Sequence record: MN445185.1
Reading direction: 5' to 3' (one strand)
DNA: 64,000 nucleotides
Positions within the stretch are counted from its first letter, which is position 1, and each line of letters opens with the position of its first letter. Below are positions 1 to 64,000 of this stretch, piece by piece. The notes below the pieces were generated by a model that worked only from the letters and a program-made list of their open reading frames with translations, was not told where the DNA came from and ran no database searches. Both the position numbers and the translations under genes were made by a program.

Positions 1-80
1 TATTAAGATCTTAAAACGCGTGCGGGCGCGCGCGTGATCCTTATTAAGAGATCGTGATCGGACGGAAGACCGAGATCGGG
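1..80. repeat. GATC-dense, CG-rich palindromic segment
   Basis: GATC at 7, 36, 50, 56 and 74; TTAAGATCTTAA palindrome (3-14 region); ACGCG..CGCGT inverted repeat; TATTAAGA repeated at 1 and 42. Confidence 0.45.
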
Positions 81-207
81 TACCCTGTGTATTTTTTACG
101 TGGTTTCCCTATCGTGTGTTCAGACCACCACTCGATGTCCAAAAACCCATAGCTTCGGTGGTCGCCTCCCTGGTCGGTAGACTCTGACAAGTCGACCCAC
201 AACACCA

Positions 208-232
208 ACCCGTCCGGGGACGGATTTTTATT
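208..232 (+). terminator. Intrinsic terminator-like hairpin
   Basis: CCGTC-cggg-GACGG followed by ATTTTTATT. Confidence 0.45.
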
Positions 233-287
233 CCAACGACAAGCTCCACGAAAATCCCCGCAGAGGGACTCACTGCTGTGTGACTCA

Positions 288-327
288 CCGGCTCCTGGAC
301 GCCTACGCCTCGAGCCGGTAATTTTTT
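288..327 (+). terminator. Intrinsic terminator-like hairpin
   Basis: CCGGCTC(288-294)/GAGCCGG(312-318) followed by TAATTTTTT. Confidence 0.5.
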
Positions 328-354
328 GATTACGTGAGTTTGTTGTTATATGCG

Positions 355-930
355 AATAGCGATTGACCGCGCCAATGGTCCAATCACTTTTAAACCCTGC
401 ACGCTAGGGCTCCAAGTCCTGGGACTGATACCCAGGACGCTTTTTCGAAAATACCTACCGTGGTGTCTTCGACAAAGCGCAATCTAACACTGCGTGATTT
501 ATTATGTTCTGGAAAACTTTCGCCGTGGAACAGAACCGGTGAGCGTCGGCGGGGATTCCGACAATCACCACCCATTCAGGTACTCGGTAGATAACCGACC
601 TGCCGACGGTGCTACGTCGGGCGTAGTTCGGTTTGCGAGAGTGTCGAGAAAGTCGACTGCGCACCCATGACAAAATCCGAGTTGACCGTGGCAGCGCCAG
701 AGGACTGGGCAGCGGAGAGACGTCGTTGAACTTACCTCCGATAGTTATCGCTGATTCCGCTCTGGCGTCGGGCCAAAACTGATTCGAATTCGGCGTTGCG
801 TCGAAAAGGGGTCTGCGTGTAGAACCGCAGACTTGGGGGATAACTCCAAAGTGGGGTGATCGGATCTTGACGGCTCGGAACAGACGAGAGGGGTGGGTAC
901 TCCCGTTGTGAAACGCCAGTACCTGGCTGA
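355..930 (+). ncRNA. Candidate large structured non-coding RNA (~580 nt); family unknown, strand inferred
   Basis: No credible ORF. Stems: 416-423/431-438, 584-588/594-598 inside 577-580/599-602, 603-608/615-620, 694-702/760-768, 811-817/826-832, and a GNRA hairpin 904-915 inside 896-900/919-923. Confidence 0.5.
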
Positions 931-984
931 TTAAAATTTACAGATTCTGCGTGAGGTATGATAAACCAAACGGAGAATTAAACC

Positions 985-1560
985 ATGAACTTGTATCGCA
1001 TCGGGTTTTACCGGAACGAGGTACCAGAATCGGTTTTGGTTGTCTTAGCCGAAAACGAGGAGCAGGCCAAATCCTTCTGGCCGGTTAGCGCAGAGCGTAC
1101 AGCGGTTGCGTGCTGCTACGACGGTCCAGTTGCCGCAACGGATGTCGCTGCAGGCGTAGTCCTGAAGATGGGCCGATGGGAAGATTACTCCCATCCCGGT
1201 TTGGAGTTTGTTTCCGAACCTGCCAGACATTCCTGGGAATTTCCCTCAGGCAACACCGAGACGTATTTCGGATTTCAGGTTAAACAACCTTCGACGCTCA
1301 AACTGTACCTGGTGTACAGCGACGCCGCTACCGAAGACTACGTCGATTCCGGAATCATCGTCGGGGCAACAACCCCTGCTGCGGCATTCGCACATTGGGA
1401 CGGTGATAAACCCGGAATCGTTTCGGTCTGTGAGCTACCACTTGAAGCCGGTTTGGTTACGAACATCAAGTGTGAGCAAGGCCAGGAGCTGACTTGGATC
1501 CGCCAGGATTACCTGACGGAAACGACATTCGAGTACACACCGAGGAAGGTGACCCAATGA
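985..1560 (+). CDS. Hypothetical protein with two copies of a small domain also found in 2283-2525
   Basis: 191-aa ORF, SD GGAG, stop overlaps next start (ATGA). Confidence 0.8.
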   Translation: MNLYRIGFYRNEVPESVLVVLAENEEQAKSFWPVSAERTAVACCYDGPVAATDVAAGVVLKMGRWEDYSHPGLEFVSEPARHSWEFPSGNTETYFGFQVKQPSTLKLYLVYSDAATEDYVDSGIIVGATTPAAAFAHWDGDKPGIVSVCELPLEAGLVTNIKCEQGQELTWIRQDYLTETTFEYTPRKVTQ

Positions 1561-2048
1561 CGACGATAGCGTTCGACGGAAAAGTCTTAGCTGCTGACGG
1601 TCAGCTGACCCGCGGGTCGAATATCTGCAACCTGAACACCCAGAAGTTATTCATCTGCCCTTCTGACGAGGAATGGTGGATTACTGGTGAACGGATTGTG
1701 GCGTTCGGAGTAAGCGGTGACATCACAGGACAGTTGGCCCTGCTGGAAACGGTCCGCTTGAGACCCGGCTACAAGGGGTTAACACAAAGCTCGCAGTTAC
1801 CTGCGAAGATGGATTTTACTTTCCTGATGCTTTTGGCCTCAGGAAAAGCGATAGTCGGCGGAAAACGTGAAGACGACGTGACGTTGTGGTGGAGTGAAGC
1901 CACACCACCTCTGGCAACCGGAAGCGGTTACGAGTATGCGTTGGGTGCGATGAAGATGGGCGCGAATGCGGTTCGTGCTGTTGAGATTGCGTCCGAATGC
2001 GATATCTACACCGGTGGTGAGATTAGCACTTACGAACTACGGAGGTGA
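1557..2048 (+). CDS. HslV/proteasome-beta-like Ntn (Thr) protease
   Basis: Start at ATG 1557 gives MTTIAFDGKVLAADGQLTRG; Thr1, Asp13 and Lys29 have the same D-K spacing as HslV D17/K33; ATGSG and CDIYTGG motifs. Confidence 0.75.
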   Translation: MTTIAFDGKVLAADGQLTRGSNICNLNTQKLFICPSDEEWWITGERIVAFGVSGDITGQLALLETVRLRPGYKGLTQSSQLPAKMDFTFLMLLASGKAIVGGKREDDVTLWWSEATPPLATGSGYEYALGAMKMGANAVRAVEIASECDIYTGGEISTYELRR

Positions 2049-2051
2049 ATC

Positions 2052-2102
2052 ATGCGGGAGTCAGAAGCACGCAAGCTTGACCCCATCAATCGCCTGCGAT
2101 AA
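2052..2102 (+). CDS. Possible 16-aa small ORF (MRESEARKLDPINRLR)
   Basis: Strong SD GGAGGTG (2041-2047) before ATG 2052; TAA at 2100-2102. Confidence 0.3.
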   Translation: MRESEARKLDPINRLR

Positions 2103-2140
2103 CGGGGTAGCGCATCCGTATAAACACGTTCAAGAATTCT

Positions 2141-2216
2141 AGGAAAGTGACGCAATTGGTAGCGTACCGGTCTCCAAAACCGGCTGTTTAGAGTTCGAGT
2201 CTCTACTTTCCTGCCA
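2141..2216 (+). tRNA. trnW: tRNA-Trp (CCA)
   Basis: Acceptor AGGAAAG/CTTTCCT; anticodon arm CCGGT-CTCCAAA-ACCGG; T arm TAGAG-TTCGAGT-CTCTA; encoded 3' CCA; 76 nt. Confidence 0.97.
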
Positions 2217-2282
2217 CATTTAGCCAACAAGGCCATGATTCAAAGCAGAATGACACCGAATGTCTAACTGCGGAGAATAATC

Positions 2283-2525
2283 ATGAACTTGTATTTGCTA
2301 GAACGAACTGACGATATCGGGTATGATGAATTTGATTCCATAATCGTGGCGGCTCCTACGGAGCAAGCCGCGTGTGCAATTCCTCCCGACCGTGGTCATT
2401 GGATGGACTGCCGCTGGTTACCGAAAGAGCGCTGGGATGAAGGGCTTACCCTGACCGTTACTCTTATCGGTACTACGCACTATCCTGCTGGGACCGTCGT
2501 TCATGAATCGTTCAATGCTGGCTAA
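2283..2525 (+). CDS. Small hypothetical protein, paralogous domain to 985-1560
   Basis: 80 aa, SD GGAG; MNLYLL...SIIVAAPTEQAA pattern. Confidence 0.8.
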   Translation: MNLYLLERTDDIGYDEFDSIIVAAPTEQAACAIPPDRGHWMDCRWLPKERWDEGLTLTVTLIGTTHYPAGTVVHESFNAG

Positions 2526-3300
2526 ACAGTGGGCTTCGGCCCACTAACCCTATTCGAGCCGTGATACTTACTCAGATTGTGCGGGTTGATGTCCCGCATG
2601 AGCCGGTAGCAGCTCAGACCTACGGTAGACCAATAAATCCGTAGCAGCCAGGTACACAAAGCACCAGGTCGCTTGTACAGGATGCTGGGTATCTGACCGG
2701 TCATAACCTCATTCGATACGAGACACGTTTATGCATGAAATACTCCAGTACATCAGGATGTTGATTTCCAACATCCGGTTCTGGGTATTCAGTCATGTTT
2801 GGTTTACAGGCGATGGGTTTTCCCGTAAGGGCCCCACTTACAGACTGGCGTCTCCACGACAACCGTCCCTAGGGGACAGGCAAGCACCGGCCCATTAAGC
2901 CGCTACGCTACGCCTGTAAATCCACAATCTGATAACCGAATGGGATTGAGTTCCCAGTGTTAGGGTGACTGTGTGTCACCGTAGGCGCGGTACCTCATAC
3001 GGCCGGTACGCCACGAATGTACGTGATAGCGGGTGGTGCTTGGAGACGCTAAGACCTGACCTTACGGACAGGCTCAGAAGAAGAAGTCCATCACCTGTAT
3101 TCAGAAATGAATTTAGGTTAATTATTGGAAGTGGCGAAATCACTTACGTGATAACTTAGTAGTATGCAACGAACAATACCAGAGTGACTTTACGAGGTTA
3201 CTGTGGTATATGTCGGTGCGCCGGGCAACGTGTTGCCGCAGATAAGCCCGAGGGAGCTGAGTGCACTAACACACGCCGGGATGCACCGGCACCTTACAAC
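2526..3300 (+). ncRNA. Candidate structured ncRNA region (one or several RNAs)
   Basis: No credible ORF. Stems: 2528-2545 (UUCG loop), 2580-85/2593-98, 2620-25/2639-44, 2756-63/2769-76, 2803-12/2911-20, 2964-69/2975-80, 3212-19/3283-90. Confidence 0.5.
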
Positions 3301-3370
3301 GGCTTTGTAGCTCAGGTAGGTAGAGCAGCCTCTTCGAGGAAGGTCGCTGGTTCGAGACCGGTCAAAGCAA
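3301..3370 (+). ncRNA. tRNA-like RNA lacking an anticodon loop
   Basis: Acceptor GCTTTG/CAAAGC; D arm GCTC-AGGTAGGTA-GAGC; variable loop AGGTC; T arm GCTGG-TTCGAGA-CCGGT; anticodon arm only 13 nt (CCTC-TTC-GAGG); no CCA. Confidence 0.75.
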
Positions 3371-3450
3371 GAGCAGCGAAGTTAGAGGAATTAACACCCG
3401 ACTCATAATCGGATATTTCGACGGTTCGAATCCCTGCCACTTGCTCGCCC
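3371..3450 (+). pseudogene. Degenerate tRNA-Met/Ile2 (CAT)
   Basis: Anticodon arm CCGA-CTCATAA-TCGG; D stem GTTA/TAAC; GGTTCGAATCC T-loop with broken T stem; acceptor GAGCA/TGCTC; ends GCCC rather than CCA. Confidence 0.65.
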
Positions 3451-3452
3451 TA

Positions 3453-3736
3453 TTTGTGTTATCCTTATCCCGAAGGCATTCGAAATAAGACGCGTATCCA
3501 CACACGGGTCAAGGATAACACGAACCACTTCCGCGGTCACCGTGTCCATTGCCGCCTACCTGCATGGGCTGTCCTCCGACACGGTGACTTCGGGCCAAAT
3601 TACAGACCAGGGCCGTTTGGGTTTTTCTTACGCATCCGTCCAGAGCCACCTCGAGCCCTGGTTTGTTCTCCCTTTTCTGTTCCTAGTTAGCCAACTAAAT
3701 CAATTAAGCCTGGTGCGTTGCCCTGGGAACAGAAAA
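3453..3736 (+). ncRNA. Array of four long-stem, large-loop hairpins
   Basis: Stems 3456-66/3511-21, 3536-46/3578-88, 3603-13/3655-65 and 3673-86/3723-36 (11-14 bp); loops 31-41 nt; stems unrelated in sequence. Confidence 0.65.
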
Positions 3737-3828
3737 ACTTATTCGGTTACACACCGAACCCACCCACGAGGGATATGTCGTGGACTACCAATAGAAGCAG
3801 CAATAGTAGAAGTAAGAAGGAAAGCAAC

Positions 3829-4650
3829 ATGTTTACAGTTAAACGTGTGATTGATGGTGACCGCATTATTACCGAACATGAAAAAGTTCGTATCGGTGAC
3901 CGTAAGTCTCGTGTATTCCGCGAGGCATTAAAAATGCTCGAGAACGAGCGATTCGACATTGTTGTCGATGATGAAAAGTTAGCCCTTAATCCGGGGTTAA
4001 AACGCGTTGCCCCTGATGTGCCTGATCCGAACACCATGCATTTGTCTGACTACTGCAGCTGGTCGCACAGATTATATAAAAGTCAGGTTTATGCACACAC
4101 GTATTTGCGGCAGCTTTTCCCCAACCTTATTATCCCCGATTTGGAAACGGTCGAGGTGTTTAACTGCAACGCACGCGAGTTTATTAGCTACGTGCTAGAT
4201 AATAAGGGCAATGCTATCTTGGTACTGGACACAAGTTCCAGTATACCTGATGCTGTGGCTAGCATACGTGGTGAAATCATCGGTTACGGTACTCCCCCAG
4301 AGAAATTAGGCTGGTACAAACCATCTCCTGATAGCGACATGGCGATCATTGTCTACACTCAGGAAGAACTGCAACAAGTCGAATTAGAGCCTGGCCCATC
4401 TATCGAGTTCACTGATGTCCAGGAGCAGTCGCAGTGGATTAACGGTGAGTCTGTTGTTACTGTTTTAAAAGGCGCTCGCCCTGGCGACCGGTCAGTCGAT
4501 GAACTGATTGGCGCAATGTGCATCGAAGAAGAATCTGGATACGATCCTGATAACCAGATCAGTACCGGTGCGTTGTACGAACTGTTTTATAAAGGCGACG
4601 AAGTCTACGTGGTTAACTCTCACGGTAAGACTACCGACGCCCTTCGCTGA
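3829..4650 (+). CDS. Hypothetical protein
   Basis: ORF 3718-4650; better start is ATG 3829 after AAGGA; the upstream extension overlaps the hairpin array. Confidence 0.85.
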   Translation: MFTVKRVIDGDRIITEHEKVRIGDRKSRVFREALKMLENERFDIVVDDEKLALNPGLKRVAPDVPDPNTMHLSDYCSWSHRLYKSQVYAHTYLRQLFPNLIIPDLETVEVFNCNAREFISYVLDNKGNAILVLDTSSSIPDAVASIRGEIIGYGTPPEKLGWYKPSPDSDMAIIVYTQEELQQVELEPGPSIEFTDVQEQSQWINGESVVTVLKGARPGDRSVDELIGAMCIEEESGYDPDNQISTGALYELFYKGDEVYVVNSHGKTTDALR

Positions 4651-4740
4651 ATTAGCTAACGCCCAGTAGCTATGTTCCTGACGATTAGCCCTCGTCTGAC
4701 CTTGTAAGACCTTGTAGATTTACATGCCAACACCAGGGAA

Positions 4741-4793
4741 GTCCTCACTCTTCGGAGTGAGGACAACTCTTTTATTTTTTTTTGTATTCCAAA
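4741..4793 (+). terminator. Intrinsic terminator
   Basis: GTCCTCACTC-TTCG-GAGTGAGGAC, with a T tract starting a few nt downstream. Confidence 0.85.
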
Positions 4794-4800
4794 TATACAC

Positions 4801-4815
4801 AGATAGATATTACCT
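4801..4815 (+). promoter_or_regulatory. Putative early promoter motif
   Basis: AGATAGATATTACCT, one of 8 related copies; contains TATTAC as in phiKZ early promoters. Confidence 0.65.
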
Positions 4816-4874
4816 AAGTGAGATGAGAAAGCCTCATCTGAATTCTCCCAACTCGACTATAAAAGGTATGCATC

Positions 4875-5825
4875 ATGTACAGACCAAGTAATCCTAGCGC
4901 TATTGAAGGATTAAACCAGGATGGCTTCAGCCTCGCAGAAGCAACCCGCATTCGACCTTTCTTACCTCGCAGATTCTTCCCTTTCGGTTCGTTATACAGA
5001 ACGAATTTCGACGCTTGGGAAGCGATACGTGCTGTAAAAGATGCACTACAGTACAAGAACTTCGAATTCCGATTTGTTTTCAAATGGGGCAACGGCGAAT
5101 TGCTCCACCACTTCGGATTCCAACAGAACGAGTTCATTGAGTATACCTCACCTACGTACCACACCAGGTTCTTAAGTATCGAATTCGTTCGCCATTTCGG
5201 CGATGCACTCTTTACGGAACGGGCTACAGATGAAAACCACGGACGTAGGCTGATGTTAACGAACGGCGCACTGCGCATCAAGATGAATCGTTTACGGGAA
5301 GCGTATAACCAGCTTATCAATCCTGAACCGGTAATGTTTCCAACTGTAGCTGATTTGAACATTACACCGCTCCAGTTACCTGTGGATGTGGATAGACCGA
5401 TTCTGGCAATCCACGCTCTCCAGGCAGGCTATGCAAACTGGTATAAAGAGCACAGTCTCCCGAACACCAGATTGAACATCGCACCGTTTGAGTTATGCCT
5501 GTTCTTAACGTTACGCAAACAACTCGAGCCAGAAAACTTAGACTTGCGTTATCTGGCTAAAACAGATAGCGGTAGTTACTACCCAACGACCTGGATGCTA
5601 GCGGCTGTACTACCCGGCGGTGAAATTATCGGTAACCCTGTCACCGATGTTCAACAGTTACCATCACCGTTAGCACCACCGAAGGATTCAATCTATCCAT
5701 ACGCTTCGTGGTACGCGAGCAGTATTGGCGTGAGATGGTTAATGTTACACGTTCCTGAAGAGGTCTATAATTTATTCCCGCATGAGCAATGGCTCCGTGC
5801 GTATGAAAATCGGTTTGGTTGGTAG
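4875..5825 (+). CDS. Hypothetical protein
   Basis: 316-aa ORF between promoter motif and terminator. Confidence 0.85.
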   Translation: MYRPSNPSAIEGLNQDGFSLAEATRIRPFLPRRFFPFGSLYRTNFDAWEAIRAVKDALQYKNFEFRFVFKWGNGELLHHFGFQQNEFIEYTSPTYHTRFLSIEFVRHFGDALFTERATDENHGRRLMLTNGALRIKMNRLREAYNQLINPEPVMFPTVADLNITPLQLPVDVDRPILAIHALQAGYANWYKEHSLPNTRLNIAPFELCLFLTLRKQLEPENLDLRYLAKTDSGSYYPTTWMLAAVLPGGEIIGNPVTDVQQLPSPLAPPKDSIYPYASWYASSIGVRWLMLHVPEEVYNLFPHEQWLRAYENRFGW

Positions 5826-5836
5826 TCGATGCTTTT

Positions 5837-5870
5837 GAGGGAACTTCGGTTCCCTCTTTTTTTTCTTTTT
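5837..5870 (+). terminator. Intrinsic terminator
   Basis: GAGGGAAC-TTCG-GTTCCCTC followed by T tract. Confidence 0.9.
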
Positions 5871-5907
5871 TCACGACTGCCTCAGAATCTTATAGGAGGA
5901 AGTTACC

Positions 5908-6324
5908 ATGATTACGCAGTGCTATTACCAGACGCAAGATTTATTTAAAGCATTGGAAGAAAATAAGTTACCCACGACTTTAAGACCGCAGTGCAGTTAT
6001 TCAAGAATGCTTGCAAGTGAGGTCTTTCCGGTGCTAATGCAGTTGCCTCAATTCCAACCGTGGCTCGACTCGCTAGATGTGGTAGATGTTGTGGCTATCT
6101 ACACTGGGTCAGACACACCAACAATAAATACAAGCGAGTGTTTATCCCGTAGCGAATCGTCGGCGTTAAATGAAATGCCGCAGCTAATGCCTTCTTTATT
6201 CGATTCGATGTGCGCTGCAGTTATGCAGAAACGACTACCTTATGAGGAAGTATTCGCCATTGTGTTAGACAGCATCCACGCAATGAATTATAAACACTAT
6301 AAAACCCTCGGAACCTTACACTGA
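5908..6324 (+). CDS. Hypothetical protein
   Basis: 138 aa, SD AGGAGG. Confidence 0.85.
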   Translation: MITQCYYQTQDLFKALEENKLPTTLRPQCSYSRMLASEVFPVLMQLPQFQPWLDSLDVVDVVAIYTGSDTPTINTSECLSRSESSALNEMPQLMPSLFDSMCAAVMQKRLPYEEVFAIVLDSIHAMNYKHYKTLGTLH

Positions 6325-6391
6325 CTTTTTTACGGCAGGCACCTATCTTGTAGGGAGTCTGTGCTGTAATAGATTCCAAAGGAGATGCTCG

Positions 6392-6781
6392 ATGAAAAAC
6401 AAACTGCGTCCGCTGGACGTGATTATGGCGCATCCGGATACCCTCAAGAAAATTAAAGTGGTCAACGAACTTGACCGTGGTCTCCTGGATACAATTCAAT
6501 GGGGTTTTACTTTCCACCCCGATGAAGAGAACAACACGCGTCAATTAGATGTCTGCGACGGTGTAGAAATTGATTGGTCTTCTAACGAAGGCTTCAACGA
6601 TGTCGTCGATTATGTCAAACAAGCCACCGTTCCACCTGTGTTTCCCGTAGCGGGTTTAGCGGAACACACAATTTCTCTCCGCCGACTGGTTAACGCTCAA
6701 CCGGAAATCGTGCGTGAAGGTGAGGCGTGGACGTCAGGTATTACCCATCATCTTAAGGATGTGCTGGGTGTTGCCGGTTAA
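6392..6781 (+). CDS. Hypothetical protein
   Basis: 129 aa, SD AAGGAG. Confidence 0.85.
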   Translation: MKNKLRPLDVIMAHPDTLKKIKVVNELDRGLLDTIQWGFTFHPDEENNTRQLDVCDGVEIDWSSNEGFNDVVDYVKQATVPPVFPVAGLAEHTISLRRLVNAQPEIVREGEAWTSGITHHLKDVLGVAG

Positions 6782-6832
6782 AAAAGAAGAAGTACCTCTA
6801 CTTGCGTAGAGGTACGGAATCTTTCTTTTTTT
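6781..6832. terminator. Bidirectional terminator
   Basis: GTACCTCTAC-TTGC-GTAGAGGTAC with A tract before and T tract after, between convergent genes. Confidence 0.85.
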
Positions 6833-6833
6833 G

Positions 6834-7646
6834 TTACGACTTGAAGCGTCCACCGTTCATGTAGTTCCAACGGTTTCCGATGTTGTCGTTGTGGACCAGA
6901 CAACGCTGCATTTTCGGCAAGGTGTCTTCGAACATTTGACCTGCGTCCGAGTAACCTTCAATAACGTTTCTGAAGGCACCGAACTCCATACCATTTTCCA
7001 GTTTACCAGAGTCCATGTCGAAGATCATGGTGTTGTAAATATATTGCTTAACAGCCATGACTGCCAGCTCACCTACAACCGGATAGAATGCTGGTTTGAT
7101 TTCGTTCATCTCCTGGGATAGTTCGTACTTCACCACGAGTTTGGTAGAGTAAACGAACATGCCTGGGTCTTTGATACGAATGGTATTCGGACCGAGCACT
7201 TCGACTTCTGGTGAGGCGATGCGCGGCATCGCGGATTGACTATCAACCACTTGTTGAGTGGACGCCAGTACGCCAGAGGTGGCACCGTCCAGATATGAAC
7301 CTGCTGGAGGCATGGTGTACGCCTGTCCGGCAACGGGTGTTACAGAAATGTGGGCATCCAGAATAGGACGACCGCCTGTTTTGATGTCGTCGAGATAATA
7401 CACGCGACTGAAATAATCTTGCGTGTCGTTATCCCAAGGGACACCTTGCAAATCTACTTCTTGATACTGCCCCATTCTCGAGATTTCAGGGACCAGAATC
7501 TCACGAATAACACGTTGTTGGATTTCGTTATCTACAGAGCTTGCAATTCCCAGTAACTTGAGGTTTTCTGGAACAAAAGCCGCCTGTAGAATCGGGGCAG
7601 GGATATGCTGTCTGATTTTACGCAGACAGTAGTCGATAACATTCAT
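6834..7646 (-). CDS. Conserved phiKZ-like probable virion protein (SPN3US gp8 position)
   Basis: ORF 6834-7676; ATG 7646 (MNVIDY) follows SD AGGAG; upstream TATG late-promoter motif at 7682-7679; identity from synteny. Confidence 0.8.
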   Translation of the reverse strand: MNVIDYCLRKIRQHIPAPILQAAFVPENLKLLGIASSVDNEIQQRVIREILVPEISRMGQYQEVDLQGVPWDNDTQDYFSRVYYLDDIKTGGRPILDAHISVTPVAGQAYTMPPAGSYLDGATSGVLASTQQVVDSQSAMPRIASPEVEVLGPNTIRIKDPGMFVYSTKLVVKYELSQEMNEIKPAFYPVVGELAVMAVKQYIYNTMIFDMDSGKLENGMEFGAFRNVIEGYSDAGQMFEDTLPKMQRCLVHNDNIGNRWNYMNGGRFKS

Positions 7647-7765
7647 TCTAAGGCTCCTATGAAGCTCGTAGGACAACTCATACCATCGGGTAATGCTATC
7701 CCATTACCTGACATTAAAATACGTTTTACGACCTTTATGTGCGCACCATACTCGAAGAAATTTTG

Positions 7766-7779
7766 CATAGATATTATCT
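7766..7779 (+). promoter_or_regulatory. Putative early promoter motif
   Basis: CATAGATATTATCT upstream of the 7810-11828 gene cluster. Confidence 0.6.
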
Positions 7780-7809
7780 TCGTGAATTATCCTTAAGGAG
7801 CATTTCTCG

Positions 7810-8130
7810 ATGACGCGCATGTTCTTTAATTTCTCTCCAGGGACAAATGAACAGATTGTGCCTGCGGACATGTTACTGTGCGCGATACAAGAAGTTATTT
7901 ATCCCGGCACGCATGAGTTTCCACGTGAGTGGACACGCATTGCCGAAAGTTATTTTGGCACGGAAGCGTGGTTTGTTATTTCGGCGTTGGGCCGAAACCA
8001 TCGCTATCCCTTTCATTACAAAAATGGAGTTGTGCAAACGTGGTCAGAATATACCTCGAACCAGCTGCGGTTCATTCTAGCTTCTGGGGGCCTGTCGATG
8101 CTTCCCAGTACGCTACCGCTCTGCGGATGA
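7810..8130 (+). CDS. Hypothetical protein
   Basis: 106 aa, SD TAAGGAG. Confidence 0.8.
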   Translation: MTRMFFNFSPGTNEQIVPADMLLCAIQEVIYPGTHEFPREWTRIAESYFGTEAWFVISALGRNHRYPFHYKNGVVQTWSEYTSNQLRFILASGGLSMLPSTLPLCG

Positions 8131-8690
8131 GCCAAAAAGAACGCGAGATGTTAACTGTACAACTGTTACACACTGCGCTCGAAGATATCTTTTACTCCGT
8201 TCCGGAAATGCCTAATGCACGTATGGAACCTTTGCTGGAACCTTATACTGACGCTTTTAATCTCACGATGATGTTGGTGGCTGACCAGATCATACTTCCA
8301 CCGAAAACAGTTCCTGTGGAACGTACACACGTTTCCAGTGGCGGTTTGGGTGCCCCGGTTAATAAGACGAAAGAGACCGTAGCGATTTTACGTTCTACCG
8401 AATATCTTATCGGATTGGCATTCGAAGACTGTTACAACAGTTTCCTGGACAGTATCCATGCACTTGTGGAGAATGCTGTGAAGGCCGCCAAACACCCGTT
8501 TAATCGTTATGCGACGATTAAACTGGAACCACACATAACCCGTCGTGGGCAGGTGCAATCTCTGGAGTTACAAATTGGAGAAGACATCAGATTCATCCAC
8601 TACCGCCAATGCTTCCCAAACAAACGATATCGTCCGTCTGGTACTGATCGATCACATCGCCTCGACGGCATACGTCAGGATATTGAATGA
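8127..8690 (+). CDS. Hypothetical protein
   Basis: ORF 7929-8690; ATGA-coupled start at 8127. Confidence 0.75.
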   Translation: MSQKEREMLTVQLLHTALEDIFYSVPEMPNARMEPLLEPYTDAFNLTMMLVADQIILPPKTVPVERTHVSSGGLGAPVNKTKETVAILRSTEYLIGLAFEDCYNSFLDSIHALVENAVKAAKHPFNRYATIKLEPHITRRGQVQSLELQIGEDIRFIHYRQCFPNKRYRPSGTDRSHRLDGIRQDIE

Positions 8691-9012
8691 CCCCAGCGAC
8701 ATCATGTTCAGCATGTATGATGTTAATACGGGGTTGAAGCATATCATTCTCTGTATGCTCGAATACATGATTCCGACATTTACAGAACACGGTACGTGGG
8801 ACGTAGAAACAGTCTCACTGATTGTTAGGTGTTATCGTCCCAGAAGTCATTCGCGGGAAATCCACACCATCGCGTCACACGTTCATCGTGCTATCTGTGA
8901 GGAAATGGGCATTCCTCCAAAAGGGTATCGGTATCATTATAATCAAGCAGACAGAATTCTCCGTTTCATTCCACGTAAGGTAACAGATGTCTATGATGAC
9001 GGTTTATACTGA
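8575..9012 (+). CDS. Hypothetical protein, start uncertain (TTG 8575 or ATG 8704)
   Basis: Frame open 8545-9012; GGAG 7 nt before TTG 8575. Confidence 0.65.
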   Translation: MEKTSDSSTTANASQTNDIVRLVLIDHIASTAYVRILNDPSDIMFSMYDVNTGLKHIILCMLEYMIPTFTEHGTWDVETVSLIVRCYRPRSHSREIHTIASHVHRAICEEMGIPPKGYRYHYNQADRILRFIPRKVTDVYDDGLY

Positions 9013-9394
9013 GTTCGTGCGATTGACTTGCCGACTCACCGCACTCGTCAAAGAGAATCTCGGCATCGATTACCAGGATGCTGCGGTAGAGCTTGACGAC
9101 TATATCGAGCAAATTGTTCGGTTGCATGTTCTGCGGAAAAAATATGGCGTTATCGATAGCATGATACGTCAGTTCTTTATGGAGTATGTTCACGATAACC
9201 CAATCATTACCCCAACCACGTCGGCAAAATACTGGGCTCTTTGTCGATTTGAGTTGTTGATACGGGACACCGATTGCATCTGGCAAGCAATCGACGAGGA
9301 CATGACTTTTTTACCACAATCCGACTTTCTCCTCTGGCATGTAGGAGACGGTGTCTGGAAAATGTTAACTACAGGGGTTACTTACAATGATTGA
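8987..9394 (+). CDS. Hypothetical protein
   Basis: 135-aa ORF in tightly packed cluster. Confidence 0.8.
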   Translation: MSMMTVYTEFVRLTCRLTALVKENLGIDYQDAAVELDDYIEQIVRLHVLRKKYGVIDSMIRQFFMEYVHDNPIITPTTSAKYWALCRFELLIRDTDCIWQAIDEDMTFLPQSDFLLWHVGDGVWKMLTTGVTYND

Positions 9395-9896
9395 GCGATC
9401 TCATTTTTATATCCCAGGCTATCAGTTATTGGCTGGGCCGTTAACGGAGTTTTCGCCAAACGATGTGCTCCGCGAAGTGAATGACGATTTGAACTCGATA
9501 ATCAATACCGCCATGAGCTTCGTGGAACGTGGAACCATTGGTAGTGAGTTAAAGTTTATGATGAACAATACCTTTGGGTTTGTTTCTCGTACACTGAATG
9601 CGCACGGCGTTGTGTTGGAAAATGAGCAAGTAATCACTTACGGCACCGCAATTCAAAACATCGGTCGTGCGTATATGACCGCCGTATCGCAGTCTCCTTA
9701 TTGGTTTACTCACTACGGTCGTTGGGTCGGTGCACAATACACAACGCGCAATCCGGCGGATGTCGAATTCTTATTAGACTATAACGGTGGTGATAAATTC
9801 CCACAGTTTGCCAGCCAGGAAGCGTACGAGCGAATCACCCCACAACTTCTGCCTGTTATCGATTTGCTTATCGGTAATCTCGGAGGTCGTGTATGA
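9387..9896 (+). CDS. Hypothetical protein
   Basis: 169-aa ORF overlapping its neighbours. Confidence 0.8.
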   Translation: MIERSHFYIPGYQLLAGPLTEFSPNDVLREVNDDLNSIINTAMSFVERGTIGSELKFMMNNTFGFVSRTLNAHGVVLENEQVITYGTAIQNIGRAYMTAVSQSPYWFTHYGRWVGAQYTTRNPADVEFLLDYNGGDKFPQFASQEAYERITPQLLPVIDLLIGNLGGRV

Positions 9897-10381
9897 GCGT
9901 TCTGTTTGATGTGGCGGATATTGCGAACCAATATAGCGCGACTCGGTTTTACGAGCATGTTCGTGAAGCGGCATTGCGTGTACTGGAAGCCAGTAACCTG
10001 GAGATCGATGAAACACAGATACGTGATTTTTATCAACGTTTTGCGTTTGCATATATCATCGGTGTGAAAACTCGTGACCCTTCGACGATGGTTGATTTGT
10101 TACAGGAAGACACGCTTGAACCTCTGGGCAATTGGGAGTTGGTGTCCGATGGTCTGTCCGTTGACCAGTTCGCTAAGGAAACGTCTGTCGATACGACGTT
10201 TCTGGCAGCACAAGGTTCGCCCGAACAACATCAAGCCGCCTTCGGCGCTGCGGTAAGTTTGCTGGCCGAAGAGTTAACAAACTTAACTGGTTTTGCTGGA
10301 CTGATAGAGTCGCTGTATCCGGGGCGATATCAAACGTATGTAGGTGATAGTTTTAACGATGTGGTGTTAATCTGCGAATGA
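9893..10381 (+). CDS. Hypothetical protein
   Basis: 162 aa, SD GGAGGT, ATGA coupling. Confidence 0.85.
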   Translation: MSVLFDVADIANQYSATRFYEHVREAALRVLEASNLEIDETQIRDFYQRFAFAYIIGVKTRDPSTMVDLLQEDTLEPLGNWELVSDGLSVDQFAKETSVDTTFLAAQGSPEQHQAAFGAAVSLLAEELTNLTGFAGLIESLYPGRYQTYVGDSFNDVVLICE

Positions 10382-10809
10382 AACTGTACATGACCATAGG
10401 CGAAGTCTTCAAATATGAGTCGTTGTTGGCACGGGCCGAGATTGCTGATACTAGCGAGATCGAGCCCGCTGTCGCTTATTTGTTTCTGGCCAGTTACGCC
10501 GAATTAACGGTTCGTTCTATTGTTAATGGGCTAGGTAAGGGTAAGAACTTTCTTACTTTTATTCCCCCAGACCCTGCGTTGATACTGGAACAGTTGAGCG
10601 GGATGTGGGGTACTGAAAAGGTGCTGCCTCTAAACTGCTACAGCATGAGCAGTGGGATTAAGGATGATGTTCGGTTCTATGAAATCCTTTCCGTGATAGA
10701 ACGTGTGTGGGGCATGGCTGGCTTGACTCCAGAAGACGGAGCAAAAAAGACAAAGGTTTCACTCCTTATGAATGAAATTGGCAACGCACTCATCTGTGTT
10801 GAATGTTAA
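10378..10809 (+). CDS. Hypothetical protein
   Basis: 143 aa, ATGA coupling. Confidence 0.8.
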   Translation: MKLYMTIGEVFKYESLLARAEIADTSEIEPAVAYLFLASYAELTVRSIVNGLGKGKNFLTFIPPDPALILEQLSGMWGTEKVLPLNCYSMSSGIKDDVRFYEILSVIERVWGMAGLTPEDGAKKTKVSLLMNEIGNALICVEC

Positions 10810-10818
10810 GGAGTACGA

Positions 10819-11418
10819 ATGATCTACAAGGTGATCGCCAACCACTTGATTAATGTGGACTTGGGGGTCGTGGGGTATCTTCCGGACGGTATGCGGTTTT
10901 TGGATTTGGTGGTTGACACCGTAGTCCGCCTACCGCGTATCACCGTGGAGATACCCGTAAAAGAATTGGACCAGGACGAGATGCACGAACTTATACGTGA
11001 AACGCTGACCAGCTACACGTACGAGTTTCGTTGCATGTTACCTCGCACCGACCTTACGTTCTTGCACGACTTCTTTACGTTACTGACTGACGAGTACCGT
11101 CGGTGGAAGTTTAATGTTGCAATGGAAGCCAGCACTGAATCACATTTTAACGGGCTGACACCATTGTTAGATTTAGCGTTGATGTACAAAGAGCAAGACA
11201 GCTCACACTGGGCCACGCTCAAGCACTATACGTTGGATCTAATGGCGACCGCCGTAACGGAGGCAGTTATGGTGCATTATGTTGAGCCGGTGAAGATGTT
11301 CTTAGAGGCGCATAATGGCGCTATCCGTACGTTGGTTCTCAAGGTGGACTTCCCGAAAACACCAGTGACCAATGCTTTGGATATGAGGCTGCTTATTGAT
11401 GTTCCTGAGGAGGAATAA
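10819..11418 (+). CDS. Hypothetical protein
   Basis: 199 aa, SD TAAGGAG. Confidence 0.85.
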   Translation: MIYKVIANHLINVDLGVVGYLPDGMRFLDLVVDTVVRLPRITVEIPVKELDQDEMHELIRETLTSYTYEFRCMLPRTDLTFLHDFFTLLTDEYRRWKFNVAMEASTESHFNGLTPLLDLALMYKEQDSSHWATLKHYTLDLMATAVTEAVMVHYVEPVKMFLEAHNGAIRTLVLKVDFPKTPVTNALDMRLLIDVPEEE

Positions 11419-11828
11419 TGTTCGATTTACGCACACTGGTCGCTGGGCAAAAAGTTAACATTGTTTACGACACCCCTTTGAAAGGGCAAGAGACGCGTGT
11501 AATTATTCTGGCAACCGGCGTTGGCTATGAAATGGCCAAAAGCTATATGGATGTGATGGCGGAGCAGAAGAATATCTACTCATCCATCGTCTCTCAGCCA
11601 GAAGATAACGTGAACAAATACACGTATCTGATTTTCAAAGGTGTTGACGGCAAACCCAAAGTCGCTGCCGATGCCTGGATTCGTGATGTTCAGATTATCG
11701 AAAACACGAAGGTGCGTTTCACCGTCACTCTGGATAACAAACAGGAGATTGACGACCTTAAACGCGCCCTGGCTGCCAATGGTTTCAATGATGTCGATTT
11801 TGAAATCGTTGAGAGCATTGCCGGTTAA
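11418..11828 (+). CDS. Conserved hypothetical protein upstream of DNA polymerase
   Basis: 136 aa, SD GAGGAGG, TAATG coupling, host-like codon bias. Confidence 0.85.
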   Translation: MFDLRTLVAGQKVNIVYDTPLKGQETRVIILATGVGYEMAKSYMDVMAEQKNIYSSIVSQPEDNVNKYTYLIFKGVDGKPKVAADAWIRDVQIIENTKVRFTVTLDNKQEIDDLKRALAANGFNDVDFEIVESIAG

Positions 11829-11830
11829 AG

Positions 11831-11872
11831 TAATCCCACTCTTCGGAGTGGGTTATTTTTTTTTCTTTTTTC
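11831..11872 (+). terminator. Intrinsic terminator
   Basis: TAATCCCACTC-TTCG-GAGTGGGTTA followed by T tract. Confidence 0.9.
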
Positions 11873-11919
11873 ACGTATCCCGCAAGTCTTATAGCTGAGT
11901 AAAAACCAAGGGGCCAGAC

Positions 11920-14211
11920 GTGGACTACAATTCACCATTTCGTCTTAGTCAAGACGAGTATCATCGCGACATTGACGTTATCGATGCGTACTACGAACAA
12001 CTGGCGCTCTACATTCATACCGTCACCAACGGGAAATATTCTTTGGAGTTCTGTCGACAGCAGGTCGAAGAAATGTTCCAACCTGGTGGTGAGTTAGTAC
12101 ACGAATTCCCCGTGTGTAAGATGTGGGTGCGCAATCAAAAGACCGGCGATCGCGAAGAAAAATACACCACGGTAGATAAACTGTTCCGTACAGTGATTGA
12201 TAAGCAGATTATTTCTGCACCGTCGCTGACCTTTTATCTGCCTGAGCACGTCAAGCGCTCTAAGCTTGCTGAATTTACCGCAGAGAACGTGCGTAAGCGT
12301 GCGGTTGTTAAGAAAGAGATGTACGCAGCAGGTGCTGCGGGTAATGAAGTTCTGCGTATTAACAAAAAGAACGAACAGAACGCTGTTAAGACGTTGAACA
12401 ACGGGATGTCGGGTGCATTCTCATCACCGTACACGGTAATCTTTAACCAGTCTTCGCACTCTGTATTGACGTCAACCTGCCGTACGGCTACATCGTTCGG
12501 TAACGCGGGCAACGAACGTCTACTGGGCGGTAATCGTCACTACGACACGCCGTCCCGTGTTATCGACCACTTACTGTCTATTGGTACACTGACTAACTTT
12601 GCTGAGTTCAAGAAGTGTATGGAACTCTATAACCTCCACTACCCAACAGTGGACGAGGTTATGGAAGTGGTTATGTACTCTGCAGAGTTTTACTTCCGTA
12701 ACGACGAAGGGCTGGAGTTCATTCGTCACTACGTCGGTAATTGTAGCCCGCTGGTACGTGCAGCGTTTGTCTACATGGGTGACTTCTACCACCTGGCGAA
12801 ATACAACGATGAATTCATGCGTGGGTTTATCGGTGCGCTGATTGCCGAGGAGATGGAAGACGAGATCACCGATTGGGATGCTGCTGAGCGCTCTATCGAC
12901 GGTGACATGCAGATCATTATCTCGCAGTTCCGTACTGATATCGTGCCGTTAGGTAAGTCGTTCTCTGACGTTAAACTCAAAGACGAAAACACGAACAAAG
13001 CGGAACCGTGGGATAAGCAGGAAAAATACAAAGAGCTGATTCGCTCAGCTGTGTATCTGCAGAAAACCATCGGTAAGTACGCGTGCTTGATTCGTAATAT
13101 CCTGACTACCAAAAACCTGCCGATTAACATTGCCAGGATGCCTGACGTGGTTCGTCGTGTCGGTGTGGTATCTGATACCGACTCCACGATGATGACTGCA
13201 CAGTGGTGGGCACAGTGGTATACCGGTCAACATTACGGTCGTGAAGCTACGCGCGTATCGGATGCGATGATTTATATTGCAACCCAGCACTTACGTCATC
13301 TGATGGCGAGCATGTCGGCGAACATTGGCGTGGCGAAAGAGCGTTTGTTCTTGTACGCAATGAAGAACGAATTTAAGTTCGACTCCTTTGCGTTAACCAC
13401 AAAAGCAAAACACTACTTCTCCATCATCACTGGTCAGGAAGGACAATTGAAGTCCGACCCTGAGTTAGAAGTTAAAGGTGTGTCTTTACGTACGTCAAAC
13501 ATACCGCCTGTGGTCATGAAAGAGTTCAAACGCACGATTAAAGAACTCTGTGAGATTGTAGCGCGCGGCGATAAGATTAAGATTCTGCCTCTGCTGGAAA
13601 AGGTTGCTGCAATTGAGCACGTTGTGGTGGACTCTATTCGTGCTGGTAAAGCAGGCTACCTGAAAACAACCAACGTCAAAGACCGTAGTGCGTACTCTGA
13701 AGATGATGAAAAGAGCTACCACTACCACCGCATGTACAACGCCATCTTTGGACCGAAGTACGGCTACCTGGACGAACCGCCTTATGATGCCGTGAAGCTT
13801 CCGGTAAACCTGGAGAACAAAACAGCCGTTAAAGAGTGGCTGGAAAACATTAAAGACCCGATGATTAAGACCACCGCAACACGGTGGTTCGAAGAAAACA
13901 ACTATCGTACCTATCGTACTCTGATACTGCCAGAGTTCCTGGTGGAAAACTTCGGTATTCCGCCGGAGCTGATTGATGCTGCAGACACACGTCGAAGCGC
14001 ATTCTCCACAGTAGAACCTTACTATCACATTCTGGAATGTCTGGGTGTGTTCATGATGGACAAGAACAGAACTCGTCTGCTTTCGGATTACTACGGCGAA
14101 TCTGTAGACTCGGTCAAGGAAGAATTAGGTAGCGGTGAGTACGTTAAGAAATCTGAACGTGATGGAGAGGAAGAAGATGGGGAAGAAGATGGGGAAGAAG
14201 CGGAGGAGTAA
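11920..14211 (+). CDS. Family B DNA polymerase, polymerase-domain subunit (phiKZ gp50-like)
   Basis: Motif B EQNAVKTLNNGMSG, motif C VSDTDS, and KAKHY; lacks motif A and exonuclease, which are in 43654-45438; acidic tail. Confidence 0.92.
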   Translation: MDYNSPFRLSQDEYHRDIDVIDAYYEQLALYIHTVTNGKYSLEFCRQQVEEMFQPGGELVHEFPVCKMWVRNQKTGDREEKYTTVDKLFRTVIDKQIISAPSLTFYLPEHVKRSKLAEFTAENVRKRAVVKKEMYAAGAAGNEVLRINKKNEQNAVKTLNNGMSGAFSSPYTVIFNQSSHSVLTSTCRTATSFGNAGNERLLGGNRHYDTPSRVIDHLLSIGTLTNFAEFKKCMELYNLHYPTVDEVMEVVMYSAEFYFRNDEGLEFIRHYVGNCSPLVRAAFVYMGDFYHLAKYNDEFMRGFIGALIAEEMEDEITDWDAAERSIDGDMQIIISQFRTDIVPLGKSFSDVKLKDENTNKAEPWDKQEKYKELIRSAVYLQKTIGKYACLIRNILTTKNLPINIARMPDVVRRVGVVSDTDSTMMTAQWWAQWYTGQHYGREATRVSDAMIYIATQHLRHLMASMSANIGVAKERLFLYAMKNEFKFDSFALTTKAKHYFSIITGQEGQLKSDPELEVKGVSLRTSNIPPVVMKEFKRTIKELCEIVARGDKIKILPLLEKVAAIEHVVVDSIRAGKAGYLKTTNVKDRSAYSEDDEKSYHYHRMYNAIFGPKYGYLDEPPYDAVKLPVNLENKTAVKEWLENIKDPMIKTTATRWFEENNYRTYRTLILPEFLVENFGIPPELIDAADTRRSAFSTVEPYYHILECLGVFMMDKNRTRLLSDYYGESVDSVKEELGSGEYVKKSERDGEEEDGEEDGEEAEE

Positions 14212-14315
14212 GAATAAGTCACGATCGTGTGTACCACAAACAATAACCTTTACGTGGGTGGACCCAGCACCGGTACCGACGGCGTTACTCAATCTTTGGT
14301 TATCTTATCTAAAGG

Positions 14316-14597
14316 ATGAACATTGTGTCGAAACGAAACAGTAAAGCAAATAACTGGGGCTGGCGACAGCTCTATTTGCACAGCCAGCCTAACCTGGTAC
14401 GGCAGCATGTGTTGTCTTTGCCAACGCAGTTTCAAACACTGGCATCGTGTGAAGGTTCAGTGTCGCCACGCGACGATCGTTGGAAAACCATGAAACCGGT
14501 TGTGTCTATTGACAAGCAATTTGACAATCCTCTCGACGGTTGGTTTGCAGCAATAGGCGGTTTAAACGTGCTGGTGGAAGGGTATGTATCGAAATAG
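14316..14597 (+). CDS. Hypothetical protein
   Basis: 93 aa, SD AAGGA. Confidence 0.55.
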   Translation: MNIVSKRNSKANNWGWRQLYLHSQPNLVRQHVLSLPTQFQTLASCEGSVSPRDDRWKTMKPVVSIDKQFDNPLDGWFAAIGGLNVLVEGYVSK

Positions 14598-14781
14598 CGG
14601 GAAGTCCACAGAGATGATAACCGCAATCCGTCGCGACCTCGAAGAACGGGGTTGCGTGGATATTGAGTTACATCAGGCAGGCGAAACGGTGCATATCACG
14701 GCATTGGATGCCAAACGGAAACGTAGTATCACTGTGTGGGGTAAACCGTACGCAAGTGATTTCATGGAGACGATAAAATGA
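14584..14781 (+). CDS. Hypothetical protein
   Basis: 65 aa, coupled to next gene by ATGA. Confidence 0.55.
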   Translation: MYRNSGKSTEMITAIRRDLEERGCVDIELHQAGETVHITALDAKRKRSITVWGKPYASDFMETIK

Positions 14782-15449
14782 GTGATGAACAAGATTTGAA
14801 GTTACCAATGTCAATACCCGAATTGACTTATCTCACCGTCAACCGAGACGATCTCATTAATCAAGTAAGCAAACGCGTAGAGAAAGCCTTTGCTCAGAGT
14901 GGTTATAGTGAAGCGATTCGTAATTTCCGTACACCACTGGCACAATCAGTTACACAACCGCATGGTAAAGGCACTCAGTTATTAGTCGCTGTTCACCCGA
15001 CCTCACCTCTGGCAAAACAGCTGCTTACTGAAATGAACTGGCACTATAAGTGTGTTGAAGAAGTTCAGTCAGCTAATATCGAATGGGCTATGTCGCACAA
15101 GTCTCGCGAAGTGGCGTTAGTCGAATACCTGCGAAAACTACCTTGGGTTGGTGATTCTGCTGTTCTCCGCGATGGCGTAGGTGGGCCGGAAGTCTGGTCA
15201 CCTAATGCGGTGATTGATGTCGATTTCGTGGTTATCGATCCGGGTAGCAATACGCATGTCGTTCGTTTTACGGATGCGAATGTCGCTTCTGTGTGTAAAC
15301 AGTTGGGTATTGCCTACTATCAATGCGGGAAGAAAAAGAAGTCGTCGAGTGTTGAAATTGAGGTGGCGTTTACTGCGGTACAAACCCTAGATCCCGCTGC
15401 GGTTGAACATGCTTTAAACTTCCTCAAGAACCACCCAGACAGCAAATAA
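14778..15449 (+). CDS. Hypothetical protein
   Basis: 223 aa, SD GGAG. Confidence 0.85.
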   Translation: MSDEQDLKLPMSIPELTYLTVNRDDLINQVSKRVEKAFAQSGYSEAIRNFRTPLAQSVTQPHGKGTQLLVAVHPTSPLAKQLLTEMNWHYKCVEEVQSANIEWAMSHKSREVALVEYLRKLPWVGDSAVLRDGVGGPEVWSPNAVIDVDFVVIDPGSNTHVVRFTDANVASVCKQLGIAYYQCGKKKKSSSVEIEVAFTAVQTLDPAAVEHALNFLKNHPDSK

Positions 15450-15482
15450 AAAAAGAACTACACACCGAAGTGTGTAGTTTTT
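15448..15482. terminator. Bidirectional terminator
   Basis: AACTACACAC-CGAA-GTGTGTAGTT (TTCG loop on minus strand) with A and T tracts. Confidence 0.85.
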
Positions 15483-15531
15483 GTATATAGTATGAATACT
15501 CGAAAGAGTGTTCGCGAGGAGAGAGTAAGTC

Positions 15532-16599
15532 TTATTTTTCTTCTAGCTCTGTCGTCAACGGGATAATCAAATCCCGTTGGATAAAGTTATAGAAGGATTT
15601 GGTCAAACGTGTGAGGACTTTAGAGTCCACATAACGCGCCAAATCAACCAACATCGTACGTTTATGCTTTTCCATATTCCCCTGGTTGTATTGAAGACAA
15701 AACAGTGCCCAGTACCAGTTCACCATGTTCTGGTGCCAGGTGTTCTGCAGTGTTTGACCTGGTTCTCGAAAGACAATCAGTTCCAGTGCTGTGTGGCCTT
15801 CTTCATCAGGGTGTTGGAAGAACAATGGGATGTTGTTTAAGACTTGTCCCGGTAACGGGTTGGCAGCCAGTAGTTTACTACGGATGCCTTTTGCGTGCTT
15901 CACAGCTAAAGCTTGAAGCGGTGGAACAGGAATGACACGTAATGTTTCATCCGGTTCAATCTCTTTCCCAAAGGCTATCGCACGATGTATATTTACAAAG
16001 GCGATATCCATGTAGCTCGGCAACATGCGAGAGATCACATGTCGTTGGAGATACACAGGTGTGGCAATAGGTTCGGTACCGCGACTGTAGTGCTGCTGAC
16101 CTTTGACATATTGCCAAAGCAAAGCAACCAGGTTGATTTCGATCACCGTAACACCTCGGGGCCGTCCGTCACCGAACTTCCAATTGAGGTTGGTATACTC
16201 ATGGTAGAGGTAACGGGCGGGGGTGTAGTCGCGGAACGAAAGGTCTGGATTTACTGGGCGGGCTACGAGAGAGATTACCTCATCTTGGCCCTGGATAAAC
16301 TTGCTATTAAAGATTTGACCGTACTCACCAACAGACGTCAAGCGTAAGGCGTTACCGATCTGAACAAGTTTGCGACGGCAAGCCCATTCGATGTCTTCGT
16401 ACTCTGGTTCACCGGCATAGCCGATGGCAGACAACACCTGTTGCAACAAATGGCCATTACCAGCACTGCGATTAAGCTGTTCGAAGTAGTTGCGTATACG
16501 CTGGCTGTTGTTTTTTACGTGAGCCGCTAATGTTATAGCGGAGGGGTCCGTGCTGTGACCCTTTATGGCCACTTGGTTTAACTCGGCTTGGCTGAACAT
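15532..16599 (-). CDS. Conserved protein divergent from chmA, probably virion (SPN3US gp21 position)
   Basis: ORF 15532-16620; ATG 16599 follows AAGGAG; TATG motif at 16623-16620. Confidence 0.85.
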   Translation of the reverse strand: MFSQAELNQVAIKGHSTDPSAITLAAHVKNNSQRIRNYFEQLNRSAGNGHLLQQVLSAIGYAGEPEYEDIEWACRRKLVQIGNALRLTSVGEYGQIFNSKFIQGQDEVISLVARPVNPDLSFRDYTPARYLYHEYTNLNWKFGDGRPRGVTVIEINLVALLWQYVKGQQHYSRGTEPIATPVYLQRHVISRMLPSYMDIAFVNIHRAIAFGKEIEPDETLRVIPVPPLQALAVKHAKGIRSKLLAANPLPGQVLNNIPLFFQHPDEEGHTALELIVFREPGQTLQNTWHQNMVNWYWALFCLQYNQGNMEKHKRTMLVDLARYVDSKVLTRLTKSFYNFIQRDLIIPLTTELEEK

Positions 16600-16651
16600 G
16601 GCAGACTCCTTAGATTCCACATAGGAAGTCAGTCACAGTCAAAAATATCTC

Positions 16652-16666
16652 AGATTGATATTATCT
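16652..16666 (+). promoter_or_regulatory. Putative early promoter motif (chmA P1)
   Basis: AGATTGATATTATCT. Confidence 0.55.
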
Positions 16667-16746
16667 ATGTGACAGTTCCTGAGAAATGTCTGGACTATGT
16701 GCCTTGTAAGTAAGCGACGGCATACTTGCATTCCATGGAATTACAG

Positions 16747-16759
16747 GCAGATATTATCT
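16747..16759 (+). promoter_or_regulatory. Putative early promoter motif (chmA P2)
   Basis: GCAGATATTATCT, 47 nt upstream of ATG. Confidence 0.55.
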
Positions 16760-16805
16760 CTGCGAACCGAACTATGATTGCAATCACTATTAAGGAATAT
16801 TTAAA

Positions 16806-18659
16806 ATGGTAAAAATCGTTGACTCTAACAACAACGCTCAGCAGAACAACACTCAGACTCAAGACACCGCACCACTGGGCGGTCTGGGCAACGAGACTGT
16901 AAAAGTGCAAACTGCTGTGCCGGGTACTTCTACTGTCAGCCAATTCGATAACGCATTTGGCATCCGCAACATCAGCACCTATGCAATGCACTTCACCAAC
17001 CTCCTGGATGAGCTGAAGAAAAGCAACGAATACCTCAACGCATTCCGCTGGGGCACCATCGTCGGCGTGGGTAACGAAATGGGTTCCGCGGCGTATGTCG
17101 CAGGCCAATGGCAGGGCCACTGGCTGTATGGTATCATCTTCTTTGAACGCGGTCAGTCTCTGCGTCTGAAAGAAACTACCAACAACGGCCAGGAAGACTA
17201 CTACACCATCACTGAACTGTTCAACAAAGACGTGCTGGCAGTAGTACAGAAAAACATCATGGAAGCGCATGGTCTGACCAATGCGAACTTCATGATCATC
17301 AACTCCGTACCAGACCTGGGTAAAGTTCTGGATGCTGAGTGGGCACGTACACTGATGGGTCAGATGATGATGGGCATCTTCGGTCGTATCGCAGGCTACC
17401 TGGGTACGCTGAACCTGCGTAAGCATGACCGTTATCAGGCCGCAGTAATGCCGCTGGAAGATGGTGCGGTTGTTGATGCTAACGGCCACGCACAGCGTGC
17501 TGATTTCGCAATCACCGTTGAGCACAGCCCAAGCAACGTAACCGATGCCACTCCGACTCTGCTGGACACCAATCAGGTACAGGTGTATCCGCGTGTATCC
17601 GGTACCGGTTTCGTCAATATGCGTTTCACCGGTCAGAAGCCTGTCGTTAACGGCGTCTACGACCTGAAACAGCTGCAGGCTGAAATCGTAGTAAGTCTGA
17701 TCGATTCTCAAACTGAAGGTGCAATGGCACCGTATGAACGTCAACTGCTGCTGCTGGCTGCATTTGCAGAAATCGCGGCAATCGGTGGCTGGCGTGACCT
17801 GTTTGTGAAACGTCTGAACAAACAAGATCGCAAGTTCTCCCGTGTGGCAGAATACCTGTCCTGGGGTGCTGACGCTCGTCCTGATGTATCCAAAATCGAC
17901 GGTAGCCGTGAAGCTATCGAAGGTTGCCTGGATATGTTCGCACCGCGTGAAGCAGCACTGGTAGTTAGCCATCGTGCCGGTAACGGCCTGGGTGGTCTGT
18001 CTACTTTGCTGTCTGAAATTGCGGTCGGTTACGACAACTCTCTGAAACAGCTGCTCGCTATTCTGAATTCCATGTCCCCGCGTGATCAGAACGGCGAAGT
18101 TGTTGCAGCGACCAGCTTCACTGCAGTATTTGCTTCTGCACTGAAAGCACAGCTGGGCGATGCCTTCAATGGTACCATCCATTGCAGCCACATCGTGAAA
18201 GCAGCCGTACCGACTGTTTCCGGTGTTTACACCGGTACTGCACAGAAACGTAGCTTCCAGGATATGGACCTGATTTCCGTTGTTACCAAACTGGGTGATA
18301 ACGCGAACGACGTCTATAGCTACCTGAACGCACAGTCCTACAGCCACCGTGAACTGAACGAGCGTCAACAGCGTATCTACATGCTGAAACTGGCCGCTTC
18401 TCTGTTCGCATCCAAAGCACCGCAAGCTACCGGTGAATCTCTGGATATGGCTATCAACCCGATCTTCGGTAAATGCCTGCTGGACTTCGTCCGTAACAAC
18501 TGCACCTGGTCTATGACTGGTGTAAATGCCTACAACACGATGGCGACCTCTCTGTTCTTCAACAACGGTGGGGAAGACTTCACGCTGTCTGGCAACGGCC
18601 TGTCTGCAAGCGGTTCCGATTTCGGTCTGGGCGTGACTCTGAGCAACTTCAAACTGTAA
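16806..18659 (+). CDS. chmA: Chimallin, phage nuclear shell protein
   Basis: 617 aa; lies immediately upstream of the nvRNAP beta' gene as in Chimalliviridae; extreme high-expression codon bias; own terminator; low-complexity N terminus. Assigned by size and synteny, not alignment. Confidence 0.78.
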   Translation: MVKIVDSNNNAQQNNTQTQDTAPLGGLGNETVKVQTAVPGTSTVSQFDNAFGIRNISTYAMHFTNLLDELKKSNEYLNAFRWGTIVGVGNEMGSAAYVAGQWQGHWLYGIIFFERGQSLRLKETTNNGQEDYYTITELFNKDVLAVVQKNIMEAHGLTNANFMIINSVPDLGKVLDAEWARTLMGQMMMGIFGRIAGYLGTLNLRKHDRYQAAVMPLEDGAVVDANGHAQRADFAITVEHSPSNVTDATPTLLDTNQVQVYPRVSGTGFVNMRFTGQKPVVNGVYDLKQLQAEIVVSLIDSQTEGAMAPYERQLLLLAAFAEIAAIGGWRDLFVKRLNKQDRKFSRVAEYLSWGADARPDVSKIDGSREAIEGCLDMFAPREAALVVSHRAGNGLGGLSTLLSEIAVGYDNSLKQLLAILNSMSPRDQNGEVVAATSFTAVFASALKAQLGDAFNGTIHCSHIVKAAVPTVSGVYTGTAQKRSFQDMDLISVVTKLGDNANDVYSYLNAQSYSHRELNERQQRIYMLKLAASLFASKAPQATGESLDMAINPIFGKCLLDFVRNNCTWSMTGVNAYNTMATSLFFNNGGEDFTLSGNGLSASGSDFGLGVTLSNFKL

Positions 18660-18688
18660 TCGAATCGGTTACTGAGTAGTTAGGAAAC

Positions 18689-18727
18689 GGACGGGGGCTA
18701 ACGCCTCCGTCCTTCCCTCTTTTTTTG
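18689..18727 (+). terminator. Intrinsic terminator after chmA
   Basis: GGACGGGGGC-TAAC-GCCTCCGTCC followed by T-rich tract. Confidence 0.85.
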
Positions 18728-18741
18728 TTGAGGTTGACAGT

Positions 18742-20109
18742 GTGAGAAAGGTACCAAAATTCTACGGAATATCCGGCCGGTTGGTTAGTCAGGATAACTA
18801 TTTGTCCGATTTGCAAATAGAAGCTGCTGCCAAAGGTATTAAACCACCCACTATTATTAACGATGTCGCCGTTAACGGGGATGCGATCGAGGTTGCTGAA
18901 CTTATCGATCGCATGGTACAGAACAGAATCGTTGACGAAGAACTGAACTCTGCACCGATTTGTAGTTTGGATTGTCCGGCACCGATCGCGCATCGTTACA
19001 ATCTCGGTTGTAAGTGTCCGACGTGTGGCTATGTTGTAACTGAACATCGAATTGAATCCGATGTCTGGTTACGTGCACCTGATGAAATGGGTAACTTCGT
19101 CAACCCACGATTCTGGGCAATGTTCAATGCTTTCTTTAATAGCAAGTTGAAGAAGTTTGAACGTAACAAGGTCACTATCGAACGCGGTAATGACTTGATG
19201 ATGTGGATGATTGACCCGTATTACCGTATAGAAGAACCAGACGGTAAACGCGCACATGCTGTGAAACGTGTATTGGAAGAACATGGTTTCGTTCGTGGCT
19301 TGCGCAATCTGGTTGATAACCACGTTAGTATCTTTAACATCCTTACCACGCCAGAAGCCTGGAAGGAAATCTTCGCACCTAATCGGCATAACGCCGCTGA
19401 AGGTGAACGCTTACGTTTACAATGGAAGGAGCTATTCGAAACGCAACGACACGCATTCTTCCCAAGACACTTACCGCTAATCTCCTCTAAACTTATCGTT
19501 ACTGAGGAAGGTCGTCGTGGTGTCATGGTAGACCCAGTGTTCACGGGTGCTATTGATGCGGTGAAAAATATCGCGTTGCTCTATACGCGGCGTAAAGCGA
19601 TCGAACCACGTTTTCTGATTAGTCGTGCTTTGAAAGCGAACCGTCAGTTAACGTACTTCCACATGGACTTCCGTCGTGAGTCTATGGAAGGTAAACCGGG
19701 TGACTATCGTGCGAAATTGGGTTCTACCCACATCCCGTTCGGTGGTCGTGCAACCATCTCACCTATCTCAGAACCACATGATGCCTGGAAGTTAAAAGCA
19801 CCATGGCGTTGGATGGTTGGGTTGATGTCGACCCACATCGAGAACAAACTGCTACGACGCGGTTATTCGTCACGGCAGTGTGAACGTATCGTTGCGAAAG
19901 CGGCAATGCAGTATGACCCGCTTGTAGATGAAATCTTTAAAGAACTGATTCGTGAATCCCCAGGCGGTCTTGGGATCATGGTCATACCGCTACGTAACCC
20001 AACGCTGGTACAGTTGTCTATTCAAACGCTGTACATCGATGAAGTTGTTACCGATGTTAACCAGTGTTCGCTGCGTATCTCTGACCGTGTGATCAAGATG
20101 GCTAACGGT
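18742..20109 (+). CDS. Non-virion RNAP beta' N-terminal subunit (phiKZ gp55-like), exon 1
   Basis: Zn-binding C-x3-C...CKCPTC; GKPGDYRAKLGS..GGRATI; RNPTL; ends MANG at the 5' splice site. Confidence 0.92.
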
Positions 20110-20465
20110 TCGAAAAGAGCCCCATCGGACGGGAAACCTCTGATGCGTATTCTCCTGAAATGCTGGGAAACCCTAAAGCGTATCTACCAGAAATGGGGAC
20201 GAAAGTCTGAAACAACAGATACGATGGCCTACGCTAAACAATACTGCTAACGGTTGTGATAATGGGTAATCAGCAGCGAAGCCTCGTGAGAGGAACGTTC
20301 AACGACTATCGCTGAAATGCGAGTAGGGGTCCCAGTGGACTTCGAAGTGGGAGAACACCTAAGGCGATAGCTATGGTGAAGATATAGTCTGTGCCTTATC
20401 GAGAGATAAGGAGGGTGTCTTAGCACACCTGCTGTATACGGAAACGGTATACGGTGGACAAACAG
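20110..20465 (+). mobile_element. Group I intron (IA-type core), 356 nt, no homing endonuclease
   Basis: P AAATGCTGGGAAA (20158-70); Q AATCAGCAG (20268-76); R TTCAACGACTAT (20298-309); S AAGATATAGTC (20379-89); P7 GACTA/TAGTC; P3 TTCTCC/GGAGAA; P1 with U-G pair at 5' splice site; terminal G at 20465. Confidence 0.93.
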
Positions 20466-20693
20466 GATTTCGATGGCGACCAGTTCCAGGTACGTTTACC
20501 AGTCGATGAAACTGAGATGAAGTTGGCGCTCCAATTCCGTCCAGATAACGGCTTTATGTCTTCTACTGATGTGGACCGCGTAGAACACGGCATGGTTTTA
20601 CATAACGAGCTAATCAGTATGCAGAACCAGTTCCTTATTGAAGCAGATGAGGATGATGAAGAAGGCATTCCGTTGGAAGCGGTGATGGGCTAA
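20466..20693 (+). CDS. Non-virion RNAP beta' N-terminal subunit, exon 2
   Basis: Begins GAT TTC GAT GGC GAC (DFDGD); splicing restores NGDFDGD in a 531-aa protein. Confidence 0.92.
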   Translation, partial: DFDGDQFQVRLPVDETEMKLALQFRPDNGFMSSTDVDRVEHGMVLHNELISMQNQFLIEADEDDEEGIPLEAVMG

Positions 20694-20706
20694 TAGGAGT
20701 ATTGTA

Positions 20707-21288
20707 ATGTGGCTACAAGGTAGCACGGTGTGGACGAAACAGACCGAAGGTAGCGGGGCACTCAGCGTATTCAAAGAATCGTTTTCGCTGTCTAGCCTGG
20801 CACCCGATCTCGTTGACCGTGTAAAAGAACATTGTCAGGACTTAATCTCACTGGAGCGTTTCCGTGAAACATTCAGTACCGCACGTAAATTACGTTATAG
20901 CGATGCGGTAGAGATGGTAAGACAGATCGAAGAGTTGGGTGAATTCCAGTTCGCCAATGCTGCTTTACAGCCATTCCTCGTTGCCATGCCGGAATATCGT
21001 AAGTTGTATAATGACGGTATGGCGACTGGTTATGAGAACGGCTTTTCGCGGTTGGATGTGTTCAAAGGCAATGCGTATATGCGTACCGATGACCACTTCC
21101 GCGAAGCAACATCGGGCATTTCGACGAAGTACGACGAAGATAAGATTTGGCAATGGGCTACCAATGAAGATCGTGCAGTACGACTGAGTCGAATCGATAA
21201 AGTGGATATTCAACTTAACTGGGCACGCATGTCAGCTTTCGACTGGGAAGATGGTGATCCCTGTTCGGAACTTGGCGCGACGTGTTAA
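20707..21288 (+). CDS. Conserved hypothetical protein
   Basis: 193 aa, SD AGGAG. Confidence 0.85.
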   Translation: MWLQGSTVWTKQTEGSGALSVFKESFSLSSLAPDLVDRVKEHCQDLISLERFRETFSTARKLRYSDAVEMVRQIEELGEFQFANAALQPFLVAMPEYRKLYNDGMATGYENGFSRLDVFKGNAYMRTDDHFREATSGISTKYDEDKIWQWATNEDRAVRLSRIDKVDIQLNWARMSAFDWEDGDPCSELGATC

Positions 21289-21320
21289 AAAAGATGGGGC
21301 TTCGGCCCCTCTTTTTTTCT
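21288..21320 (+). terminator. Intrinsic terminator
   Basis: GGGGC-TTCG-GCCCC followed by T tract. Confidence 0.85.
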
Positions 21321-21370
21321 TCACTGGGGGCTGTATGCAGCATCCTACCTTGAATTTGACAGGAGCTAAC

Positions 21371-21757
21371 ATGATTGCGGTAGGAACCTTATCCACACGT
21401 GGCTGGGCACGTACACCCCAGGAAAAGGCGCGTGAGCTGATGAACCATTACACCGAGTCTGGCTATAGCCAATCGGTGGTTTATCGTGGGAACATTAAAT
21501 CACTTGCGTATACGCAAGCTGTGTTTGCACAAGATCCCGACGGGATGGTTGCCCAGATTAAAATGGATTTGGAGAACCTCTACGGGAACGTATTTCCTGC
21601 TGGCGTTGAAGTTGAAACCAGCTGGGAGTTTTTAAAAGATTCAGATGTACGTTACCGCATCTTCATTAGTGTCCGTGTGCAAGAAGTTGTAGACGGTGAA
21701 TGGTACGATGTTGAGCGGTACGTGGATACCGAGTCGAGTGCGATTGAGGATATGTAA
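21371..21757 (+). CDS. Conserved probable virion protein (SPN3US gp25 position)
   Basis: ATG 21371 after AGGAG; TATG at 21334-37. Confidence 0.8.
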   Translation: MIAVGTLSTRGWARTPQEKARELMNHYTESGYSQSVVYRGNIKSLAYTQAVFAQDPDGMVAQIKMDLENLYGNVFPAGVEVETSWEFLKDSDVRYRIFISVRVQEVVDGEWYDVERYVDTESSAIEDM

Positions 21758-22431
21758 TGAGCCAGGAACCTACATTTAACGGTGTACCGTTAAGTCAGAT
21801 GAATGAGCAGATGCGCTTTGAGTATAACAAACTCAAAGAGATTGAAAAGGATTTGGCGGAAAGCCAGAACGTCTGTAGTGTCTTCACCGAAGCACAGTTC
21901 CGTCGACAGGGCTTACCACTGCTGTCCGGGATGCTGGATGGTACTTTTAACGAAGAGACCTGGACGGCTTACGTAGGAAGTCCATTTGTACCCCTACAGA
22001 TTGTGGACGATGCTGATAACAGCAAACTGCTATTTACCATCCCTGCTCTGTTGAACACCGGTCGCTCGTTAATCACCGTTGACGGCGAACCCTCCCTCTC
22101 CGATGAGACTGAGTACATCCGTCGTCAGGTTGATGTGATTGCAACCGTCGGTGAAACCCAGATGTACAAGATGATCGATTACACCTTAACCGGGATCGAA
22201 AATATGTCTCTGGCTGAAAATTCAGTTCGTGCGAAGTACATTATTGACTTGCTGAACTGGATTTTCCGACGCTACGGCGTGGGCGGTCAATTGCCGTATC
22301 CGGAAGGGTTGGTTGAATACGTCGATAAAATTACTGGCGGTAAAAACACAGCGACAGCTGCAGAGACCTCGGTGCAAGCCCCAGCTCAAACGCAGCCAAT
22401 CGTAGGGATCGGTGATGGAGAAGATTACTAA
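21757..22431 (+). CDS. Conserved hypothetical protein
   Basis: 224 aa, TAATG coupling. Confidence 0.85.
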   Translation: MSQEPTFNGVPLSQMNEQMRFEYNKLKEIEKDLAESQNVCSVFTEAQFRRQGLPLLSGMLDGTFNEETWTAYVGSPFVPLQIVDDADNSKLLFTIPALLNTGRSLITVDGEPSLSDETEYIRRQVDVIATVGETQMYKMIDYTLTGIENMSLAENSVRAKYIIDLLNWIFRRYGVGGQLPYPEGLVEYVDKITGGKNTATAAETSVQAPAQTQPIVGIGDGEDY

Positions 22432-23563
22432 ACCTCCTAAAAAACCAGAAGGTGTTAAGCGCCTTTTGAACACTAACGATATCCATTTGTTGCATAAACG
22501 TGTGCCCACTTGGCACATCGTGGATGTGATACGTGAGGTACTCATTAGCTGCGAAAATACGCTTGACGCCTTTTATATAGCAGGGGATTTATTTGATGAT
22601 TCCCGACATCTTCGCCAGGAAGATTCTCAAGAAGCTGTGGGCTTCTTGACGTGGTTGCTCCAGTGGTCTAAGGCCACTAATACCGCAGTTCGCATCGTTG
22701 AGGGAACACCGTCCCATGACCACGGCCAGTCCAAAATAGTTGAGTCGCTGAACATCAGTATAGGCGCAGACTGTTTGTATTTGGCAGGGATCGGGATATT
22801 TTACGATCCGGCTCTCGATGCGATGGTAGGTTGGGTGCAGGACGAATATAAAGCTGCTGGCGTCGATGAAATTAATGCTGCTGCCACTGAGGCAGAAATG
22901 GCAGAACTGATGGCGACACGAGGCTTGGAGAAGTTAGACTTTATCTTCATGCACGGCTGCTTCCAGTTTCAACTCCCTGTCGAGTCCCCTCGTTCTTTCC
23001 ACGAGGAGTTCTGGTTGCCGAGAGTCAAGCACCTGATATTTATCGGGCACGACCATCGACCTAAAGAATTAGACAAGATAAGAGTTGTAGGTAGTCCTGA
23101 GCGACTATCTCAAGGTGAAGAGGAGGACAAAGGCGTAGCTCTTGTCGATTTCACCGATACGGTTGCCAGGGACTATTTCCTGGTTAACCCACGCGCGTGC
23201 CCGCAGAAAAAGATTCGGGCACAGGAAGACTTTGATGCGCAGTTAGCAGCTTGTCTTTCTGCATTAGAATACATCGACAATCATCCCTCGTCCGCTATTG
23301 GGCGATTTGAAGTCGAGTATTACGCAGGTTCACCGATGGCCGAATACGTCAGTCGGTGGAAAAAAGAATACACGTTCCACATATCTGGAGAACGTGTGCG
23401 CTCCTCTGAAGAAGAGGAGTTGTTAGTGAAGAGTTTTTCGAACGAAGCCCCAGTGTACGAAAAACCTACTCCTGAGAACTTCGAACGGTTGGTTCTCGAA
23501 GAGCTAACATCAGTGAAGTACGACCCTGATGTTGTTACTGCAATCATTAGGAAAATAGAATGA
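22412..23563 (+). CDS. SbcD/Mre11-like metallophosphoesterase nuclease
   Basis: Motifs NDIH, AGDLFD, GTPSHD, FMHG and GHDH. Confidence 0.88.
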   Translation: MMEKITKPPKKPEGVKRLLNTNDIHLLHKRVPTWHIVDVIREVLISCENTLDAFYIAGDLFDDSRHLRQEDSQEAVGFLTWLLQWSKATNTAVRIVEGTPSHDHGQSKIVESLNISIGADCLYLAGIGIFYDPALDAMVGWVQDEYKAAGVDEINAAATEAEMAELMATRGLEKLDFIFMHGCFQFQLPVESPRSFHEEFWLPRVKHLIFIGHDHRPKELDKIRVVGSPERLSQGEEEDKGVALVDFTDTVARDYFLVNPRACPQKKIRAQEDFDAQLAACLSALEYIDNHPSSAIGRFEVEYYAGSPMAEYVSRWKKEYTFHISGERVRSSEEEELLVKSFSNEAPVYEKPTPENFERLVLEELTSVKYDPDVVTAIIRKIE

Positions 23564-24396
23564 ATCCAATCAGTGTTGATCGCACTTTCGGGTTCTATTC
23601 AGTGTCAATCGCCAGTTCGCTGGCGTTTGAAGGTCTGCTGCATACCGGCGAATACGCCGACTGGAAAGGCGAATTGCCTATCCATTCCTATCAGGAAATA
23701 TACCTGAATCTCCGGACATTGTTCCGTAACGCCTTCTATGCGTTTGAAGAGAATAGAGAACGGTTAACACCCGACGTGATGCTAACATCGATTGAAGAAG
23801 ATATTAATAATCTTACGGCTACCGCGAGAGCGGTAGCCCCTTCGGTGTTATGCGTTCCGTACCTTTGTAGCTATCGTAGCGCTAACAAAGTGTTTCCCGA
23901 AGCCTCGTTCAAAAACATTGCAGGCGGTCAGGATAAGATGACGCCAAACCAGCTGCACTATAATGCACTGGAACACGACACCTTAAAAATGTACGGTGAG
24001 AAACACGAAAATGACTTCCGTCAATTCGATGTTTTCCCAGAGGGTAGCCGCGACACACTGTTACTGACCCACATGCCAGCTGATCTCCTGGCACGTAAAG
24101 ATTTCCCTAAACTGGGTTTGTTGGAATCGCACACCGGTAAAGTGAAAACACAACTGGAGTGGTACACCAAACTTAACGGGAAACCCCAACATATTCCGTT
24201 TAACAAAGCGTTCCTGACGTTGTTTGGCGACGGGATAATGTTTTCACCCCTCGATCGCAAAACGCGTGGGGTGGTGTTAAAAACCGCAGAGAAGTACAGC
24301 TGGAAACAGGATACCACAATGGACCGTATTTATAACTGTCTAAAACTGGTGAATGAGCCATTTGTAATTGAACTGCTCCGCAGGCTTATGAAGTAA
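23560..24396 (+). CDS. Conserved Chimalliviridae protein, possibly nuclease-related
   Basis: 278 aa in the conserved block between the SbcD-like and ChmC-like genes. Confidence 0.8.
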   Translation: MNPISVDRTFGFYSVSIASSLAFEGLLHTGEYADWKGELPIHSYQEIYLNLRTLFRNAFYAFEENRERLTPDVMLTSIEEDINNLTATARAVAPSVLCVPYLCSYRSANKVFPEASFKNIAGGQDKMTPNQLHYNALEHDTLKMYGEKHENDFRQFDVFPEGSRDTLLLTHMPADLLARKDFPKLGLLESHTGKVKTQLEWYTKLNGKPQHIPFNKAFLTLFGDGIMFSPLDRKTRGVVLKTAEKYSWKQDTTMDRIYNCLKLVNEPFVIELLRRLMK

Positions 24397-24461
24397 GTTA
24401 AAATTTACGTTAGTGGGACATCATGTGTGAACCACTAGACTGCTTTTCCGAAAAGGATGAA

Positions 24462-25115
24462 ATGATGATTAACCAAGAAATTTTCAAAGACAAATGGCTT
24501 TACCCGCAGACCGAACCGGATCAGCAAAACCGTACGCGTAAACTCAACATCGAACCGAATGATTTCAACGGTGATGTTGAAACTATGAAGTTTAGCTACT
24601 CCTTTGGTAAGGGCGAAGGTCTCTATTTCTCTGCGCCGATTACGGTTTGCCGTACCATTATCGAAGCTCTGCAGGATTGTCTGCGTAAGAGCGAAAAGAG
24701 TATGCTGAAGTTTACTAACGAAAACGGCAACAAACCGCCCGTTAGTCTGATTGTTGGCCGTGAAGACAACCTGGTACCGTTCATCGCTATTGCCGGTGAA
24801 ATCCAGGGCGTTGGTGCCCGCCAGAAGAAGTTCTACTTCTCCTACCCGAAAGGTTTCCGTATTTTCCGCGACGGCCAGCAGGTTTCTGATTTAGAACTTG
24901 CTGAGCGCTGTGCACGTGCGTTTATCACTAACTTCGAGAAGTTCTTACAGAACCTGGAAGAGAAATATAAGCCGCGTGAATTCCAGCAAGGTGGTGGTAG
25001 CTTCGGTCGTGGCGGATACGGCGGTGGCCAGGGTGGCGGTCAGCGTAGCGGCGGTTATCAACAGCAACAATCTGCACCTCCAGCAACCACTGATTCTTAC
25101 GACGAATTCCTCTAA
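24462..25115 (+). CDS. Single-stranded nucleic acid-binding protein, ChmC/phiKZ gp67-like
   Basis: G/Q/RGG-rich tail and acidic end (SYDEFL); directly upstream of the gp68-like gene; start after AAGGA. Confidence 0.65.
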   Translation: MMINQEIFKDKWLYPQTEPDQQNRTRKLNIEPNDFNGDVETMKFSYSFGKGEGLYFSAPITVCRTIIEALQDCLRKSEKSMLKFTNENGNKPPVSLIVGREDNLVPFIAIAGEIQGVGARQKKFYFSYPKGFRIFRDGQQVSDLELAERCARAFITNFEKFLQNLEEKYKPREFQQGGGSFGRGGYGGGQGGGQRSGGYQQQQSAPPATTDSYDEFL

Positions 25116-25201
25116 GAAACAAAATAAAAAATACGCCCAAGGGAAACCTTGGGCTATTAACGCTTATGCGTGGTCCTGCAACACACACTGTAAGAAGATT
25201 G

Positions 25202-25216
25202 AGATAGATATTATCT
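25202..25216 (+). promoter_or_regulatory. Putative early promoter motif
   Basis: AGATAGATATTATCT. Confidence 0.65.
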
Positions 25217-25250
25217 CAGTGCAATCGACTATTCGCGGAGTTCAACTATA

Positions 25251-26885
25251 ATGAAAATTACGAAGATTAAAGACCGGATGACAATCGAGCATCACGGTCA
25301 AGAGGTCTCATTTATTGGCTTACGTTATCGGAAGGATAACAACGCACCCGACTACATCACTGTTAAAGGTAAACAGATTGCACGCGACAACATTCTCTTC
25401 ATGGAATTACAACGCGTGTGGGATTATTTAACGCCAGACGAACAAGATGAACTGTTCATGGCGTATCTGATGCTGGACGAGCTGGCAAACGAATCGACGG
25501 AAACGCAGCGTAAGCACATGCCGAAGATTGTGCAGACGATTGCGAAGTTCCACAAGGCCGAAGTGTATCGTAAGCTGTATCCCATCGATAAGCTGTGGAT
25601 TCCGCAGAACATGGAAGATACGCACGATGAAATGAACAGTAATTATCCGGAAGCGATGACGTACATTCGTCCGGACTATTACGAGTTGTTGATACTGGTC
25701 CTGATGATTAAACCGTATATTCCGGTGTTCCTTACCATGGGGACGTTCCCGATAGGTAAGAACTTGCCAATCGAAACACATCGGAAAATGGTGTACAATC
25801 TGACATACTGTCTGGAGATGCTTCAAGACACAGAAGTCATGTCTTTACCTGCTATTCCGAAACTGCGTGGGTTCCTACAGACAGTGATGGAAAAGGTAGA
25901 AAAAGAACTGGCAAACAAAGGTACGAACAGCACCAGTTTGTCGGTACTGGCTACGGTGCGGGGCTATGGCACGGATATGATGGAAGATTATATCCTGGCG
26001 TATGCTATTATTAAATTGTTGGCTGTCCGTGAAGTCGGTGGTGAATTACCGGTTGAAATCATGGTTAACAACAATATCGTCACCGGCATGTATTTTCTGG
26101 TTAAACAAGAGATTGAAACAGGTTTTGCAAACAAAATCTCTAACCAGCCGGTGCTGTTGAAAGCGCATCCAGAAAGTGTGGTATTCAATGGCGAAAAGGG
26201 CAAGATAAACGCCATGGATTTGGTGCAGGCACGTTCTCCTGCCCAGATGAAAGAATACGTCCGTACCGAGTACGTATTTAAAGAATACCGCTCTTTCTTG
26301 AAAACAATGCGTCTGGATAATGCCGCTCCAGCAGATGTTAAGTTATTGATTGATTCGCAACTGGCAACACACGACGGTCCTGTCTATACATTGCACGAAT
26401 GGTTAGTCGCATTAGCACTCCATCGTAGCGCGCATTATAAGACGTATACTGAATGTGGACCAGAAGCGTTTCGCTACGGTATGGCGTTGGCGCAGGCAAC
26501 TTATCTCAATTATGGAATGTATGACGTTGCGCAACTGTTAAGTTGCAATATGGTGCGTTCTGAGATGTCTGCCGGTTATGCAGCCGATCCAATTCGATCT
26601 GAACTCAAAGCAGATTTAGATAGATATTATCTTCAGGAGTATCGCAACCCGCGTAATCTCGAACCGCAATCTACACCACGGGAATCACTGACCTTGTTAC
26701 ACAAGGATCACATCAACCCGTATCTGTTCCATCTCAGGGCTACACCAGAAGCAGCTGCGCTGCTGAAGTGTGAGACGGATCAGCCAAACTATATACCTCA
26801 CTTGTCACTGCACAATAGCCTGGCGGAGTTTATGGTGTTGAATGCACGTCGCAAGTTAGAAGAAGTTGAATGGTTTAATTCTTAA
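25251..26885 (+). CDS. nvRNAP promoter-specificity subunit (phiKZ gp68-like)
   Basis: 544 aa; position in the gp67-68-69-70-71-74-75 block; synteny only. Confidence 0.65.
   Translation: MKITKIKDRMTIEHHGQEVSFIGLRYRKDNNAPDYITVKGKQIARDNILFMELQRVWDYLTPDEQDELFMAYLMLDELANESTETQRKHMPKIVQTIAKFHKAEVYRKLYPIDKLWIPQNMEDTHDEMNSNYPEAMTYIRPDYYELLILVLMIKPYIPVFLTMGTFPIGKNLPIETHRKMVYNLTYCLEMLQDTEVMSLPAIPKLRGFLQTVMEKVEKELANKGTNSTSLSVLATVRGYGTDMMEDYILAYAIIKLLAVREVGGELPVEIMVNNNIVTGMYFLVKQEIETGFANKISNQPVLLKAHPESVVFNGEKGKINAMDLVQARSPAQMKEYVRTEYVFKEYRSFLKTMRLDNAAPADVKLLIDSQLATHDGPVYTLHEWLVALALHRSAHYKTYTECGPEAFRYGMALAQATYLNYGMYDVAQLLSCNMVRSEMSAGYAADPIRSELKADLDRYYLQEYRNPRNLEPQSTPRESLTLLHKDHINPYLFHLRATPEAAALLKCETDQPNYIPHLSLHNSLAEFMVLNARRKLEEVEWFNS
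26618..26632 (+). promoter_or_regulatory. Putative early promoter motif inside a CDS
   Basis: Exact AGATAGATATTATCT about 270 nt upstream of the PicA-like gene. Confidence 0.5.
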
Positions 26886-26897
26886 GGAGTATTTAAA

Positions 26898-28598
26898 ATG
26901 CAGCTTGTAAATCTACTGATGTATCCGGTCTACGATGTTCCAGAGCAAGTTCGTCGCCGCATCGGCTTTAACGCATCGACGGGTGCACTGGATGACTTAG
27001 CAGCAGCGGTTGAACTGGGCGGGGAAAAAGCTGTGGGAACACAGCAGTATCAAGAAGCGTTATCTGCCATCGTGGGCTTCGATGGCACCCAGAATGGTTT
27101 TGAGCGTCCATTCATCAACGTGTCCGATGATGACAATCGTCCTGTACAGTTCCAATGGGAATCACGTGATACCGGTATCTTTAACTTCGTGGCGGTGTTT
27201 ATTGCTAAACCTCTGAATGCAACACGCACTCAGGAAACGCAATACATCGTCTCCGGTTATACCAGTCAGGCAGAAACCAGCCTGGGTAGCCTGCTGCCGG
27301 ACGATATGGTGTTGTACATTAACGACATCTACGGCTTACAGGCAACGTATACACACGATGCCCTGGGCGGCAAAACATTGAACCCAGACTCATTCCGTCT
27401 ACTGGATAACTACGTTTTATCGAAAGCGCTGTCTGTTGAAGGTCAAACAGAAAGTACGGTAGATATCATTTCGATCGCGAAAGCAGCGGACATGGTAAAA
27501 CGTATTGAAATGAATAGCGGTGAGAAGTTCGTCCCAACGAGCGACTCTGTGCTATCCGCAACCAGTAGCTCTGCACCACAGTTGATGGTATCCCAACTCC
27601 AGCGTCCAGAAAACTACGTATCTGCAATCAGTAATGCGTATCTGGCAAGCTCTGGGGTAGATACCGAACTCGGTAGCGTGGAAAGCTTCTTTGCAGGTAA
27701 TAACTCCATCGGCGTTGAATCTGAATTGAAGCAGCGTGGTGTTATCCGTAACTACAGCAACCACGAACTGATTGCTGCGATGCGTCAAGCACTCCAGAAC
27801 GGGATGTCTGATGTATCTGGCGGTTGGAAAGCAACCAGTAAGGCGACGTTCCGTTTGGCTGATTTGCGTAATGCGATTGTCAACCCAATGCGGTTGGATG
27901 AATGTATCCGTGAATCGCTGGCGCTGGCAAGTCGCCGTGGGTTGGGTGCAGGGCTGGTTAACCAAACCGACCACTGGATTGGACGTAATGGCTTCTCCAC
28001 GCAGGGTAGTCTAGTTGCGTATGATCTGGCTATGTCTATCGGGCCGATTATGTCACGTAACCTGATTGGTGAAGTGAGCTTTGTCTTTGATAACCGCAAC
28101 ACAGATATCATGATAGAGCCTACGCTGGAAGTTATTCCTAACTCAGTCAGCAGCATCACGCACCATCAGTTACCTGCTGCATTAGGTCGTCGTTTCTTGC
28201 AGAACATGAAAGAAGCGATGGTTCAGGTTACTAAACATAACCATATTCGCTGCCACATGCTGGTCACCGCATTGTTGGGGACCGTTACTCGTATTGAAAT
28301 CCGTGTCGACGACGAACCGCTGGAATATTACACCTACGCGTCGTTTATGCAATTCCGTCTCCATACCGGCAACACCACCGATCTCAAATACGTTGGTGAG
28401 CTGGCACAGAACACCGCAACGCTGCTGAAAGCCGTGGAAGAAGGTTATACAGAATTCGAGAAAGGCCAAGGCCGGGGTCGAATGCTATCTAACATTCCAA
28501 CTAACACAGGTGGCTTAGATCCTCTTGGAGGTCTTGACCTGGGTGGTGGCTTAGGCGGTATAGGCGGAAACGGACTCGGCAACGGTCTCATTGATTAA
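26898..28598 (+). CDS. PicA/Imp1-like nuclear import factor (phiKZ gp69-like)
   Basis: 566 aa, SD TAAGGAG; synteny only; Gly/Leu-rich tail. Confidence 0.6.
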   Translation: MQLVNLLMYPVYDVPEQVRRRIGFNASTGALDDLAAAVELGGEKAVGTQQYQEALSAIVGFDGTQNGFERPFINVSDDDNRPVQFQWESRDTGIFNFVAVFIAKPLNATRTQETQYIVSGYTSQAETSLGSLLPDDMVLYINDIYGLQATYTHDALGGKTLNPDSFRLLDNYVLSKALSVEGQTESTVDIISIAKAADMVKRIEMNSGEKFVPTSDSVLSATSSSAPQLMVSQLQRPENYVSAISNAYLASSGVDTELGSVESFFAGNNSIGVESELKQRGVIRNYSNHELIAAMRQALQNGMSDVSGGWKATSKATFRLADLRNAIVNPMRLDECIRESLALASRRGLGAGLVNQTDHWIGRNGFSTQGSLVAYDLAMSIGPIMSRNLIGEVSFVFDNRNTDIMIEPTLEVIPNSVSSITHHQLPAALGRRFLQNMKEAMVQVTKHNHIRCHMLVTALLGTVTRIEIRVDDEPLEYYTYASFMQFRLHTGNTTDLKYVGELAQNTATLLKAVEEGYTEFEKGQGRGRMLSNIPTNTGGLDPLGGLDLGGGLGGIGGNGLGNGLID

Positions 28599-28610
28599 GG
28601 ATTATTAACC

Positions 28611-29978
28611 ATGAAATTGATTGAATTCTACCGTTCGTTTCTGACCTCGCTCGGATACGGATTCGAAGGTGACATGCTGACTATCGATGATGGTCATCCG
28701 GCAATGTTCACCTACAACAAAGTGAAGCGCCGCTTGGTGCTTCCAACTGCAGCGATGATTAAGCGTGGGTTGGAAGATGACGAAGGTAGTGAATGTCATG
28801 CGTTCCACCCACTGTGTGAATCGGTACTGGCTGGCGAATCTGGAACGATTCGTTTCCTGAAGAAAGCCATCAGCGCGAACCTCTTCCTGAAAAGCTTCGA
28901 GTTAATCGATGCGATTTTGGAAACAGCAGCCGAAGGAAAAAATATCCGTCTGGCATCGTACAAGAAGTTTTTAAGCGATGTGGTTTGTGCTGACCTGAAA
29001 GATCCAACGATGGATAAGAAACTGGTTCAGAGCTGGCACGCAGTGAAGAACTACGTTTACGGGTTGCTGGAAGAAGATAAAAAGACAAAGATCACCAGTA
29101 TCTTCATCTCCAGCGATATGACCATTGAAGGTATCAAATATATCCGTGTGGCGAACTACAAACACATGTTTGAAGAAGAGTCACTGGATGGTACGGCAAC
29201 ATTCTTCGGTGCCAAGCTCCAGCGTAAGCAGGATAAGGTTATTATCTTTAACCTGCTAACTGCAGTGTTTGGTTGGTATCCTTCGGTTACGGGTTCTAAC
29301 GATCCGCGTCCGTACTTCGGTTCTTTGGCACGCGGTTGGGCACAATACGTGACCAACTACAATCAAGTGGTTCGTGGTCTGCGTGACCACACTCCACTGC
29401 GTCCGTTAGAAGAAGAATGGATTGGCCAACTGGATAACATGAGCGTTTATGATAACGTTATCCAAACTCTGCCGTATAATACCGGCCCACGTAACGATCA
29501 GGCAACAGACACCACCGCAACGGATTTCCGTATCGGGCGTACACCTGCCGGCACAAAGCCGGTCGTTGCTTTAGCTTCTCAACAAGCTCCGCAGGAAAAT
29601 CTTGATCTCAACGATCCGGTAAACTATTTCCGTGCGAAGAAAGCGCAACAGGCGTCTTCAGCTAATAGCTTCAATGCGTTAGCACCGAAGATTCAGGAAG
29701 CGCTGCGTGAGAACAACGGCCATTTACCGAAAGGGACAATTAAAGAACTGTCTCTCGGTGAAGCGCTGCGTGGTAATGCGGTGACGAAAGAAAGTGGTCT
29801 GGGTTCTGGTTTGCTGGGAAGTAGTAATAATCTCTTGGGGGGTAGCACGCAGTTGGGCGGCGGTAGCACCAACCTCTTAGGAGGGAGTAGTGACGTGTTA
29901 GGTGGTCTGGGTGGTTTAGGTGGCGGAAGTAGCAGCAGTTTAGGCAACCTACCATTCTCATCAGCTAATTTACGTTAA
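28611..29978 (+). CDS. Nucleus-associated protein (phiKZ gp70-like)
   Basis: 455 aa; CHAFHPLCE motif; LGG-rich tail; synteny. Confidence 0.55.
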   Translation: MKLIEFYRSFLTSLGYGFEGDMLTIDDGHPAMFTYNKVKRRLVLPTAAMIKRGLEDDEGSECHAFHPLCESVLAGESGTIRFLKKAISANLFLKSFELIDAILETAAEGKNIRLASYKKFLSDVVCADLKDPTMDKKLVQSWHAVKNYVYGLLEEDKKTKITSIFISSDMTIEGIKYIRVANYKHMFEEESLDGTATFFGAKLQRKQDKVIIFNLLTAVFGWYPSVTGSNDPRPYFGSLARGWAQYVTNYNQVVRGLRDHTPLRPLEEEWIGQLDNMSVYDNVIQTLPYNTGPRNDQATDTTATDFRIGRTPAGTKPVVALASQQAPQENLDLNDPVNYFRAKKAQQASSANSFNALAPKIQEALRENNGHLPKGTIKELSLGEALRGNAVTKESGLGSGLLGSSNNLLGGSTQLGGGSTNLLGGSSDVLGGLGGLGGGSSSSLGNLPFSSANLR

Positions 29979-29983
29979 GCGTT

Positions 29984-30016
29984 AGAAAGAAGGGACTGGG
30001 CGTCCCTTCTTTTTTT
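29984..30016. terminator. Bidirectional terminator
   Basis: AGAAGGGAC-TGGGC-GTCCCTTCT followed by T tract, between convergent genes. Confidence 0.8.
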
Positions 30017-30339
30017 CAAGATTCTACGATAGTCGATAAGATGTTACTTACCACACCGACACTAGGAACCAATAAGGTCCTTATCTCTGGCGTGAAATCA
30101 AACGGAGTAGAAATTCCGTTCATTAACATCATCGGATAAATAATACTATTATCGTACTGTTTGAGACGACAGTACGCGTAGAAACTGTGTACCTCTGGGT
30201 AGGCATATTTTGGGTCAACAACTTCTTCTGTAGTATCTGGGTGTTTGCGAAGGAAGTCTGTATAGTCATGCAACACCTTATACTTGGTCGAATCAGGCGA
30301 AGGTATTATTTCGGATAAGGTAGCAAATTTATCTAGCAT
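30016..30339 (-). CDS. Small conserved protein with a LysM/tail-X-like pattern
   Basis: 107 aa, SD AAGGAG; YPMMLMNGISTPFDF...LLVPS. Confidence 0.7.
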   Translation of the reverse strand: MLDKFATLSEIIPSPDSTKYKVLHDYTDFLRKHPDTTEEVVDPKYAYPEVHSFYAYCRLKQYDNSIIYPMMLMNGISTPFDFTPEIRTLLVPSVGVVSNILSTIVES

Positions 30340-30360
30340 CGTCTCTCCTTAAAATAAAAC

Positions 30361-30375
30361 AGATAGATATTATCT
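30361..30375 (+). promoter_or_regulatory. Putative early promoter motif
   Basis: AGATAGATATTATCT upstream of the nvRNAP beta gene. Confidence 0.65.
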
Positions 30376-30405
30376 TACCGAGGTAACCAAAAGGAGCATT
30401 TACGA

Positions 30406-32643
30406 ATGAAAACACCAGTCGAACTCATGTCAAGCGTTGCTGACCGTGAGGTGAATATCACTGGCGTATCTGGGGCACGTGCCTCAATGGTGGGTGGACA
30501 TATGAAGTCGGCGGTACCACTGGACAATCCAGATCCGACTATCCATTTTACCGGCGCTGATGTGAACTACCACGATTATTGTTTTAACGATATCGTGGAA
30601 GACAGTGGTACCGTGTGCAGTTACACAACCAAAGAAGGTGTTACTCGTGCAGCTGTTTTTGCACGCTATGGTCGTGAAGGGGATCACGATCCGCTCCAAC
30701 ATGTTATCTTCTTCACGCGCGCAGATTTAACCAACCAGCGCAAAGTGATGATTGATGTAATCGATATCAAGTATTACACCAACCACGATAACATTTTCTC
30801 GTCTAAGAAAGAGGCTACTGGGAAACTTCAGGCGTTGCTGCGCGGACAGACGCAGCACCTGGAAAAAGATGAAATGCTTACCGTACTGCCGGCACAGAAA
30901 GACGGTGAGTTTGTCGATGGGGTCAACCTGCACACTGTGACAATGTCGCACCCGGACATTATCGAGGACTCGTACACCATCTCCGAAACTGCAGCGAAGG
31001 CGATGCACGCTTATGGTTTGCGTGCAATCGACTTTACCTTGCGCGACGACGAGTACCTGCTTGATACGTATGGGACAACGGGTATTGATGGCGTTCGTCG
31101 GCCACAGTACCTGCCCAATAAAGGACAGGCAATTCGCGATGATGGGTTGGTTATAGCCGCGCGTCGTTTCGATAAGCTGTGGGCGGCTATTGACTCGCAC
31201 GTGGGCGAAACACAACATATCTCTCCACACTTCGACCGTTGTGAGTATGTTGATGCTGACCCTGAGCATTACAAAGCGCGTCAGGCCGGCGACTTTGAAA
31301 AGATGGAACGTACCGGTTCTCGTGTCGTTGATATTCAGGTATGGCGGGACGAAACCAAATGCGATCGTGGTGTTAACAATATCGCATGTACCGAAGAGAA
31401 CAAACGCGAGTTAGATCACTACGCGAACGCTTTGAAACGTTTTTACAATGATATCGTGCGGTTCTATTTTGCGATGTCCAAAGACAAGAACATTGTCTGG
31501 TCACCGAAAGCGTTTGAGATCCTTGACAAGGCGTTCTGTTCTGAGACGTATGAAGTCTATAACGACTTCCGTGAAGAGATTGGTCGTGAATACGATGAAG
31601 CCATGCGTAAAGGTGAGTATAACCGTTCTGCTGATAAGAACGTGTTGAACAAACTGGCGCAGCCGGTTCAGCGTGGTCTCTGGGACCCAATTGGTAGCTA
31701 CACGATACGCATCGTGGTACGTTATCCAATCCCAGTTACCGTCTCATCGAAAATCACCGACCGTTCAGGTACAAAAGGTATCGTGGGTGCAGTGCGGCCT
31801 GATGAAGAAATGCCGATTAACGAGTTCGGAGAACGTGTGCATGTCATTCGTTCCATGAACGCCGTAATTCGTCGTTCGACTTATGCTGCGCTGTTCCACA
31901 TGTATTGGTCTGCTGCATCCGAGCAGTTGAAGATGCGGTTGAAACCATTACTTGCCGCCAACCAGGTTGACGAAGCCTGGGAAATCCTGATGGACTATAT
32001 CGATCGCTATAACCCACGCTGGACATTCTATCTCAATGCCAGTCACCCGGATACTGGGTCACGTCTGGAACTCTTTAAAGAGATTTACGACTTCACGATT
32101 CGTATCTGGCTTCCCCACGAATTGAATGCTACCCAGGTAGAAATCTGCCGTGCTCTAGGCGAGTATGCACCACGCAAGTCTAAGCTACTGATTACTAACT
32201 ATCAGGGTGAGAAAGAGTGGACGAAGAACCAGTTCTACGTCGGCATGGTAGAGACTCTGCGCCTGGATAAAACCGGTCGTGAGTTCTCCAGTATCTCGTC
32301 GATGTACACGAACTATTTGGGTTGTATTGATGCATCCAACCAAGGACGTGGTTCATATCCGATTAACCTGAAAGGGTTGAAGTGGGGTGGTCCTTCCGAG
32401 CAGCGTCTTACCGACGGCTTTGGTCCGGGCAACTTCCCCGAAACTCATGACCGCGCTAATAACCCTGCGGTACACCGTGCGATCGTAACGGGGTTGTATA
32501 ACTCGCCAACACCAACCAATCCGGGGGTGCTGGTCGATCGTAAGAAACTGCCAATGGGAGATTCGCAGATTGACAGGATGATACGTAACATCCATCGCTG
32601 TGAAGGTTTTGAATTAGTGCGTCCAATTCGGGAGGATAAATAA
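30406..32643 (+). CDS. nvRNAP beta subunit (phiKZ gp71-73-like), uninterrupted
   Basis: GVNLHTVTMS..IEDSY; SSKITDRSGTKGIVG; GLKWGG. Confidence 0.92.
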   Translation: MKTPVELMSSVADREVNITGVSGARASMVGGHMKSAVPLDNPDPTIHFTGADVNYHDYCFNDIVEDSGTVCSYTTKEGVTRAAVFARYGREGDHDPLQHVIFFTRADLTNQRKVMIDVIDIKYYTNHDNIFSSKKEATGKLQALLRGQTQHLEKDEMLTVLPAQKDGEFVDGVNLHTVTMSHPDIIEDSYTISETAAKAMHAYGLRAIDFTLRDDEYLLDTYGTTGIDGVRRPQYLPNKGQAIRDDGLVIAARRFDKLWAAIDSHVGETQHISPHFDRCEYVDADPEHYKARQAGDFEKMERTGSRVVDIQVWRDETKCDRGVNNIACTEENKRELDHYANALKRFYNDIVRFYFAMSKDKNIVWSPKAFEILDKAFCSETYEVYNDFREEIGREYDEAMRKGEYNRSADKNVLNKLAQPVQRGLWDPIGSYTIRIVVRYPIPVTVSSKITDRSGTKGIVGAVRPDEEMPINEFGERVHVIRSMNAVIRRSTYAALFHMYWSAASEQLKMRLKPLLAANQVDEAWEILMDYIDRYNPRWTFYLNASHPDTGSRLELFKEIYDFTIRIWLPHELNATQVEICRALGEYAPRKSKLLITNYQGEKEWTKNQFYVGMVETLRLDKTGREFSSISSMYTNYLGCIDASNQGRGSYPINLKGLKWGGPSEQRLTDGFGPGNFPETHDRANNPAVHRAIVTGLYNSPTPTNPGVLVDRKKLPMGDSQIDRMIRNIHRCEGFELVRPIREDK

Positions 32644-34748
32644 TGGCGGGTCGTTCTGTACACGTGCGTGATTTGCGTATGCTTAACTCTGATCAGGTGT
32701 GGAAACTACGCGGGCGTTATTACGTGACATTCGACGATGGTAAGTCGTTGGAAATGTCTAGTCGCCACATCAAACTCAGCTGGCCGTATTGGGGTGTGTC
32801 GCGTCTGTATCCGCAGGTGCCCACTCCATCGACCATGGCGTATCGTCCAGGTCAGGTAGCAACAGATGACCTGCATCTGGACTTTATGTCGGAAGCAGCG
32901 GTACTGGCCCGTAAAGCAGGTGTCGACCTTGCTGAAACGCGTTATATCCTGAGTCAACATGTCTACGCCGATGCGTTCAACATGACAGTGAAGAACCTGC
33001 TGTCCTATTGCACGACAATCGACTTTGATACGATGATGGAGATCTACGACCATCCGAACTTCGAACTCATCCGTCAGTGGGAAGTGCAATATCCTACTGG
33101 CTACGATGAAGATGGTCGGGATATGGTTGAAGAAGCGTACAAGCTTATCGAGAAAATCTTCAAAGACCCTGCGCTACGGTATAACCCGGTCGTGATGTCG
33201 GTACTGGATGGTACTGTGAAGATGAACCAGGTACTGCAAGCCTTCGTGCGTGGTAAAACGTCAGAAATTGACTCACGTGTATACACCAATCAGGTGTGGG
33301 AAGGCTTCTTTACCGGAATGCATTCGGTTATTTCGCGTTTGAAAGAATCTGGTGCAACTTCACGTTCCCACTTGTACAACACTGACAAGATTGCCGAAGC
33401 AGAATACGCCTCACGTAAACTGCAGCTGGCAGCAAACGTACTGATGTATTTCACGTACGACGACTGCGGTACAACTCACGCACACCGCTACACGTTTAAG
33501 GATACGCAGCTGGATGAGCGTGCCTATAAAGCGATGGTGGGGATGCGTTATCGTTTAGAAGGTGATAATGGTCCGTGGTTGAGATTTGAGAAAGGTGGAT
33601 ACGCAGACCTGGTTGGCAAACCGCTGGTCTTCCGTAGTGCCATGACCTGTAAAGAGATGGCGAATCAGTCCATCTGTGCGACCTGTATGGGGGATTTGAT
33701 TTATAACCTCTCTGAAGGTACGTCACCAGGTCATCTGGCATCCACGTCCATCTCGGAAAAGGGTACACAGGGAATTCTCTCTACCAAGCACCTTGACTTC
33801 TTGCGTTATCTGCTCAACCTGGTACTCACCCCACGTATGCGTGAGTATATGACCGAATACAAACATAACTCTCTGAAAGGGTTGTGCTTGCTGCCAAAAC
33901 CACAGCGTGGGAATTGGTCAGAATACGAGTTGGTTGTTACCGACAAAGTTTATTCGGAGCTGAGCCAGATTGCGTATCATGAAGATCTCGATGCAATTGA
34001 TGAAACGGCATTACCAGAAATCACCGACTTAACTTTCCAACGTCGTTTAGAAGATGGGCAGATAATCGCTGCGGATTCTATCGATGTGCGAATGGGTGTT
34101 TGTGGGAACTTCTCTAAACCGTTCCTGCACTACTTCTTGAAACAACGAGCGAACATTCGTATCGAGAAGAAGACGGTTCAGATTCCTTTGAAAGGATGGA
34201 ACCCGAAACACCCGGTCCTGGTCTACACCAACCGTTCTGAATCGATGGCGGAGTTCGTAGCCGGCTTAGAAACCAAGCTCCGTTCGATTGCTGCCGATAA
34301 GAACGAAGACATTGTGGAAATCATCAACACAGCCTCGACTGTGAAGCTGAACAAGAAACAAGGTCGTGTGAAACCGGTGACGTTGGTTGAAATGGGTGGT
34401 GCTACAGAGAAACAGTGTACTTATGCGTTGATGGACACGTTTAAGTATATCCAGCGTAAGCTGAGTGGTATACCGATGACGCACATTGCGATTATGTTGG
34501 CGATATCTCGTGTAGAGTCGCCAACCAATCCGTTCCCGGCAGTAGGATTTGACAGTGAGGATTCTACTAATGCCACCGGGAAACGGTTTGTCGATCACAA
34601 CACGCTCATTAGTTTGCGCTCGGCAATTCCGATGTTGTTGTTTGAAGGACAGCAGGGGAATATCGATCGCGTTGGTTTTTATACCGAGTACAAAATCCCG
34701 GCATCGTTGTACGATGACCTAGGAGCCGCTGTGGTAATTGAGTTGTAA
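32643..34748 (+). CDS. nvRNAP beta' C-terminal subunit (phiKZ gp74-like)
   Basis: DCGT, RSAMTC...CATC, and trigger-loop-like GHLASTSISEKGTQGILSTKH. Confidence 0.92.
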   Translation: MAGRSVHVRDLRMLNSDQVWKLRGRYYVTFDDGKSLEMSSRHIKLSWPYWGVSRLYPQVPTPSTMAYRPGQVATDDLHLDFMSEAAVLARKAGVDLAETRYILSQHVYADAFNMTVKNLLSYCTTIDFDTMMEIYDHPNFELIRQWEVQYPTGYDEDGRDMVEEAYKLIEKIFKDPALRYNPVVMSVLDGTVKMNQVLQAFVRGKTSEIDSRVYTNQVWEGFFTGMHSVISRLKESGATSRSHLYNTDKIAEAEYASRKLQLAANVLMYFTYDDCGTTHAHRYTFKDTQLDERAYKAMVGMRYRLEGDNGPWLRFEKGGYADLVGKPLVFRSAMTCKEMANQSICATCMGDLIYNLSEGTSPGHLASTSISEKGTQGILSTKHLDFLRYLLNLVLTPRMREYMTEYKHNSLKGLCLLPKPQRGNWSEYELVVTDKVYSELSQIAYHEDLDAIDETALPEITDLTFQRRLEDGQIIAADSIDVRMGVCGNFSKPFLHYFLKQRANIRIEKKTVQIPLKGWNPKHPVLVYTNRSESMAEFVAGLETKLRSIAADKNEDIVEIINTASTVKLNKKQGRVKPVTLVEMGGATEKQCTYALMDTFKYIQRKLSGIPMTHIAIMLAISRVESPTNPFPAVGFDSEDSTNATGKRFVDHNTLISLRSAIPMLLFEGQQGNIDRVGFYTEYKIPASLYDDLGAAVVIEL

Positions 34749-34750
34749 AC

Positions 34751-34777
34751 CGAGGGGCCTTGCGCCCCTCTTTTTTT
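34751..34777 (+). terminator. Intrinsic terminator
   Basis: GAGGGGC-CTTGC-GCCCCTC followed by T7. Confidence 0.85.
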
Positions 34778-34794
34778 GTGCGAAGAGGGGCAGC

Positions 34795-37539
34795 ATGGTA
34801 GAAATTCAAATGACTTACACGAGTATGGGGGTACGGGTTGAAGTCCCTATCCGCCAGGCTGAAAGGGCCATACTCGCGTGGGCCGAAGAGAATATGCACG
34901 CCCCAAAGATGGGCAAGCAACATGGACGAATAACTACGGAACGCGGTGACGCGTACTACGCCCACATTCCGTCTTTAAGGACGTTCATTTTCCATAAAGT
35001 GTTCGCTGAGAAGATTAAACATATCCTCCAACGAGCAGCAATTGAATATGCTTTTCAGTACAAGCTTACAGAGCACCATCCTGAGCGAGGAACACCTTAC
35101 TGCTGTACATTTGATAACTACGGCTTCTCGATGGTAGAAAGCGATCCGGAGTCGCGTTTCTACTATCAGAACGAGGTTGTGGATGCAGCGTCCGATCCAA
35201 ACCGACCACAGACAATCTTTGCCATTCAGACAGGGAGAGGAAAATGCTGTGCTCATGGTACGCGTGTGCGTGTACCGGGTGGTTGGAAGAACATTGAGGA
35301 TATACAGCTAGGTGATTACGTTACGGGGCGTGACGGAAAACCAGCAATGGTCTCTGGAGTGTTCCCACAGGGTGTGGTTGACCTGTATCAGGTGACGTTT
35401 TGGGATGGTAGGAGTGTTGACGTATGTGGCGAGCACTTGTGGCAAAGCTACTACGTTAATACCACCGAGAATCGTCGCTGGGGTGTACGTGATACCCTAG
35501 AGATGAAACGTTTAATTTCGATGCCTAATCCACGGGTATACATCCCATTACCAGAACCAGAGGAAATGCCAGCTAAGGATTTTGTCATTCATCCGTATTT
35601 ACTCGGTATCCTCTTGGGTGATGGCTCCCTATCGATGCCTGGTGTTTTATACACCAAAGGCGATGTGGAGATTCGTGACCGTGTTGCTGAGGTCATGCCC
35701 GCTGGACATGCAATCCATGATTCATCGTACAGCGATGGGATAACGAAGTGCATCTCTTGTCCCGGCGGTGTTAACCTTGTCCGCAGAGAGCTTGAGCGGT
35801 TAGGGTTAATTGGCTGCAGGTCTTGGGAAAAGTTCATACCTGGAGATTACTTCGAAACGTCCATCGAACAACGGTGGGAGTTGTTGCGTGGCTTGATGGA
35901 TACTGACGGTACTGTGGATAAGGATGGTGGTACGCCTTCTTTCTGTTCCACCAGTAAAGAATTGGCTTTAGGTGTTCAGGAACTTGTGCGGTCTTTAGGA
36001 GGGATTGCAACACTACGCGAGAAACGTCCGTTCTTCACACACAACGGCGAACGTCGTGAAGGTCGTTTGGCTTATAACGTCTCCATCCGCCACAAAACAC
36101 CATCGAAACTGTTCCACCTTCCAAGGAAGAAAGAACTGTGTCGTGATAACGGACAATACACCGATATACTGAAACTCCGTGTTAAGTCTATCGAACCCAT
36201 TGGTCGTGATCTTGCCACGTGTATTCGTGTCGAGAACGACGATGCGTTGTTTGTGGTGGACAAGTGGATCGTTACGCACAACACCAAGACCTGTATGAAG
36301 TCGATGGTTAAACGGGGAACCCGTACCGCATTGATTCACCGTCCGTCGTACGTTCCCAAATGGCTGTTTGACGTCTGTGATGATGAAACAGGACTTCGTA
36401 TACTTCGTGACGAGGTGTTAGTTTGTACAGGCGTACAGGCGATTTACGACGCGCTGGAGATGGGTAAGTCGGGAGAGCTAGATAGTCGTGGTATTAAGGT
36501 AATAATCCTCCCCACGGTCTCTCTACAGCGTTTCCTGAAGGAGTACATTAACACTGCTGCGACTAACCCTGTGGACCTGGATACGTTTTATGATGTTCTG
36601 GGTGTGGGTCTGGTGGCGATGGATGAGGTGCACGAGCATTTTCACCTCGTTTACATGGCTGGTATAATGTTGAACCCTCCGGCATCGATAGAGATGTCTG
36701 CAACCCTTAAGCCGGGTAGCAGTAAAGCCTTTATCGCGGAGCGGTATTTAGAACGTTTCCCAATGGAGTACCGAATCAGTATTCCAATCATTCCGGTGGT
36801 TGACGTGAAGGCGTTGTACTATCGACTGGATGATAAGAAGTTTGCGTGGTGGGCGTCGAAGATGACGCCGTATAACCACAAGCTCTTCGAAGGGAAGCTG
36901 ATTAAAGAGAACTTGCATTTAGAATACGCGAACATGATCTGGGATGTGGTTGAGAAATCGTTCCTTAAACGGTATCAACCTGGCCAAAAATGTTTGATAC
37001 TCTTTGCTACGGTAGCGATGTGTGAGTTCTTTACCGAGTATGTGAAAGATAAGTTATCGCGTGACCCTGTATTCCATCCGTTGATGGTGGCGAAATATAA
37101 TGCAGGCGATTCGTATGACGACTTTATCCAAGCAGACTTCTCTATCTCCACACCGGGGAAAGCGGGGACTGCGGTCGATAAACCTGGGTTGGTACACATG
37201 TACATTTCAACCCCGGTAGAAGACCAGCAACTGAACGAACAGATGGCCGGTCGTCCACGTAAGATTCTCCACAACGAATGGGGTGAAATAGACCCAACGG
37301 TGTGGTTATTCCATGCGTATAACGTACCGAAGCATTGCAATTACCTGAATGCCCGCCAGAAATCACTCAAGGATGTCGTATTGTCGTTCCGTATCGCGAC
37401 ATCCCCCTACGTTGTAAGGAAATCACATGCTCACTCCGCCGCGTCCAGCAGAGCCGCTGCCACCCTACATCGGAATGACTTTAGCAAGTTTTCTCGAAAA
37501 CGTTCTAAAGGCGTATCCCGGCGTAGAAGACGTCGCTAA
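34795..37539 (+). CDS. SF2 (DExH) helicase, phiKZ gp75-like, containing an intein
   Basis: Walker A TGRGK|T after splicing; MDEVHEH; SATL; QMAGRPR; start at ATG 34795. Confidence 0.92.
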   Translation: MVEIQMTYTSMGVRVEVPIRQAERAILAWAEENMHAPKMGKQHGRITTERGDAYYAHIPSLRTFIFHKVFAEKIKHILQRAAIEYAFQYKLTEHHPERGTPYCCTFDNYGFSMVESDPESRFYYQNEVVDAASDPNRPQTIFAIQTGRGKCCAHGTRVRVPGGWKNIEDIQLGDYVTGRDGKPAMVSGVFPQGVVDLYQVTFWDGRSVDVCGEHLWQSYYVNTTENRRWGVRDTLEMKRLISMPNPRVYIPLPEPEEMPAKDFVIHPYLLGILLGDGSLSMPGVLYTKGDVEIRDRVAEVMPAGHAIHDSSYSDGITKCISCPGGVNLVRRELERLGLIGCRSWEKFIPGDYFETSIEQRWELLRGLMDTDGTVDKDGGTPSFCSTSKELALGVQELVRSLGGIATLREKRPFFTHNGERREGRLAYNVSIRHKTPSKLFHLPRKKELCRDNGQYTDILKLRVKSIEPIGRDLATCIRVENDDALFVVDKWIVTHNTKTCMKSMVKRGTRTALIHRPSYVPKWLFDVCDDETGLRILRDEVLVCTGVQAIYDALEMGKSGELDSRGIKVIILPTVSLQRFLKEYINTAATNPVDLDTFYDVLGVGLVAMDEVHEHFHLVYMAGIMLNPPASIEMSATLKPGSSKAFIAERYLERFPMEYRISIPIIPVVDVKALYYRLDDKKFAWWASKMTPYNHKLFEGKLIKENLHLEYANMIWDVVEKSFLKRYQPGQKCLILFATVAMCEFFTEYVKDKLSRDPVFHPLMVAKYNAGDSYDDFIQADFSISTPGKAGTAVDKPGLVHMYISTPVEDQQLNEQMAGRPRKILHNEWGEIDPTVWLFHAYNVPKHCNYLNARQKSLKDVVLSFRIATSPYVVRKSHAHSAASSRAAATLHRNDFSKFSRKRSKGVSRRRRRR
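35245..36282 (+). mobile_element. Intein (346 aa) with LAGLIDADG homing endonuclease
   Basis: Begins CCAHGTRV; block B DVCGEHLW; LAGLIDADG-type YLLGILLGDG and LLRGLMDTDG; ends VTHN with Thr at +1. Confidence 0.95.
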
Positions 37540-37810
37540 GAAACTCTGCACCGACGCCACTATCAACCAAGCGTTTCATTACTACATGGTCACTGAACAT
37601 TACAGTGGCCTGTTCCTTAACCAACGCGGGTTGACGTATTACGTCACCCGCACGTCAAGTATCCGTAACACTTCGTCGTACGAGCTTTATACGTACGTGT
37701 TGTGGAATGAGAACCCGGCCGGTAGTGTCGATCAGAATCCAAAGATGGCTTATCGTCTTTACTCTGAAAAATGGCACGATTGGGTGACTGTTCCACACGA
37801 TGCAAGTTAA
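37427..37810 (+). CDS. Hypothetical protein, possibly virion
   Basis: 127 aa, SD TAAGGA; overlaps the helicase 3' end by 113 nt. Confidence 0.75.
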   Translation: MLTPPRPAEPLPPYIGMTLASFLENVLKAYPGVEDVAKKLCTDATINQAFHYYMVTEHYSGLFLNQRGLTYYVTRTSSIRNTSSYELYTYVLWNENPAGSVDQNPKMAYRLYSEKWHDWVTVPHDAS

Positions 37811-37870
37811 TCACGTTTTGGGTGTATATTGTGTATACACCCAACCCCTAATTTCAAAAGGATTATTACG

Positions 37871-38491
37871 ATGAGTCGTCGCAAAAAGAAACCCGCTTAT
37901 AACCCACGTAAAGACGCCCGCGATTTCGTCAAGGCGATGATGCAGTCTGTGTTGAAAAAACAAGCTGTGTTTATCGAAAGTACCGAATTCCTGTCAGGCA
38001 GAATTGATCGGGAGCGTGAAGTAACTGAAGCCATTACGCACGAAGAGCTGAAAGCCTTTACGTTGAAAGCGCTGGATGAAGCACAGGCGGCTTTCCTTGG
38101 CATGTGTCAGCAAGGCAAAGAGCTGTTCGGTAAACTGATTGTTGAGGCAGATGCTAAGGCTGTGCCGGTGTTTGACATGCTGAACGATAACAGCAAAACG
38201 TGGAAAGAAATCAAAGACCAGTTCCACGTCGACCACACCGAACTGTCCCTGATTGACCAGCGGGCAAACATGCTTGCGATGGATATTCAGGGCACCAGTA
38301 TCGAAATCTTCTCCACGTATAACGCGAAAGTGAAGTTCGTGAAGCAGGCGCTGAATAACGGGCATACCGTGGAACAAGCCGAAGTTCTGTTGGCTGAAGC
38401 TCTGGCTAATAATTCGAAGGAACTCCCTAAAAACGCCATCGTCGATCACAACGACGTTGTAGTAGAAACCGAGGAAGCGGCACATGTCTGA
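37871..38491 (+). CDS. Conserved hypothetical protein with basic N terminus
   Basis: ATG 37871 after AAGGA; host-like codon bias. Confidence 0.85.
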   Translation: MSRRKKKPAYNPRKDARDFVKAMMQSVLKKQAVFIESTEFLSGRIDREREVTEAITHEELKAFTLKALDEAQAAFLGMCQQGKELFGKLIVEADAKAVPVFDMLNDNSKTWKEIKDQFHVDHTELSLIDQRANMLAMDIQGTSIEIFSTYNAKVKFVKQALNNGHTVEQAEVLLAEALANNSKELPKNAIVDHNDVVVETEEAAHV

Positions 38492-40454
38492 GATCCAAGA
38501 TCAGCGTCCGGGTAATGCCCGTCGCCCTAATCCCGACCAGCCAGCCCCTGTGGCGGCTGCTACCCAACAAGAGATGATTCTTCCGACCGTGCCTGATGAC
38601 GCGACCTCGGATGCAATCATCATGGCTATTAAACAAGCCAATCCCGATTTTTCTTTTGCCCGTGCAGAAGAAGTTTATCACCAACACTATCATCGTCCGG
38701 AGCCTAAGCTTGAGCGTCCGACGTTTGTAGAAGAGGCGTTGCCTGAACCTGCTGCACCTGTACCACCGGCACCTCAGACTTTTGCTGAACAGGTGCAGGA
38801 GCACCTACATCGTGCCCCGGAACCGGTAGTAGAGAAAGCGCCTACGGTAGAACCTGCTCCGCAGCCAAAAGCTCCGGAAGCGGTTGCACCGGCACAGCCG
38901 GCTGTAAAAGAAATGGAAGATGCAGCACCGAAGGTTCCGGAACAACAACAGATGCGTGAGATTGACTTCGGTAATACCCATTTAGCTGAAACCGCCGAAA
39001 TGGGTGAAGATGAAGCCGATCGTATTCTGACACAGTCGAAGATGTTGATTGGTCTGAAACAAGACCCTAACATCATTGCAGACTCCCTGCAAAAGTTCCT
39101 CGGTAATATTAAACGTTCACCGAAAGACGGCCGGCTGCTATTCGAAAGCCCTGAACAGCAACAGGTTTACGACGACATCTATCGTGCTTTGAACATGACC
39201 CCGCCACGTCTACAGGACGGCGTACCGGCATTCGCGGGTGCACTGGACCGTGGTGATACCGCTTGGGAACAGCGTGTGATGTTGCCGGACGGCAAGGCAT
39301 CTGGTGCTATTGCACCGCGTGACAATATGCACACTGGCGCGCTGGCTGCCTTACGTCGTGTACGTAAGTCGGGTATTCCGAACATGGTTTGGTTGCCGGC
39401 CACAGGTATCTACGTGGGCTTCCGCGCACCGCACGAACGTGACCTTTGTGACTTCGACATGCGTCTAACGCTGGAAACTGCGACCATCGGTATGCAGACC
39501 TACGGATTGATGCTGTCGTCGTCTTCTGGCGTGTACATGCGCCACATGGTTGAATTCGCACTTCAGTTTGTTACCGAAGCAACCATCGATTGTGCGGGTA
39601 ACGATCTGCGTACGGTGCTGTTGGATACCATTGATCTGGCTGACTACTGGCTGGTTATTCTGGGTCCGTTGCAGGCGAAGTGGCCGTCTGGTATTCCATG
39701 GACGCTGATGTGTGGCGAAGACGGTTGCAACCAGCAGGAAGATGTGAAGCTGAACATCGCGCGTTGTATCCGTTTCGGTTCCGGACTGTTTAGCGACCTG
39801 CAGAAACAACTGTGGGCACGTCAACGCGGTACTGAGCGTCCAGTGATTTCTATTGCAGAACAGCGCGAATATATCGCGGCGCATCAGGTTGATCCGTCCT
39901 CGGTATTTGAATACCACGACGTGCGTGTTGAATTTGGCCGTTCCACCCTGGGTAGCTTCTTTGACTCCACCGAGAAGTGGATTGAAGACGTTAACGCGTC
40001 AACTACGGCAGCGCTGTCTGAATTTGCTACCGAGCGTGAACGTGAATCCCATATGCGTTTAACTGCGGAAGCCCGTCGCTTAACGCGTTACGCTCACATG
40101 GTGAAGTCTATCACTGTTAATGAGCAACGTGAAGTAAACGGTGAAATGCAGGTTATCCCACAAACTGAAACCGACACAGCGAAAATCGTTGAGATGCTGG
40201 AAGAGCTGTCTTCCGACCGTATCTACGTTGGTCAGTTTGAAAACGCGATTGCTGAATACAACGAACGTACACGTTTAGCGGTATTCGGTTACATGGGTAA
40301 ACGCTGCCCGGCGTGTGGTAAAACACACGGCGAGAAAGACGGTCTGTATCGCGGTATTGTTACCATCAGTCCGGACAGGGTTTTTTTCGTGCTCTCTCGA
40401 GTGGTGTCCGAGATTCAGAAATTCTTGCTGGATCAATACGCCGATATTGGCTAG
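38484..40454 (+). CDS. Putative tail/baseplate assembly chaperone (G-like)
   Basis: 656 aa; P/A/E-rich N terminus; CGEDGC and CPACG Zn motifs; slippery site near 3' end. Confidence 0.6.
   Translation: MSEIQDQRPGNARRPNPDQPAPVAAATQQEMILPTVPDDATSDAIIMAIKQANPDFSFARAEEVYHQHYHRPEPKLERPTFVEEALPEPAAPVPPAPQTFAEQVQEHLHRAPEPVVEKAPTVEPAPQPKAPEAVAPAQPAVKEMEDAAPKVPEQQQMREIDFGNTHLAETAEMGEDEADRILTQSKMLIGLKQDPNIIADSLQKFLGNIKRSPKDGRLLFESPEQQQVYDDIYRALNMTPPRLQDGVPAFAGALDRGDTAWEQRVMLPDGKASGAIAPRDNMHTGALAALRRVRKSGIPNMVWLPATGIYVGFRAPHERDLCDFDMRLTLETATIGMQTYGLMLSSSSGVYMRHMVEFALQFVTEATIDCAGNDLRTVLLDTIDLADYWLVILGPLQAKWPSGIPWTLMCGEDGCNQQEDVKLNIARCIRFGSGLFSDLQKQLWARQRGTERPVISIAEQREYIAAHQVDPSSVFEYHDVRVEFGRSTLGSFFDSTEKWIEDVNASTTAALSEFATERERESHMRLTAEARRLTRYAHMVKSITVNEQREVNGEMQVIPQTETDTAKIVEMLEELSSDRIYVGQFENAIAEYNERTRLAVFGYMGKRCPACGKTHGEKDGLYRGIVTISPDRVFFVLSRVVSEIQKFLLDQYADIG
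40382..40413 (+). other. Predicted -1 ribosomal frameshift signal
   Basis: In-frame heptamer T TTT TTC (40382-88); 6-nt spacer; hairpin TCTCG(40395-99)/CGAGA(40409-13); -1 frame open into 40499-40870. Confidence 0.65.
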
Positions 40455-40870
40455 ACCAGGAAGACGTTCCGTCCGAGCAAATCATTACAACGCTCAAGAT
40501 GGATACCACCTCTCTCTTCAAGCAGCGTAGCACACGTCCTATTACGTATCAGGAAGCCCATAACGAGCTTCTGGAAGCGTATGACCGTACACTGGCTCTT
40601 AATACCGGCGACCATCAGGTAGGGTTGTCGGATTTTGAAAACCCGGTATACGGTAGTCTTTACGATATCTGGTACGCCACTTACTTACGTGAAGAGGTCG
40701 GTGAAAACTACCGGATGTCGATAGACGAGTTCCTCGACCGTCCCCGCTGGCAGATACTGCTGATGCTCGACAATATCCGTCGTCGCAAAGCGATTATCGC
40801 CAAAGCCGGCGAACAGGTGGCAGGTGAACGTGCGCTAAAGGAGCTGGAGAAAGATCTGACGGGACATTAA
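40388..40870 (+). CDS. T-like extension, predicted to be read as a ~795-aa fusion with 38484 (ORF-track start 40499)
   Basis: No SD before ATG 40499; no stop between 40388 and 40499; YRMSIDEFLDRPRWQILLML resembles gp51/GT-type chaperone tails. Confidence 0.65.
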   Translation, partial: RALSSGVRDSEILAGSIRRYWLDQEDVPSEQIITTLKMDTTSLFKQRSTRPITYQEAHNELLEAYDRTLALNTGDHQVGLSDFENPVYGSLYDIWYATYLREEVGENYRMSIDEFLDRPRWQILLMLDNIRRRKAIIAKAGEQVAGERALKELEKDLTGH

Positions 40871-40878
40871 TAGAAATT

Positions 40879-40907
40879 CGGGGCTTCGGCCCCGTTTTCT
40901 TTTTTTT
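40879..40907 (+). terminator. Intrinsic terminator
   Basis: CGGGGC-TTCG-GCCCCG followed by T tract. Confidence 0.9.
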
Positions 40908-40950
40908 ATTCGCCTTGGTATGAATGCCCTTTTCACTATGGAACAGAGCC

Positions 40951-41808
40951 ATGATTGATATTTATACCGACTATGCGGCTGTATTGACAGTCAACCGTCA
41001 CGAAGGTCGTGCAGCACCGATGCTAGATTTAGTGACGCTCGGTATGGATTACGGTTACGATGTGGCGTTATCCGATGTTTATAGCAACCCGTTGTCTGAC
41101 CCCGCGGACGAAACTGTCCGTCTGGAATCCATTATCGTGAAGGTAGCGGTTGGATTAGGCAACCGCCTCGGTATCGGACTTAATCCACAAATCGTCTTCC
41201 AGAAACCGAAAGAAACCGTACGTATCCTTCACGGTGTGTTGGAAGCCTTCGAGGAGTTCGAAGACAGTGATGCCCTTTACGGGATTGTCTCCTCTGGTGA
41301 GACACCAGAGTATATCCTGGAGAACATGTGTCGTTATGTTTACGGTGACGAAAACCTGCACTTCGAAGACCTGATTACTGTTGTCAGCCCACGCGTGCTT
41401 ACCGTGATGGAGAACTTCTTAGCAGCAGAGTCGTTGGAAAGCCAGAAACGAAACGGCGACGACGAGCGTCAACAGCGTATCGTCGCTTACTTGCGGTTGT
41501 TCCCTGAGAACCCGTCAGCGTTTGTCTTTATGAATCTGCCTGCTGAGCCAGACTTAACGGTGGTGCAGCAGTCGTTAGAGTTTCGCGTAGAGGACATTAG
41601 CGAAATTGATTTGCTGACGATGTATGCGGTGGGCTTATCGATTATTCCTCATGCGGAGTTTGATGGGGCTTACGGTGACTTAGAAAAGAACCTTGCCCTG
41701 TTGAACGTCGACAACGTCCCGCCTGGAGAAATCTTGCGGAAAGGATTGGAAGCGTTGAAAGTCATATACGCTAGTGGGGACGCGGAGGTAGATGATGAAC
41801 AAGATTGA
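40951..41808 (+). CDS. Probable virion protein (SPN3US gp41 position); alternative start 40924
   Basis: Long ORF; TATG at 40919-22. Confidence 0.8.
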   Translation: MIDIYTDYAAVLTVNRHEGRAAPMLDLVTLGMDYGYDVALSDVYSNPLSDPADETVRLESIIVKVAVGLGNRLGIGLNPQIVFQKPKETVRILHGVLEAFEEFEDSDALYGIVSSGETPEYILENMCRYVYGDENLHFEDLITVVSPRVLTVMENFLAAESLESQKRNGDDERQQRIVAYLRLFPENPSAFVFMNLPAEPDLTVVQQSLEFRVEDISEIDLLTMYAVGLSIIPHAEFDGAYGDLEKNLALLNVDNVPPGEILRKGLEALKVIYASGDAEVDDEQD

Positions 41809-43090
41809 CTATCTGGTCGCTGCGTGTAAAGCAGAAGCTTGGCGTAGACTGGTGTGGCGTATTGCGGTTTTCAACGTGGCAATCTTTAATGAAAAAGGTG
41901 AGCCACCTGAGCAATACGACCTGAACTATATTGACGGCTTGCCCCACTACTGGGAAAACGAAGAAATTAAATGGGTGCCGATTGAAGGGTGCAAAAAAGA
42001 TGAAGAGCTGTTCGTGCCAGAAGAGCAGTTTGAATTGCGTCCTGAGATGTACCCAGGTTTAGCTGGTCCCATTCCGACTACCGTGGGTCGCTATGTCTTT
42101 AACTGGATTGCTATCTATTACGCTTTCGGTACCCGTCTCCCGTATCTGGCAGAGTCTCGTGACCCACTAGCCTACCGTAAAGAGATGTATGAGCGTTGTG
42201 TGGAATATGATGACAGCGATCCAGACAACGAAGACGCGATTCGACCGTACATGATAGGACGCTTTGTAGGGGGTCTACACGAGCTTGCTCCGTTGTGTCG
42301 TGGGATTGCCCCAACAGGAACTATTAGAAGCCTTACAACGCATCCTGACGCGTATAAGGTACGAGATGCGTTGCTGTTGAAGCACAAAGACGAACTGGAT
42401 AACCCTGCGGTTATCGTTATGATTGAAAAAGCTCTCGATGAACTTGATAAAGAGTGGTTGAGTGGCGACCAGTCCGTTGAGTTCTACAGCTCTCCTAAAG
42501 CGCGTATGCGTCGCCGTAAGCTGATGCTGATGTACGGTATTCAGACCGCTTTTAAAGAAGGTGCAGATTTTACCTTAATCCCAACGAGCCTGATGGAAGT
42601 TGATCAGACCGGGATGAAGTATCTGGTAGAGAAATTCAATGATACGCGAGAAGGTTCCTTCATGCGTGGTGCAGAAACTGCCAAGGGCGGGGAGCAAGTA
42701 CGTATCATCCAGATGATCTTCCAGAACCACAAAATCGTGCCTGGTGATTGCGGGACAAAACTGACACATGCAGTTGTAATTAACCAGTATAACTACAAGC
42801 GTTATGTTGGCATGAACGCGATGGTTAACGGTAAAGTTACCCAACTCACCGAAGAGTATTTGAAAACGCAATTTGGTAAAGTTGTTCGACTCCGCCGACC
42901 CATCTTATGTCAGCAAGGTCACGTAGACTGTTGTGCGGCGTGCTCCTCTGCACACAAAGCAGAAGAGCCACGGGCAATCGCTGCGGATATCTCTTCCGGC
43001 TTCTCGAACGTTATGACCACTGCAATGGGTGCGATGCACGGTCGTGAAACCGTGGTTAAAGAGTACATCCCTAAATTCCACATCACCTAA
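41792..43090 (+). CDS. Virion RNAP beta' subunit (phiKZ gp80-like)
   Basis: VPGDCGT, LRRPILC...CCAACS Zn site, and TTAMGAMH trigger-loop-like segment. Confidence 0.85.
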   Translation: MMNKIDYLVAACKAEAWRRLVWRIAVFNVAIFNEKGEPPEQYDLNYIDGLPHYWENEEIKWVPIEGCKKDEELFVPEEQFELRPEMYPGLAGPIPTTVGRYVFNWIAIYYAFGTRLPYLAESRDPLAYRKEMYERCVEYDDSDPDNEDAIRPYMIGRFVGGLHELAPLCRGIAPTGTIRSLTTHPDAYKVRDALLLKHKDELDNPAVIVMIEKALDELDKEWLSGDQSVEFYSSPKARMRRRKLMLMYGIQTAFKEGADFTLIPTSLMEVDQTGMKYLVEKFNDTREGSFMRGAETAKGGEQVRIIQMIFQNHKIVPGDCGTKLTHAVVINQYNYKRYVGMNAMVNGKVTQLTEEYLKTQFGKVVRLRRPILCQQGHVDCCAACSSAHKAEEPRAIAADISSGFSNVMTTAMGAMHGRETVVKEYIPKFHIT

Positions 43091-43103
43091 GGATTGTTTC
43101 CTC

Positions 43104-43604
43104 ATGACTAAGAAAGACACTACTACCCTTGACCCGCGTACAGAAGGCGTGGTCCGTGATAGCGCTTCTTACAGCAACGACGACCAATATCGTGTTAAAC
43201 TGATCACCACGATGCTCGATGAAGCAGGTAACAATGCCGGTCCACGCAAAGCATCTGGTACCCAGGCTGAGAAAGATGCGTATAATAAGCTGCATCACTC
43301 TTTCCGTGAGCTGTTTAAACTGCGCGGTCAGGCCTTCCTGGACGGTTTCTACGCCTTCGTAGAAGCGGCTAATAAGCATCGTAACGGTATTTTCTACGCA
43401 CCGGCTGCTAATAACCGTATCAGTGAGAACTTCCCGAATCGCGACGAGCGTGAAGTCTTCGTTATCTTTATTAACATGCTGATTCGTTACGCACGTTGCG
43501 CCGACAAAGGCCGTTTCCGTGATACCAACGATGTTGACCGTCTGGCTCGTCGCTTGAACGACCCGGACCTGCGTTCGCTGGTTATGCACGCCTTTGGCGG
43601 TTAA
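43104..43604 (+). CDS. Conserved hypothetical protein
   Basis: ATG 43104 after TAAGGA; strong codon bias. Confidence 0.85.
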   Translation: MTKKDTTTLDPRTEGVVRDSASYSNDDQYRVKLITTMLDEAGNNAGPRKASGTQAEKDAYNKLHHSFRELFKLRGQAFLDGFYAFVEAANKHRNGIFYAPAANNRISENFPNRDEREVFVIFINMLIRYARCADKGRFRDTNDVDRLARRLNDPDLRSLVMHAFGG

Positions 43605-43653
43605 ATAAAAGTACCTCTCTACCCTAGGGTAGAGAGGCCTTTCTTTTTTTGTT
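43605..43653. terminator. Bidirectional terminator
   Basis: CCTCTCTACC/GGTAGAGAGG stem with A and T tracts between convergent genes. Confidence 0.85.
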
Positions 43654-45438
43654 TTAGAACCCGCAGATGTACTCCATAGGCTCTGTCACTACTTCCCCTT
43701 GCTTACGTAAGAACGTAGACAGGACAGTGTCTTTGTCCGGTAAGCAGAAGAAGTCTGTCGCTATTTCCATGGCATTAACTCGCCCAGCAGTTAAGTTGAC
43801 GCCCGTGCGACGTCGAATCTCTTCACTAACCCCATTGATGGACAGTAGTTCGATGAGTGTGGTCTCACGAGACTGGTTCATCATGTTTGTGGCCGAAGGG
43901 TAGGCCTGGGTTAAGTCCGCATCCGCAGTTTGTCCACGGAACGCAGAGTAATATTCGTCAATCTCCTCCAGAATGTTATTCAGACCGTTCTCAGCATTCA
44001 TACATGCTGTCAGGGTAACAATCCAACCGTCTGTACCGATAACCTCTTCATCGTAATCGTTACGCATTGCAGACCCTACGGAACCGATGACGTATCCTTT
44101 GTCATACAGATAATAGGTAAAGGCCACACAGATACGTTTTGGTAACGACGGGAAGATATCGTACATCGAGAAACCTGCCAGAATGGATATTGCTGAAGAC
44201 AAGTCGTTCGTCTTCTTATCCAACAACACGATTAACAAGTTATCCATCATGTTGTATACGGCATATTCGGCAGGGTAGTCCCGTTGTGCTTTTATGTGCC
44301 ATTGCAGGTTATCTTCATACGGCAGTCCAGGAATGTCGAGTTTGTGTAAACCGAGTTCGGTGTACAGTATGGCAGATAACTTGTACGAAGGACGTTGCCC
44401 TTCGTGGACACGCAACGAACGGAATAACACCATGGCATCCACACAGTAGAAAGACGCAGTACAGTAGAGTACGTGCCACTGTTGAGACGGTGCTTTGGTG
44501 AGTGACTTGGATTCCGTCTTTTTGTTCGCCTGGTCTTCTTTAAACCACAGACGACGGTATTTCTCCGGAACATCCGGATGGTTAAAGACGCCCAGTGGAT
44601 CGATACCTTCTTTCTGCAAGGTTTCCAACATGCGTGAAATATCGAACTGGTGGTTCCATGCGACCAGCAAATCAGGAAGACGTGGATGAATTTCTTCGAA
44701 CATCCTGACGATGCACTGCCCTGCCGTAGCGCAGGTATAGGTGAATATTTTATAACCGCTGATAATGTCTTTGGTCTTTGTCACCTTTTCGCCAGTCTTT
44801 TTGTCTTTCTCATCGAATTCGATTTTGCTTAAGAGTTCCTGCGCTTTTTTGAGAATGACTTCTTCCGCGTTTTTACCGATGCGGTCCATGTAGTTCTTAG
44901 CACCAAAGAAATGGATTTCGTCGTCTAAGATAAACGACACGATCCACGGTTCCTTCGTGCCGTCCATTTCGTTGGTCTCCACGTCGTATACGCAAAGACG
45001 GTTAGGGCTGATGTTGTTCGGCCAGCGCTTTAAGTATTTCTGTTTAATCCAGCTGGTAATCGGTAAGTCGGCCCAATAAACGTACGGGCTAGTACAGACT
45101 CGGCGCAGGTTCTTTTTCGGGTCAGGGAAACGTGCACCTAAACCCATCTGCAACGTCTTCGCCATCTGCGCATCAGTAGTCCAGAGTTCTTGACATTTTC
45201 CTTTTTCTTCGAACTCTTTTTTCTCCTGGTGGTTACGATATTCTTCACGGGTAACGTACACCGGACGCTTTAAATTCTCACGCATTACCAAGCGCGGGAT
45301 AAGCCTGCCATCCTTAGTATGGATGACCTCTTTGATGAGGACAAAGTCATTTTCTTTTTCTTCGTCCGTCGCATAAGCGACGTGCTTGCACTCTTTAGCG
45401 ATGACATCCTCGGGTGCGTAATAGGTATTGATTTCCAT
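43654..45438 (-). CDS. Family B DNA polymerase, 3'-5' exonuclease plus motif A subunit (phiKZ gp82-like)
   Basis: ExoI YDVET, ExoII AWNHQFD, ExoIII YNMMD, and motif A DADLTQAYPS. Confidence 0.92.
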   Translation of the reverse strand: MEINTYYAPEDVIAKECKHVAYATDEEKENDFVLIKEVIHTKDGRLIPRLVMRENLKRPVYVTREEYRNHQEKKEFEEKGKCQELWTTDAQMAKTLQMGLGARFPDPKKNLRRVCTSPYVYWADLPITSWIKQKYLKRWPNNISPNRLCVYDVETNEMDGTKEPWIVSFILDDEIHFFGAKNYMDRIGKNAEEVILKKAQELLSKIEFDEKDKKTGEKVTKTKDIISGYKIFTYTCATAGQCIVRMFEEIHPRLPDLLVAWNHQFDISRMLETLQKEGIDPLGVFNHPDVPEKYRRLWFKEDQANKKTESKSLTKAPSQQWHVLYCTASFYCVDAMVLFRSLRVHEGQRPSYKLSAILYTELGLHKLDIPGLPYEDNLQWHIKAQRDYPAEYAVYNMMDNLLIVLLDKKTNDLSSAISILAGFSMYDIFPSLPKRICVAFTYYLYDKGYVIGSVGSAMRNDYDEEVIGTDGWIVTLTACMNAENGLNNILEEIDEYYSAFRGQTADADLTQAYPSATNMMNQSRETTLIELLSINGVSEEIRRRTGVNLTAGRVNAMEIATDFFCLPDKDTVLSTFLRKQGEVVTEPMEYICGF

Positions 45439-45508
45439 GGTCTACTCTCAAATATGGTGTCTGCTATACTGATTTGTGGGTAACGTATTTTCTAAAAGGA
45501 ACGTCTAA

Positions 45509-46861
45509 ATGGGACACTGGCAAAAGCACATAACCTCGTTGGCCGACGCGAAAGCCGTGGCCTCGGAATCCATCGGATTCCAAGATAAAAAGAAACTCGC
45601 CTCTTTGGCGGAAGTGGTACGTAAGTTCCGTGATGCGGGCGACTTCTCGCCAGCGGGTTATCAGAGTTCTGGTATTGCTGCCTGGGTCTTTGACAACAAC
45701 GGTATTACAGTCCTGCCTCGTAACGGGTCCGACTTAGGTGTGGCGGACGTTGTGTTTGCGGGTGTGGAGCCGCCGAAGCTCGACGCGAACAACCCAATCA
45801 TCGCCGACCTGCAACGCAAGATGGTGCAGGGTAACATCGACCTGGATGTCTACAGTAAGTTCTTAAAAGAGAACGAGCTGAACGGCGAGTTCGACGATAA
45901 AAATGCGAAGCTTTCAGGCGAACTCAGCAAGGTGCCGTCCCCACTTTGGCTGACCCCGAAACTACTGACCGGTATCGAGTTAACGGATTTAGAAGTCGCG
46001 GCGATAATTCTGCATGAAGTCGGCCACGTCTATTACTATTTCCGTACCTTGATGCGTACGGTGGTAACGAACCTGATTGCGGATGCTGCAGCGAACCGCA
46101 TGATGCAAACCGAAGACCCGACAGTGCGTTTAAAAGTCGTAAAAGACGTTGAACGTATGCTGAACACCAAAGTGAATCAGCCGGAAACTATCTGCAAAGA
46201 GATGTCTAAAGAGAACATCTACATGCATCTGGTGACAGACATTCTGCTTGAGCGTCCGTTTGTTACCGGTTCGGAAGGGTTCGCTAACCGTACCTGGGAA
46301 CGTGCTGCGGATGACTTCGCAGCTCGCTTTGGTGCAGCCCCGTACCTGGCGTCAGCCTTGTACAAAATCGAAACGTCCCAATTCTATCTCTGCCGGAACG
46401 CGTCGTACATGAACTACGGTGTGCATCTGATGCTGGAAATGCTTAACGTTTCGCTGCTGATTGTGGCTTCGACTAATCCAGTTGGCCTGTTCTTCACGAC
46501 TATCTCGGTGGCGTTCGGTCTGATTGTGAACGACCCACGCAACACCATCTACGATCCGCCGCAGGAACGTTTTGAGACGATGCGTCGTAACTTAGTGGAG
46601 GAGCTGAACACCTTAAAAGGCAGCACCACGAAAGAAGCGAACGAACACCGTAAACGTATTCTGCAGGGCATTGCGTCTATCGACGAATTACTGAAAACCG
46701 TGAAAGACAAAGACAACGTCTTTAGCTTCATCATGAAAACGCTGACCCCTGGCGGTCGCCGTGAGCGTGCTGGGGTGGATTATCAGCGTACGATGGAGCG
46801 CTATCTTTCTAATGACCTGCGTGTGGCTTCTGCGAAGCTTAGTCAGGCGACTTCTTCCTAA
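45509..46861 (+). CDS. Probable head protein with an M48-like Zn-metalloprotease motif
   Basis: AAIILHEVGH and ERAADDFA; hydrophobic C-terminal segment; ASES possible cleavage site. Confidence 0.7.
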   Translation: MGHWQKHITSLADAKAVASESIGFQDKKKLASLAEVVRKFRDAGDFSPAGYQSSGIAAWVFDNNGITVLPRNGSDLGVADVVFAGVEPPKLDANNPIIADLQRKMVQGNIDLDVYSKFLKENELNGEFDDKNAKLSGELSKVPSPLWLTPKLLTGIELTDLEVAAIILHEVGHVYYYFRTLMRTVVTNLIADAAANRMMQTEDPTVRLKVVKDVERMLNTKVNQPETICKEMSKENIYMHLVTDILLERPFVTGSEGFANRTWERAADDFAARFGAAPYLASALYKIETSQFYLCRNASYMNYGVHLMLEMLNVSLLIVASTNPVGLFFTTISVAFGLIVNDPRNTIYDPPQERFETMRRNLVEELNTLKGSTTKEANEHRKRILQGIASIDELLKTVKDKDNVFSFIMKTLTPGGRRERAGVDYQRTMERYLSNDLRVASAKLSQATSS

Positions 46862-46876
46862 GTAAGGGTACTTAAC

Positions 46877-47320
46877 ATGACGCATAAAGTTTCTTTAAAT
46901 AACCTGGTACTGGATTTCAAACGTACCAACGAAGGGAAAGGTGTACACGCCCAGCGTGCTTTGACCGGCCTGGTTGCTTTCTCACTGGCGTATAACGCGG
47001 TACTGGCTGATAATGGTCAATATGGCGCTGCAGAGGCCGCTGGGACGTTTTTACGTCCGGTAATGCGTAATATCGTCTCTGACGTTAACGAGCTGTACTG
47101 TGTTGATTTGGGCGTGATTGAGGACATGACCGTGGGTCTGTACTGCAATCGTTACTGCAACGTGTATGGCGGCGCTAAAGCTCTGGAAAGTTTCTCAGTT
47201 CGTGAGATTTTCAACCAGGCACTCGGGGAAGATATCTGGGAAACCGTTGGTCTGTGGATTAGCCGCTTTATGGAAGTGGTTGGTTTCTACATGGCAGAAC
47301 TGAAAGGGCAAATTTCATGA
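46877..47320 (+). CDS. Probable virion protein
   Basis: 147 aa in the structural cluster. Confidence 0.8.
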   Translation: MTHKVSLNNLVLDFKRTNEGKGVHAQRALTGLVAFSLAYNAVLADNGQYGAAEAAGTFLRPVMRNIVSDVNELYCVDLGVIEDMTVGLYCNRYCNVYGGAKALESFSVREIFNQALGEDIWETVGLWISRFMEVVGFYMAELKGQIS

Positions 47321-49050
47321 GCATGGAAATGACAGGTAACGCCACCCACCCCAAATGGCGTTTGGGGGAGATCGGTGAAGTCCTGCGTTCACGTATGGCC
47401 GAGCGTATTGATTCTGTCAACCAGCTCAATCTGTACATGCAACGCAACGAAGCCGACCTAATCTACGGCTCTCGACTGATTCTGCAAATTGACGCGATTC
47501 TTGACGAAGTGCGTCGCGCAGGTCTGTCGAAAGATGTCGCTGTCGCTGTTGAATCTTCTCGCCCAGGTACAATTCCCGAAGCCGTTCGCAAAATCCTGAC
47601 TTCGAACTATACCCGCACGCACCAGAAAGAGACTATTGTTGCGCTCGAATCCTGGGCAAATGCAGGTAAAGTGGGATTGGTTGTGCTGATCATGACCGCG
47701 ATTATCAAAATCATCGGTTGGATTATCAGCAACGGTAACGGGTTTGCTGGTAATGGCGAATTCGATGGCGAAGGTTACGCTGAGAAAGTCGGCGAAAAAG
47801 CAGAGAGTTTCTCCCAGACCGAAAATACTATCATCGGTCAGCTGAAAATCAGCGCAGTGAAAGATGCATACATCGAAGCCTCTAAGGGTCTGAAAGGTCG
47901 TGACCTGGAAAACCTGAACTTGGCTATCGCGATGGCCGACGAAGTGTTTACGAACATGAACGCGGAAGAGTATCTGAACGACTTGAGCAGCGCGCTGGGT
48001 CGTTCGCCGTTCACTGAGTTGTTCAAAGGTTACACTAAGAAACGTCAGTCAAGCCAGCAGGTTATTCACGATCTGTTAGATACCCTGTTACAACACAACG
48101 TGACGTACGGTATCTACCCGATTGAAGTGGGTAAGAAAGCCTGGCAGGCGTTACCGAAGTCTGCTCGCGAAGCCGGTGTGCGTATTCCGAACCTGTTGAA
48201 CTTCCATCAGATGTCGAATGTTGCCAGCGAACTTATCGGTTACTTTGGCTCGCTCCAGAGTGCCTTTAAAGCGATGATTGACCCAAGCGTCGCCGAAGGT
48301 TTTAAGAATCAGCAAGGTTCAACCACCACGCACAACGGTAAGCAGGTTAACAAAGCAGCACACGACACCGCGCTTATTTTCGGTCAGGCGTTAGCGCAGC
48401 TGAACACCACGATGAACTTCATCATCAGCGACGTTTCCCGCAAAGGATTCGAATACGCCACTGCACCTTTGGTCGTTATCCCAGAAAACAAAGTTCGTGG
48501 TTTAGTGGGTTATGATGATGGTGTGGACTTCGTGCCTGGTAAGGTATTGGTCAACGCACAAGCATCTGCGTTCTTGGGACGCGAGTGCTTAGAGCAAATG
48601 CGCCAGGCAGGCACGTTATCGGTTGGTGACGAACGTGAGTTGCTGGCTGTAGTGGTAACGTTAGGTAAACAAGGCTTTACCAACGACACCGCTGCGACTA
48701 ACCTGAATCGTTACAGTGCGCTGGATAAGGCGGTTAACAACACGATTAAAGTGTTGGAGCAGTTCCAGAAAGCAACCAAGGATAACGTTGAATACGTTAA
48801 CCTGATTAGCGAAGTCATCATGAATGAGCTTAATCAGCCTTCTGGCCTGCGTACCGATGGTCGTGAACTCTCGATGGTGTTATTCTCCCCAGACGGGGAT
48901 GAAGACCTCTTCGTCGGCTTGCGACGTAACCTGTCGTTGGTGCGTCGTTGTTGCAGTGCTGCCGCTACATTGCAGACGATACTGAACCTGGCCAAACGTA
49001 ACCCGTTGGTGAAAGGCAATAATCGCAAAAACATGCTTGACGGCGAATAA
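47317..49050 (+). CDS. Probable processed head protein (SPN3US gp47 position)
   Basis: 577 aa; AVES and ALES AxE sites followed by hydrophobic helix GLVVLIMTAIIKIIGWII. Confidence 0.75.
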   Translation: MSMEMTGNATHPKWRLGEIGEVLRSRMAERIDSVNQLNLYMQRNEADLIYGSRLILQIDAILDEVRRAGLSKDVAVAVESSRPGTIPEAVRKILTSNYTRTHQKETIVALESWANAGKVGLVVLIMTAIIKIIGWIISNGNGFAGNGEFDGEGYAEKVGEKAESFSQTENTIIGQLKISAVKDAYIEASKGLKGRDLENLNLAIAMADEVFTNMNAEEYLNDLSSALGRSPFTELFKGYTKKRQSSQQVIHDLLDTLLQHNVTYGIYPIEVGKKAWQALPKSAREAGVRIPNLLNFHQMSNVASELIGYFGSLQSAFKAMIDPSVAEGFKNQQGSTTTHNGKQVNKAAHDTALIFGQALAQLNTTMNFIISDVSRKGFEYATAPLVVIPENKVRGLVGYDDGVDFVPGKVLVNAQASAFLGRECLEQMRQAGTLSVGDERELLAVVVTLGKQGFTNDTAATNLNRYSALDKAVNNTIKVLEQFQKATKDNVEYVNLISEVIMNELNQPSGLRTDGRELSMVLFSPDGDEDLFVGLRRNLSLVRRCCSAAATLQTILNLAKRNPLVKGNNRKNMLDGE

Positions 49051-49095
49051 AATAAAAGGCTACCCTCTCCTTCGGGAGAGGGTAGTGCTTTTTTT
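49051..49095. terminator. Bidirectional terminator
   Basis: CTACCCTCTCC-TTCG-GGAGAGGGTAG with A and T tracts. Confidence 0.9.
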
Positions 49096-52054
49096 ATTCT
49101 TTTTCGGTATCGTGACGGTTGTACGACAGTACGATGTCATCTTTCAAACCGATGTCGCCATTGGCTTCAATATCGAGCTTCTTACCAATTGTAGCTCGCG
49201 CTGCTTCGGTAATGACAGTGAACAGCCGCAGGTCTTTATCTGGCCCCATATCGTCGAGTTCAACACCGATAATGGCATCGTTAAGCGTATTGCGTAACGC
49301 ATTACCGATCTCGGTTGCTGAAACGGTCAGATGTGTTGACAGATAGTCGTTAATGACTTGCGAAGTCCGTTTCCGGATTTGTGCCAGAAGCTCGCTGTTT
49401 GCACGGTTCGCTGCAGTGAGGTAATATTTGACAGTGAACTGGTTTTCAGCAGGCAACGGTGACACAACCCCGTCTTCGGTACGTACGTCGATATAACCCA
49501 TCGTGGTGATAGGAACAAAGAAGCCTTCAGTTTGCTCCAACAGCAGCGGTTTCAGATTAGGCAGTACCACCGTAACATAGTTGATGATGTTGTCAATTAC
49601 GCTATCAAGGTACGTTTTAACCGCCTTCGAGGTTGCGAACTTATAACGGGCATCAAAGACAGCCATTTCACTACGGAACTTAATACTGCGCGGTTTCGCA
49701 ATAATAGGCTGACCGTTCCCGTCGAAGATTTGCTCCCCAACGTGGTGTGCGATTTCTTGTTCACCGGTGGCCGGGTCTATTTTCGGATCGCCTTTACGAT
49801 GCAGGTACGTGATTTGCAACGGTGGAACAGCATTAGGGTCGTACGTATACTCAGGCGTTACACCGTCGTCTTTGGTTTTAATAACATCCTTTTCCCAATA
49901 CGCCAGAACGTCCTTCTGGTAGTATTCGTAGTTTATGCTGTCCGTTACTGCACGTGCTTTTCGCCAGTAATAGGACATGGCTTTACCCAGCTCGATTTTG
50001 AAAATCTCATGAGTAATCCCAATACCATCGCGCGCAGGTGGTACAATCATTGTATCCATTTCAGCGCGTTCGTAATTACCGGGGTAGTAACCCGTACAGC
50101 CGTAGAACACGTTATACTCGGTTAACAACGGTACCGGAGTATCCACGTCCGCTTCGGTGGTGATTCGGGTGTTGTTGATAATCAGCTCATCGTTACGGTC
50201 AACATCGAGATTGGTTTTCAACAAGAATTCCCATACACGCTCCGAACCTTGACGACCCACTAAGGTGCCGTTGATGTACGCCAACTTACCGTCTGCGTTA
50301 CGCGGCGAGAAGGAAATCTGCGCAAAGACTTGGTCATCACTTAACGCCTGGTACGGCGGTTCTGACTTAGTCACAGTGCGCAGGATATAACCTTCGCTCG
50401 TTTTCTCAATCTGATAATCTGCAGTGACAACACTCAGCTCCGTTGTCACGTTGGTGCTAACGAAACGTTTTGAGTTCAACTGCGGTTTATCGAGTTGGTA
50501 AATACGAACATCGCAAGATTTGTTGTTAATGTCCACCACGTAATGGAACGGCGTGAACAGGTAACGGTTAGTGTTACCCGCGTTAACCAAATCTTCTTTA
50601 CGCATGGTCTTCGCAAGAATGGTCATCTCCGCATCGATTTGCAGACTGGTATCCGTAAAGCGATACAGCGTATCTGGCTCAATTGTCAAACGGTTGCCGT
50701 TAATACGGACCGTCGGCAGTTTCACCAGTTCATCCCAGCTAAAGTACAGCGGGGCGGTGATGGTCCCGATAGGGGAACTCACTTTAGATAACGTGGATTC
50801 CGGCATCGGCGCGGTCAGGAAGTAAGTACGCCCAGTTACGTAATCGTTCGGCTTAGACAAGGTCAGGCCGTAATCCGATACCGTGGCTTCTAACTGCTTC
50901 TCTGTTACTGGCAGTTTGCGAATCCCCACTGCATTGTTTACCACACGGTCACGCAACTCATCAAACGAAAGTTGTGTACGCCCCCCAGTGGCGTAACTGC
51001 CTTCTTCCGCAACCAACATTTTGATGGAGAATGATTTCAACGGGTTGATGTATCCCGCATCGTATTCACCGTTCAAGTCTCGCAATGAGAAGGTGTACTC
51101 GTCCGCCGGAAATGCAGAAACGTCGAGGTCGAGTGGGCCGATGGTCGTATATACGTCCATGCGGATTTCACCACTTACCAGGTTCTTCGCCATGTAGATA
51201 GACGGTATCGTACAGCGAATGGACTGGTTAACGACTTGAATCAGCGCCGTAGGTGTGTTTGGATCGTAAACGTCACGACTGTGCGTGTGGTGGATTTCTG
51301 TCCAGGTGTTTGAATTGGACGGTTTATTCCACACCCGTGCGTAGAAGAACTTGTTGGTGAACGTGCGCGTCATCACAAACGTGTTCTGCCCCAACAACGT
51401 ATCGTTCTCGTCCTTTACACTGTACTGCATCACCGGAATACGGATAGCCAGTATCTGCGACGGTGTGCTAGGAACACTTGTCAGTTCCCAGTCCAACGCG
51501 TTAGTGGTTACGGGCGATATCGGTGACTGGGTTTCGGTAATCCACAAGACCTGGAAGGCTGGATTATCAACGGTACCATACGGCAGCACTCGAATTTCGA
51601 TGGGATACTGAATGGCAAAGTTGTAACCTGAAACAGTAAAGACGGTATCCCGTGGAATCACGACTTTACGAATACCTGCCACGTTTAACGGCATCGCCTT
51701 CGCTAATAGAGAGTCGACATCTAGAAGCAGCAGTAAGGTCGCTTGTGATGGCTGGGCAAAAACATCGACATAATCCACGTCAGACATGTGGCGGAACAGA
51801 TCATCGTGAGTTTGTGCCATAGAGGGGAACATTTTCGGAATGGTGTCCCGATCGCCCTGGATAATCGTGTGGCCCATCGTAATTCCGACTTCGGTCATGT
51901 AGACCACCGGGTCGGTCGGGTCACGTAGCAGGATTTGCCCGTCGGCGTCCTGCACGTCTTGGAGCTGGTTCAGCATTAATGACTGCATTGCTGATGGGTT
52001 ATGTGCCATCAGCAGCAAGTCTTTCGATAATGCGTCGTACGTTTTCGTAGTCAT
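49094..52054 (-). CDS. Large baseplate-like structural protein
   Basis: 986 aa, beta-rich; SPN3US gp48/phiKZ gp87 position; function from memory only. Confidence 0.6.
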   Translation of the reverse strand: MTTKTYDALSKDLLLMAHNPSAMQSLMLNQLQDVQDADGQILLRDPTDPVVYMTEVGITMGHTIIQGDRDTIPKMFPSMAQTHDDLFRHMSDVDYVDVFAQPSQATLLLLLDVDSLLAKAMPLNVAGIRKVVIPRDTVFTVSGYNFAIQYPIEIRVLPYGTVDNPAFQVLWITETQSPISPVTTNALDWELTSVPSTPSQILAIRIPVMQYSVKDENDTLLGQNTFVMTRTFTNKFFYARVWNKPSNSNTWTEIHHTHSRDVYDPNTPTALIQVVNQSIRCTIPSIYMAKNLVSGEIRMDVYTTIGPLDLDVSAFPADEYTFSLRDLNGEYDAGYINPLKSFSIKMLVAEEGSYATGGRTQLSFDELRDRVVNNAVGIRKLPVTEKQLEATVSDYGLTLSKPNDYVTGRTYFLTAPMPESTLSKVSSPIGTITAPLYFSWDELVKLPTVRINGNRLTIEPDTLYRFTDTSLQIDAEMTILAKTMRKEDLVNAGNTNRYLFTPFHYVVDINNKSCDVRIYQLDKPQLNSKRFVSTNVTTELSVVTADYQIEKTSEGYILRTVTKSEPPYQALSDDQVFAQISFSPRNADGKLAYINGTLVGRQGSERVWEFLLKTNLDVDRNDELIINNTRITTEADVDTPVPLLTEYNVFYGCTGYYPGNYERAEMDTMIVPPARDGIGITHEIFKIELGKAMSYYWRKARAVTDSINYEYYQKDVLAYWEKDVIKTKDDGVTPEYTYDPNAVPPLQITYLHRKGDPKIDPATGEQEIAHHVGEQIFDGNGQPIIAKPRSIKFRSEMAVFDARYKFATSKAVKTYLDSVIDNIINYVTVVLPNLKPLLLEQTEGFFVPITTMGYIDVRTEDGVVSPLPAENQFTVKYYLTAANRANSELLAQIRKRTSQVINDYLSTHLTVSATEIGNALRNTLNDAIIGVELDDMGPDKDLRLFTVITEAARATIGKKLDIEANGDIGLKDDIVLSYNRHDTEKE

Positions 52055-53316
52055 TACAGTAAGCCCGCTCGTTTAAGGATGAATTGGTAATCTGCCTGAT
52101 AAACATACCAGGTCAGTTTACGACGCAGGGAGTCGATGTGCGGATAGCCGTAGTAGTTGAACAGCGGTAGTAGCTGTGGTGCAATCGGCACAAGCTGGTC
52201 TTCAGCAATCGGGATAAAGTTGCCCGCTGCAACACTCCCTGGTTGCGGCATCATATCCGGGTTAAACATAGACACCGTCAAGTTGAACATCTCCATGTAC
52301 AATGGGTCATCGAAGCGCGCCCCGATGCATTGCCAGTTGAGGTTAATTGTGGTGTCGTCATTTAATTGAGGCTTGGTGTTATCGACATTCGCCATTTGAC
52401 CGGCGTTATCGTTCATCGGCCAACAAACACACGCTGTCCAGAAACGGGTAATGTTTCCGAGCGCGTCGTATTTAAACCCGTACATCCTTGACTGGTAGTC
52501 GATACGACGTTGGATGGAGTTACGCATCTTCGGTTTGAACTTACCCATTTTAATGCCGGACATATACTCCAGCCACACGCCCATCATTCGCATGATTGGG
52601 TTGCCGTATGGGTTGTTCAGCGACATCGACATGCTGTACTGGTTATTGATTTCATGTGTGGAGTCAACCATACCCCATTGTTCGCGCATTAAACCTTCTT
52701 CAGACATCCAGTTATCGACAGACTGGTCAGGCATCCCCGAGAGGCTCAGCATCTGCGTACTCAGCAATGGTATGAATGCCTGAAGATTGTCAAACATAAT
52801 GTCCTTCATGAATGGCGTGCCCAAACGGTTCTTTCTTCGCCCATCTTCCATCGGTGAATCAGAGAACCCCAATTCAAAATCTGGGTCTAACGCTGCCAGA
52901 ATGGAATAGTCGAGTGACGATTTCGGCTGAGAAGCCATGTTCGACATCTTGCGCGAGTTGGCAATGTTGTCAAAGCACAAGTTGAAGTCAGGGCGGGTAA
53001 TGAAGGTTAGGCCACCGTACTCACGGTTAACAGGCGTCGGGTTCGACGCCATCATATGGTTGAACCCCATGTAGGGGTTGGTCACACGCTGCGCAGCCAG
53101 ACCCAAACCTAACGTAAGACGGATACGGTCATTCCAACCCGATAACTCATCATTAACGTTGTACGCCGTGGTGGGTTTCGCATCGGACAGTCGACGGTCA
53201 AAGTAGTCGGCGACCGATGGTACTGCATCGATATTATTCGGGTTTTGATACGAATTGTCGTAGTCGGTATTCGGGTCATACCCCGGATCGTTCTTATCGG
53301 TCTCGTTACTCATCAT
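52054..53316 (-). CDS. Structural protein, possible tail-tube/baseplate-initiator fold
   Basis: 420 aa; tube-like pattern ...WTACVCWPMN..GQMANVDNT...INLNWQC. Confidence 0.55.
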   Translation of the reverse strand: MMSNETDKNDPGYDPNTDYDNSYQNPNNIDAVPSVADYFDRRLSDAKPTTAYNVNDELSGWNDRIRLTLGLGLAAQRVTNPYMGFNHMMASNPTPVNREYGGLTFITRPDFNLCFDNIANSRKMSNMASQPKSSLDYSILAALDPDFELGFSDSPMEDGRRKNRLGTPFMKDIMFDNLQAFIPLLSTQMLSLSGMPDQSVDNWMSEEGLMREQWGMVDSTHEINNQYSMSMSLNNPYGNPIMRMMGVWLEYMSGIKMGKFKPKMRNSIQRRIDYQSRMYGFKYDALGNITRFWTACVCWPMNDNAGQMANVDNTKPQLNDDTTINLNWQCIGARFDDPLYMEMFNLTVSMFNPDMMPQPGSVAAGNFIPIAEDQLVPIAPQLLPLFNYYGYPHIDSLRRKLTWYVYQADYQFILKRAGLL

Positions 53317-53338
53317 TAACTCCGGAGTTTAGTTAAAA

Positions 53339-54457
53339 ATGGCAGAAAAAACATTTGAGACATCGCTCGTCTCCTTTCTTTCTAAGTTTCCCATGCTGCT
53401 TCGCCAGCGGGCGGAATCGACGGAAGAATTCAACTCTGTGCTGTACAACGAGCACACCACGCTGGTTGAACAAAGTCTGTTGGGCTTAGATTACCTGCCA
53501 GGTATTCTGGAGAAAATCCAAATCCTGCTCGCGGGCAACCAACTTACCGCCATCTCAATTCTGGTAGGTGTTCCTGAGGTTGATATCCTTGGTACGCTTG
53601 ACCAGGTTAGCACCCGTCGTAATGCCCTCGATGCGGCTGCACGTTCGGGTTCTCGCTTAGCGTCTTTCGCAATCGGCGAGTCCTCCCGTCACACGCTGCC
53701 GTCATACGATAAAATCGGGCTTGCGGTCGGTGAATCCCGTCGCCAGAAATCCGATAACAAAGTAGCGACTGAATCATCCGCAGGTTCTGTGCTGCCGAAC
53801 AACACGCTGAAGCTCCTGCACGATCAGGAAGGTCTGTCCAACGGTAAAGTGTTCTCTGTTACCTTCGAACGCGACGGTAATAAAGTCGAGCTGCCGATGC
53901 GTCTGCGTCTTGATGTGAAGTCTCTGCCAACCGATGAAATGAAGACGCTGATTGCGTTCAGCGATCAAACCAAAACCTTCTGGGAACGTGTGCTGCGGGC
54001 GAAGGTCGGTTCTCTCAGCTACGCGAAAGATATCGCGCTGTGTAATGACCTCATTGAAGAATACCGTAAGAACCGCTTCCGTGATAAGTCCGGTTATTAC
54101 CGTAAGATGATGGAAAAGAAAAACGCCAACTGGCTGTCTGGCCTGCTGACGCTGAGCCCATCCATCAACAACGCGTCTTCGGTTATGGTGGTTTCTCAAG
54201 AAACTATCGACGATCTGACTGCTCAGCTGGGCGGAGACTTCGATGATTACAATATCCGCCAGCGTGTGTTCAAAGACACCCTGACTGTTTACTACGTGGT
54301 TGTCGACCAGACCTGGAACCGTGTAACCATTTATACGCGTGGTCAGACCGGGTCTCAGGAACTCGACAAATCAGACTTTAGCAAGGCGAAGTCCGGTAGC
54401 GGCGATGTAAACAAAATCATCGATGCCTATCGCGTCGGCGCGAATCCGGTACTGTAA
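53339..54457 (+). CDS. Probable head/inner-body protein (phiKZ gp89 position)
   Basis: 372 aa; AxE-S sites (ATES); high codon bias. Confidence 0.7.
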   Translation: MAEKTFETSLVSFLSKFPMLLRQRAESTEEFNSVLYNEHTTLVEQSLLGLDYLPGILEKIQILLAGNQLTAISILVGVPEVDILGTLDQVSTRRNALDAAARSGSRLASFAIGESSRHTLPSYDKIGLAVGESRRQKSDNKVATESSAGSVLPNNTLKLLHDQEGLSNGKVFSVTFERDGNKVELPMRLRLDVKSLPTDEMKTLIAFSDQTKTFWERVLRAKVGSLSYAKDIALCNDLIEEYRKNRFRDKSGYYRKMMEKKNANWLSGLLTLSPSINNASSVMVVSQETIDDLTAQLGGDFDDYNIRQRVFKDTLTVYYVVVDQTWNRVTIYTRGQTGSQELDKSDFSKAKSGSGDVNKIIDAYRVGANPVL

Positions 54458-54467
54458 GGGGAAAAGA

Positions 54468-55400
54468 ATGCCGATTCCGAATATGTTGGCGATGTTGCTG
54501 CCGAGCTTCGAAGCCACCAACTTAAAAAATCAACTGTCATCTAACTGCGACTCGATTGCTGCGTTAGAGCCACAGTTCCAGAACCTCCAGGAACTGGTAG
54601 GAAGTATCCAGGGTAAGCCATTTAAAGCGAAGCCTGTTGCAGACCTTTCTACTGAAATCGTTAAGTACCTGCATAGCTCCGGTTTGGAAGTTAAAGGGTT
54701 ACGTAACGCAAGTATGCTGGAGTACGTCATCGCGTCTATGCAGAACGTACAGGCGCTGCGACCTTTCCTGGAGCAGTGTATCGACCGTGACATCGGGAAA
54801 ACGTTGGTGACATCATCTCTAACGTTCAACAAACAAACCGTGTTGCAGTTGCTGGATATGATCGAATTCTTCGTCGGTTACGCTAGCACCCTGATTAACT
54901 ACATCACGGCCGAAGAGATTGCCGCTGTACAAGACTCGAACATTGCAGTGAAGGGAATCGGTCCGAAAGACCTTCAGTATCTGCAAACCCGTAAGACGTC
55001 TTTCTGTATTGCGGTGCGCGTCCTGGCAACCCCCATTACCAAACTGAAAGCAGACTACGCTGAGATACCCGAAGCGGTGTTTGACGAAGAGACATATAGC
55101 CAATTGGTTCAGCAGTTCGGTTCGAACACCACTGACCCGCTGGGTATGTCCTCCGTTCCGTTCCCGCTGTCGATCGTCTACCGCGTGCGTCTGAATATTG
55201 CAGAATGGCAAATGGATCGTTATGACGAGTGCGTGGAAGCCGCGAAAGCGACTGAGCTGCGTATTCTGTTGTACAAGAAACAACAGGCTGCCGGTGAAGG
55301 GGACGTGCACATTGAGAAACTCATCGAAGCACACGAAAAGCGCTTGATGGAACTCAAGTACAAACGTGAACGTCTGGAGAAAAAATACGGTCTGGTCTAA
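54468..55400 (+). CDS. Probable head/inner-body protein (phiKZ gp90 position)
   Basis: ATG 54468 after AAGGGG. Confidence 0.7.
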   Translation: MPIPNMLAMLLPSFEATNLKNQLSSNCDSIAALEPQFQNLQELVGSIQGKPFKAKPVADLSTEIVKYLHSSGLEVKGLRNASMLEYVIASMQNVQALRPFLEQCIDRDIGKTLVTSSLTFNKQTVLQLLDMIEFFVGYASTLINYITAEEIAAVQDSNIAVKGIGPKDLQYLQTRKTSFCIAVRVLATPITKLKADYAEIPEAVFDEETYSQLVQQFGSNTTDPLGMSSVPFPLSIVYRVRLNIAEWQMDRYDECVEAAKATELRILLYKKQQAAGEGDVHIEKLIEAHEKRLMELKYKRERLEKKYGLV

Positions 55401-55423
55401 GACCGTATTATCAGGAGAGTCTC

Positions 55424-55981
55424 ATGTTTGACAATGACCAGAATTTTAACCTCGCCGAGAAGTTGATTAAAAACTACATGGCGAAACTGACCCAAAACCC
55501 CGTGCTGGTTCATGACGACGAACTGATACATGAAACCCTGGAAGCTGCAGCCGTTGTGCTGCCGTATTTCCGCATGATGGGCGCTGACTCTGTCCAACAA
55601 GTATTATATGACGAATATCCGCAGGTCGGTTTTACGTTTAATACGTTTTATAACGAATCTGCATCGTTCATACTTGACGGTAAACGCCGTACAGTGTCAA
55701 CAGGACAGTGGTCCGTTCTTCTGGTATCGTACATGAACGATATCCACTCTACTAAGCAAGTAGAGCGAACCGGTTCCCTGGGCTCACGACTTCTTGCTGC
55801 GGCTTACGGTCGTAGTGGGCAAGTTCGCCGTATGGGAACTGCGCATCAGACGTACACGCCTGACCGGCGTCTATTATCTTATGCAGACCACGAACTGCTG
55901 GCACGTTGGTTGACACGTCCGAACGGGTTATCCGATATGATCTCGTCGTTAGCAGTGTTTTTAAAAATCGCACGTCCCTAA
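55424..55981 (+). CDS. Probable head protein
   Basis: 185 aa, SD AGGAG. Confidence 0.75.
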   Translation: MFDNDQNFNLAEKLIKNYMAKLTQNPVLVHDDELIHETLEAAAVVLPYFRMMGADSVQQVLYDEYPQVGFTFNTFYNESASFILDGKRRTVSTGQWSVLLVSYMNDIHSTKQVERTGSLGSRLLAAAYGRSGQVRRMGTAHQTYTPDRRLLSYADHELLARWLTRPNGLSDMISSLAVFLKIARP

Positions 55982-56037
55982 GGGGGCCCCTTATCTAGGG
56001 GCGTGTAATTGGGTTATAACCAAAGGAACCGAAACAA

Positions 56038-57315
56038 ATGGCAAACTTTGTAAAAAGTAAACTCGCCCGCGAGTCCGTTGAAGCTACCGGCGACGTAATC
56101 GACGGTCTGAGCAACGTTGAACCGGCAGAAGAGAACATCGACGTTCAGCTGGCAGAAGTTGCGTCTATCGACGGTCAGCTGGAACAGCTCGATGGTGACC
56201 AGGAAACCCTGGCTGCTGATACCGAGCGTACCGAAGCTGCTATCGACGCTGCTGACGAAAAAATCGAAAACGGTGAAGAGATGCCTGAAGAAGCCATCGC
56301 TCACACCGAAGTGGCGCAGGAATCTATCCGTAAGCGTTGGGCTATCGATCGTACCAAACTGGCACGCGAATCTTATCGCCGCGGCCGTGGCATGACCAAA
56401 GCAGCTCAGGAAGGCTGGAAAGAAACCCTGAAAGATCTGTTCAAGCGCTTCGTTGAACTGTGTAAAGCAGTTATCGCGAAAGCGAAAGAGCTGAAGCTGA
56501 AATACATCAACGTTGGTAAGTCTGCACAGAAACGTGCGAAAGCTTACCAAGAGATGCTGCGTAAGCTCGGTAAGCAGAAGAAAGAAAACATCTCTGGCGG
56601 CTTTATTAGCAAACTGTCTATCGAAGGCGACTTCGATGTGGCCAACTCCATCGCTATCGCGAAAGAGCTGACCGGCGGTAAAGCGAAAGATGCTATCAAC
56701 AAGCTGTCCTCTCAGGCGGCTGACTCTGCCGTAGCGATCACCAAAACTGCAGAAGGTACTGCAACGGCTGCTAAAGGCGCCGTTGATGTTGCCCTGTTCG
56801 GTACCGCTGCTAAGAAACTGCGCACCCTGCCGCAGTTCGAAGATGGCGAAGGCGGTCAGAAAGTTCTGGCACTGCCAGGCAACGCCTATGTGCAGATCGG
56901 TAGCAAAACTCTGGCCGGCGGCCAGGAGTACACTGCGGTGGCGTTCCTGTCAACTGGCGACTCTACCGACACGAAAGAGATTGCTACCCCGGCAATTACC
57001 GCACTGGCGTCTGCAGCAACCGCTCTTGATGCGATCGGTAAAGGTTTCGAGAAAGTGCTGCAGGACTTCCGCTCCTATGACGCCGAAGTTGAGAAACTGG
57101 AGCAGGCTGCTAGCAAAGCTGCTGCTGCCCTGGATAAATCCAACGACGAAGGCGAGTGGGAAGCACTGCGTAATGCACGTACTGCAGCCGACCAGGCTGT
57201 GCGTAACTACCAGACTCTGAACCGTGCCGTGGCGCATGTTGGTAACACTGTTATCAGCGGCCTGAACGGTTACATCGGTGCTGGTATCGGCGCGTACGAA
57301 AAGTCTAAAGCTTAA
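56038..57315 (+). CDS. Abundant processed head protein (SPN3US gp53/phiKZ gp93 family)
   Basis: Acidic propeptide with ARE-S and AQE-S/G sites; extreme codon bias; paralog of the next gene. Confidence 0.85.
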   Translation: MANFVKSKLARESVEATGDVIDGLSNVEPAEENIDVQLAEVASIDGQLEQLDGDQETLAADTERTEAAIDAADEKIENGEEMPEEAIAHTEVAQESIRKRWAIDRTKLARESYRRGRGMTKAAQEGWKETLKDLFKRFVELCKAVIAKAKELKLKYINVGKSAQKRAKAYQEMLRKLGKQKKENISGGFISKLSIEGDFDVANSIAIAKELTGGKAKDAINKLSSQAADSAVAITKTAEGTATAAKGAVDVALFGTAAKKLRTLPQFEDGEGGQKVLALPGNAYVQIGSKTLAGGQEYTAVAFLSTGDSTDTKEIATPAITALASAATALDAIGKGFEKVLQDFRSYDAEVEKLEQAASKAAAALDKSNDEGEWEALRNARTAADQAVRNYQTLNRAVAHVGNTVISGLNGYIGAGIGAYEKSKA

Positions 57316-57392
57316 TCCGCTTTACGTACCAAACGTCGGTTGACAAATCATTAATGGCGGTACACGGCGTACCGCCTAGAGGATAGAAAAAG

Positions 57393-58652
57393 ATGGCAAA
57401 CTTTGTAAAAAGTAAACTCGCTCGTGAATCTGTCGAAGGCGCAGGCACTGTCGTTCCAGATGGTATCGAGCTGCCGGCTGAGTCCGTGGAAGGTACTCTG
57501 GCTGACATCGAGCATGACACCAAACCGATCGACCAGCTGGACGCAGAAGCAGACGTGCTGGCAGAAGACGGTGACGAAACTGATGCACAGCTGGATGCAG
57601 TTGATGCTGCTGAAGCTGCCGCTGACGGTGAAGGTGAAGATGGCGAAGAGCCAATGGAAGTGGAAGAAGATATGCCTGACGATGCTGCTGAGCAGCTGGA
57701 CGTTGCGCAGGAATCTATCCGTAAACGTTGGGCATTCGACCACCGCGTAAGCGTTGCGCAGGAATCTTACGGTGCACGTAAGCGTCGTCAGGTTGCTCGT
57801 GAAAGCCTGTGGGAAGATATCAAAGCCTTCCTGAAGCGCATCTACGAGTGGCTGAAAGAGCAGGGCCGTAAAATCAAAGATCGCTGGCTCAAGTTCAGCA
57901 ACCAGGGTAAATCCATTCAGGCGCGTGCTAAGAAATATGACGCTGCGCTGTCTGGCCTGGGCAAGCAGAAGAAAGACACCGTTTCCGGTGGCTTCATCAA
58001 GAACCTGACCTCTAACGGCAAGTTCCTGGGTGACAACCTGCAGGTGCTGAAAGAGCTGCTGGCTAACATCGGTGGCGTTTACAGCATGCAAGAAGACGTC
58101 GTTCGTGAAGCAACTGTAATGGTAACTTCTATTGAGTCTGGCAAACACGTTGGCGGTTTCGCTGCAGCGGTTAATAAAGCAGTTTCTGGTAAGTCCGGCG
58201 ATCTGCAGCTGCTGGGCAACCAGATCGGTAAAGCTGACGTTAAAGTCAACGGTGACGACCTGGAAGCATCCTTCACTGTTATCGATGCAGAAGGCAGCGT
58301 AGAGCAGTCCGTAGCGACTCCTTCTCTGACCACCCTGAGTGGTCTGGTGGCGTTCTTCAATCAGCTGGGTAAAGCTGTGGAAGAAAACGTGAAAGCGTAC
58401 CACAAGAACAACCAGGCGCAAGAGAAGTACGAGCAGGCTATTGACAAGCTGCTGAAGCGTATCGACAGCGTGAAGATCGACGACAACGCCGAGCTGACCA
58501 ACAACGTACGTGTTGCTCGCCGTGCTATCACCATCGCGAACCAGTTCGTTTCCTGGACCGAACGTTGCGTTGCAACTGGCCAGAAAAACCTGATCGCCGG
58601 TGTTAACGGCTACATCAGCGCCGGTATCGGTGCTTATGAAAAGGCTAAGTAA
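57393..58652 (+). CDS. Abundant processed head protein (SPN3US gp54/phiKZ gp93 family)
   Basis: Same N terminus MANFVKSKLARES and C terminus GYIxAGIGAYEK; AQE-S and ARE-S sites. Confidence 0.85.
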   Translation: MANFVKSKLARESVEGAGTVVPDGIELPAESVEGTLADIEHDTKPIDQLDAEADVLAEDGDETDAQLDAVDAAEAAADGEGEDGEEPMEVEEDMPDDAAEQLDVAQESIRKRWAFDHRVSVAQESYGARKRRQVARESLWEDIKAFLKRIYEWLKEQGRKIKDRWLKFSNQGKSIQARAKKYDAALSGLGKQKKDTVSGGFIKNLTSNGKFLGDNLQVLKELLANIGGVYSMQEDVVREATVMVTSIESGKHVGGFAAAVNKAVSGKSGDLQLLGNQIGKADVKVNGDDLEASFTVIDAEGSVEQSVATPSLTTLSGLVAFFNQLGKAVEENVKAYHKNNQAQEKYEQAIDKLLKRIDSVKIDDNAELTNNVRVARRAITIANQFVSWTERCVATGQKNLIAGVNGYISAGIGAYEKAK

Positions 58653-58663
58653 TTAGTCTGGCG

Positions 58664-58703
58664 AATCCCCCACTTCGGTGGGGGATTTACCCTTTCTTTT
58701 TTT
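58664..58703 (+). terminator. Intrinsic terminator
   Basis: AATCCCCCAC-TTCG-GTGGGGGATT followed by T-rich tract. Confidence 0.85.
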
Positions 58704-58725
58704 GTCTCGGATTAGAAAAGATTTC

Positions 58726-58740
58726 AGATATATATTACCT
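58726..58740 (+). promoter_or_regulatory. Putative early promoter motif
   Basis: AGATATATATTACCT (contains TATATTAC). Confidence 0.65.
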
Positions 58741-58788
58741 AGGTGAGATTGCATTGGTAATCTTTTAACCGACTATCACTTAAGGAAT

Positions 58789-59550
58789 ATGAAAATGAAA
58801 ACTATCAATCTGCTCACTCTGGCTAATGGCTCTATCGAACGTAACGAAGACGACGGTGCTATCCTGCAAGCAACCAACGGCTTTAAAGTTATACTGTCCC
58901 CAATTCAATTCACAGGCTTACAAGTCTGGCTGCGCGAAATCAACAAACGCAAACTGCCGCGTCGTATGGCGGTTGGCGACCTGCTCTTTACACTGGATAA
59001 CGTTGACGGTGTTAAACCGGAACTGTACGAAGTTCAGTACAAAGCCGCAGTCGATACACTGCGACTGAAGAAAGGGGAAGAAATCAAATTCATTCCGGTG
59101 ACCTATAATGGTAACACTTACCTGCAGATGGAAGACACTCCGTTCGCTGCGCACGTCACTGACACTGCTGTTGAACTGGTCATTGCCATTGGTCTGGTTG
59201 CGACTCCGGCGGTACTGGAAGTCAGCGAAGATCCACTGCAGGATTTCGGTACGCTGTTCGAAACCATACTGGGTGGCACGAAGCTCGGGAACATCACCAA
59301 GGTCATCCGCCGTATTCCGATTCGGAATGCGCAGCCGAAAGTGATGACGCTGGCAGAAAGCATGACGGAACACCCGGAGCTGACTGCTGAAGAAATTCAG
59401 GCGCAAGAAGAAGCAATTGAAGAAGAACGTCAGAACGCCCAGCGTGAAGCCATGAAGCCGTTCCGTGGTTTCCTGGATGCTATCTTCGACTGTGCGAACT
59501 CGCTGATGAAACCGGTTGAAGTGAAAACCGCTGAAGAACCAGCAGCGTAA
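58789..59550 (+). CDS. Hypothetical protein, probably early
   Basis: 253 aa, SD TAAGGA. Confidence 0.85.
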   Translation: MKMKTINLLTLANGSIERNEDDGAILQATNGFKVILSPIQFTGLQVWLREINKRKLPRRMAVGDLLFTLDNVDGVKPELYEVQYKAAVDTLRLKKGEEIKFIPVTYNGNTYLQMEDTPFAAHVTDTAVELVIAIGLVATPAVLEVSEDPLQDFGTLFETILGGTKLGNITKVIRRIPIRNAQPKVMTLAESMTEHPELTAEEIQAQEEAIEEERQNAQREAMKPFRGFLDAIFDCANSLMKPVEVKTAEEPAA

Positions 59551-59608
59551 ATATTACGTTAGCCCGAAACCGTATGTAATCGACCATTAATCTTAAGGAG
59601 TATTTATA

Positions 59609-60154
59609 ATGAAACGTGTCAATCTTAAAGATATTATTAGCGTAAGTAACGATAAATCATCACCCCTTTGGGATGAGGTTACTACGCTGCAATTTAGTAC
59701 CAGTGTCATGACAATTCCACGTCCAGTTATGATTGGTCTAGGTGTGTTTATTTTAGAATGTGACCGTCGCTCAGCAGGCACGCACATTCTAACGTACGGT
59801 GGGTACGAGTTTGTCGTCGAAAGCGAACTTAACAAACATTGCTCAGAGGGCATCATCGGTCTTTGGAAATACTTAATCGATGCGGGATTGTCCGACATGT
59901 CTAAAGTCTGTAGTCACGATTACGGTAAGTTGGAGCATTTTGTTCGTCGTAACGGTGAGCGTGTTCCGGTGACGATTGATGGTTACCAGACCAAAATGGT
60001 CACCGCGCCTTACAGCGCTGAGGGGATACGTGCAACGCTTTACATTCGCCAGACGCTCGTACGCGATGACCTGTTAGACGAAGCAGAGCAAACTCTACAT
60101 GGTCGTGTTGTGAACCTCGCACCGTCTTACGACGCGCAGCGTATGGTTCAATGA
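59609..60154 (+). CDS. Hypothetical protein
   Basis: 181 aa, SD TAAGGAG. Confidence 0.85.
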   Translation: MKRVNLKDIISVSNDKSSPLWDEVTTLQFSTSVMTIPRPVMIGLGVFILECDRRSAGTHILTYGGYEFVVESELNKHCSEGIIGLWKYLIDAGLSDMSKVCSHDYGKLEHFVRRNGERVPVTIDGYQTKMVTAPYSAEGIRATLYIRQTLVRDDLLDEAEQTLHGRVVNLAPSYDAQRMVQ

Positions 60155-60160
60155 TTTAAT

Positions 60161-60190
60161 AAGGTGGCCTAACAAGCCACCTTCTTTTTT
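60161..60190 (+). terminator. Intrinsic terminator
   Basis: AAGGTGGC-CTAACAA-GCCACCTT followed by T tract. Confidence 0.75.
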
Positions 60191-60198
60191 GGGATTGT

Positions 60199-60573
60199 GT
60201 GATGACTGATAAATTTAAATTTGAGATGACGCCAGAAACCGCAAACGTAGAACCGCAGATTCGCCTCCGTGTACGAGATGACGAATACTGTCTAGCGATA
60301 GTTGAAGAAGACCTGGCAGAGGCCTTGTTGCTGCTCGGCGACAGAGAATGGCTTGGCACGCTAACTATTAGGCTTAAGAGGCCGTTGGTTGGTAGTGGGA
60401 TGTTTGCAGGTTGCTGTACGAACAGTCTGTTGGTCGATGTGGATGCCAGAACGGTATCACTGTCGGTGATTCTGGACTATCCGGTGACATTCTCGTATAG
60501 CCGTCTTGAATTTAGTCGCCATTTACGCCACGCAATGAAAGAATTATCTAAAGCCCGTAGGAGCAAACCGTGA
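60199..60573 (+). CDS. Hypothetical protein
   Basis: 124 aa; stop overlaps the DHFR start (GTGA). Confidence 0.75.
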   Translation: MMTDKFKFEMTPETANVEPQIRLRVRDDEYCLAIVEEDLAEALLLLGDREWLGTLTIRLKRPLVGSGMFAGCCTNSLLVDVDARTVSLSVILDYPVTFSYSRLEFSRHLRHAMKELSKARRSKP

Positions 60574-61121
60574 AACTCTCTATTATCGTCGCGATGGACC
60601 GCAACAATGCCATCGGTAAAAACAATGAACTGCCGTGGCGTCTGCCTGCCGACCTGGCTAACTTTAAGGCAATTACCACAGGGAAGAACGTTATCATGGG
60701 TAGTAGGACCTGGGAATCGTTAGGTTGTCGTCCTTTGCCTAACCGCGGCAACTTAATTGTTACTCGTAACCCAGAAGGGTACATCAATGGCCGGGAAGAA
60801 CACACGGACATGCGTTTGGTGACGTTTCACACGAGTATTGATTTAGCCATCAAAGCTCTGGAACGTATCGAGAAAGATACCGGAAAAGAGCAAGAGGTGA
60901 TGATTATTGGTGGCGCATCAGTTTATCAACAAACCCTCGCTCGTGCGGATCGTATTTATCTATCGCGTATTGACATCGCTGTTGAAGGTGCCGATGCTTT
61001 CTTCCCAGAAATTGACAGAGATGTTTTTCAAGTCGATTACACCATGACCCATTTACCCGACGGCCAGAAACACACGCACCGTTGGACGTATCAAATTTTA
61101 AATCGTATCGCTGGAGTTTAA
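60570..61121 (+). CDS. folA: Dihydrofolate reductase
   Basis: IVAMDRNNAIGKNNELPWRLPADL, VIMGSRTWES, RPLPNR, IIGGASVY, DAFFP. Confidence 0.97.
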   Translation: MKLSIIVAMDRNNAIGKNNELPWRLPADLANFKAITTGKNVIMGSRTWESLGCRPLPNRGNLIVTRNPEGYINGREEHTDMRLVTFHTSIDLAIKALERIEKDTGKEQEVMIIGGASVYQQTLARADRIYLSRIDIAVEGADAFFPEIDRDVFQVDYTMTHLPDGQKHTHRWTYQILNRIAGV

Positions 61122-61122
61122 A

Positions 61123-61452
61123 GTGGAAAAGAAATCTGTTAAAGGTTACGTGATGGAAGTAACCCCAAAAGCGGCTGAACTGGCGAGAGAATATACCGGA
61201 TGTATCGTGCCACTGACCTCAATCGTGGTGTGTGAGGGTTCCTTCTATCTCATCTTCGGCAGTAATGAGCCGGTCTATGCGTACATCGATGACCCTGATC
61301 AAGTTACAGCCCTCTCTATTGCGATGGGTAAAATGGTATCAGACAAGATGATTGAATTCGTTGTCGGGAAAACGATGGACATTATCCGCAATCCGGTTGG
61401 ACACAGCGGAATAAAATGTAAGAAGTGGCAGCTAGCTTGGCTGGCACATTAA
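61123..61452 (+). CDS. Hypothetical protein
   Basis: 109 aa, SD GGAG. Confidence 0.75.
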   Translation: MEKKSVKGYVMEVTPKAAELAREYTGCIVPLTSIVVCEGSFYLIFGSNEPVYAYIDDPDQVTALSIAMGKMVSDKMIEFVVGKTMDIIRNPVGHSGIKCKKWQLAWLAH

Positions 61453-61479
61453 ACGGTTATCTTCTTAAGGAGTATTAAA

Positions 61480-62070
61480 ATGCTTAGTGAACGTGCGCCC
61501 CGTTTAGAAGCGGCGGTATTGAAAATTGAACGTGTGAATATCAAATTGTTATCGAACGATGTTGGTCGGGCATCGTACAGTGACTTATGGAGTATCCCCG
61601 CACCACCGCGTACGTTGGTGGTGAACTGGTTAACGAATCGTTTGGGCTCATGCGATGTTAAAGCCAAGGATGTCGTACTAACGCTACCTGACGGCAAAAC
61701 AACTACCGGCGATGTGTTGATTGCCAGTGGTTCTAAATTGCGTATGGGCGATATTCGCTTGGGTGAGTCCTATCTTCCGGACGGTATGCGACCTATGCCG
61801 ATTGGCGAGGTAGAAAACCGAATTCTGGAAAAAGAAAGAGTGCTGGCGTTCATACGCCGCCCGCCGGATAGCACGGTGTCGTTTAAGCAACGTAAACCGG
61901 CTGCAGACAACACACCCGTTGTCGAGTGGCTCGAAAAGTATTTTGGCGAATATGGCATCAGTCCTGATGAGGTCATTCTCATCAACGGCCACGCCATGAT
62001 GCCGTTTAAGCCCAGCCCGTATTACACGATGGGACAACTGCGCGCTTCCTTCAAAGGGAAAGCACGCTAA
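61480..62070 (+). CDS. Hypothetical protein
   Basis: 196 aa, SD TAAGGAG. Confidence 0.85.
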   Translation: MLSERAPRLEAAVLKIERVNIKLLSNDVGRASYSDLWSIPAPPRTLVVNWLTNRLGSCDVKAKDVVLTLPDGKTTTGDVLIASGSKLRMGDIRLGESYLPDGMRPMPIGEVENRILEKERVLAFIRRPPDSTVSFKQRKPAADNTPVVEWLEKYFGEYGISPDEVILINGHAMMPFKPSPYYTMGQLRASFKGKAR

Positions 62071-62075
62071 AGTGT

Positions 62076-62103
62076 GGGGGACTTCGGTCCCCTTTCTTTT
62101 TTT
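62076..62103 (+). terminator. Intrinsic terminator
   Basis: GGGGAC-TTCG-GTCCCC followed by T tract. Confidence 0.9.
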
Positions 62104-62144
62104 GCGTTTTAGGCCAGTGATATGACTACAACGAGGGACAGCTA

Positions 62145-63647
62145 ATGCAACAGTATTTTGAAATTCCATCGTTGGACAAGACCATGCGCAAAGCTGTGGT
62201 CGACGGCGTCGTAGAACGTGTGCTAAACGAATCTGGTATTGAACGTGCCAGTGTTGTTTTCACGGATAGCTTCAACACCGCCCATCAGCCAGGCTCTACG
62301 CTCGGCGATGAGACACCGGTGGACTATTCAGCACCGAACCGTGTCTACGTCGAAGTGGAAGAAGAACGTGATGAACGCGCACGCATTAACCGTCAAGTTG
62401 GGTTAGCGGCAGAGATTCCATTCTTCCATAACCCCGAAGACCAAGTACGCGCCGCTCCTGTCCGCGTAATGTATAACGTGACTATCACGCTACGGCGTGT
62501 CGGCCCATCGCGTGACGAATTGTTACGTTGGGCGAACCGCCTGGATTCACTTATCGACATGGGTCGCTATTCAACCATGACGGAATCCGAAGCGTACTAC
62601 TTGATTCCAAAACCTGCGCTTAAGCTATTGAACGAATGCTATATCGCCGCAGGGACCCGTGTGCCGAAATACGATGACTTTAAAGATTATCTAAAGGCGC
62701 ACTTCACACCCGACGTTTTCACCACAGGTAATGTTGCCGGTGGTCAGAATGTCTTAGCGGTACGCTACGCACCAACCCGTATCGAGACGGTTTACGATGT
62801 TATCTCTCCTACCTGGGATAACGACGAAAACCGTTACGAGACCAGCTTCGTTATACGCTTCTCATATCAGCGACCCGAAGAGGTGGTGATTACCTACCCG
62901 TACATTATCAACCAGACACCGTTGCCTGATGAATGGTGGCCTGAGATAGACCCACCGTTTGTGAGTAATGAAGAGGGTGTGCAACGTCACCAACAGCAAA
63001 AGAACCTCGACGGCACTTGGTGGATTAATGAATCTCGCCAGTTCTTACGCCTACCGTATCTGCTGTCACCGACAGAACAGTTTGAACGTACACACTCGCC
63101 GCTAAAAGCAAAGCTTCTGCATGTGTTCGGCACCGATGTAGCCTTCGGTGAAGAAAACATGATCGACCCTGAGGTTTGTAGTATCGATGATTTACCGTAT
63201 GTCTGGAATGCCGACGTGGTTCCTTATATCGAACACTGTCGCACGATAGACCCGACAGGTCAGACTGGCATTATCCGTATGGAATTGTTCGAGAATGGTC
63301 AAATCATTGAACCACGTTTCTACCATTGGGAAAACGGCGTCTTCTCGCTACGTAACCGTGAAGTTCATGTCGAGAAAGCGTACTACTTAACAGAGTCGGC
63401 AATACACGACTGGCGTAATATGGACTTATGGCCACTGCATCTTTATCCAAAAGCGGCAAAAGTGCTTATTGAGTGGTTATTCCCAGATTGGGATTGCCCG
63501 GATTGGTGGTGGGATAAACCTGTGTTACCACCAAGTGTGATTGATGAAATCACGAAGTTCTATCGCCGTGTCCTGTTGACGCAATTTAATACCACGATTA
63601 TAGCCATCAGAGGAGCCGATAATGCTCAAGGCGAACAAGAGGGGTGA
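62145..63647 (+). CDS. Probable neck/baseplate structural protein (SPN3US gp61 position)
   Basis: 500 aa; TATG at 62121-24; SD GAGG. Confidence 0.75.
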   Translation: MQQYFEIPSLDKTMRKAVVDGVVERVLNESGIERASVVFTDSFNTAHQPGSTLGDETPVDYSAPNRVYVEVEEERDERARINRQVGLAAEIPFFHNPEDQVRAAPVRVMYNVTITLRRVGPSRDELLRWANRLDSLIDMGRYSTMTESEAYYLIPKPALKLLNECYIAAGTRVPKYDDFKDYLKAHFTPDVFTTGNVAGGQNVLAVRYAPTRIETVYDVISPTWDNDENRYETSFVIRFSYQRPEEVVITYPYIINQTPLPDEWWPEIDPPFVSNEEGVQRHQQQKNLDGTWWINESRQFLRLPYLLSPTEQFERTHSPLKAKLLHVFGTDVAFGEENMIDPEVCSIDDLPYVWNADVVPYIEHCRTIDPTGQTGIIRMELFENGQIIEPRFYHWENGVFSLRNREVHVEKAYYLTESAIHDWRNMDLWPLHLYPKAAKVLIEWLFPDWDCPDWWWDKPVLPPSVIDEITKFYRRVLLTQFNTTIIAIRGADNAQGEQEG

Positions 63648-64000
63648 TACTAAATTCGTTCCTGTTGAACCTGAAATTCCGATTATCAATAAACCGCAGG
63701 ACGGGGTGAAAGAAGCCAGCAACTTGGTAACGATTCCAACCCGCACCACGGTAACGGACTTCGACAGGATTCCGAAACAGTATCTCCTGCAATACAACGA
63801 AGGTTCTGAATGGCCGGTTGATTTTTATCACGCGTTGTCGGGTCGCAACGATCCGAAGACGATGTTCGATACTCAGAATGACAGCCCTACGCAACAGCTG
63901 CTTAAGATTGTTAATCTGTCATTACGTGTTAACGCACCGCTCGACCGTACGCAGGACGAACAACGTAAGACTTTCGAACTGACCGGGACGTCGACCCTGG
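63622..64000 (+). CDS. Probable structural protein, 5' part (runs off the window)
   Basis: AGGAG SD, ATG 63622 (MLKANKRGDT...), frame open to the end. Confidence 0.8.
   Translation, partial: MLKANKRGDTKFVPVEPEIPIINKPQDGVKEASNLVTIPTRTTVTDFDRIPKQYLLQYNEGSEWPVDFYHALSGRNDPKTMFDTQNDSPTQQLLKIVNLSLRVNAPLDRTQDEQRKTFELTGTSTL

What the first reader, a model, noticed from the sequence alone, without database searches (positions are those of the whole stretch)
3453..3736. Tandem array of four long-stem hairpins with spacer-sized loops
Seen: four consecutive units directly after the tRNA-like pair, separated by short linkers. Each has a near-perfect 11-14 bp stem (GTGTTATCCTT/AAGGATAACAC; GTCACCGTGTC/GACACGGTGAC; CAGACCAGGGC/GCCCTGGTTTG; TTTTCTGTTCCTAG/CTGGGAACAGAAAA) around a 31-41 nt loop. 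The architecture repeats but the sequence does not, so repeat and CRISPR finders would miss it. Two smaller hairpins follow (TTCGGT/ACCGAA, CCACGA/TCGTGG). Inference: a polycistronic small-RNA cassette whose stems are cut by a dsRNA nuclease such as RNase III, or whose loops act as guides, antisense RNAs or decoys against host defence. It could instead be one domain of a large ornate RNA.
Basis: partly seen in the sequence, partly recalled or inferred. Interest (0 to 1): 0.82.

Follow-up and report, generated by a model that had tools for sequence, protein, structure and literature searches.

The report
Hairpin RNA cassette after phage tRNAs
Four long and two short RNA hairpins at the tail of a jumbo phage's tRNA gene cluster keep their base-pairing and their tip sequences across three phage genera, so they are real non-coding RNAs that no database describes; their function is unknown, and they resemble phage T4's still unexplained RNAC/RNAD.

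Summary
The window is Escherichia phage vB_EcoM_EC001, an SPN3US-like jumbo phage.

They are not chance. The same ordered modules follow the last tRNA of the + strand tRNA operon in Seoulvirus, Machinavirus, Erskinevirus and metagenome contigs. Stems co-vary: H1 is 94% paired with 7 of 18 pairs compensatory, H2 is 95% paired with 15 of 23, and H4 is 99% paired. The apical sequences stay conserved. Frequent G·U pairs place the RNA on the + strand.

The overlapping ORFs are frameshifted in relatives. No Rfam family matches.

The units are tRNA-sized (64-72 nt) and spaced like neighbouring tRNAs (5-7 nt against 3-9 nt). H1, Hx and H2 are usually followed by CCA. Modules come and go independently, and H1 is duplicated between tRNAs in Machinavirus. 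Erskineviruses place a terminator after the array.

Best reading: non-tRNA cistrons of the tRNA operon, released by tRNA-processing nucleases as stable hairpin RNAs that act through their conserved tips. The partner is unknown, and no antisense target exists in the phage genome.

The "loops" are structured and conserved, not spacer-like guides. This is a new family, closest in kind to T4 RNAC/RNAD.

The parts
3453..3524 (+). H1. A 72-nt extended hairpin with a 14-bp basal stem plus CC/GG pairs. The apical motif is UCCCGRAGRCRUUC...GGUC. The hairpin is followed by CCACU.
   Evidence: H1 is present in every relative examined. Model R2 scores 64-86 bits. It is 94.3% paired and 7 of 18 pairs show compensatory change. 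RNAalifold predicts the same stem.
3530..3594 (+). H2. A 65-nt hairpin with a 16-17-bp outer stem, an internal loop (CAUU on one side, UCCUCC on the other), a 7-bp inner stem and a CCUGCA hexaloop. It is followed by CCAAAUU.
   Evidence: It is 94.9% paired and 15 of 23 pairs are compensatory. The covariation score is 0.606, against 0.25 for shuffles and about 0.1 for slid controls. The apical core GCCGCCUACCUGCAUGGGCUG is near-invariant.
3602..3666 (+). H3. A 65-nt hairpin with a 12-bp basal stem. It occurs only in EC001/SPN3US-type phages and in pEa_SNUABM_29.
   Evidence: There is an A-U to G-C compensatory change between EC001 and SPN3US. H3 is absent from SPAsTU, Machinavirus and Erskinevirus.
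3673..3736 (+). H4. A 64-nt hairpin with a 14-bp basal stem. The apical region carries the conserved motif GCCUGGUG.
   Evidence: Over 11 lineages the 10 basal pairs are 99% paired. The stem sequences are unrelated between genera. There are 12 G·U cells and no A·C cells.
3742..3758 (+). H5. A small 6-bp hairpin, TTCGGT/ACCGAA.
   Evidence: It is conserved in Seoulvirus, with TTCGAC/GTCGAA in SPAsTU.
3764..3783 (+). H6. A small 6-bp hairpin with the conserved loop GGGAWAWG. It is probably the 5' hairpin of the downstream mRNA leader.
   Evidence: The stem co-varies: CCACGA, CCGTGT, CCGCGA and TAGCGG. It is present in Seoulvirus and Machinavirus and absent in Erskinevirus, where a terminator separates the array from the next gene.
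3784..3828 (+). An unstructured A/C-rich leader (CAAUAGAAGCAGCAAUAG...) carrying the Shine-Dalgarno AAGGA of the downstream gene.
   Evidence: The motif CAAUAGAAGCA recurs in relatives directly upstream of the ATG.
3829..4650 (+). The downstream CDS (273 aa, phrog_17697, unknown function). It diverges fast and is not part of the RNA cassette.
3301..3370 (+). A degenerate tRNA in which the anticodon loop is mostly deleted.
   Evidence: Rfam tRNA model, 33.6 bits. ARAGORN does not call it.
3373..3448 (+). A degenerate tRNA-Ile2/Met(CAU)-like gene ending ...GCUCGCCC. H1 starts 4-5 nt after it.
   Evidence: Window 3391-3449 is 85% identical to the 3' part of the tRNA-Ile2(cat) gene of pEa_SNUABM_29. 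ARAGORN does not call it.
2141..2216 (+). tRNA-Trp(CCA), the only intact tRNA left in this phage's tRNA locus.

Best explanation
H1-H4 are the 3'-terminal, non-tRNA cistrons of the phage's + strand tRNA operon.

Their transcription together with the tRNAs is inferred from the layout. Each unit folds into a very stable, tRNA-sized extended hairpin.

The next step is also inferred. The units are cut apart by the same host enzymes that mature polycistronic tRNA precursors:
- RNase P at the 5' side of a helix that is followed by (R)CCA;
- RNase E and 3' exonucleases downstream of the CCA.

This would yield discrete, stable small RNAs of about 60-75 nt.

The co-varying basal stems serve only to present and stabilise the conserved apical motifs:
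- H1: UCCCGRAGRCRUUC;
- H2: CCUGCA hexaloop plus UCCUCC internal loop;
- H4: GCCUGGUG.

These motifs are the functional surfaces. They most likely bind a conserved protein or structured-RNA partner in trans rather than acting by long antisense pairing.

H5, H6 and the A-rich tract belong to the 5' leader of the downstream mRNA. The biological role of the small RNAs is unknown.
For: Shown:
- The array is conserved in order (H1, Hx, H2, H3, H4, H5, H6) directly after the last tRNA. It starts 1-3 nt after the CCA of tRNA-Asn in 15 of the 18 phage-database loci and in metagenome contigs L024 and L025. In pEa_SNUABM_29 it follows a tRNA-like ...ACCA end, and in EC001 and phage 1252 the tRNA-Asn is missing or uncalled. 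The loci span Seoulvirus, Machinavirus and Erskinevirus.
- Covariation is strong while apical sequences are conserved.
- G·U pairs make up 59 of 427 cells in H1 and H2. H4 has 12 G·U cells and no A·C cells, and Hx has 17 against 1. The + strand folds much better than the - strand. Together these indicate RNA on the tRNA strand.
- The array is better conserved than the adjacent gene. Against SPN3US it is 96.7% identical in DNA while the protein is 84% identical. Against pEa_SNUABM_29 it is 72% identical over 347 nt, while the protein is only about 40% identical in two fragments.
- EC001 has lost or degraded most of its tRNAs but kept every hairpin.
- Units are 64-72 nt with 5-7 nt linkers. Adjacent phage tRNAs are 3-9 nt apart, and 61 of 69 encode CCA.
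- CCA follows H1, Hx or H2 in 12 of 17 lineage instances, against a 5% background.
- Modules are independent. H3 or Hx can be present or absent, H2 is absent in Erskinevirus, and the H4 tip is deleted in ChrisDB and pEa9. A second H1 copy sits between tRNA-Tyr and tRNA-Asp in Machinavirus, where tRNA maturation must excise it.
- Erskineviruses have a co-varying intrinsic terminator after the array, followed by a promoter-like site. There the array is the end of the tRNA transcript and not a 5' UTR.
- RNase P is known to process hairpin and other non-tRNA substrates through the RCCA interaction. Examples are pre-4.5S RNA and the phage C4 and M3 RNAs (PMC11143913).
- T4 places its stable RNAD and RNAC 1 and 6 nt after its last tRNA.
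Against: - There are no expression or end-mapping data for any of these phages. Literature searches found none.
- Processing by RNase P or RNase E is inferred only from layout and the CCA motif.
- H3 and H4 lack CCA.
- H1's helix runs directly into CCA without a clear discriminator base in several phages.
- In the window no terminator separates the array from the downstream gene. A role in the 5' UTR of that gene cannot be excluded for Seoulvirus.
- No partner has been identified.
- The lineages are related, so the counts are not independent events.
- The H2 alignment was fitted to the model structure.
Confidence: 0.5

Rival explanations
1. These are RNase III processing and stabiliser hairpins, like the T7 early R sites. 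The long interrupted helices would be cut by host RNase III. This would separate the tRNA precursor from the downstream mRNA and leave protective terminal hairpins. On this view the hairpins themselves have no trans function.
For: H2 has the geometry of a T7-type site: a 16-17-bp lower stem, an asymmetric internal loop and a 7-bp upper stem. H1, H3 and H4 offer at least 12-19 stacked pairs. In the window the array lies between the tRNA-like genes and an mRNA with no terminator between them.
Against: Four to six tandem sites would be redundant. Four different apical sequences are conserved across genera, which a pure cleavage or stability role does not need. In Erskinevirus the array ends at a terminator with no downstream mRNA to separate. 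RNase III does not explain the CCA tails or the tRNA-like spacing. An isolated H1 copy sits between two tRNAs.
Confidence: 0.15
2. The array is a cis-acting structured 5' leader of the downstream gene (3829-4650). It would control that gene's translation or stability. Alternatively it is one domain of a single large ornate RNA spanning about 2530-3830.
For: There is no terminator or sigma-70 promoter between the array and the gene in the window. H5, H6 and the A-rich tract immediately precede the Shine-Dalgarno sequence. The whole 2530-3830 region is dense in conserved structure.
Against: Erskineviruses keep H1, Hx and H4 but end the transcript with a terminator before the next gene. The downstream gene evolves far faster than the array and differs between clades. 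Modules are gained and lost independently. In SPAsTU and others tRNA genes lie between the upstream conserved elements and the array, so tRNA excision would break any single RNA.
Confidence: 0.12
3. These are trans-acting antisense or guide RNAs whose loops base-pair with phage or host transcripts, as with the P1/P7 C4 RNA or the reader's 'spacer-like' idea.
For: The hairpin-plus-CCA layout resembles the RNase P-processed C4 RNA (PMC11143913). The H2 internal loop UCCUCC has the same CCUCC core as the anti-Shine-Dalgarno sequence (from my own knowledge) and could pair with ribosome-binding sites. Short kissing loops cannot be excluded.
Against: No complement of 13 nt or more exists in the whole 240-kb EC001 genome. 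Complements of 11-12 nt are at chance level. The E. coli BLAST search found nothing (insensitive). The apical regions are themselves paired, leaving only 5-7 nt exposed. The loops are conserved and not variable. There is no Rfam C4 match.
Confidence: 0.1
4. The hairpins are decaying relics of tRNA genes or of other sequence with no present function. Alternatively they act at the DNA level, for example as cruciforms or protein-binding inverted repeats.
For: They sit among degenerate tRNAs and have tRNA-like length.
Against: They are conserved with compensatory changes across three genera, while the neighbouring tRNAs in EC001 did decay. The tRNA covariance model does not hit them. The 59 G·U pairs would be A·C mismatches in DNA or on the other strand.
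Confidence: 0.03
5. The region codes for protein through ORF 3454-3690 (78 aa, TTG start) or ORF 3542-3850 (102 aa, GTG start).
For: ORFs exist, and several GenBank records annotate 'hypothetical proteins' here.
Against: The homologue of ORF 3542-3850 is split between two frames already in SPN3US and SPFM4 (95-97% DNA identity), and again in pEa29 and SPAsTU. ORF 3454-3690 is split in SPAsTU and absent in Machinavirus and Erskinevirus. There is no Pfam hit. Annotated CDSs differ in strand and extent between records. Substitutions are compensatory in stems.
Confidence: 0.02

Closest known systems
Phage T4 small stable RNAs RNAD (species 2) and RNAC (species 1)
   Same: These are non-tRNA RNAs encoded at the 3' end of the phage tRNA cluster. 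They lie 1 and 6 nt after the last tRNA, on the tRNA strand. RNAD is followed by CCA. Their function is still unknown (PMC3014915, PMC9697503).
   Different: No sequence or fold similarity is evident by eye; no formal comparison was run. The T4 RNAs are 119 and 139 nt, and RNAC has a tRNA-like T arm. Here there are 4-6 simple extended hairpins of 55-74 nt, with modular gain and loss. The host phage group is also different (Chimalliviridae-type jumbo phages).
P1/P7 C4 antisense RNA, and RNase P hairpin substrates in general (pre-4.5S RNA, model hairpin + RCCA)
   Same: A stem-loop RNA whose base helix is followed by a CCA-like tail. It is cut out of a longer transcript by RNase P (PMC11143913).
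   Different: There is no Rfam C4 hit and no antisense target in the phage genome. RNase P cleavage has not been shown here.
T7 early-region RNase III sites (R0.3-R1.3)
   Same: Intergenic hairpins of about 60 nt with two helices separated by an internal loop, placed in a polycistronic phage transcript (from my own knowledge).
   Different: The T7 sites are single sites between mRNAs, not tandem arrays after tRNAs. They have no CCA tails. The distinct apical motifs conserved here are not explained by that role.
Large ornate phage-associated RNAs found next to tRNAs (GOLLD, ROOL)
   Same: Structured non-coding RNA adjacent to tRNA genes in phage genomes (from my own knowledge).
   Different: There is no Rfam match. 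Here the units are independent, shuffled in content between phages, and separated from the other elements by tRNA genes.

Membership tests
tRNA (RF00005) | Cloverleaf with D, anticodon and T arms, detected by the tRNA covariance model or ARAGORN | tested here: not met
   cmscan at E<=1 and ARAGORN find tRNAs up to position 3370 only. Nothing is found in 3453-3783, and nothing on the hairpins of five relatives.
C4 antisense RNA (Rfam C4) | Match to the family model | tested here: not met
   There is no C4 hit at E<=1 in the window or in five related loci.
C4 antisense RNA (Rfam C4) | Loop sequences complementary to a target in the same phage | tested here: not met
   The whole 240,200-bp genome was scanned on both strands. 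The longest complement is 12 nt, and counts are at chance level.
C4 antisense RNA (Rfam C4) | 5' maturation by RNase P that depends on a 3' CCA | not testable with these tools
   Only the CCA motif is seen: 12 of 17 instances after H1, Hx and H2.
T4-type tRNA-cluster small stable RNAs (RNAC/RNAD) | Non-tRNA RNA gene directly 3' of the last tRNA, on the same strand, a few nt away | tested here: met
   H1 starts 1-3 nt after the tRNA-Asn CCA in relatives, and 4-5 nt after the degenerate tRNA in the window.
T4-type tRNA-cluster small stable RNAs (RNAC/RNAD) | Accumulates as a discrete stable RNA in infected cells | not testable with these tools
   No transcript data were found for SPN3US-like phages.
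T4-type tRNA-cluster small stable RNAs (RNAC/RNAD) | Sequence or structure homology to RNAC or RNAD | not tested
   The T4 RNAs are 119 and 139 nt with different predicted folds, and no resemblance is evident by eye. No direct alignment, BLAST or covariance-model comparison with the window hairpins was run.
CRISPR array, solitary repeat unit or type III antitoxin repeats | Direct repeats of one sequence, tandem or spaced | tested here: not met
   There are no direct repeats between units and no tandem repeats.
RNase III site (T7 R-type) | About two helical turns of coaxial dsRNA, often interrupted by an internal loop | tested here: inconclusive
   H2 (16-17 + 7 bp) and H1 (about 18 bp) fit geometrically. 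Cleavage is not testable here.
Intrinsic terminator | GC-rich hairpin followed by a U tract | tested here: not met
   There is no + strand terminator in 1900-4000. Real terminators follow the array only in Erskinevirus.
Large ornate RNAs (GOLLD, ROOL, OLE, HEARO) | Match to the family model, and a single integrated multi-domain fold | tested here: not met
   There are no Rfam hits. Modules vary independently and are separated from other elements by tRNA genes.

The most novel reading that the evidence does not exclude
The CCA-tailed hairpins (H1, Hx, H2) would be acceptor-arm mimics. They would be made in bulk from the tRNA operon to occupy or mislead a tRNA-directed host factor, such as an immune nuclease or toxin that recognises the tRNA acceptor stem or CCA end, or a tRNA-processing or repair enzyme. 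On this reading H4's conserved UGGUG (UGGCG in Machina-type phages) is a CCA-end-binding motif, analogous to the T-box UGGN bulge or the P15 loop of RNase P RNA. The array would then be an RNA-based counter-defence or tRNA-pool-management cassette that travels with the phage's replacement tRNAs.
Probability: 0.1. Interest if true: 0.85.

Novelty: new variant of a known kind. Interest (0 to 1): 0.6.

Why it matters
Phage tRNA clusters are currently read as codon-usage aids or as replacements for tRNAs destroyed by host defence nucleases. In a whole clade of nucleus-forming jumbo phages the tRNA operon also carries a conserved set of non-tRNA structured RNAs. These RNAs are kept even where the tRNAs themselves have decayed, as in EC001 and SPN3US. 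That suggests the RNAs, and not only the tRNAs, are a selected product of the locus.

The finding provides a second, comparative-genomics-rich example of the T4 RNAC/RNAD phenomenon, which remains unexplained. It comes with clear mutational handles, because stems and conserved tips can be changed separately. It also corrects mis-annotated 'hypothetical proteins' in many GenBank records.

Tried and rejected
- Rfam with permissive thresholds, on the window and on five relatives, found only tRNAs and tRNA look-alikes.
- An antisense-target search in the 64-kb window and then in the whole genome piece by piece gave chance-level results only.
- BLAST of the array against 5,426 E. coli genomes found no hit. 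The test is insensitive to short seeds.
- A scan of 185,579 bacterial and archaeal genomes for the exact H2 apical 21-mer gave three hits. All lie in unrelated GC-rich stretches with no RNA family, where the 21-mer reads in frame as AAYLHGL, which fits chance matches in coding DNA. ORFs there were not checked.
- IMG/VR scans by pattern and by protein returned only Caitlin and SPN3US themselves.
- A search for extra H1 or H2 copies elsewhere in EC001 found none.
- I looked by eye for resemblance of H1 to SRP/4.5S RNA, of H6 and H1 to type I-E CRISPR repeats, of the H4 tip to a tRNA D loop, and for loop-loop kissing between H4 and Hx or H3. In each case only 4-6-nt similarities appeared, they are not conserved across genera, and I dropped them.
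- The complementarity between the H1 loop and the H2 3' arm (I6) is not conserved in pEa29, so I rejected it.
- Literature searches for SPN3US transcriptomes or small RNAs returned nothing relevant.
- Pfam and PHROG scans of the neighbouring proteins gave only 'unknown function'.

Full report
**Identity of the window.** Bases 2000-4000 are 100% identical to Escherichia phage vB_EcoM_EC001 (MN445185) at the same coordinates. The next relatives are SPN3US-like Salmonella phages at 95-98% identity. EC001 is a 240-kb Seoulvirus jumbo phage. Between an HslV-like peptidase gene (ending at 2048) and a CDS starting at 3829, most of the sequence has no convincing ORF. The exception is the conserved 80-aa ORF at 2283-2525. 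ARAGORN finds only tRNA-Trp at 2141-2216. Rfam adds a crippled tRNA at 3301-3370. A second tRNA-like sequence with a CAU anticodon loop lies at about 3373-3448. Its 3' part is 85% identical to the tRNA-Ile2 gene of a relative.

**The observation.** The six hairpins are exactly as described:
- H1: 3453-3524
- H2: 3530-3594
- H3: 3602-3666
- H4: 3673-3736
- H5: 3742-3758
- H6: 3764-3783

Linkers are 5-7 nt. The + strand of 3440-3830 folds with z = -6.15, and no shuffle out of 100 does as well. The - strand gives z = -2.95. No direct or tandem repeat links the units. Uninterrupted stems of at least 11 pairs occur about 1.4 times per kb elsewhere in the window. Four abutting ones are unique. The 'loops' are not open: each contains further helices.

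**Relatives.** Distant BLAST hops, annotated regions and a protein-anchored metagenome search recovered the locus in:
- Seoulvirus: SPN3US, SPFM4, SPLA3, 1252, pEa_SNUABM_29, SPAsTU;
- Machinavirus: Caitlin, pEa4, ChrisDB, pEa9, Machina, pSal-SNUABM-04, pEa10, pEa6;
- Erskinevirus: Asesino, phiEaH2, Stratton;
- three SPN3US-type metagenome contigs (L021-L023) and two more divergent ones (L024, L025).

In nearly all of them H1 begins 1-3 nt after the encoded CCA of tRNA-Asn, the last gene of a + strand array of up to ten tRNAs. pEa_SNUABM_29, EC001 and phage 1252 differ only in which tRNA or tRNA relic precedes H1.

Domain parsing shows an ordered but modular set.

| Phage group | Modules present |
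|---|---|
| EC001 type and pEa29 | H1-H2-H3-H4-H5-H6 |
| SPAsTU | H1-Hx-H2-H4-H5-H6 |
| Caitlin, pEa4 | H1-H2-H4-H6 |
| ChrisDB, pEa9 | the same, with the H4 tip deleted |
| Machina type | H1-H2'-H4-H6 |
| Erskinevirus | H1-Hx-H4, then other small hairpins and a strong intrinsic terminator |

The Erskinevirus terminator co-varies between Asesino and phiEaH2 and is followed by a promoter-like site.

**Structure is selected.**
- H1: across 13 distinct sequences, 94.3% of cells pair and 7 of 18 pairs show changes on both sides. Slid controls pair at 39-52% with at most 2 such pairs. RNAalifold finds the same stem.
- H2: the sequences were aligned with a covariance model built from five seeds. Pairing is 94.9% and 15 of 23 pairs are compensatory. 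The covariation score is 0.606, against 0.25 for shuffles and about 0.1 for slid controls. This alignment is fitted to the structure, which flatters it somewhat. However, the outer arms are simply unrelated in sequence between clades and still fully complementary.
- H4: basal stems are 99% paired over 11 lineages, with different sequences in each genus.
- Hx is 98% paired, and the H6 stems co-vary.

By contrast the apical parts are the conserved parts:
- H1: UCCCGRAGRCRUUC...GGUC;
- H2: GCCGCCUACCUGCAUGGGCUG plus UCCUCC;
- H4: GCCUGGUG;
- H6: GGGAWAWG.

**Strand and coding.** G·U pairs are frequent. They account for 59 of 427 cells in H1 and H2. H4 has 12 G·U cells against 0 A·C cells, and Hx has 17 against 1. 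On the other strand, or in DNA, these would be mismatches. The functional molecule is therefore + strand RNA, the tRNA strand.

The counterpart of 3542-3850 is split over two frames already in SPN3US and SPFM4. The counterpart of 3454-3690 is split in SPAsTU and gone in other genera. GenBank CDS calls over the hairpins disagree in strand and extent. The phrog profile of the downstream protein carries a 74-residue N-terminal extension that the 273-aa product does not match. That extension probably comes from homologues annotated with start codons inside the hairpin region.

**Selection strength.** The array is 96.7% identical between EC001 and SPN3US, where the adjacent protein is 84% identical. 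It is 72% identical to pEa_SNUABM_29, where that protein retains only two fragments at about 40%. EC001-type phages have lost or degraded tRNA-Tyr, Glu, Asp, Ile, Gln and Asn relative to SPAsTU, yet they kept all the hairpins.

**Clues to biogenesis.** In relatives, 61 of 69 tRNAs encode their CCA. Adjacent tRNAs are 3-9 nt apart. The hairpins in the window are 64-72 nt and 5-7 nt apart, so they are laid out like further tRNA cistrons. CCA lies within 0-2 nt of the last paired base of H1, Hx or H2 in 12 of 17 lineage instances, against a 5% background. H3 and H4 lack it.

Machinaviruses carry a second H1 copy, plus other tRNA-sized hairpins, between tRNA-Tyr and tRNA-Asp. Maturation of the flanking tRNAs must release it. 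RNase P is known to cut hairpins followed by RCCA and natural non-tRNA substrates, including pre-4.5S RNA and the phage C4 and M3 RNAs (PMC11143913).

From this I infer co-transcription with the tRNAs and tRNA-type maturation into separate small RNAs. None of it is shown experimentally.

**What they do.** I found no evidence for antisense action.
- The apical regions have no complement of 13 nt or more in the entire EC001 genome. Counts of 11-12-mers are at chance level.
- There is no E. coli BLAST hit.
- Exact matches of the H2 21-mer in bacteria look like chance hits in GC-rich coding DNA.
- H1 and H2 are single-copy in the genome.

Only 5-7 nt remain unpaired in each tip. A protein or a structured-RNA partner therefore seems more likely than long base-pairing. 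H5, H6 and the A/C-rich tract go with the downstream mRNA leader. They are absent where a terminator intervenes.

**Comparison with known systems.** No Rfam family matches. The closest known kind is T4's RNAD and RNAC, which lie 1 and 6 nt after the last T4 tRNA. Their roles are still unknown (PMC3014915, PMC9697503). They share position and probable biogenesis but no evident sequence or fold. The C4 RNA of P1/P7 is a mechanistic analogue for processing only. T7 RNase III sites are a geometric analogue for H2. GOLLD- and ROOL-type single large RNAs are disfavoured by the modularity.

**Verdict.** The interpretation as a polycistronic small-RNA cassette is supported. The guide/spacer and ornate-domain readings are not. 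The function is open. This is a previously undescribed family of conserved structured RNAs embedded in the tRNA operon of SPN3US-, Machina- and Erskine-type jumbo phages.

Noticed in passing
window 2874-3102 (+): A second conserved structured non-coding element of about 230 nt lies upstream of the tRNA-like genes. It is 72-83% identical across all three genera and metagenome contig L024, and it usually sits at the 5' side of the tRNA array. RNAalifold predicts 49 pairs, 13 of them with compensatory change. It includes an invariant AUGGGAUUGAGUUCCCAG hairpin and a 70-nt hairpin at 3029-3098. There is no Rfam match.
   Followed up: partly
window 3176-3291 (+): Two more stable hairpins lie at 3176-3209 and 3211-3291, the second ending ...GCACCGGCA-CC. 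They are conserved in SPAsTU and pEa_SNUABM_29 but with little variation, so covariation is uninformative.
   Followed up: partly
window 3301-3448; L002 1445-2506: The EC001 tRNA locus is eroded. One tRNA has a deleted anticodon loop, and a tRNA-Ile2/Met(CAU)-like gene is no longer called. The Tyr, Glu, Asp, Ile, Gln and Asn genes present in SPAsTU are absent.
   Followed up: partly
L008 646-934; L009 1055-1343; L011 946-1023; L002 2108-2190: Relatives carry further tRNA-sized non-tRNA modules between tRNAs. They include a second H1 copy and a conserved 78-nt three-way-junction element (GGGAACAUUGUCACC...GGGUGUUCCC) followed by CCA. The larger gaps between tRNAs, 83-464 nt, are where these elements lie.
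   Followed up: partly
L008 2050-3084; L018 1373-1609; window 3718-4650: Database CDS annotations run through the hairpins. Machina gp19 starts inside H1. SPFM4_00252 is on the opposite strand. The 310-aa TTG ORF extends the 273-aa protein upstream. These are probably mis-annotations.
   Followed up: partly
L008 1748-1841; L011 1213-1333; L016 1148-1267: Unusually long 'tRNA-Ile(aat)' calls of 94-121 nt in Machinavirus and Erskinevirus suggest an intron or insertion in a tRNA gene.
   Followed up: no
window 2283-2525 (+): A small conserved ORF (80 aa, phrog_5444, unknown function) sits between tRNA-Trp and the non-coding block. It appears to be a real gene embedded in the RNA locus.
   Followed up: no

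What the first reader, a model, noticed from the sequence alone, without database searches (positions are those of the whole stretch)
40382..40870. Predicted -1 frameshift creating a G/GT-type fusion in a jumbo phage
Seen: the 656-aa gene reads AGG GTT TTT TTC, an in-frame X XXY YYZ heptamer (T TTT TTC). A 5-bp hairpin starts 6 nt later. The -1 frame has no stop from 40388 to ATG 40499 (RALSSGVRDSEILAGSIRRYWLDQEDVPSEQIITTLKM), and that ATG has no SD. Established: lambda G/GT and P2 E/E' tail chaperones are made this way, P2 on a T-run. Inference: a 656-aa protein and a ~795-aa fusion acting as tail assembly chaperones, here far from any tape-measure gene in the window. I do not recall this being annotated in Chimalliviridae.
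Basis: partly seen in the sequence, partly recalled or inferred. Interest (0 to 1): 0.75.

Follow-up and report, generated by a model that had tools for sequence, protein, structure and literature searches.

The report
Conserved -1 frameshift in jumbo-phage core gene
Two neighbouring "genes" of this giant E. coli phage are almost certainly one gene read in two ways, because a run of T's that is conserved across the whole phiKZ-like phage family lets some ribosomes slip back one base and make a longer protein. The protein does not look like a lambda-type tail chaperone.

Summary
The window is Escherichia phage vB_EcoM_EC001, an SPN3US-like Seoulvirus.
- an in-frame T_TTT_TTC at 40382-40388 in the 656-aa ORF;
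- a -1 frame open from 40322 to 40870;
- no Shine-Dalgarno sequence before ATG 40499;
- a 5-bp hairpin 6 nt downstream.

Comparison makes chance or independent genes very unlikely.
- In 48 loci tabulated, covering at least 10 named genera, phiKZ itself and two outgroup jumbo phages, the small ORF lies in the -1 frame in all but one record.
- That frame stays open for 151-175 codons past the T-run.
- The in-phase slippery motif is kept.
- The first possible start codon wanders from -42 to +85 codons around the site.
- The "intergenic" 44 nt show the same codon-position pattern as the downstream ORF.

The large ORF is Chimalliviridae core gene cg18 (phiKZ gp077, SPN3US gp39). The small ORF (gp40) is its frameshift extension. 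The predicted products are 656 aa and about 795 aa.

The G/GT tail-chaperone reading is not supported. The size and neighbourhood are wrong and there is no homology. Both ORFs are absent from the SPN3US virion proteome, and there is a weak fold match to T4 gp26-like hub-assembly proteins, so an assembly role stays open.

I found no annotation or paper describing this site.

The parts
38484..40454 (+). Zero-frame ORF of core gene cg18 (656 aa). Homologue of SPN3US gp39, phiKZ gp077, PhiPA3 gp074, RAY gp267 and Goslar gp081. This is the short product.
   Evidence: PHROG 8054 and 4585. Annotation notes in PhiPA3. Core-gene table of Prichard 2023. tblastn finds a homologue in 231 phage records.
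40382..40388 (+). Slippery heptamer T_TTT_TTC, in phase with the zero frame. It forms the last six T's of the T7 run at 40381-40387 plus the following C.
   Evidence: A canonical in-phase heptamer is present in 44 of 48 loci tabulated. Three more keep only the in-phase tetramer T_TTY. The two Phe residues are 2 of only 10 invariant columns in the deep protein alignment. H_HH.U_UU.Y heptamers are among the most shift-prone in E. coli (PMC4066793).
40388..40454 (+). Dual-coding overlap. It holds the last 21 zero-frame sense codons plus the stop, and the first 22 codons of the -1 frame extension.
   Evidence: No third-position relaxation in either frame: pairwise identity by zero-frame codon position is 0.84/0.74/0.70. 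Both peptides are conserved in the SPN3US-like clade. There are no indels in 127 aligned columns of 16 sequences.
40388..40870 (+). -1 frame extension of 160 codons plus stop. It contains the separately annotated 123-aa gene 40499..40870 (SPN3US gp40; PHROG 7580). Joined to codons 1-635 of the large ORF it would give a product of about 795 aa.
   Evidence: The extension is 151-175 codons long in 47 of the 48 loci tabulated. The exception is RTH11, whose record is out of register. The first start codon is ragged. The -1 frame alignment is conserved upstream of the annotated starts.
40455..40498 (+). Stretch annotated as intergenic between the two ORFs. It is in fact coding in the -1 frame.
   Evidence: Pairwise identity by -1-frame codon position is 0.70/0.83/0.41. 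The downstream ORF gives 0.71/0.84/0.44. The ATG at 40499 is a Leu codon (TTG, CTC, CTG, CTT or CTA) in many relatives.
40395..40413 (+). Small hairpin (5 bp plus one G-C pair, 9-nt loop) starting 6 nt after the heptamer. It is a possible weak stimulator.
   Evidence: -5.3 kcal/mol, z = +0.37 against shuffles. Its sequence is conserved in the SPN3US-like clade, but that stretch is dual-coding. Only one compensatory change was seen. There is no equivalent stable structure in distant lineages.
40879..40907 (+). Intrinsic-terminator-like hairpin plus T tract, starting 9 nt after the stop of the -1 frame. It ends the transcription unit.
   Evidence: No promoter-like or convincing terminator-like site lies between the two ORFs.

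Best explanation
The 656-aa ORF and the downstream 123-aa "gene" are one recoded gene, Chimalliviridae core gene cg18.

Host ribosomes translate the mRNA in the zero frame until tRNA-Phe occupies both the P and A sites on T_TTT_TTC (40382-40388). Most ribosomes then carry on and stop at TAG 40452-40454. That gives the 656-aa form, about 73 kDa (my estimate at 110 Da per residue). A fraction slip back one base, re-pair on TTT TTT, and read the -1 frame from 40388 to the stop at 40868-40870. That gives a form of about 795 aa (about 88 kDa, same estimate) with the same first 635 residues and a 160-residue, mostly helical extension.

The ATG at 40499 is an ordinary internal Met codon, not a start.

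**Shown here**
- the signal itself;
- its family-wide conservation;
- the coding nature of the -1 frame upstream of any start codon;
- co-transcription.

**Inferred**
- that the slip is ribosomal rather than transcriptional;
- its efficiency;
- that both forms are functional.

**Function.** It is unknown. Both ORFs are absent from the SPN3US virion proteome, and there is a weak fold match to T4 gp26-like hub-assembly proteins. My best guess, at about 0.3, is a non-virion assembly factor whose two forms are made in a fixed ratio.
For: 1. **Heptamer conservation.** In 48 loci tabulated the in-phase slippery heptamer is present in 44. Three more (PhiPA3, FLC9, phiHQ) keep the in-phase tetramer T_TTY. 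The loci cover Seoulvirus, Erskinevirus, Wellingtonvirus, Machinavirus, Phikzvirus, Miltoncavirus, Agricanvirus, Moabitevirus, Chiangmaivirus, Eowynvirus, unclassified relatives, metagenomic contigs, and the outgroups Halocynthia phage JM-2012 and Bacillus phage AgentSmith.
2. **Frame relation.** The downstream ORF is in the -1 frame in every locus but one. That frame is open from before the site to 151-175 codons after it.
3. **No conserved start.** The first ATG, GTG or TTG in that frame lies anywhere from -42 to +85 codons from the site. In phiKZ-species KTN4 there are 85 start-less codons, and they align with PhiPA3, phiHQ and Viktualia. Gene callers therefore produce ragged N-termini.
4. 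**Coding signature.** The annotated spacer 40455-40498 has the same codon-position conservation pattern as the downstream ORF. The overlap shows dual-coding constraint.
5. **Nucleotide-level selection.** The codon before Phe-Phe encodes V, L, T, G, S or A, yet ends in T in 11 of 14 deep lineages. The first Phe codon is always TTT, although this phage uses TTT for only 35% of Phe. It is the only one of 23 Phe-Phe pairs in the window that starts with TTT.
6. **No fused relative.** No genuinely fused long form appeared among 1.84 billion representative proteins or among the 31 word-search homologues. All intact homologues are 616-706 aa.
7. **Translation and transcription signals.** There is no SD before 40499. 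No promoter or terminator lies between the ORFs, and a terminator follows directly after.
8. **Motif efficiency.** H_HH.U_UU.Y heptamers and U_UU.Y tetramers are among the most shift-prone motifs measured in E. coli. UUUUUUU is otherwise avoided in genes (PMC4066793).
Against: - There is no direct expression evidence. I could find no junction peptide, ribosome profile or immunoblot.
- The downstream hairpin is weak and no better than shuffles. No stable downstream structure is seen in any of 17 lineages. Efficiency may therefore be low, or depend on something I did not see.
- The invariant Phe-Phe could be held partly by protein function.
- The T run would equally favour RNA-polymerase slippage.
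- In Xanthomonas phage RTH11 the record is out of register by one base at the run.
- Neither gp39 nor gp40 was seen in SPN3US virions, so those data say nothing about the fusion.
Confidence: 0.78

Rival explanations
1. Transcriptional slippage. The phage (or host) RNA polymerase stutters on the T run and adds one U to a fraction of transcripts. Ordinary translation of those transcripts then yields the same long protein.
For: The site is a homopolymer of 6-8 T's in most lineages. The conserved third-position T of the preceding codon lengthens the run as well as completing the heptamer. UUUUUUU is thought to be avoided in genes partly because of transcriptional slippage (PMC4066793). No strong ribosomal stimulator was found.
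Against: phiHQ has only T5 and still keeps the arrangement. The run length varies from 5 to 8 while the phase of TTT TTY with respect to the zero frame is kept. The motifs present are known efficient ribosomal shift sites in E. coli. Nothing is known about slippage by the phage's own multisubunit polymerases.
Confidence: 0.14
2. Two independent genes. The small protein is initiated on its own, at ATG 40499 in this phage and at other or non-canonical codons elsewhere, possibly by termination-reinitiation. On this view the open -1 frame upstream is incidental.
For: This is how every GenBank record stretch I retrieved annotates it. EC001 does have an ATG at 40499. Some distant small-ORF homologues carry an ATG a few residues upstream of the conserved domain.
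Against: The ATG is not conserved. It is a non-start Leu codon (CTC, CTG, CTT or CTA) in many relatives, and the first possible start lies as much as 85 codons past the site. There is no SD. The stretch upstream of the starts has a coding signature and aligns as protein across genera. The -1 relation and the in-phase heptamer would have to be coincidences repeated in at least 15 lineages.
Confidence: 0.05
3. Artefact or decay. A homopolymer sequencing error, or a real frameshift mutation, has split a single gene of about 795 aa.
For: Homopolymers are error-prone. One close relative, SEGD1, is annotated with a single 795-aa ORF.
Against: The same arrangement is found in dozens of genomes from many laboratories, platforms and metagenomes. 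SEGD1 has the same T7 run. It owes its single ORF to a net one-base length difference, within a cluster of differences, upstream of the heptamer where both frames are open. The zero-frame tail and its stop are themselves conserved in the SPN3US-like clade. No fused form exists in the large protein libraries.
Confidence: 0.02

Closest known systems
Lambda G/GT, P2 E/E' and related tail assembly chaperones (programmed -1 frameshift)
   Same: A -1 slip occurs on a slippery heptamer near the 3' end of the upstream ORF. It gives a short form and a C-terminally extended form that share an N-terminus. The arrangement is conserved even where the sequence is not. The products are absent from the mature virion: SPN3US gp39 and gp40 are not in the virion proteome.
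   Different: The sizes are 656 and about 795 aa, not roughly 140 and 280. The gene does not lie between the tail tube and tape-measure genes (gp255 and gp239 in SPN3US). Its neighbours are RNA polymerase subunits, a helicase, a DNA polymerase and low-copy virion proteins. There is no sequence-family or significant fold match to tail assembly chaperones.
IS3/IS1-type transposase OrfA/OrfAB (programmed -1 frameshift)
   Same: The downstream ORF lacks its own start and overlaps the end of the upstream ORF in the -1 frame. It is expressed only as a fusion. U_UU.U_UU.C is one of the heptamers used by IS elements (PMC4066793).
   Different: This is not a mobile element. The shift lies 21 codons from the end of a long ORF, and the extension is only 160 residues. 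No pseudoknot or strong hairpin was found.
T4 gp26-like baseplate hub assembly protein (named by InterPro/Pfam and by some GenBank annotators)
   Same: The AlphaFold model of the large ORF matches a BFVD entry named 'Baseplate hub assembly protein, bacteriophage T4-like' (E 1.9e-4, probability 1.00, TM 0.49 on the target). Annotators of pEa_SNUABM_43, DT01 and AgentSmith labelled the homologue gp26-like; only the SNUABM_43 and DT01 records name T4 gp26. Annotators of AH06 called it a baseplate protein.
   Different: There is no Pfam, PHROG or NCBIfam hit even at loose thresholds. The match has 13% identity and a TM of only 0.25 on the query. The protein is two to three times longer. No gp26 structure came back from the PDB search, so there was nothing solved to compare with. 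I know of no frameshift described for T4 gene 26 (from memory).
Chimalliviridae core gene cg18 (phiKZ gp077, RAY gp267, Goslar gp081), function unknown
   Same: This is the family the large ORF belongs to.
   Different: Published tables list it as a plain hypothetical protein and do not link it to the small downstream ORF. The frameshift would redefine the gene.

Membership tests
Programmed -1 ribosomal frameshift site (X_XXY_YYZ type) | Slippery heptamer in phase with the upstream frame | tested here: met
   T_TTT_TTC at 40382-40388. A canonical in-phase heptamer is present in 44 of 48 loci. Three more keep the in-phase tetramer.
Programmed -1 ribosomal frameshift site (X_XXY_YYZ type) | -1 frame open from the site, with no initiation signal of its own | tested here: met
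   The frame is open from 40322 to 40870. There is no start codon before 40499 and no SD. Start positions are ragged in relatives.
Programmed -1 ribosomal frameshift site (X_XXY_YYZ type) | Conservation of the site and of the frame relation in relatives, with a coding signature in the new frame | tested here: met
Programmed -1 ribosomal frameshift site (X_XXY_YYZ type) | Stimulatory RNA structure 5-9 nt downstream (usual, not obligatory) | tested here: inconclusive
   The hairpin is at the right spacing but is only -5.3 kcal/mol with z = +0.37. The consensus fold is -5.9 kcal/mol with one compensatory pair. Nothing stable was found in 17 lineages.
Programmed -1 ribosomal frameshift site (X_XXY_YYZ type) | Trans-frame protein actually made | not testable with these tools
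   No infected-cell proteome or ribosome profile was at hand. The virion proteome lacks both ORFs.
Lambda G/GT-type tail assembly chaperone | Gene pair lies between the tail tube (major tail) gene and the tape-measure gene | tested here: not met
   The neighbours are RNA polymerase beta subunits, a helicase, a DNA polymerase and virion proteins gp37, gp38, gp41 and gp42. In SPN3US the tube is gp255 and the tape measure is gp239.
Lambda G/GT-type tail assembly chaperone | Small proteins, roughly 100-150 aa short form and 250-300 aa long form (from general knowledge) | tested here: not met
   656 aa and about 795 aa.
Lambda G/GT-type tail assembly chaperone | Sequence or fold relation to known tail-chaperone families | tested here: not met
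   Pfam, PHROGs and NCBIfam give no such hit. The BFVD 'tail assembly chaperone' match has E 0.37 and probability 0.09.
Lambda G/GT-type tail assembly chaperone | Absent from the mature virion | tested here: met
   gp39 and gp40 are not among the SPN3US virion proteins, although their neighbours gp37, gp38, gp41 and gp42 are (PMC5694885 Suppl. Table 1). Goslar gp081 is not mentioned in the main text of the Goslar virion-structure paper. This is only consistent with the family, not specific to it.
T4 gp26-like baseplate hub assembly protein | Match to the family's sequence model | tested here: not met
   No Pfam hit at E <= 0.1. No PHROG with a baseplate annotation at E <= 5 in any of 21 members.
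T4 gp26-like baseplate hub assembly protein | Shared fold | tested here: inconclusive
   One BFVD match: E 1.9e-4, TM 0.25 (query) and 0.49 (target), 13% identity. It comes from a model with mean pLDDT 61. There is no PDB match.
Chimalliviridae core gene cg18 (phiKZ gp077 family) | Homology to phiKZ gp077, RAY gp267 and PhiPA3 gp074, with conserved neighbours (gp078, gp079 and gp080 homologues) | tested here: met
   tblastn gives 231 records. PHROG 4585 matches at E 4e-66. Annotation notes, the core table and synteny.

The most novel reading that the evidence does not exclude
cg18 is an independently evolved, family-defining counterpart of the G/GT principle. On this reading it is a non-virion assembly or scaffolding factor. 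Its short and long forms would be made in a ratio fixed by an unusually simple slippery site with little or no stimulator. The 160-residue helical extension would tether the common body to a Chimalliviridae-specific structure, such as the baseplate hub or the machinery that loads the neighbouring low-copy virion proteins and the virion RNA polymerase. A further possibility is that the ratio changes during infection as the phage remodels host translation.
Probability: 0.2. Interest if true: 0.75.

Novelty: new member of a known kind. Interest (0 to 1): 0.6.

Why it matters
- **Re-annotation.** Chimalliviridae (phiKZ-like, nucleus-forming jumbo phages) are studied intensively, yet about a third of their core genes have no known function (my recollection; not checked here). 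This result turns two "hypothetical" genes into one recoded gene. The change applies to every family member examined here, and 231 phage records hold a homologue.
- **The small ORF was missed.** Its ragged annotation plausibly kept it out of the core-gene list, which holds cg18 alone.
- **A testable handle on cg18.** There should be two products of about 73 and 88 kDa that share 635 residues.
- **A rare kind of case.** It adds a deeply conserved phage -1 frameshift outside the tail-chaperone genes.
- **Practical use.** Gene callers and knock-down, transposon or proteomic screens that treat the two ORFs separately will misread results for this locus.

Tried and rejected
**Searches that found nothing**
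- Pfam, NCBIfam and PDB sequence searches with either piece, and with profiles, returned nothing. PHROGs returned only families of unknown function.
- The PDB fold search gave nothing below E 0.69.
- An alignment-based protein search found no homologues beyond the SPN3US-like clade, because the tool depends on shared words.
- Paper searches for SPN3US or phiKZ with "frameshift", and for PHIKZ077/076, found no description of this site. A search for gp39/gp40 was swamped by other phages' numbering. "gp77" hits concern other phages' numbering.
- The 2016 recoding review does not mention phiKZ, jumbo phages or baseplate genes.

**Analyses that led nowhere**
- The AlphaFold model of the -1 piece was too poor to use for a fold search (pLDDT 58).
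- The search for a downstream stimulatory structure was negative.

**Considered and rejected**
- A sequencing error.
- A genuine natural fusion in SEGD1 or in P0036. Both switch frame upstream of the heptamer.

**Not examined**
- Goslar and PCH45 themselves.

- Scripts printed single-frame translations only. One search showed the two frames of each locus side by side, separated by a bar. They were not joined.
Full report
**Identity of the window.** The region is 100% identical to Escherichia phage vB_EcoM_EC001 (MN445185) and 98.9% identical to Salmonella phage SPN3US, genus Seoulvirus. In both records the two ORFs are separate hypothetical proteins. The masses in the SPN3US virion proteome table fix the original numbering. 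gp37 is 14.6 kDa, gp38 is 23.2 kDa, gp41 is 31.8 kDa and gp42 is 49.3 kDa, and these fit the neighbouring ORFs of 127, 206, 285 and 432 aa. The 656-aa ORF is therefore gp39 and the 123-aa ORF is gp40.

**The observation.** It is correct in every detail.
- ORF 38484..40454 reads AGG GTT TTT TTC, so T_TTT_TTC (40382-40388) is in phase.
- ORF 40499..40870 is in the -1 frame.
- That frame is open from 40322 and has no ATG, GTG or TTG before 40499.
- The hairpin exists 6 nt downstream (40395-40399 pairing with 40409-40413). It is only -5.3 kcal/mol and no better than shuffled sequence.
- ATG 40499 has no Shine-Dalgarno-like tetramer, whereas 11 of 13 neighbouring starts have one.
- A strong terminator-like hairpin plus T tract follows the small ORF. 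Nothing separates the two ORFs.

**Is it more than chance within this genome?** Yes.
- In the window's 34 long ORFs (15,672 codons), Phe is TTT only 35% of the time.
- There are 23 Phe-Phe pairs. Twenty-two start with TTC. The single pair that starts with TTT is this site.
- The window has 15 homopolymer runs of seven or more T's or A's. The one at 40381 is the only one clearly inside a real gene. The rest lie outside ATG-started ORFs of at least 100 aa, on the antisense strand of such ORFs, or (21312) in terminator-like context. Many look like terminator tails.

**Comparative evidence: close and middle-distance relatives.** Twelve relatives from four genera (66-99% nucleotide identity) and four metagenomic contigs (down to 41% protein identity) all share three features:
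- the same T7C string;
- the small ORF in the -1 frame;
- that frame open across the junction.

There is not a single indel in 127 aligned columns from the T-run onward.

**Comparative evidence: the whole family.** The large ORF has tblastn homologues in 231 phage records. PhiPA3's annotation equates it with phiKZ gp077, 201phi2-1 gp136 and EL gp47. The supplement of Prichard et al. 2023 lists it as core gene cg18 (Goslar gp081, PhiKZ gp077, RAY gp267, "hypothetical protein").

I then examined PhiPA3, KTN4 (species phiKZ), RAY, AH06, Moabite, RSF1, phiKT1019, DT01, FLC9, Eowyn, phiHQ, Viktualia, BUCTxx100 and RTH11. I added 16 IMG/VR contigs and two outgroup jumbo phages, Halocynthia phage JM-2012 and Bacillus phage AgentSmith. 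Of 48 loci tabulated:
- 44 have an in-phase X_XXY_YYZ heptamer made of T's.
- PhiPA3 and FLC9 (G_TTT_TTT) and phiHQ (A_TTT_TTC) keep only the in-phase tetramer.
- The RTH11 record is out of register by one base at the run, so both conserved tails lie in the two other frames. I cannot tell whether that is real.

The -1 extension is always 151-175 codons long. The first possible start codon in that frame lies anywhere from 42 codons before the site to 85 codons after it. In KTN4, 85 start-less codons after the site align as protein with PhiPA3, phiHQ and Viktualia.

**Selection signatures.**
- The stretch annotated as intergenic (40455-40498) has pairwise identities of 0.70/0.83/0.41 at -1-frame codon positions 1/2/3. 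The downstream ORF gives 0.71/0.84/0.44, which is indistinguishable.
- The 66-nt overlap shows no wobble relaxation in either frame (0.84/0.74/0.70), as expected for dual coding.
- Both peptides are visibly conserved in the SPN3US-like clade, including the invariant zero-frame end.
- The codon before Phe-Phe encodes six different amino acids yet ends in T in 11 of 14 deep lineages. The first Phe codon is always TTT. With this window's frequencies, these have probabilities of about 8e-5 and 4e-7. The figures are indicative only, because the lineages are related and codon usage differs between them.
- Phe-Phe is two of only ten invariant columns in the deep protein alignment.

**Fused forms.**
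- A phmmer scan of 1.84 billion representative proteins with the -1 piece found 27 hits. Twenty-four are small proteins (71-165 aa) with ragged N-termini. Two longer proteins match only weakly (E > 1e-4). The third, a 312-aa fragment, changes frame about 30 codons upstream of the heptamer.
- All intact homologues of the large ORF are 616-706 aa.
- SEGD1 is the one close relative annotated as a single 795-aa ORF. It has the same T7 run. It owes its single ORF to a net one-base length difference in a cluster of differences upstream, where both frames are open.

The split arrangement is therefore the natural state. It is not an error.

**Mechanism.** The measured hierarchy of shift motifs in E. 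coli places H_HH.U_UU.Y heptamers among the most efficient and U_UU.Y tetramers second among tetramers. It also notes that UUUUUUU is avoided in genes (PMC4066793). This fits a ribosomal -1 slip of two tRNA-Phe.

I found no convincing stimulator. Efficiency is therefore unknown and may be modest.

Transcriptional slippage on the T run would give the same protein and cannot be excluded. Two things argue against it: phiHQ has only T5, and the phase is constant while the run length varies from 5 to 8.

**Function.**
- There are no Pfam, NCBIfam or PDB sequence matches.
- The AlphaFold model of the 656-aa form has mean pLDDT 61. Its N-terminal ~190 residues are mostly low-confidence and look disordered and Pro/Ala-rich, apart from a short confident stretch at about residues 31-70. 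The core at about residues 290-600 has pLDDT near 80.
- The model has no PDB fold match.
- In BFVD it matches Chimalliviridae homologues. Weakly, it also matches an entry named "Baseplate hub assembly protein, bacteriophage T4-like" (E 1.9e-4; TM 0.49 on the target and 0.25 on the query). Some GenBank annotators made the same gp26-like call.
- The -1 piece is predicted to be helical with a long C-terminal helix, at low confidence.
- gp39 and gp40 are absent from the SPN3US virion proteome, although gp37, gp38, gp41 and gp42 are present.
- Goslar gp081 is not mentioned in the main text of the Goslar virion-structure paper.

A non-virion assembly role is therefore plausible but unproven.

**The G/GT family assignment fails.** It fails on gene position, size and homology. 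The tail tube is gp255 and the tape measure is gp239, both elsewhere in the genome.

**Novelty.** None of the phage record stretches I retrieved joins the two ORFs. Searches of the paper library found no description of this site. The kind of event, a programmed -1 frameshift that gives a C-terminally extended product, is classical. What is new is the gene family and the depth of conservation.

**Limits and declarations.**
- All evidence is comparative. Nothing shows the long protein directly.
- I built no joined sequence.

Noticed in passing
L044 (Xanthomonas phage RTH11, OQ790161), end of the cg18 homologue: This is the only record in which the body of the gene, the conserved short tail and the conserved long extension lie in three different frames. 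The annotated ORF runs on for about 70 codons without homology. It is either a homopolymer length miscall or a real variant.
   Followed up: partly
L003 (Enterobacteria phage SEGD1, KU726251), CDS 885..3272: The record annotates a single 795-aa ORF. The T7 run is unchanged. A cluster of substitutions and indels upstream, with a net change of one base, puts the ORF into the -1 frame before the heptamer.
   Followed up: yes
window 34795-37810: EC001 annotates the helicase as 34795..37539 (914 aa), whereas SPN3US annotates only the last 1707 nt of the same stretch. The 127-aa ORF 37427..37810 overlaps the helicase 3' end by 113 nt in another frame. Its product (gp37, 14.6 kDa) was detected in SPN3US virions.
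   Followed up: no
window 5857, 18720, 21312, 30010, 34771, 43644, 58697, 62097 and others: A recurring motif of a C-rich stretch followed by CTTTTTTT(G/C). At several of these sites the letters just before it resemble the end of a GC-rich hairpin. It looks like the phage's standard intrinsic terminator. It accounts for about half of the 15 T/A runs of seven or more in the window.
   Followed up: partly
window, all long ORFs: There is a strong codon-pair bias. Twenty-two of 23 Phe-Phe pairs start with TTC, as if slippery T runs were selected against everywhere except at the frameshift site.
   Followed up: partly
window 38484-39050 (residues 1-190 of the large ORF): The N-terminal region is rich in Pro, Ala and Glu. 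It varies greatly in length between relatives and is nearly absent in phiKZ-like homologues. It is predicted to be mostly disordered.
   Followed up: no
Salmonella phages SPFM1, 5-10, 12, 14, 15, 20 (LR5359xx records): These records match the window in 13-39 short pieces, and their cg18 homologues are called as fragments (P0025, P0028, P0030, P0031, P0059). The assemblies appear riddled with small indels.
   Followed up: no
P0001, P0003, P0008, P0010, P0011: Homologues of the large ORF are deposited under Escherichia coli and Salmonella enterica names, or come from unnamed sequencing-run and ENA assemblies, in clusters of up to 282 member sequences. This suggests that SPN3US-like phages are often carried along in bacterial isolate assemblies.
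   Followed up: no
window 40924-40953: The annotated start of the next gene (ATG 40951; gp41 homologue, a virion protein) also lacks an SD-like tetramer. An in-frame ATG lies 27 nt upstream at 40924.
   Followed up: no
L050 (Bacillus phage AgentSmith) and L051 (Halocynthia phage JM-2012): cg18 homologues with the same -1 arrangement exist in jumbo phages whose records carry no Chimalliviridae genus. In AgentSmith the zero frame reads Val-Phe-Leu over the run and the heptamer is T_TTT_TTA.
   Followed up: partly
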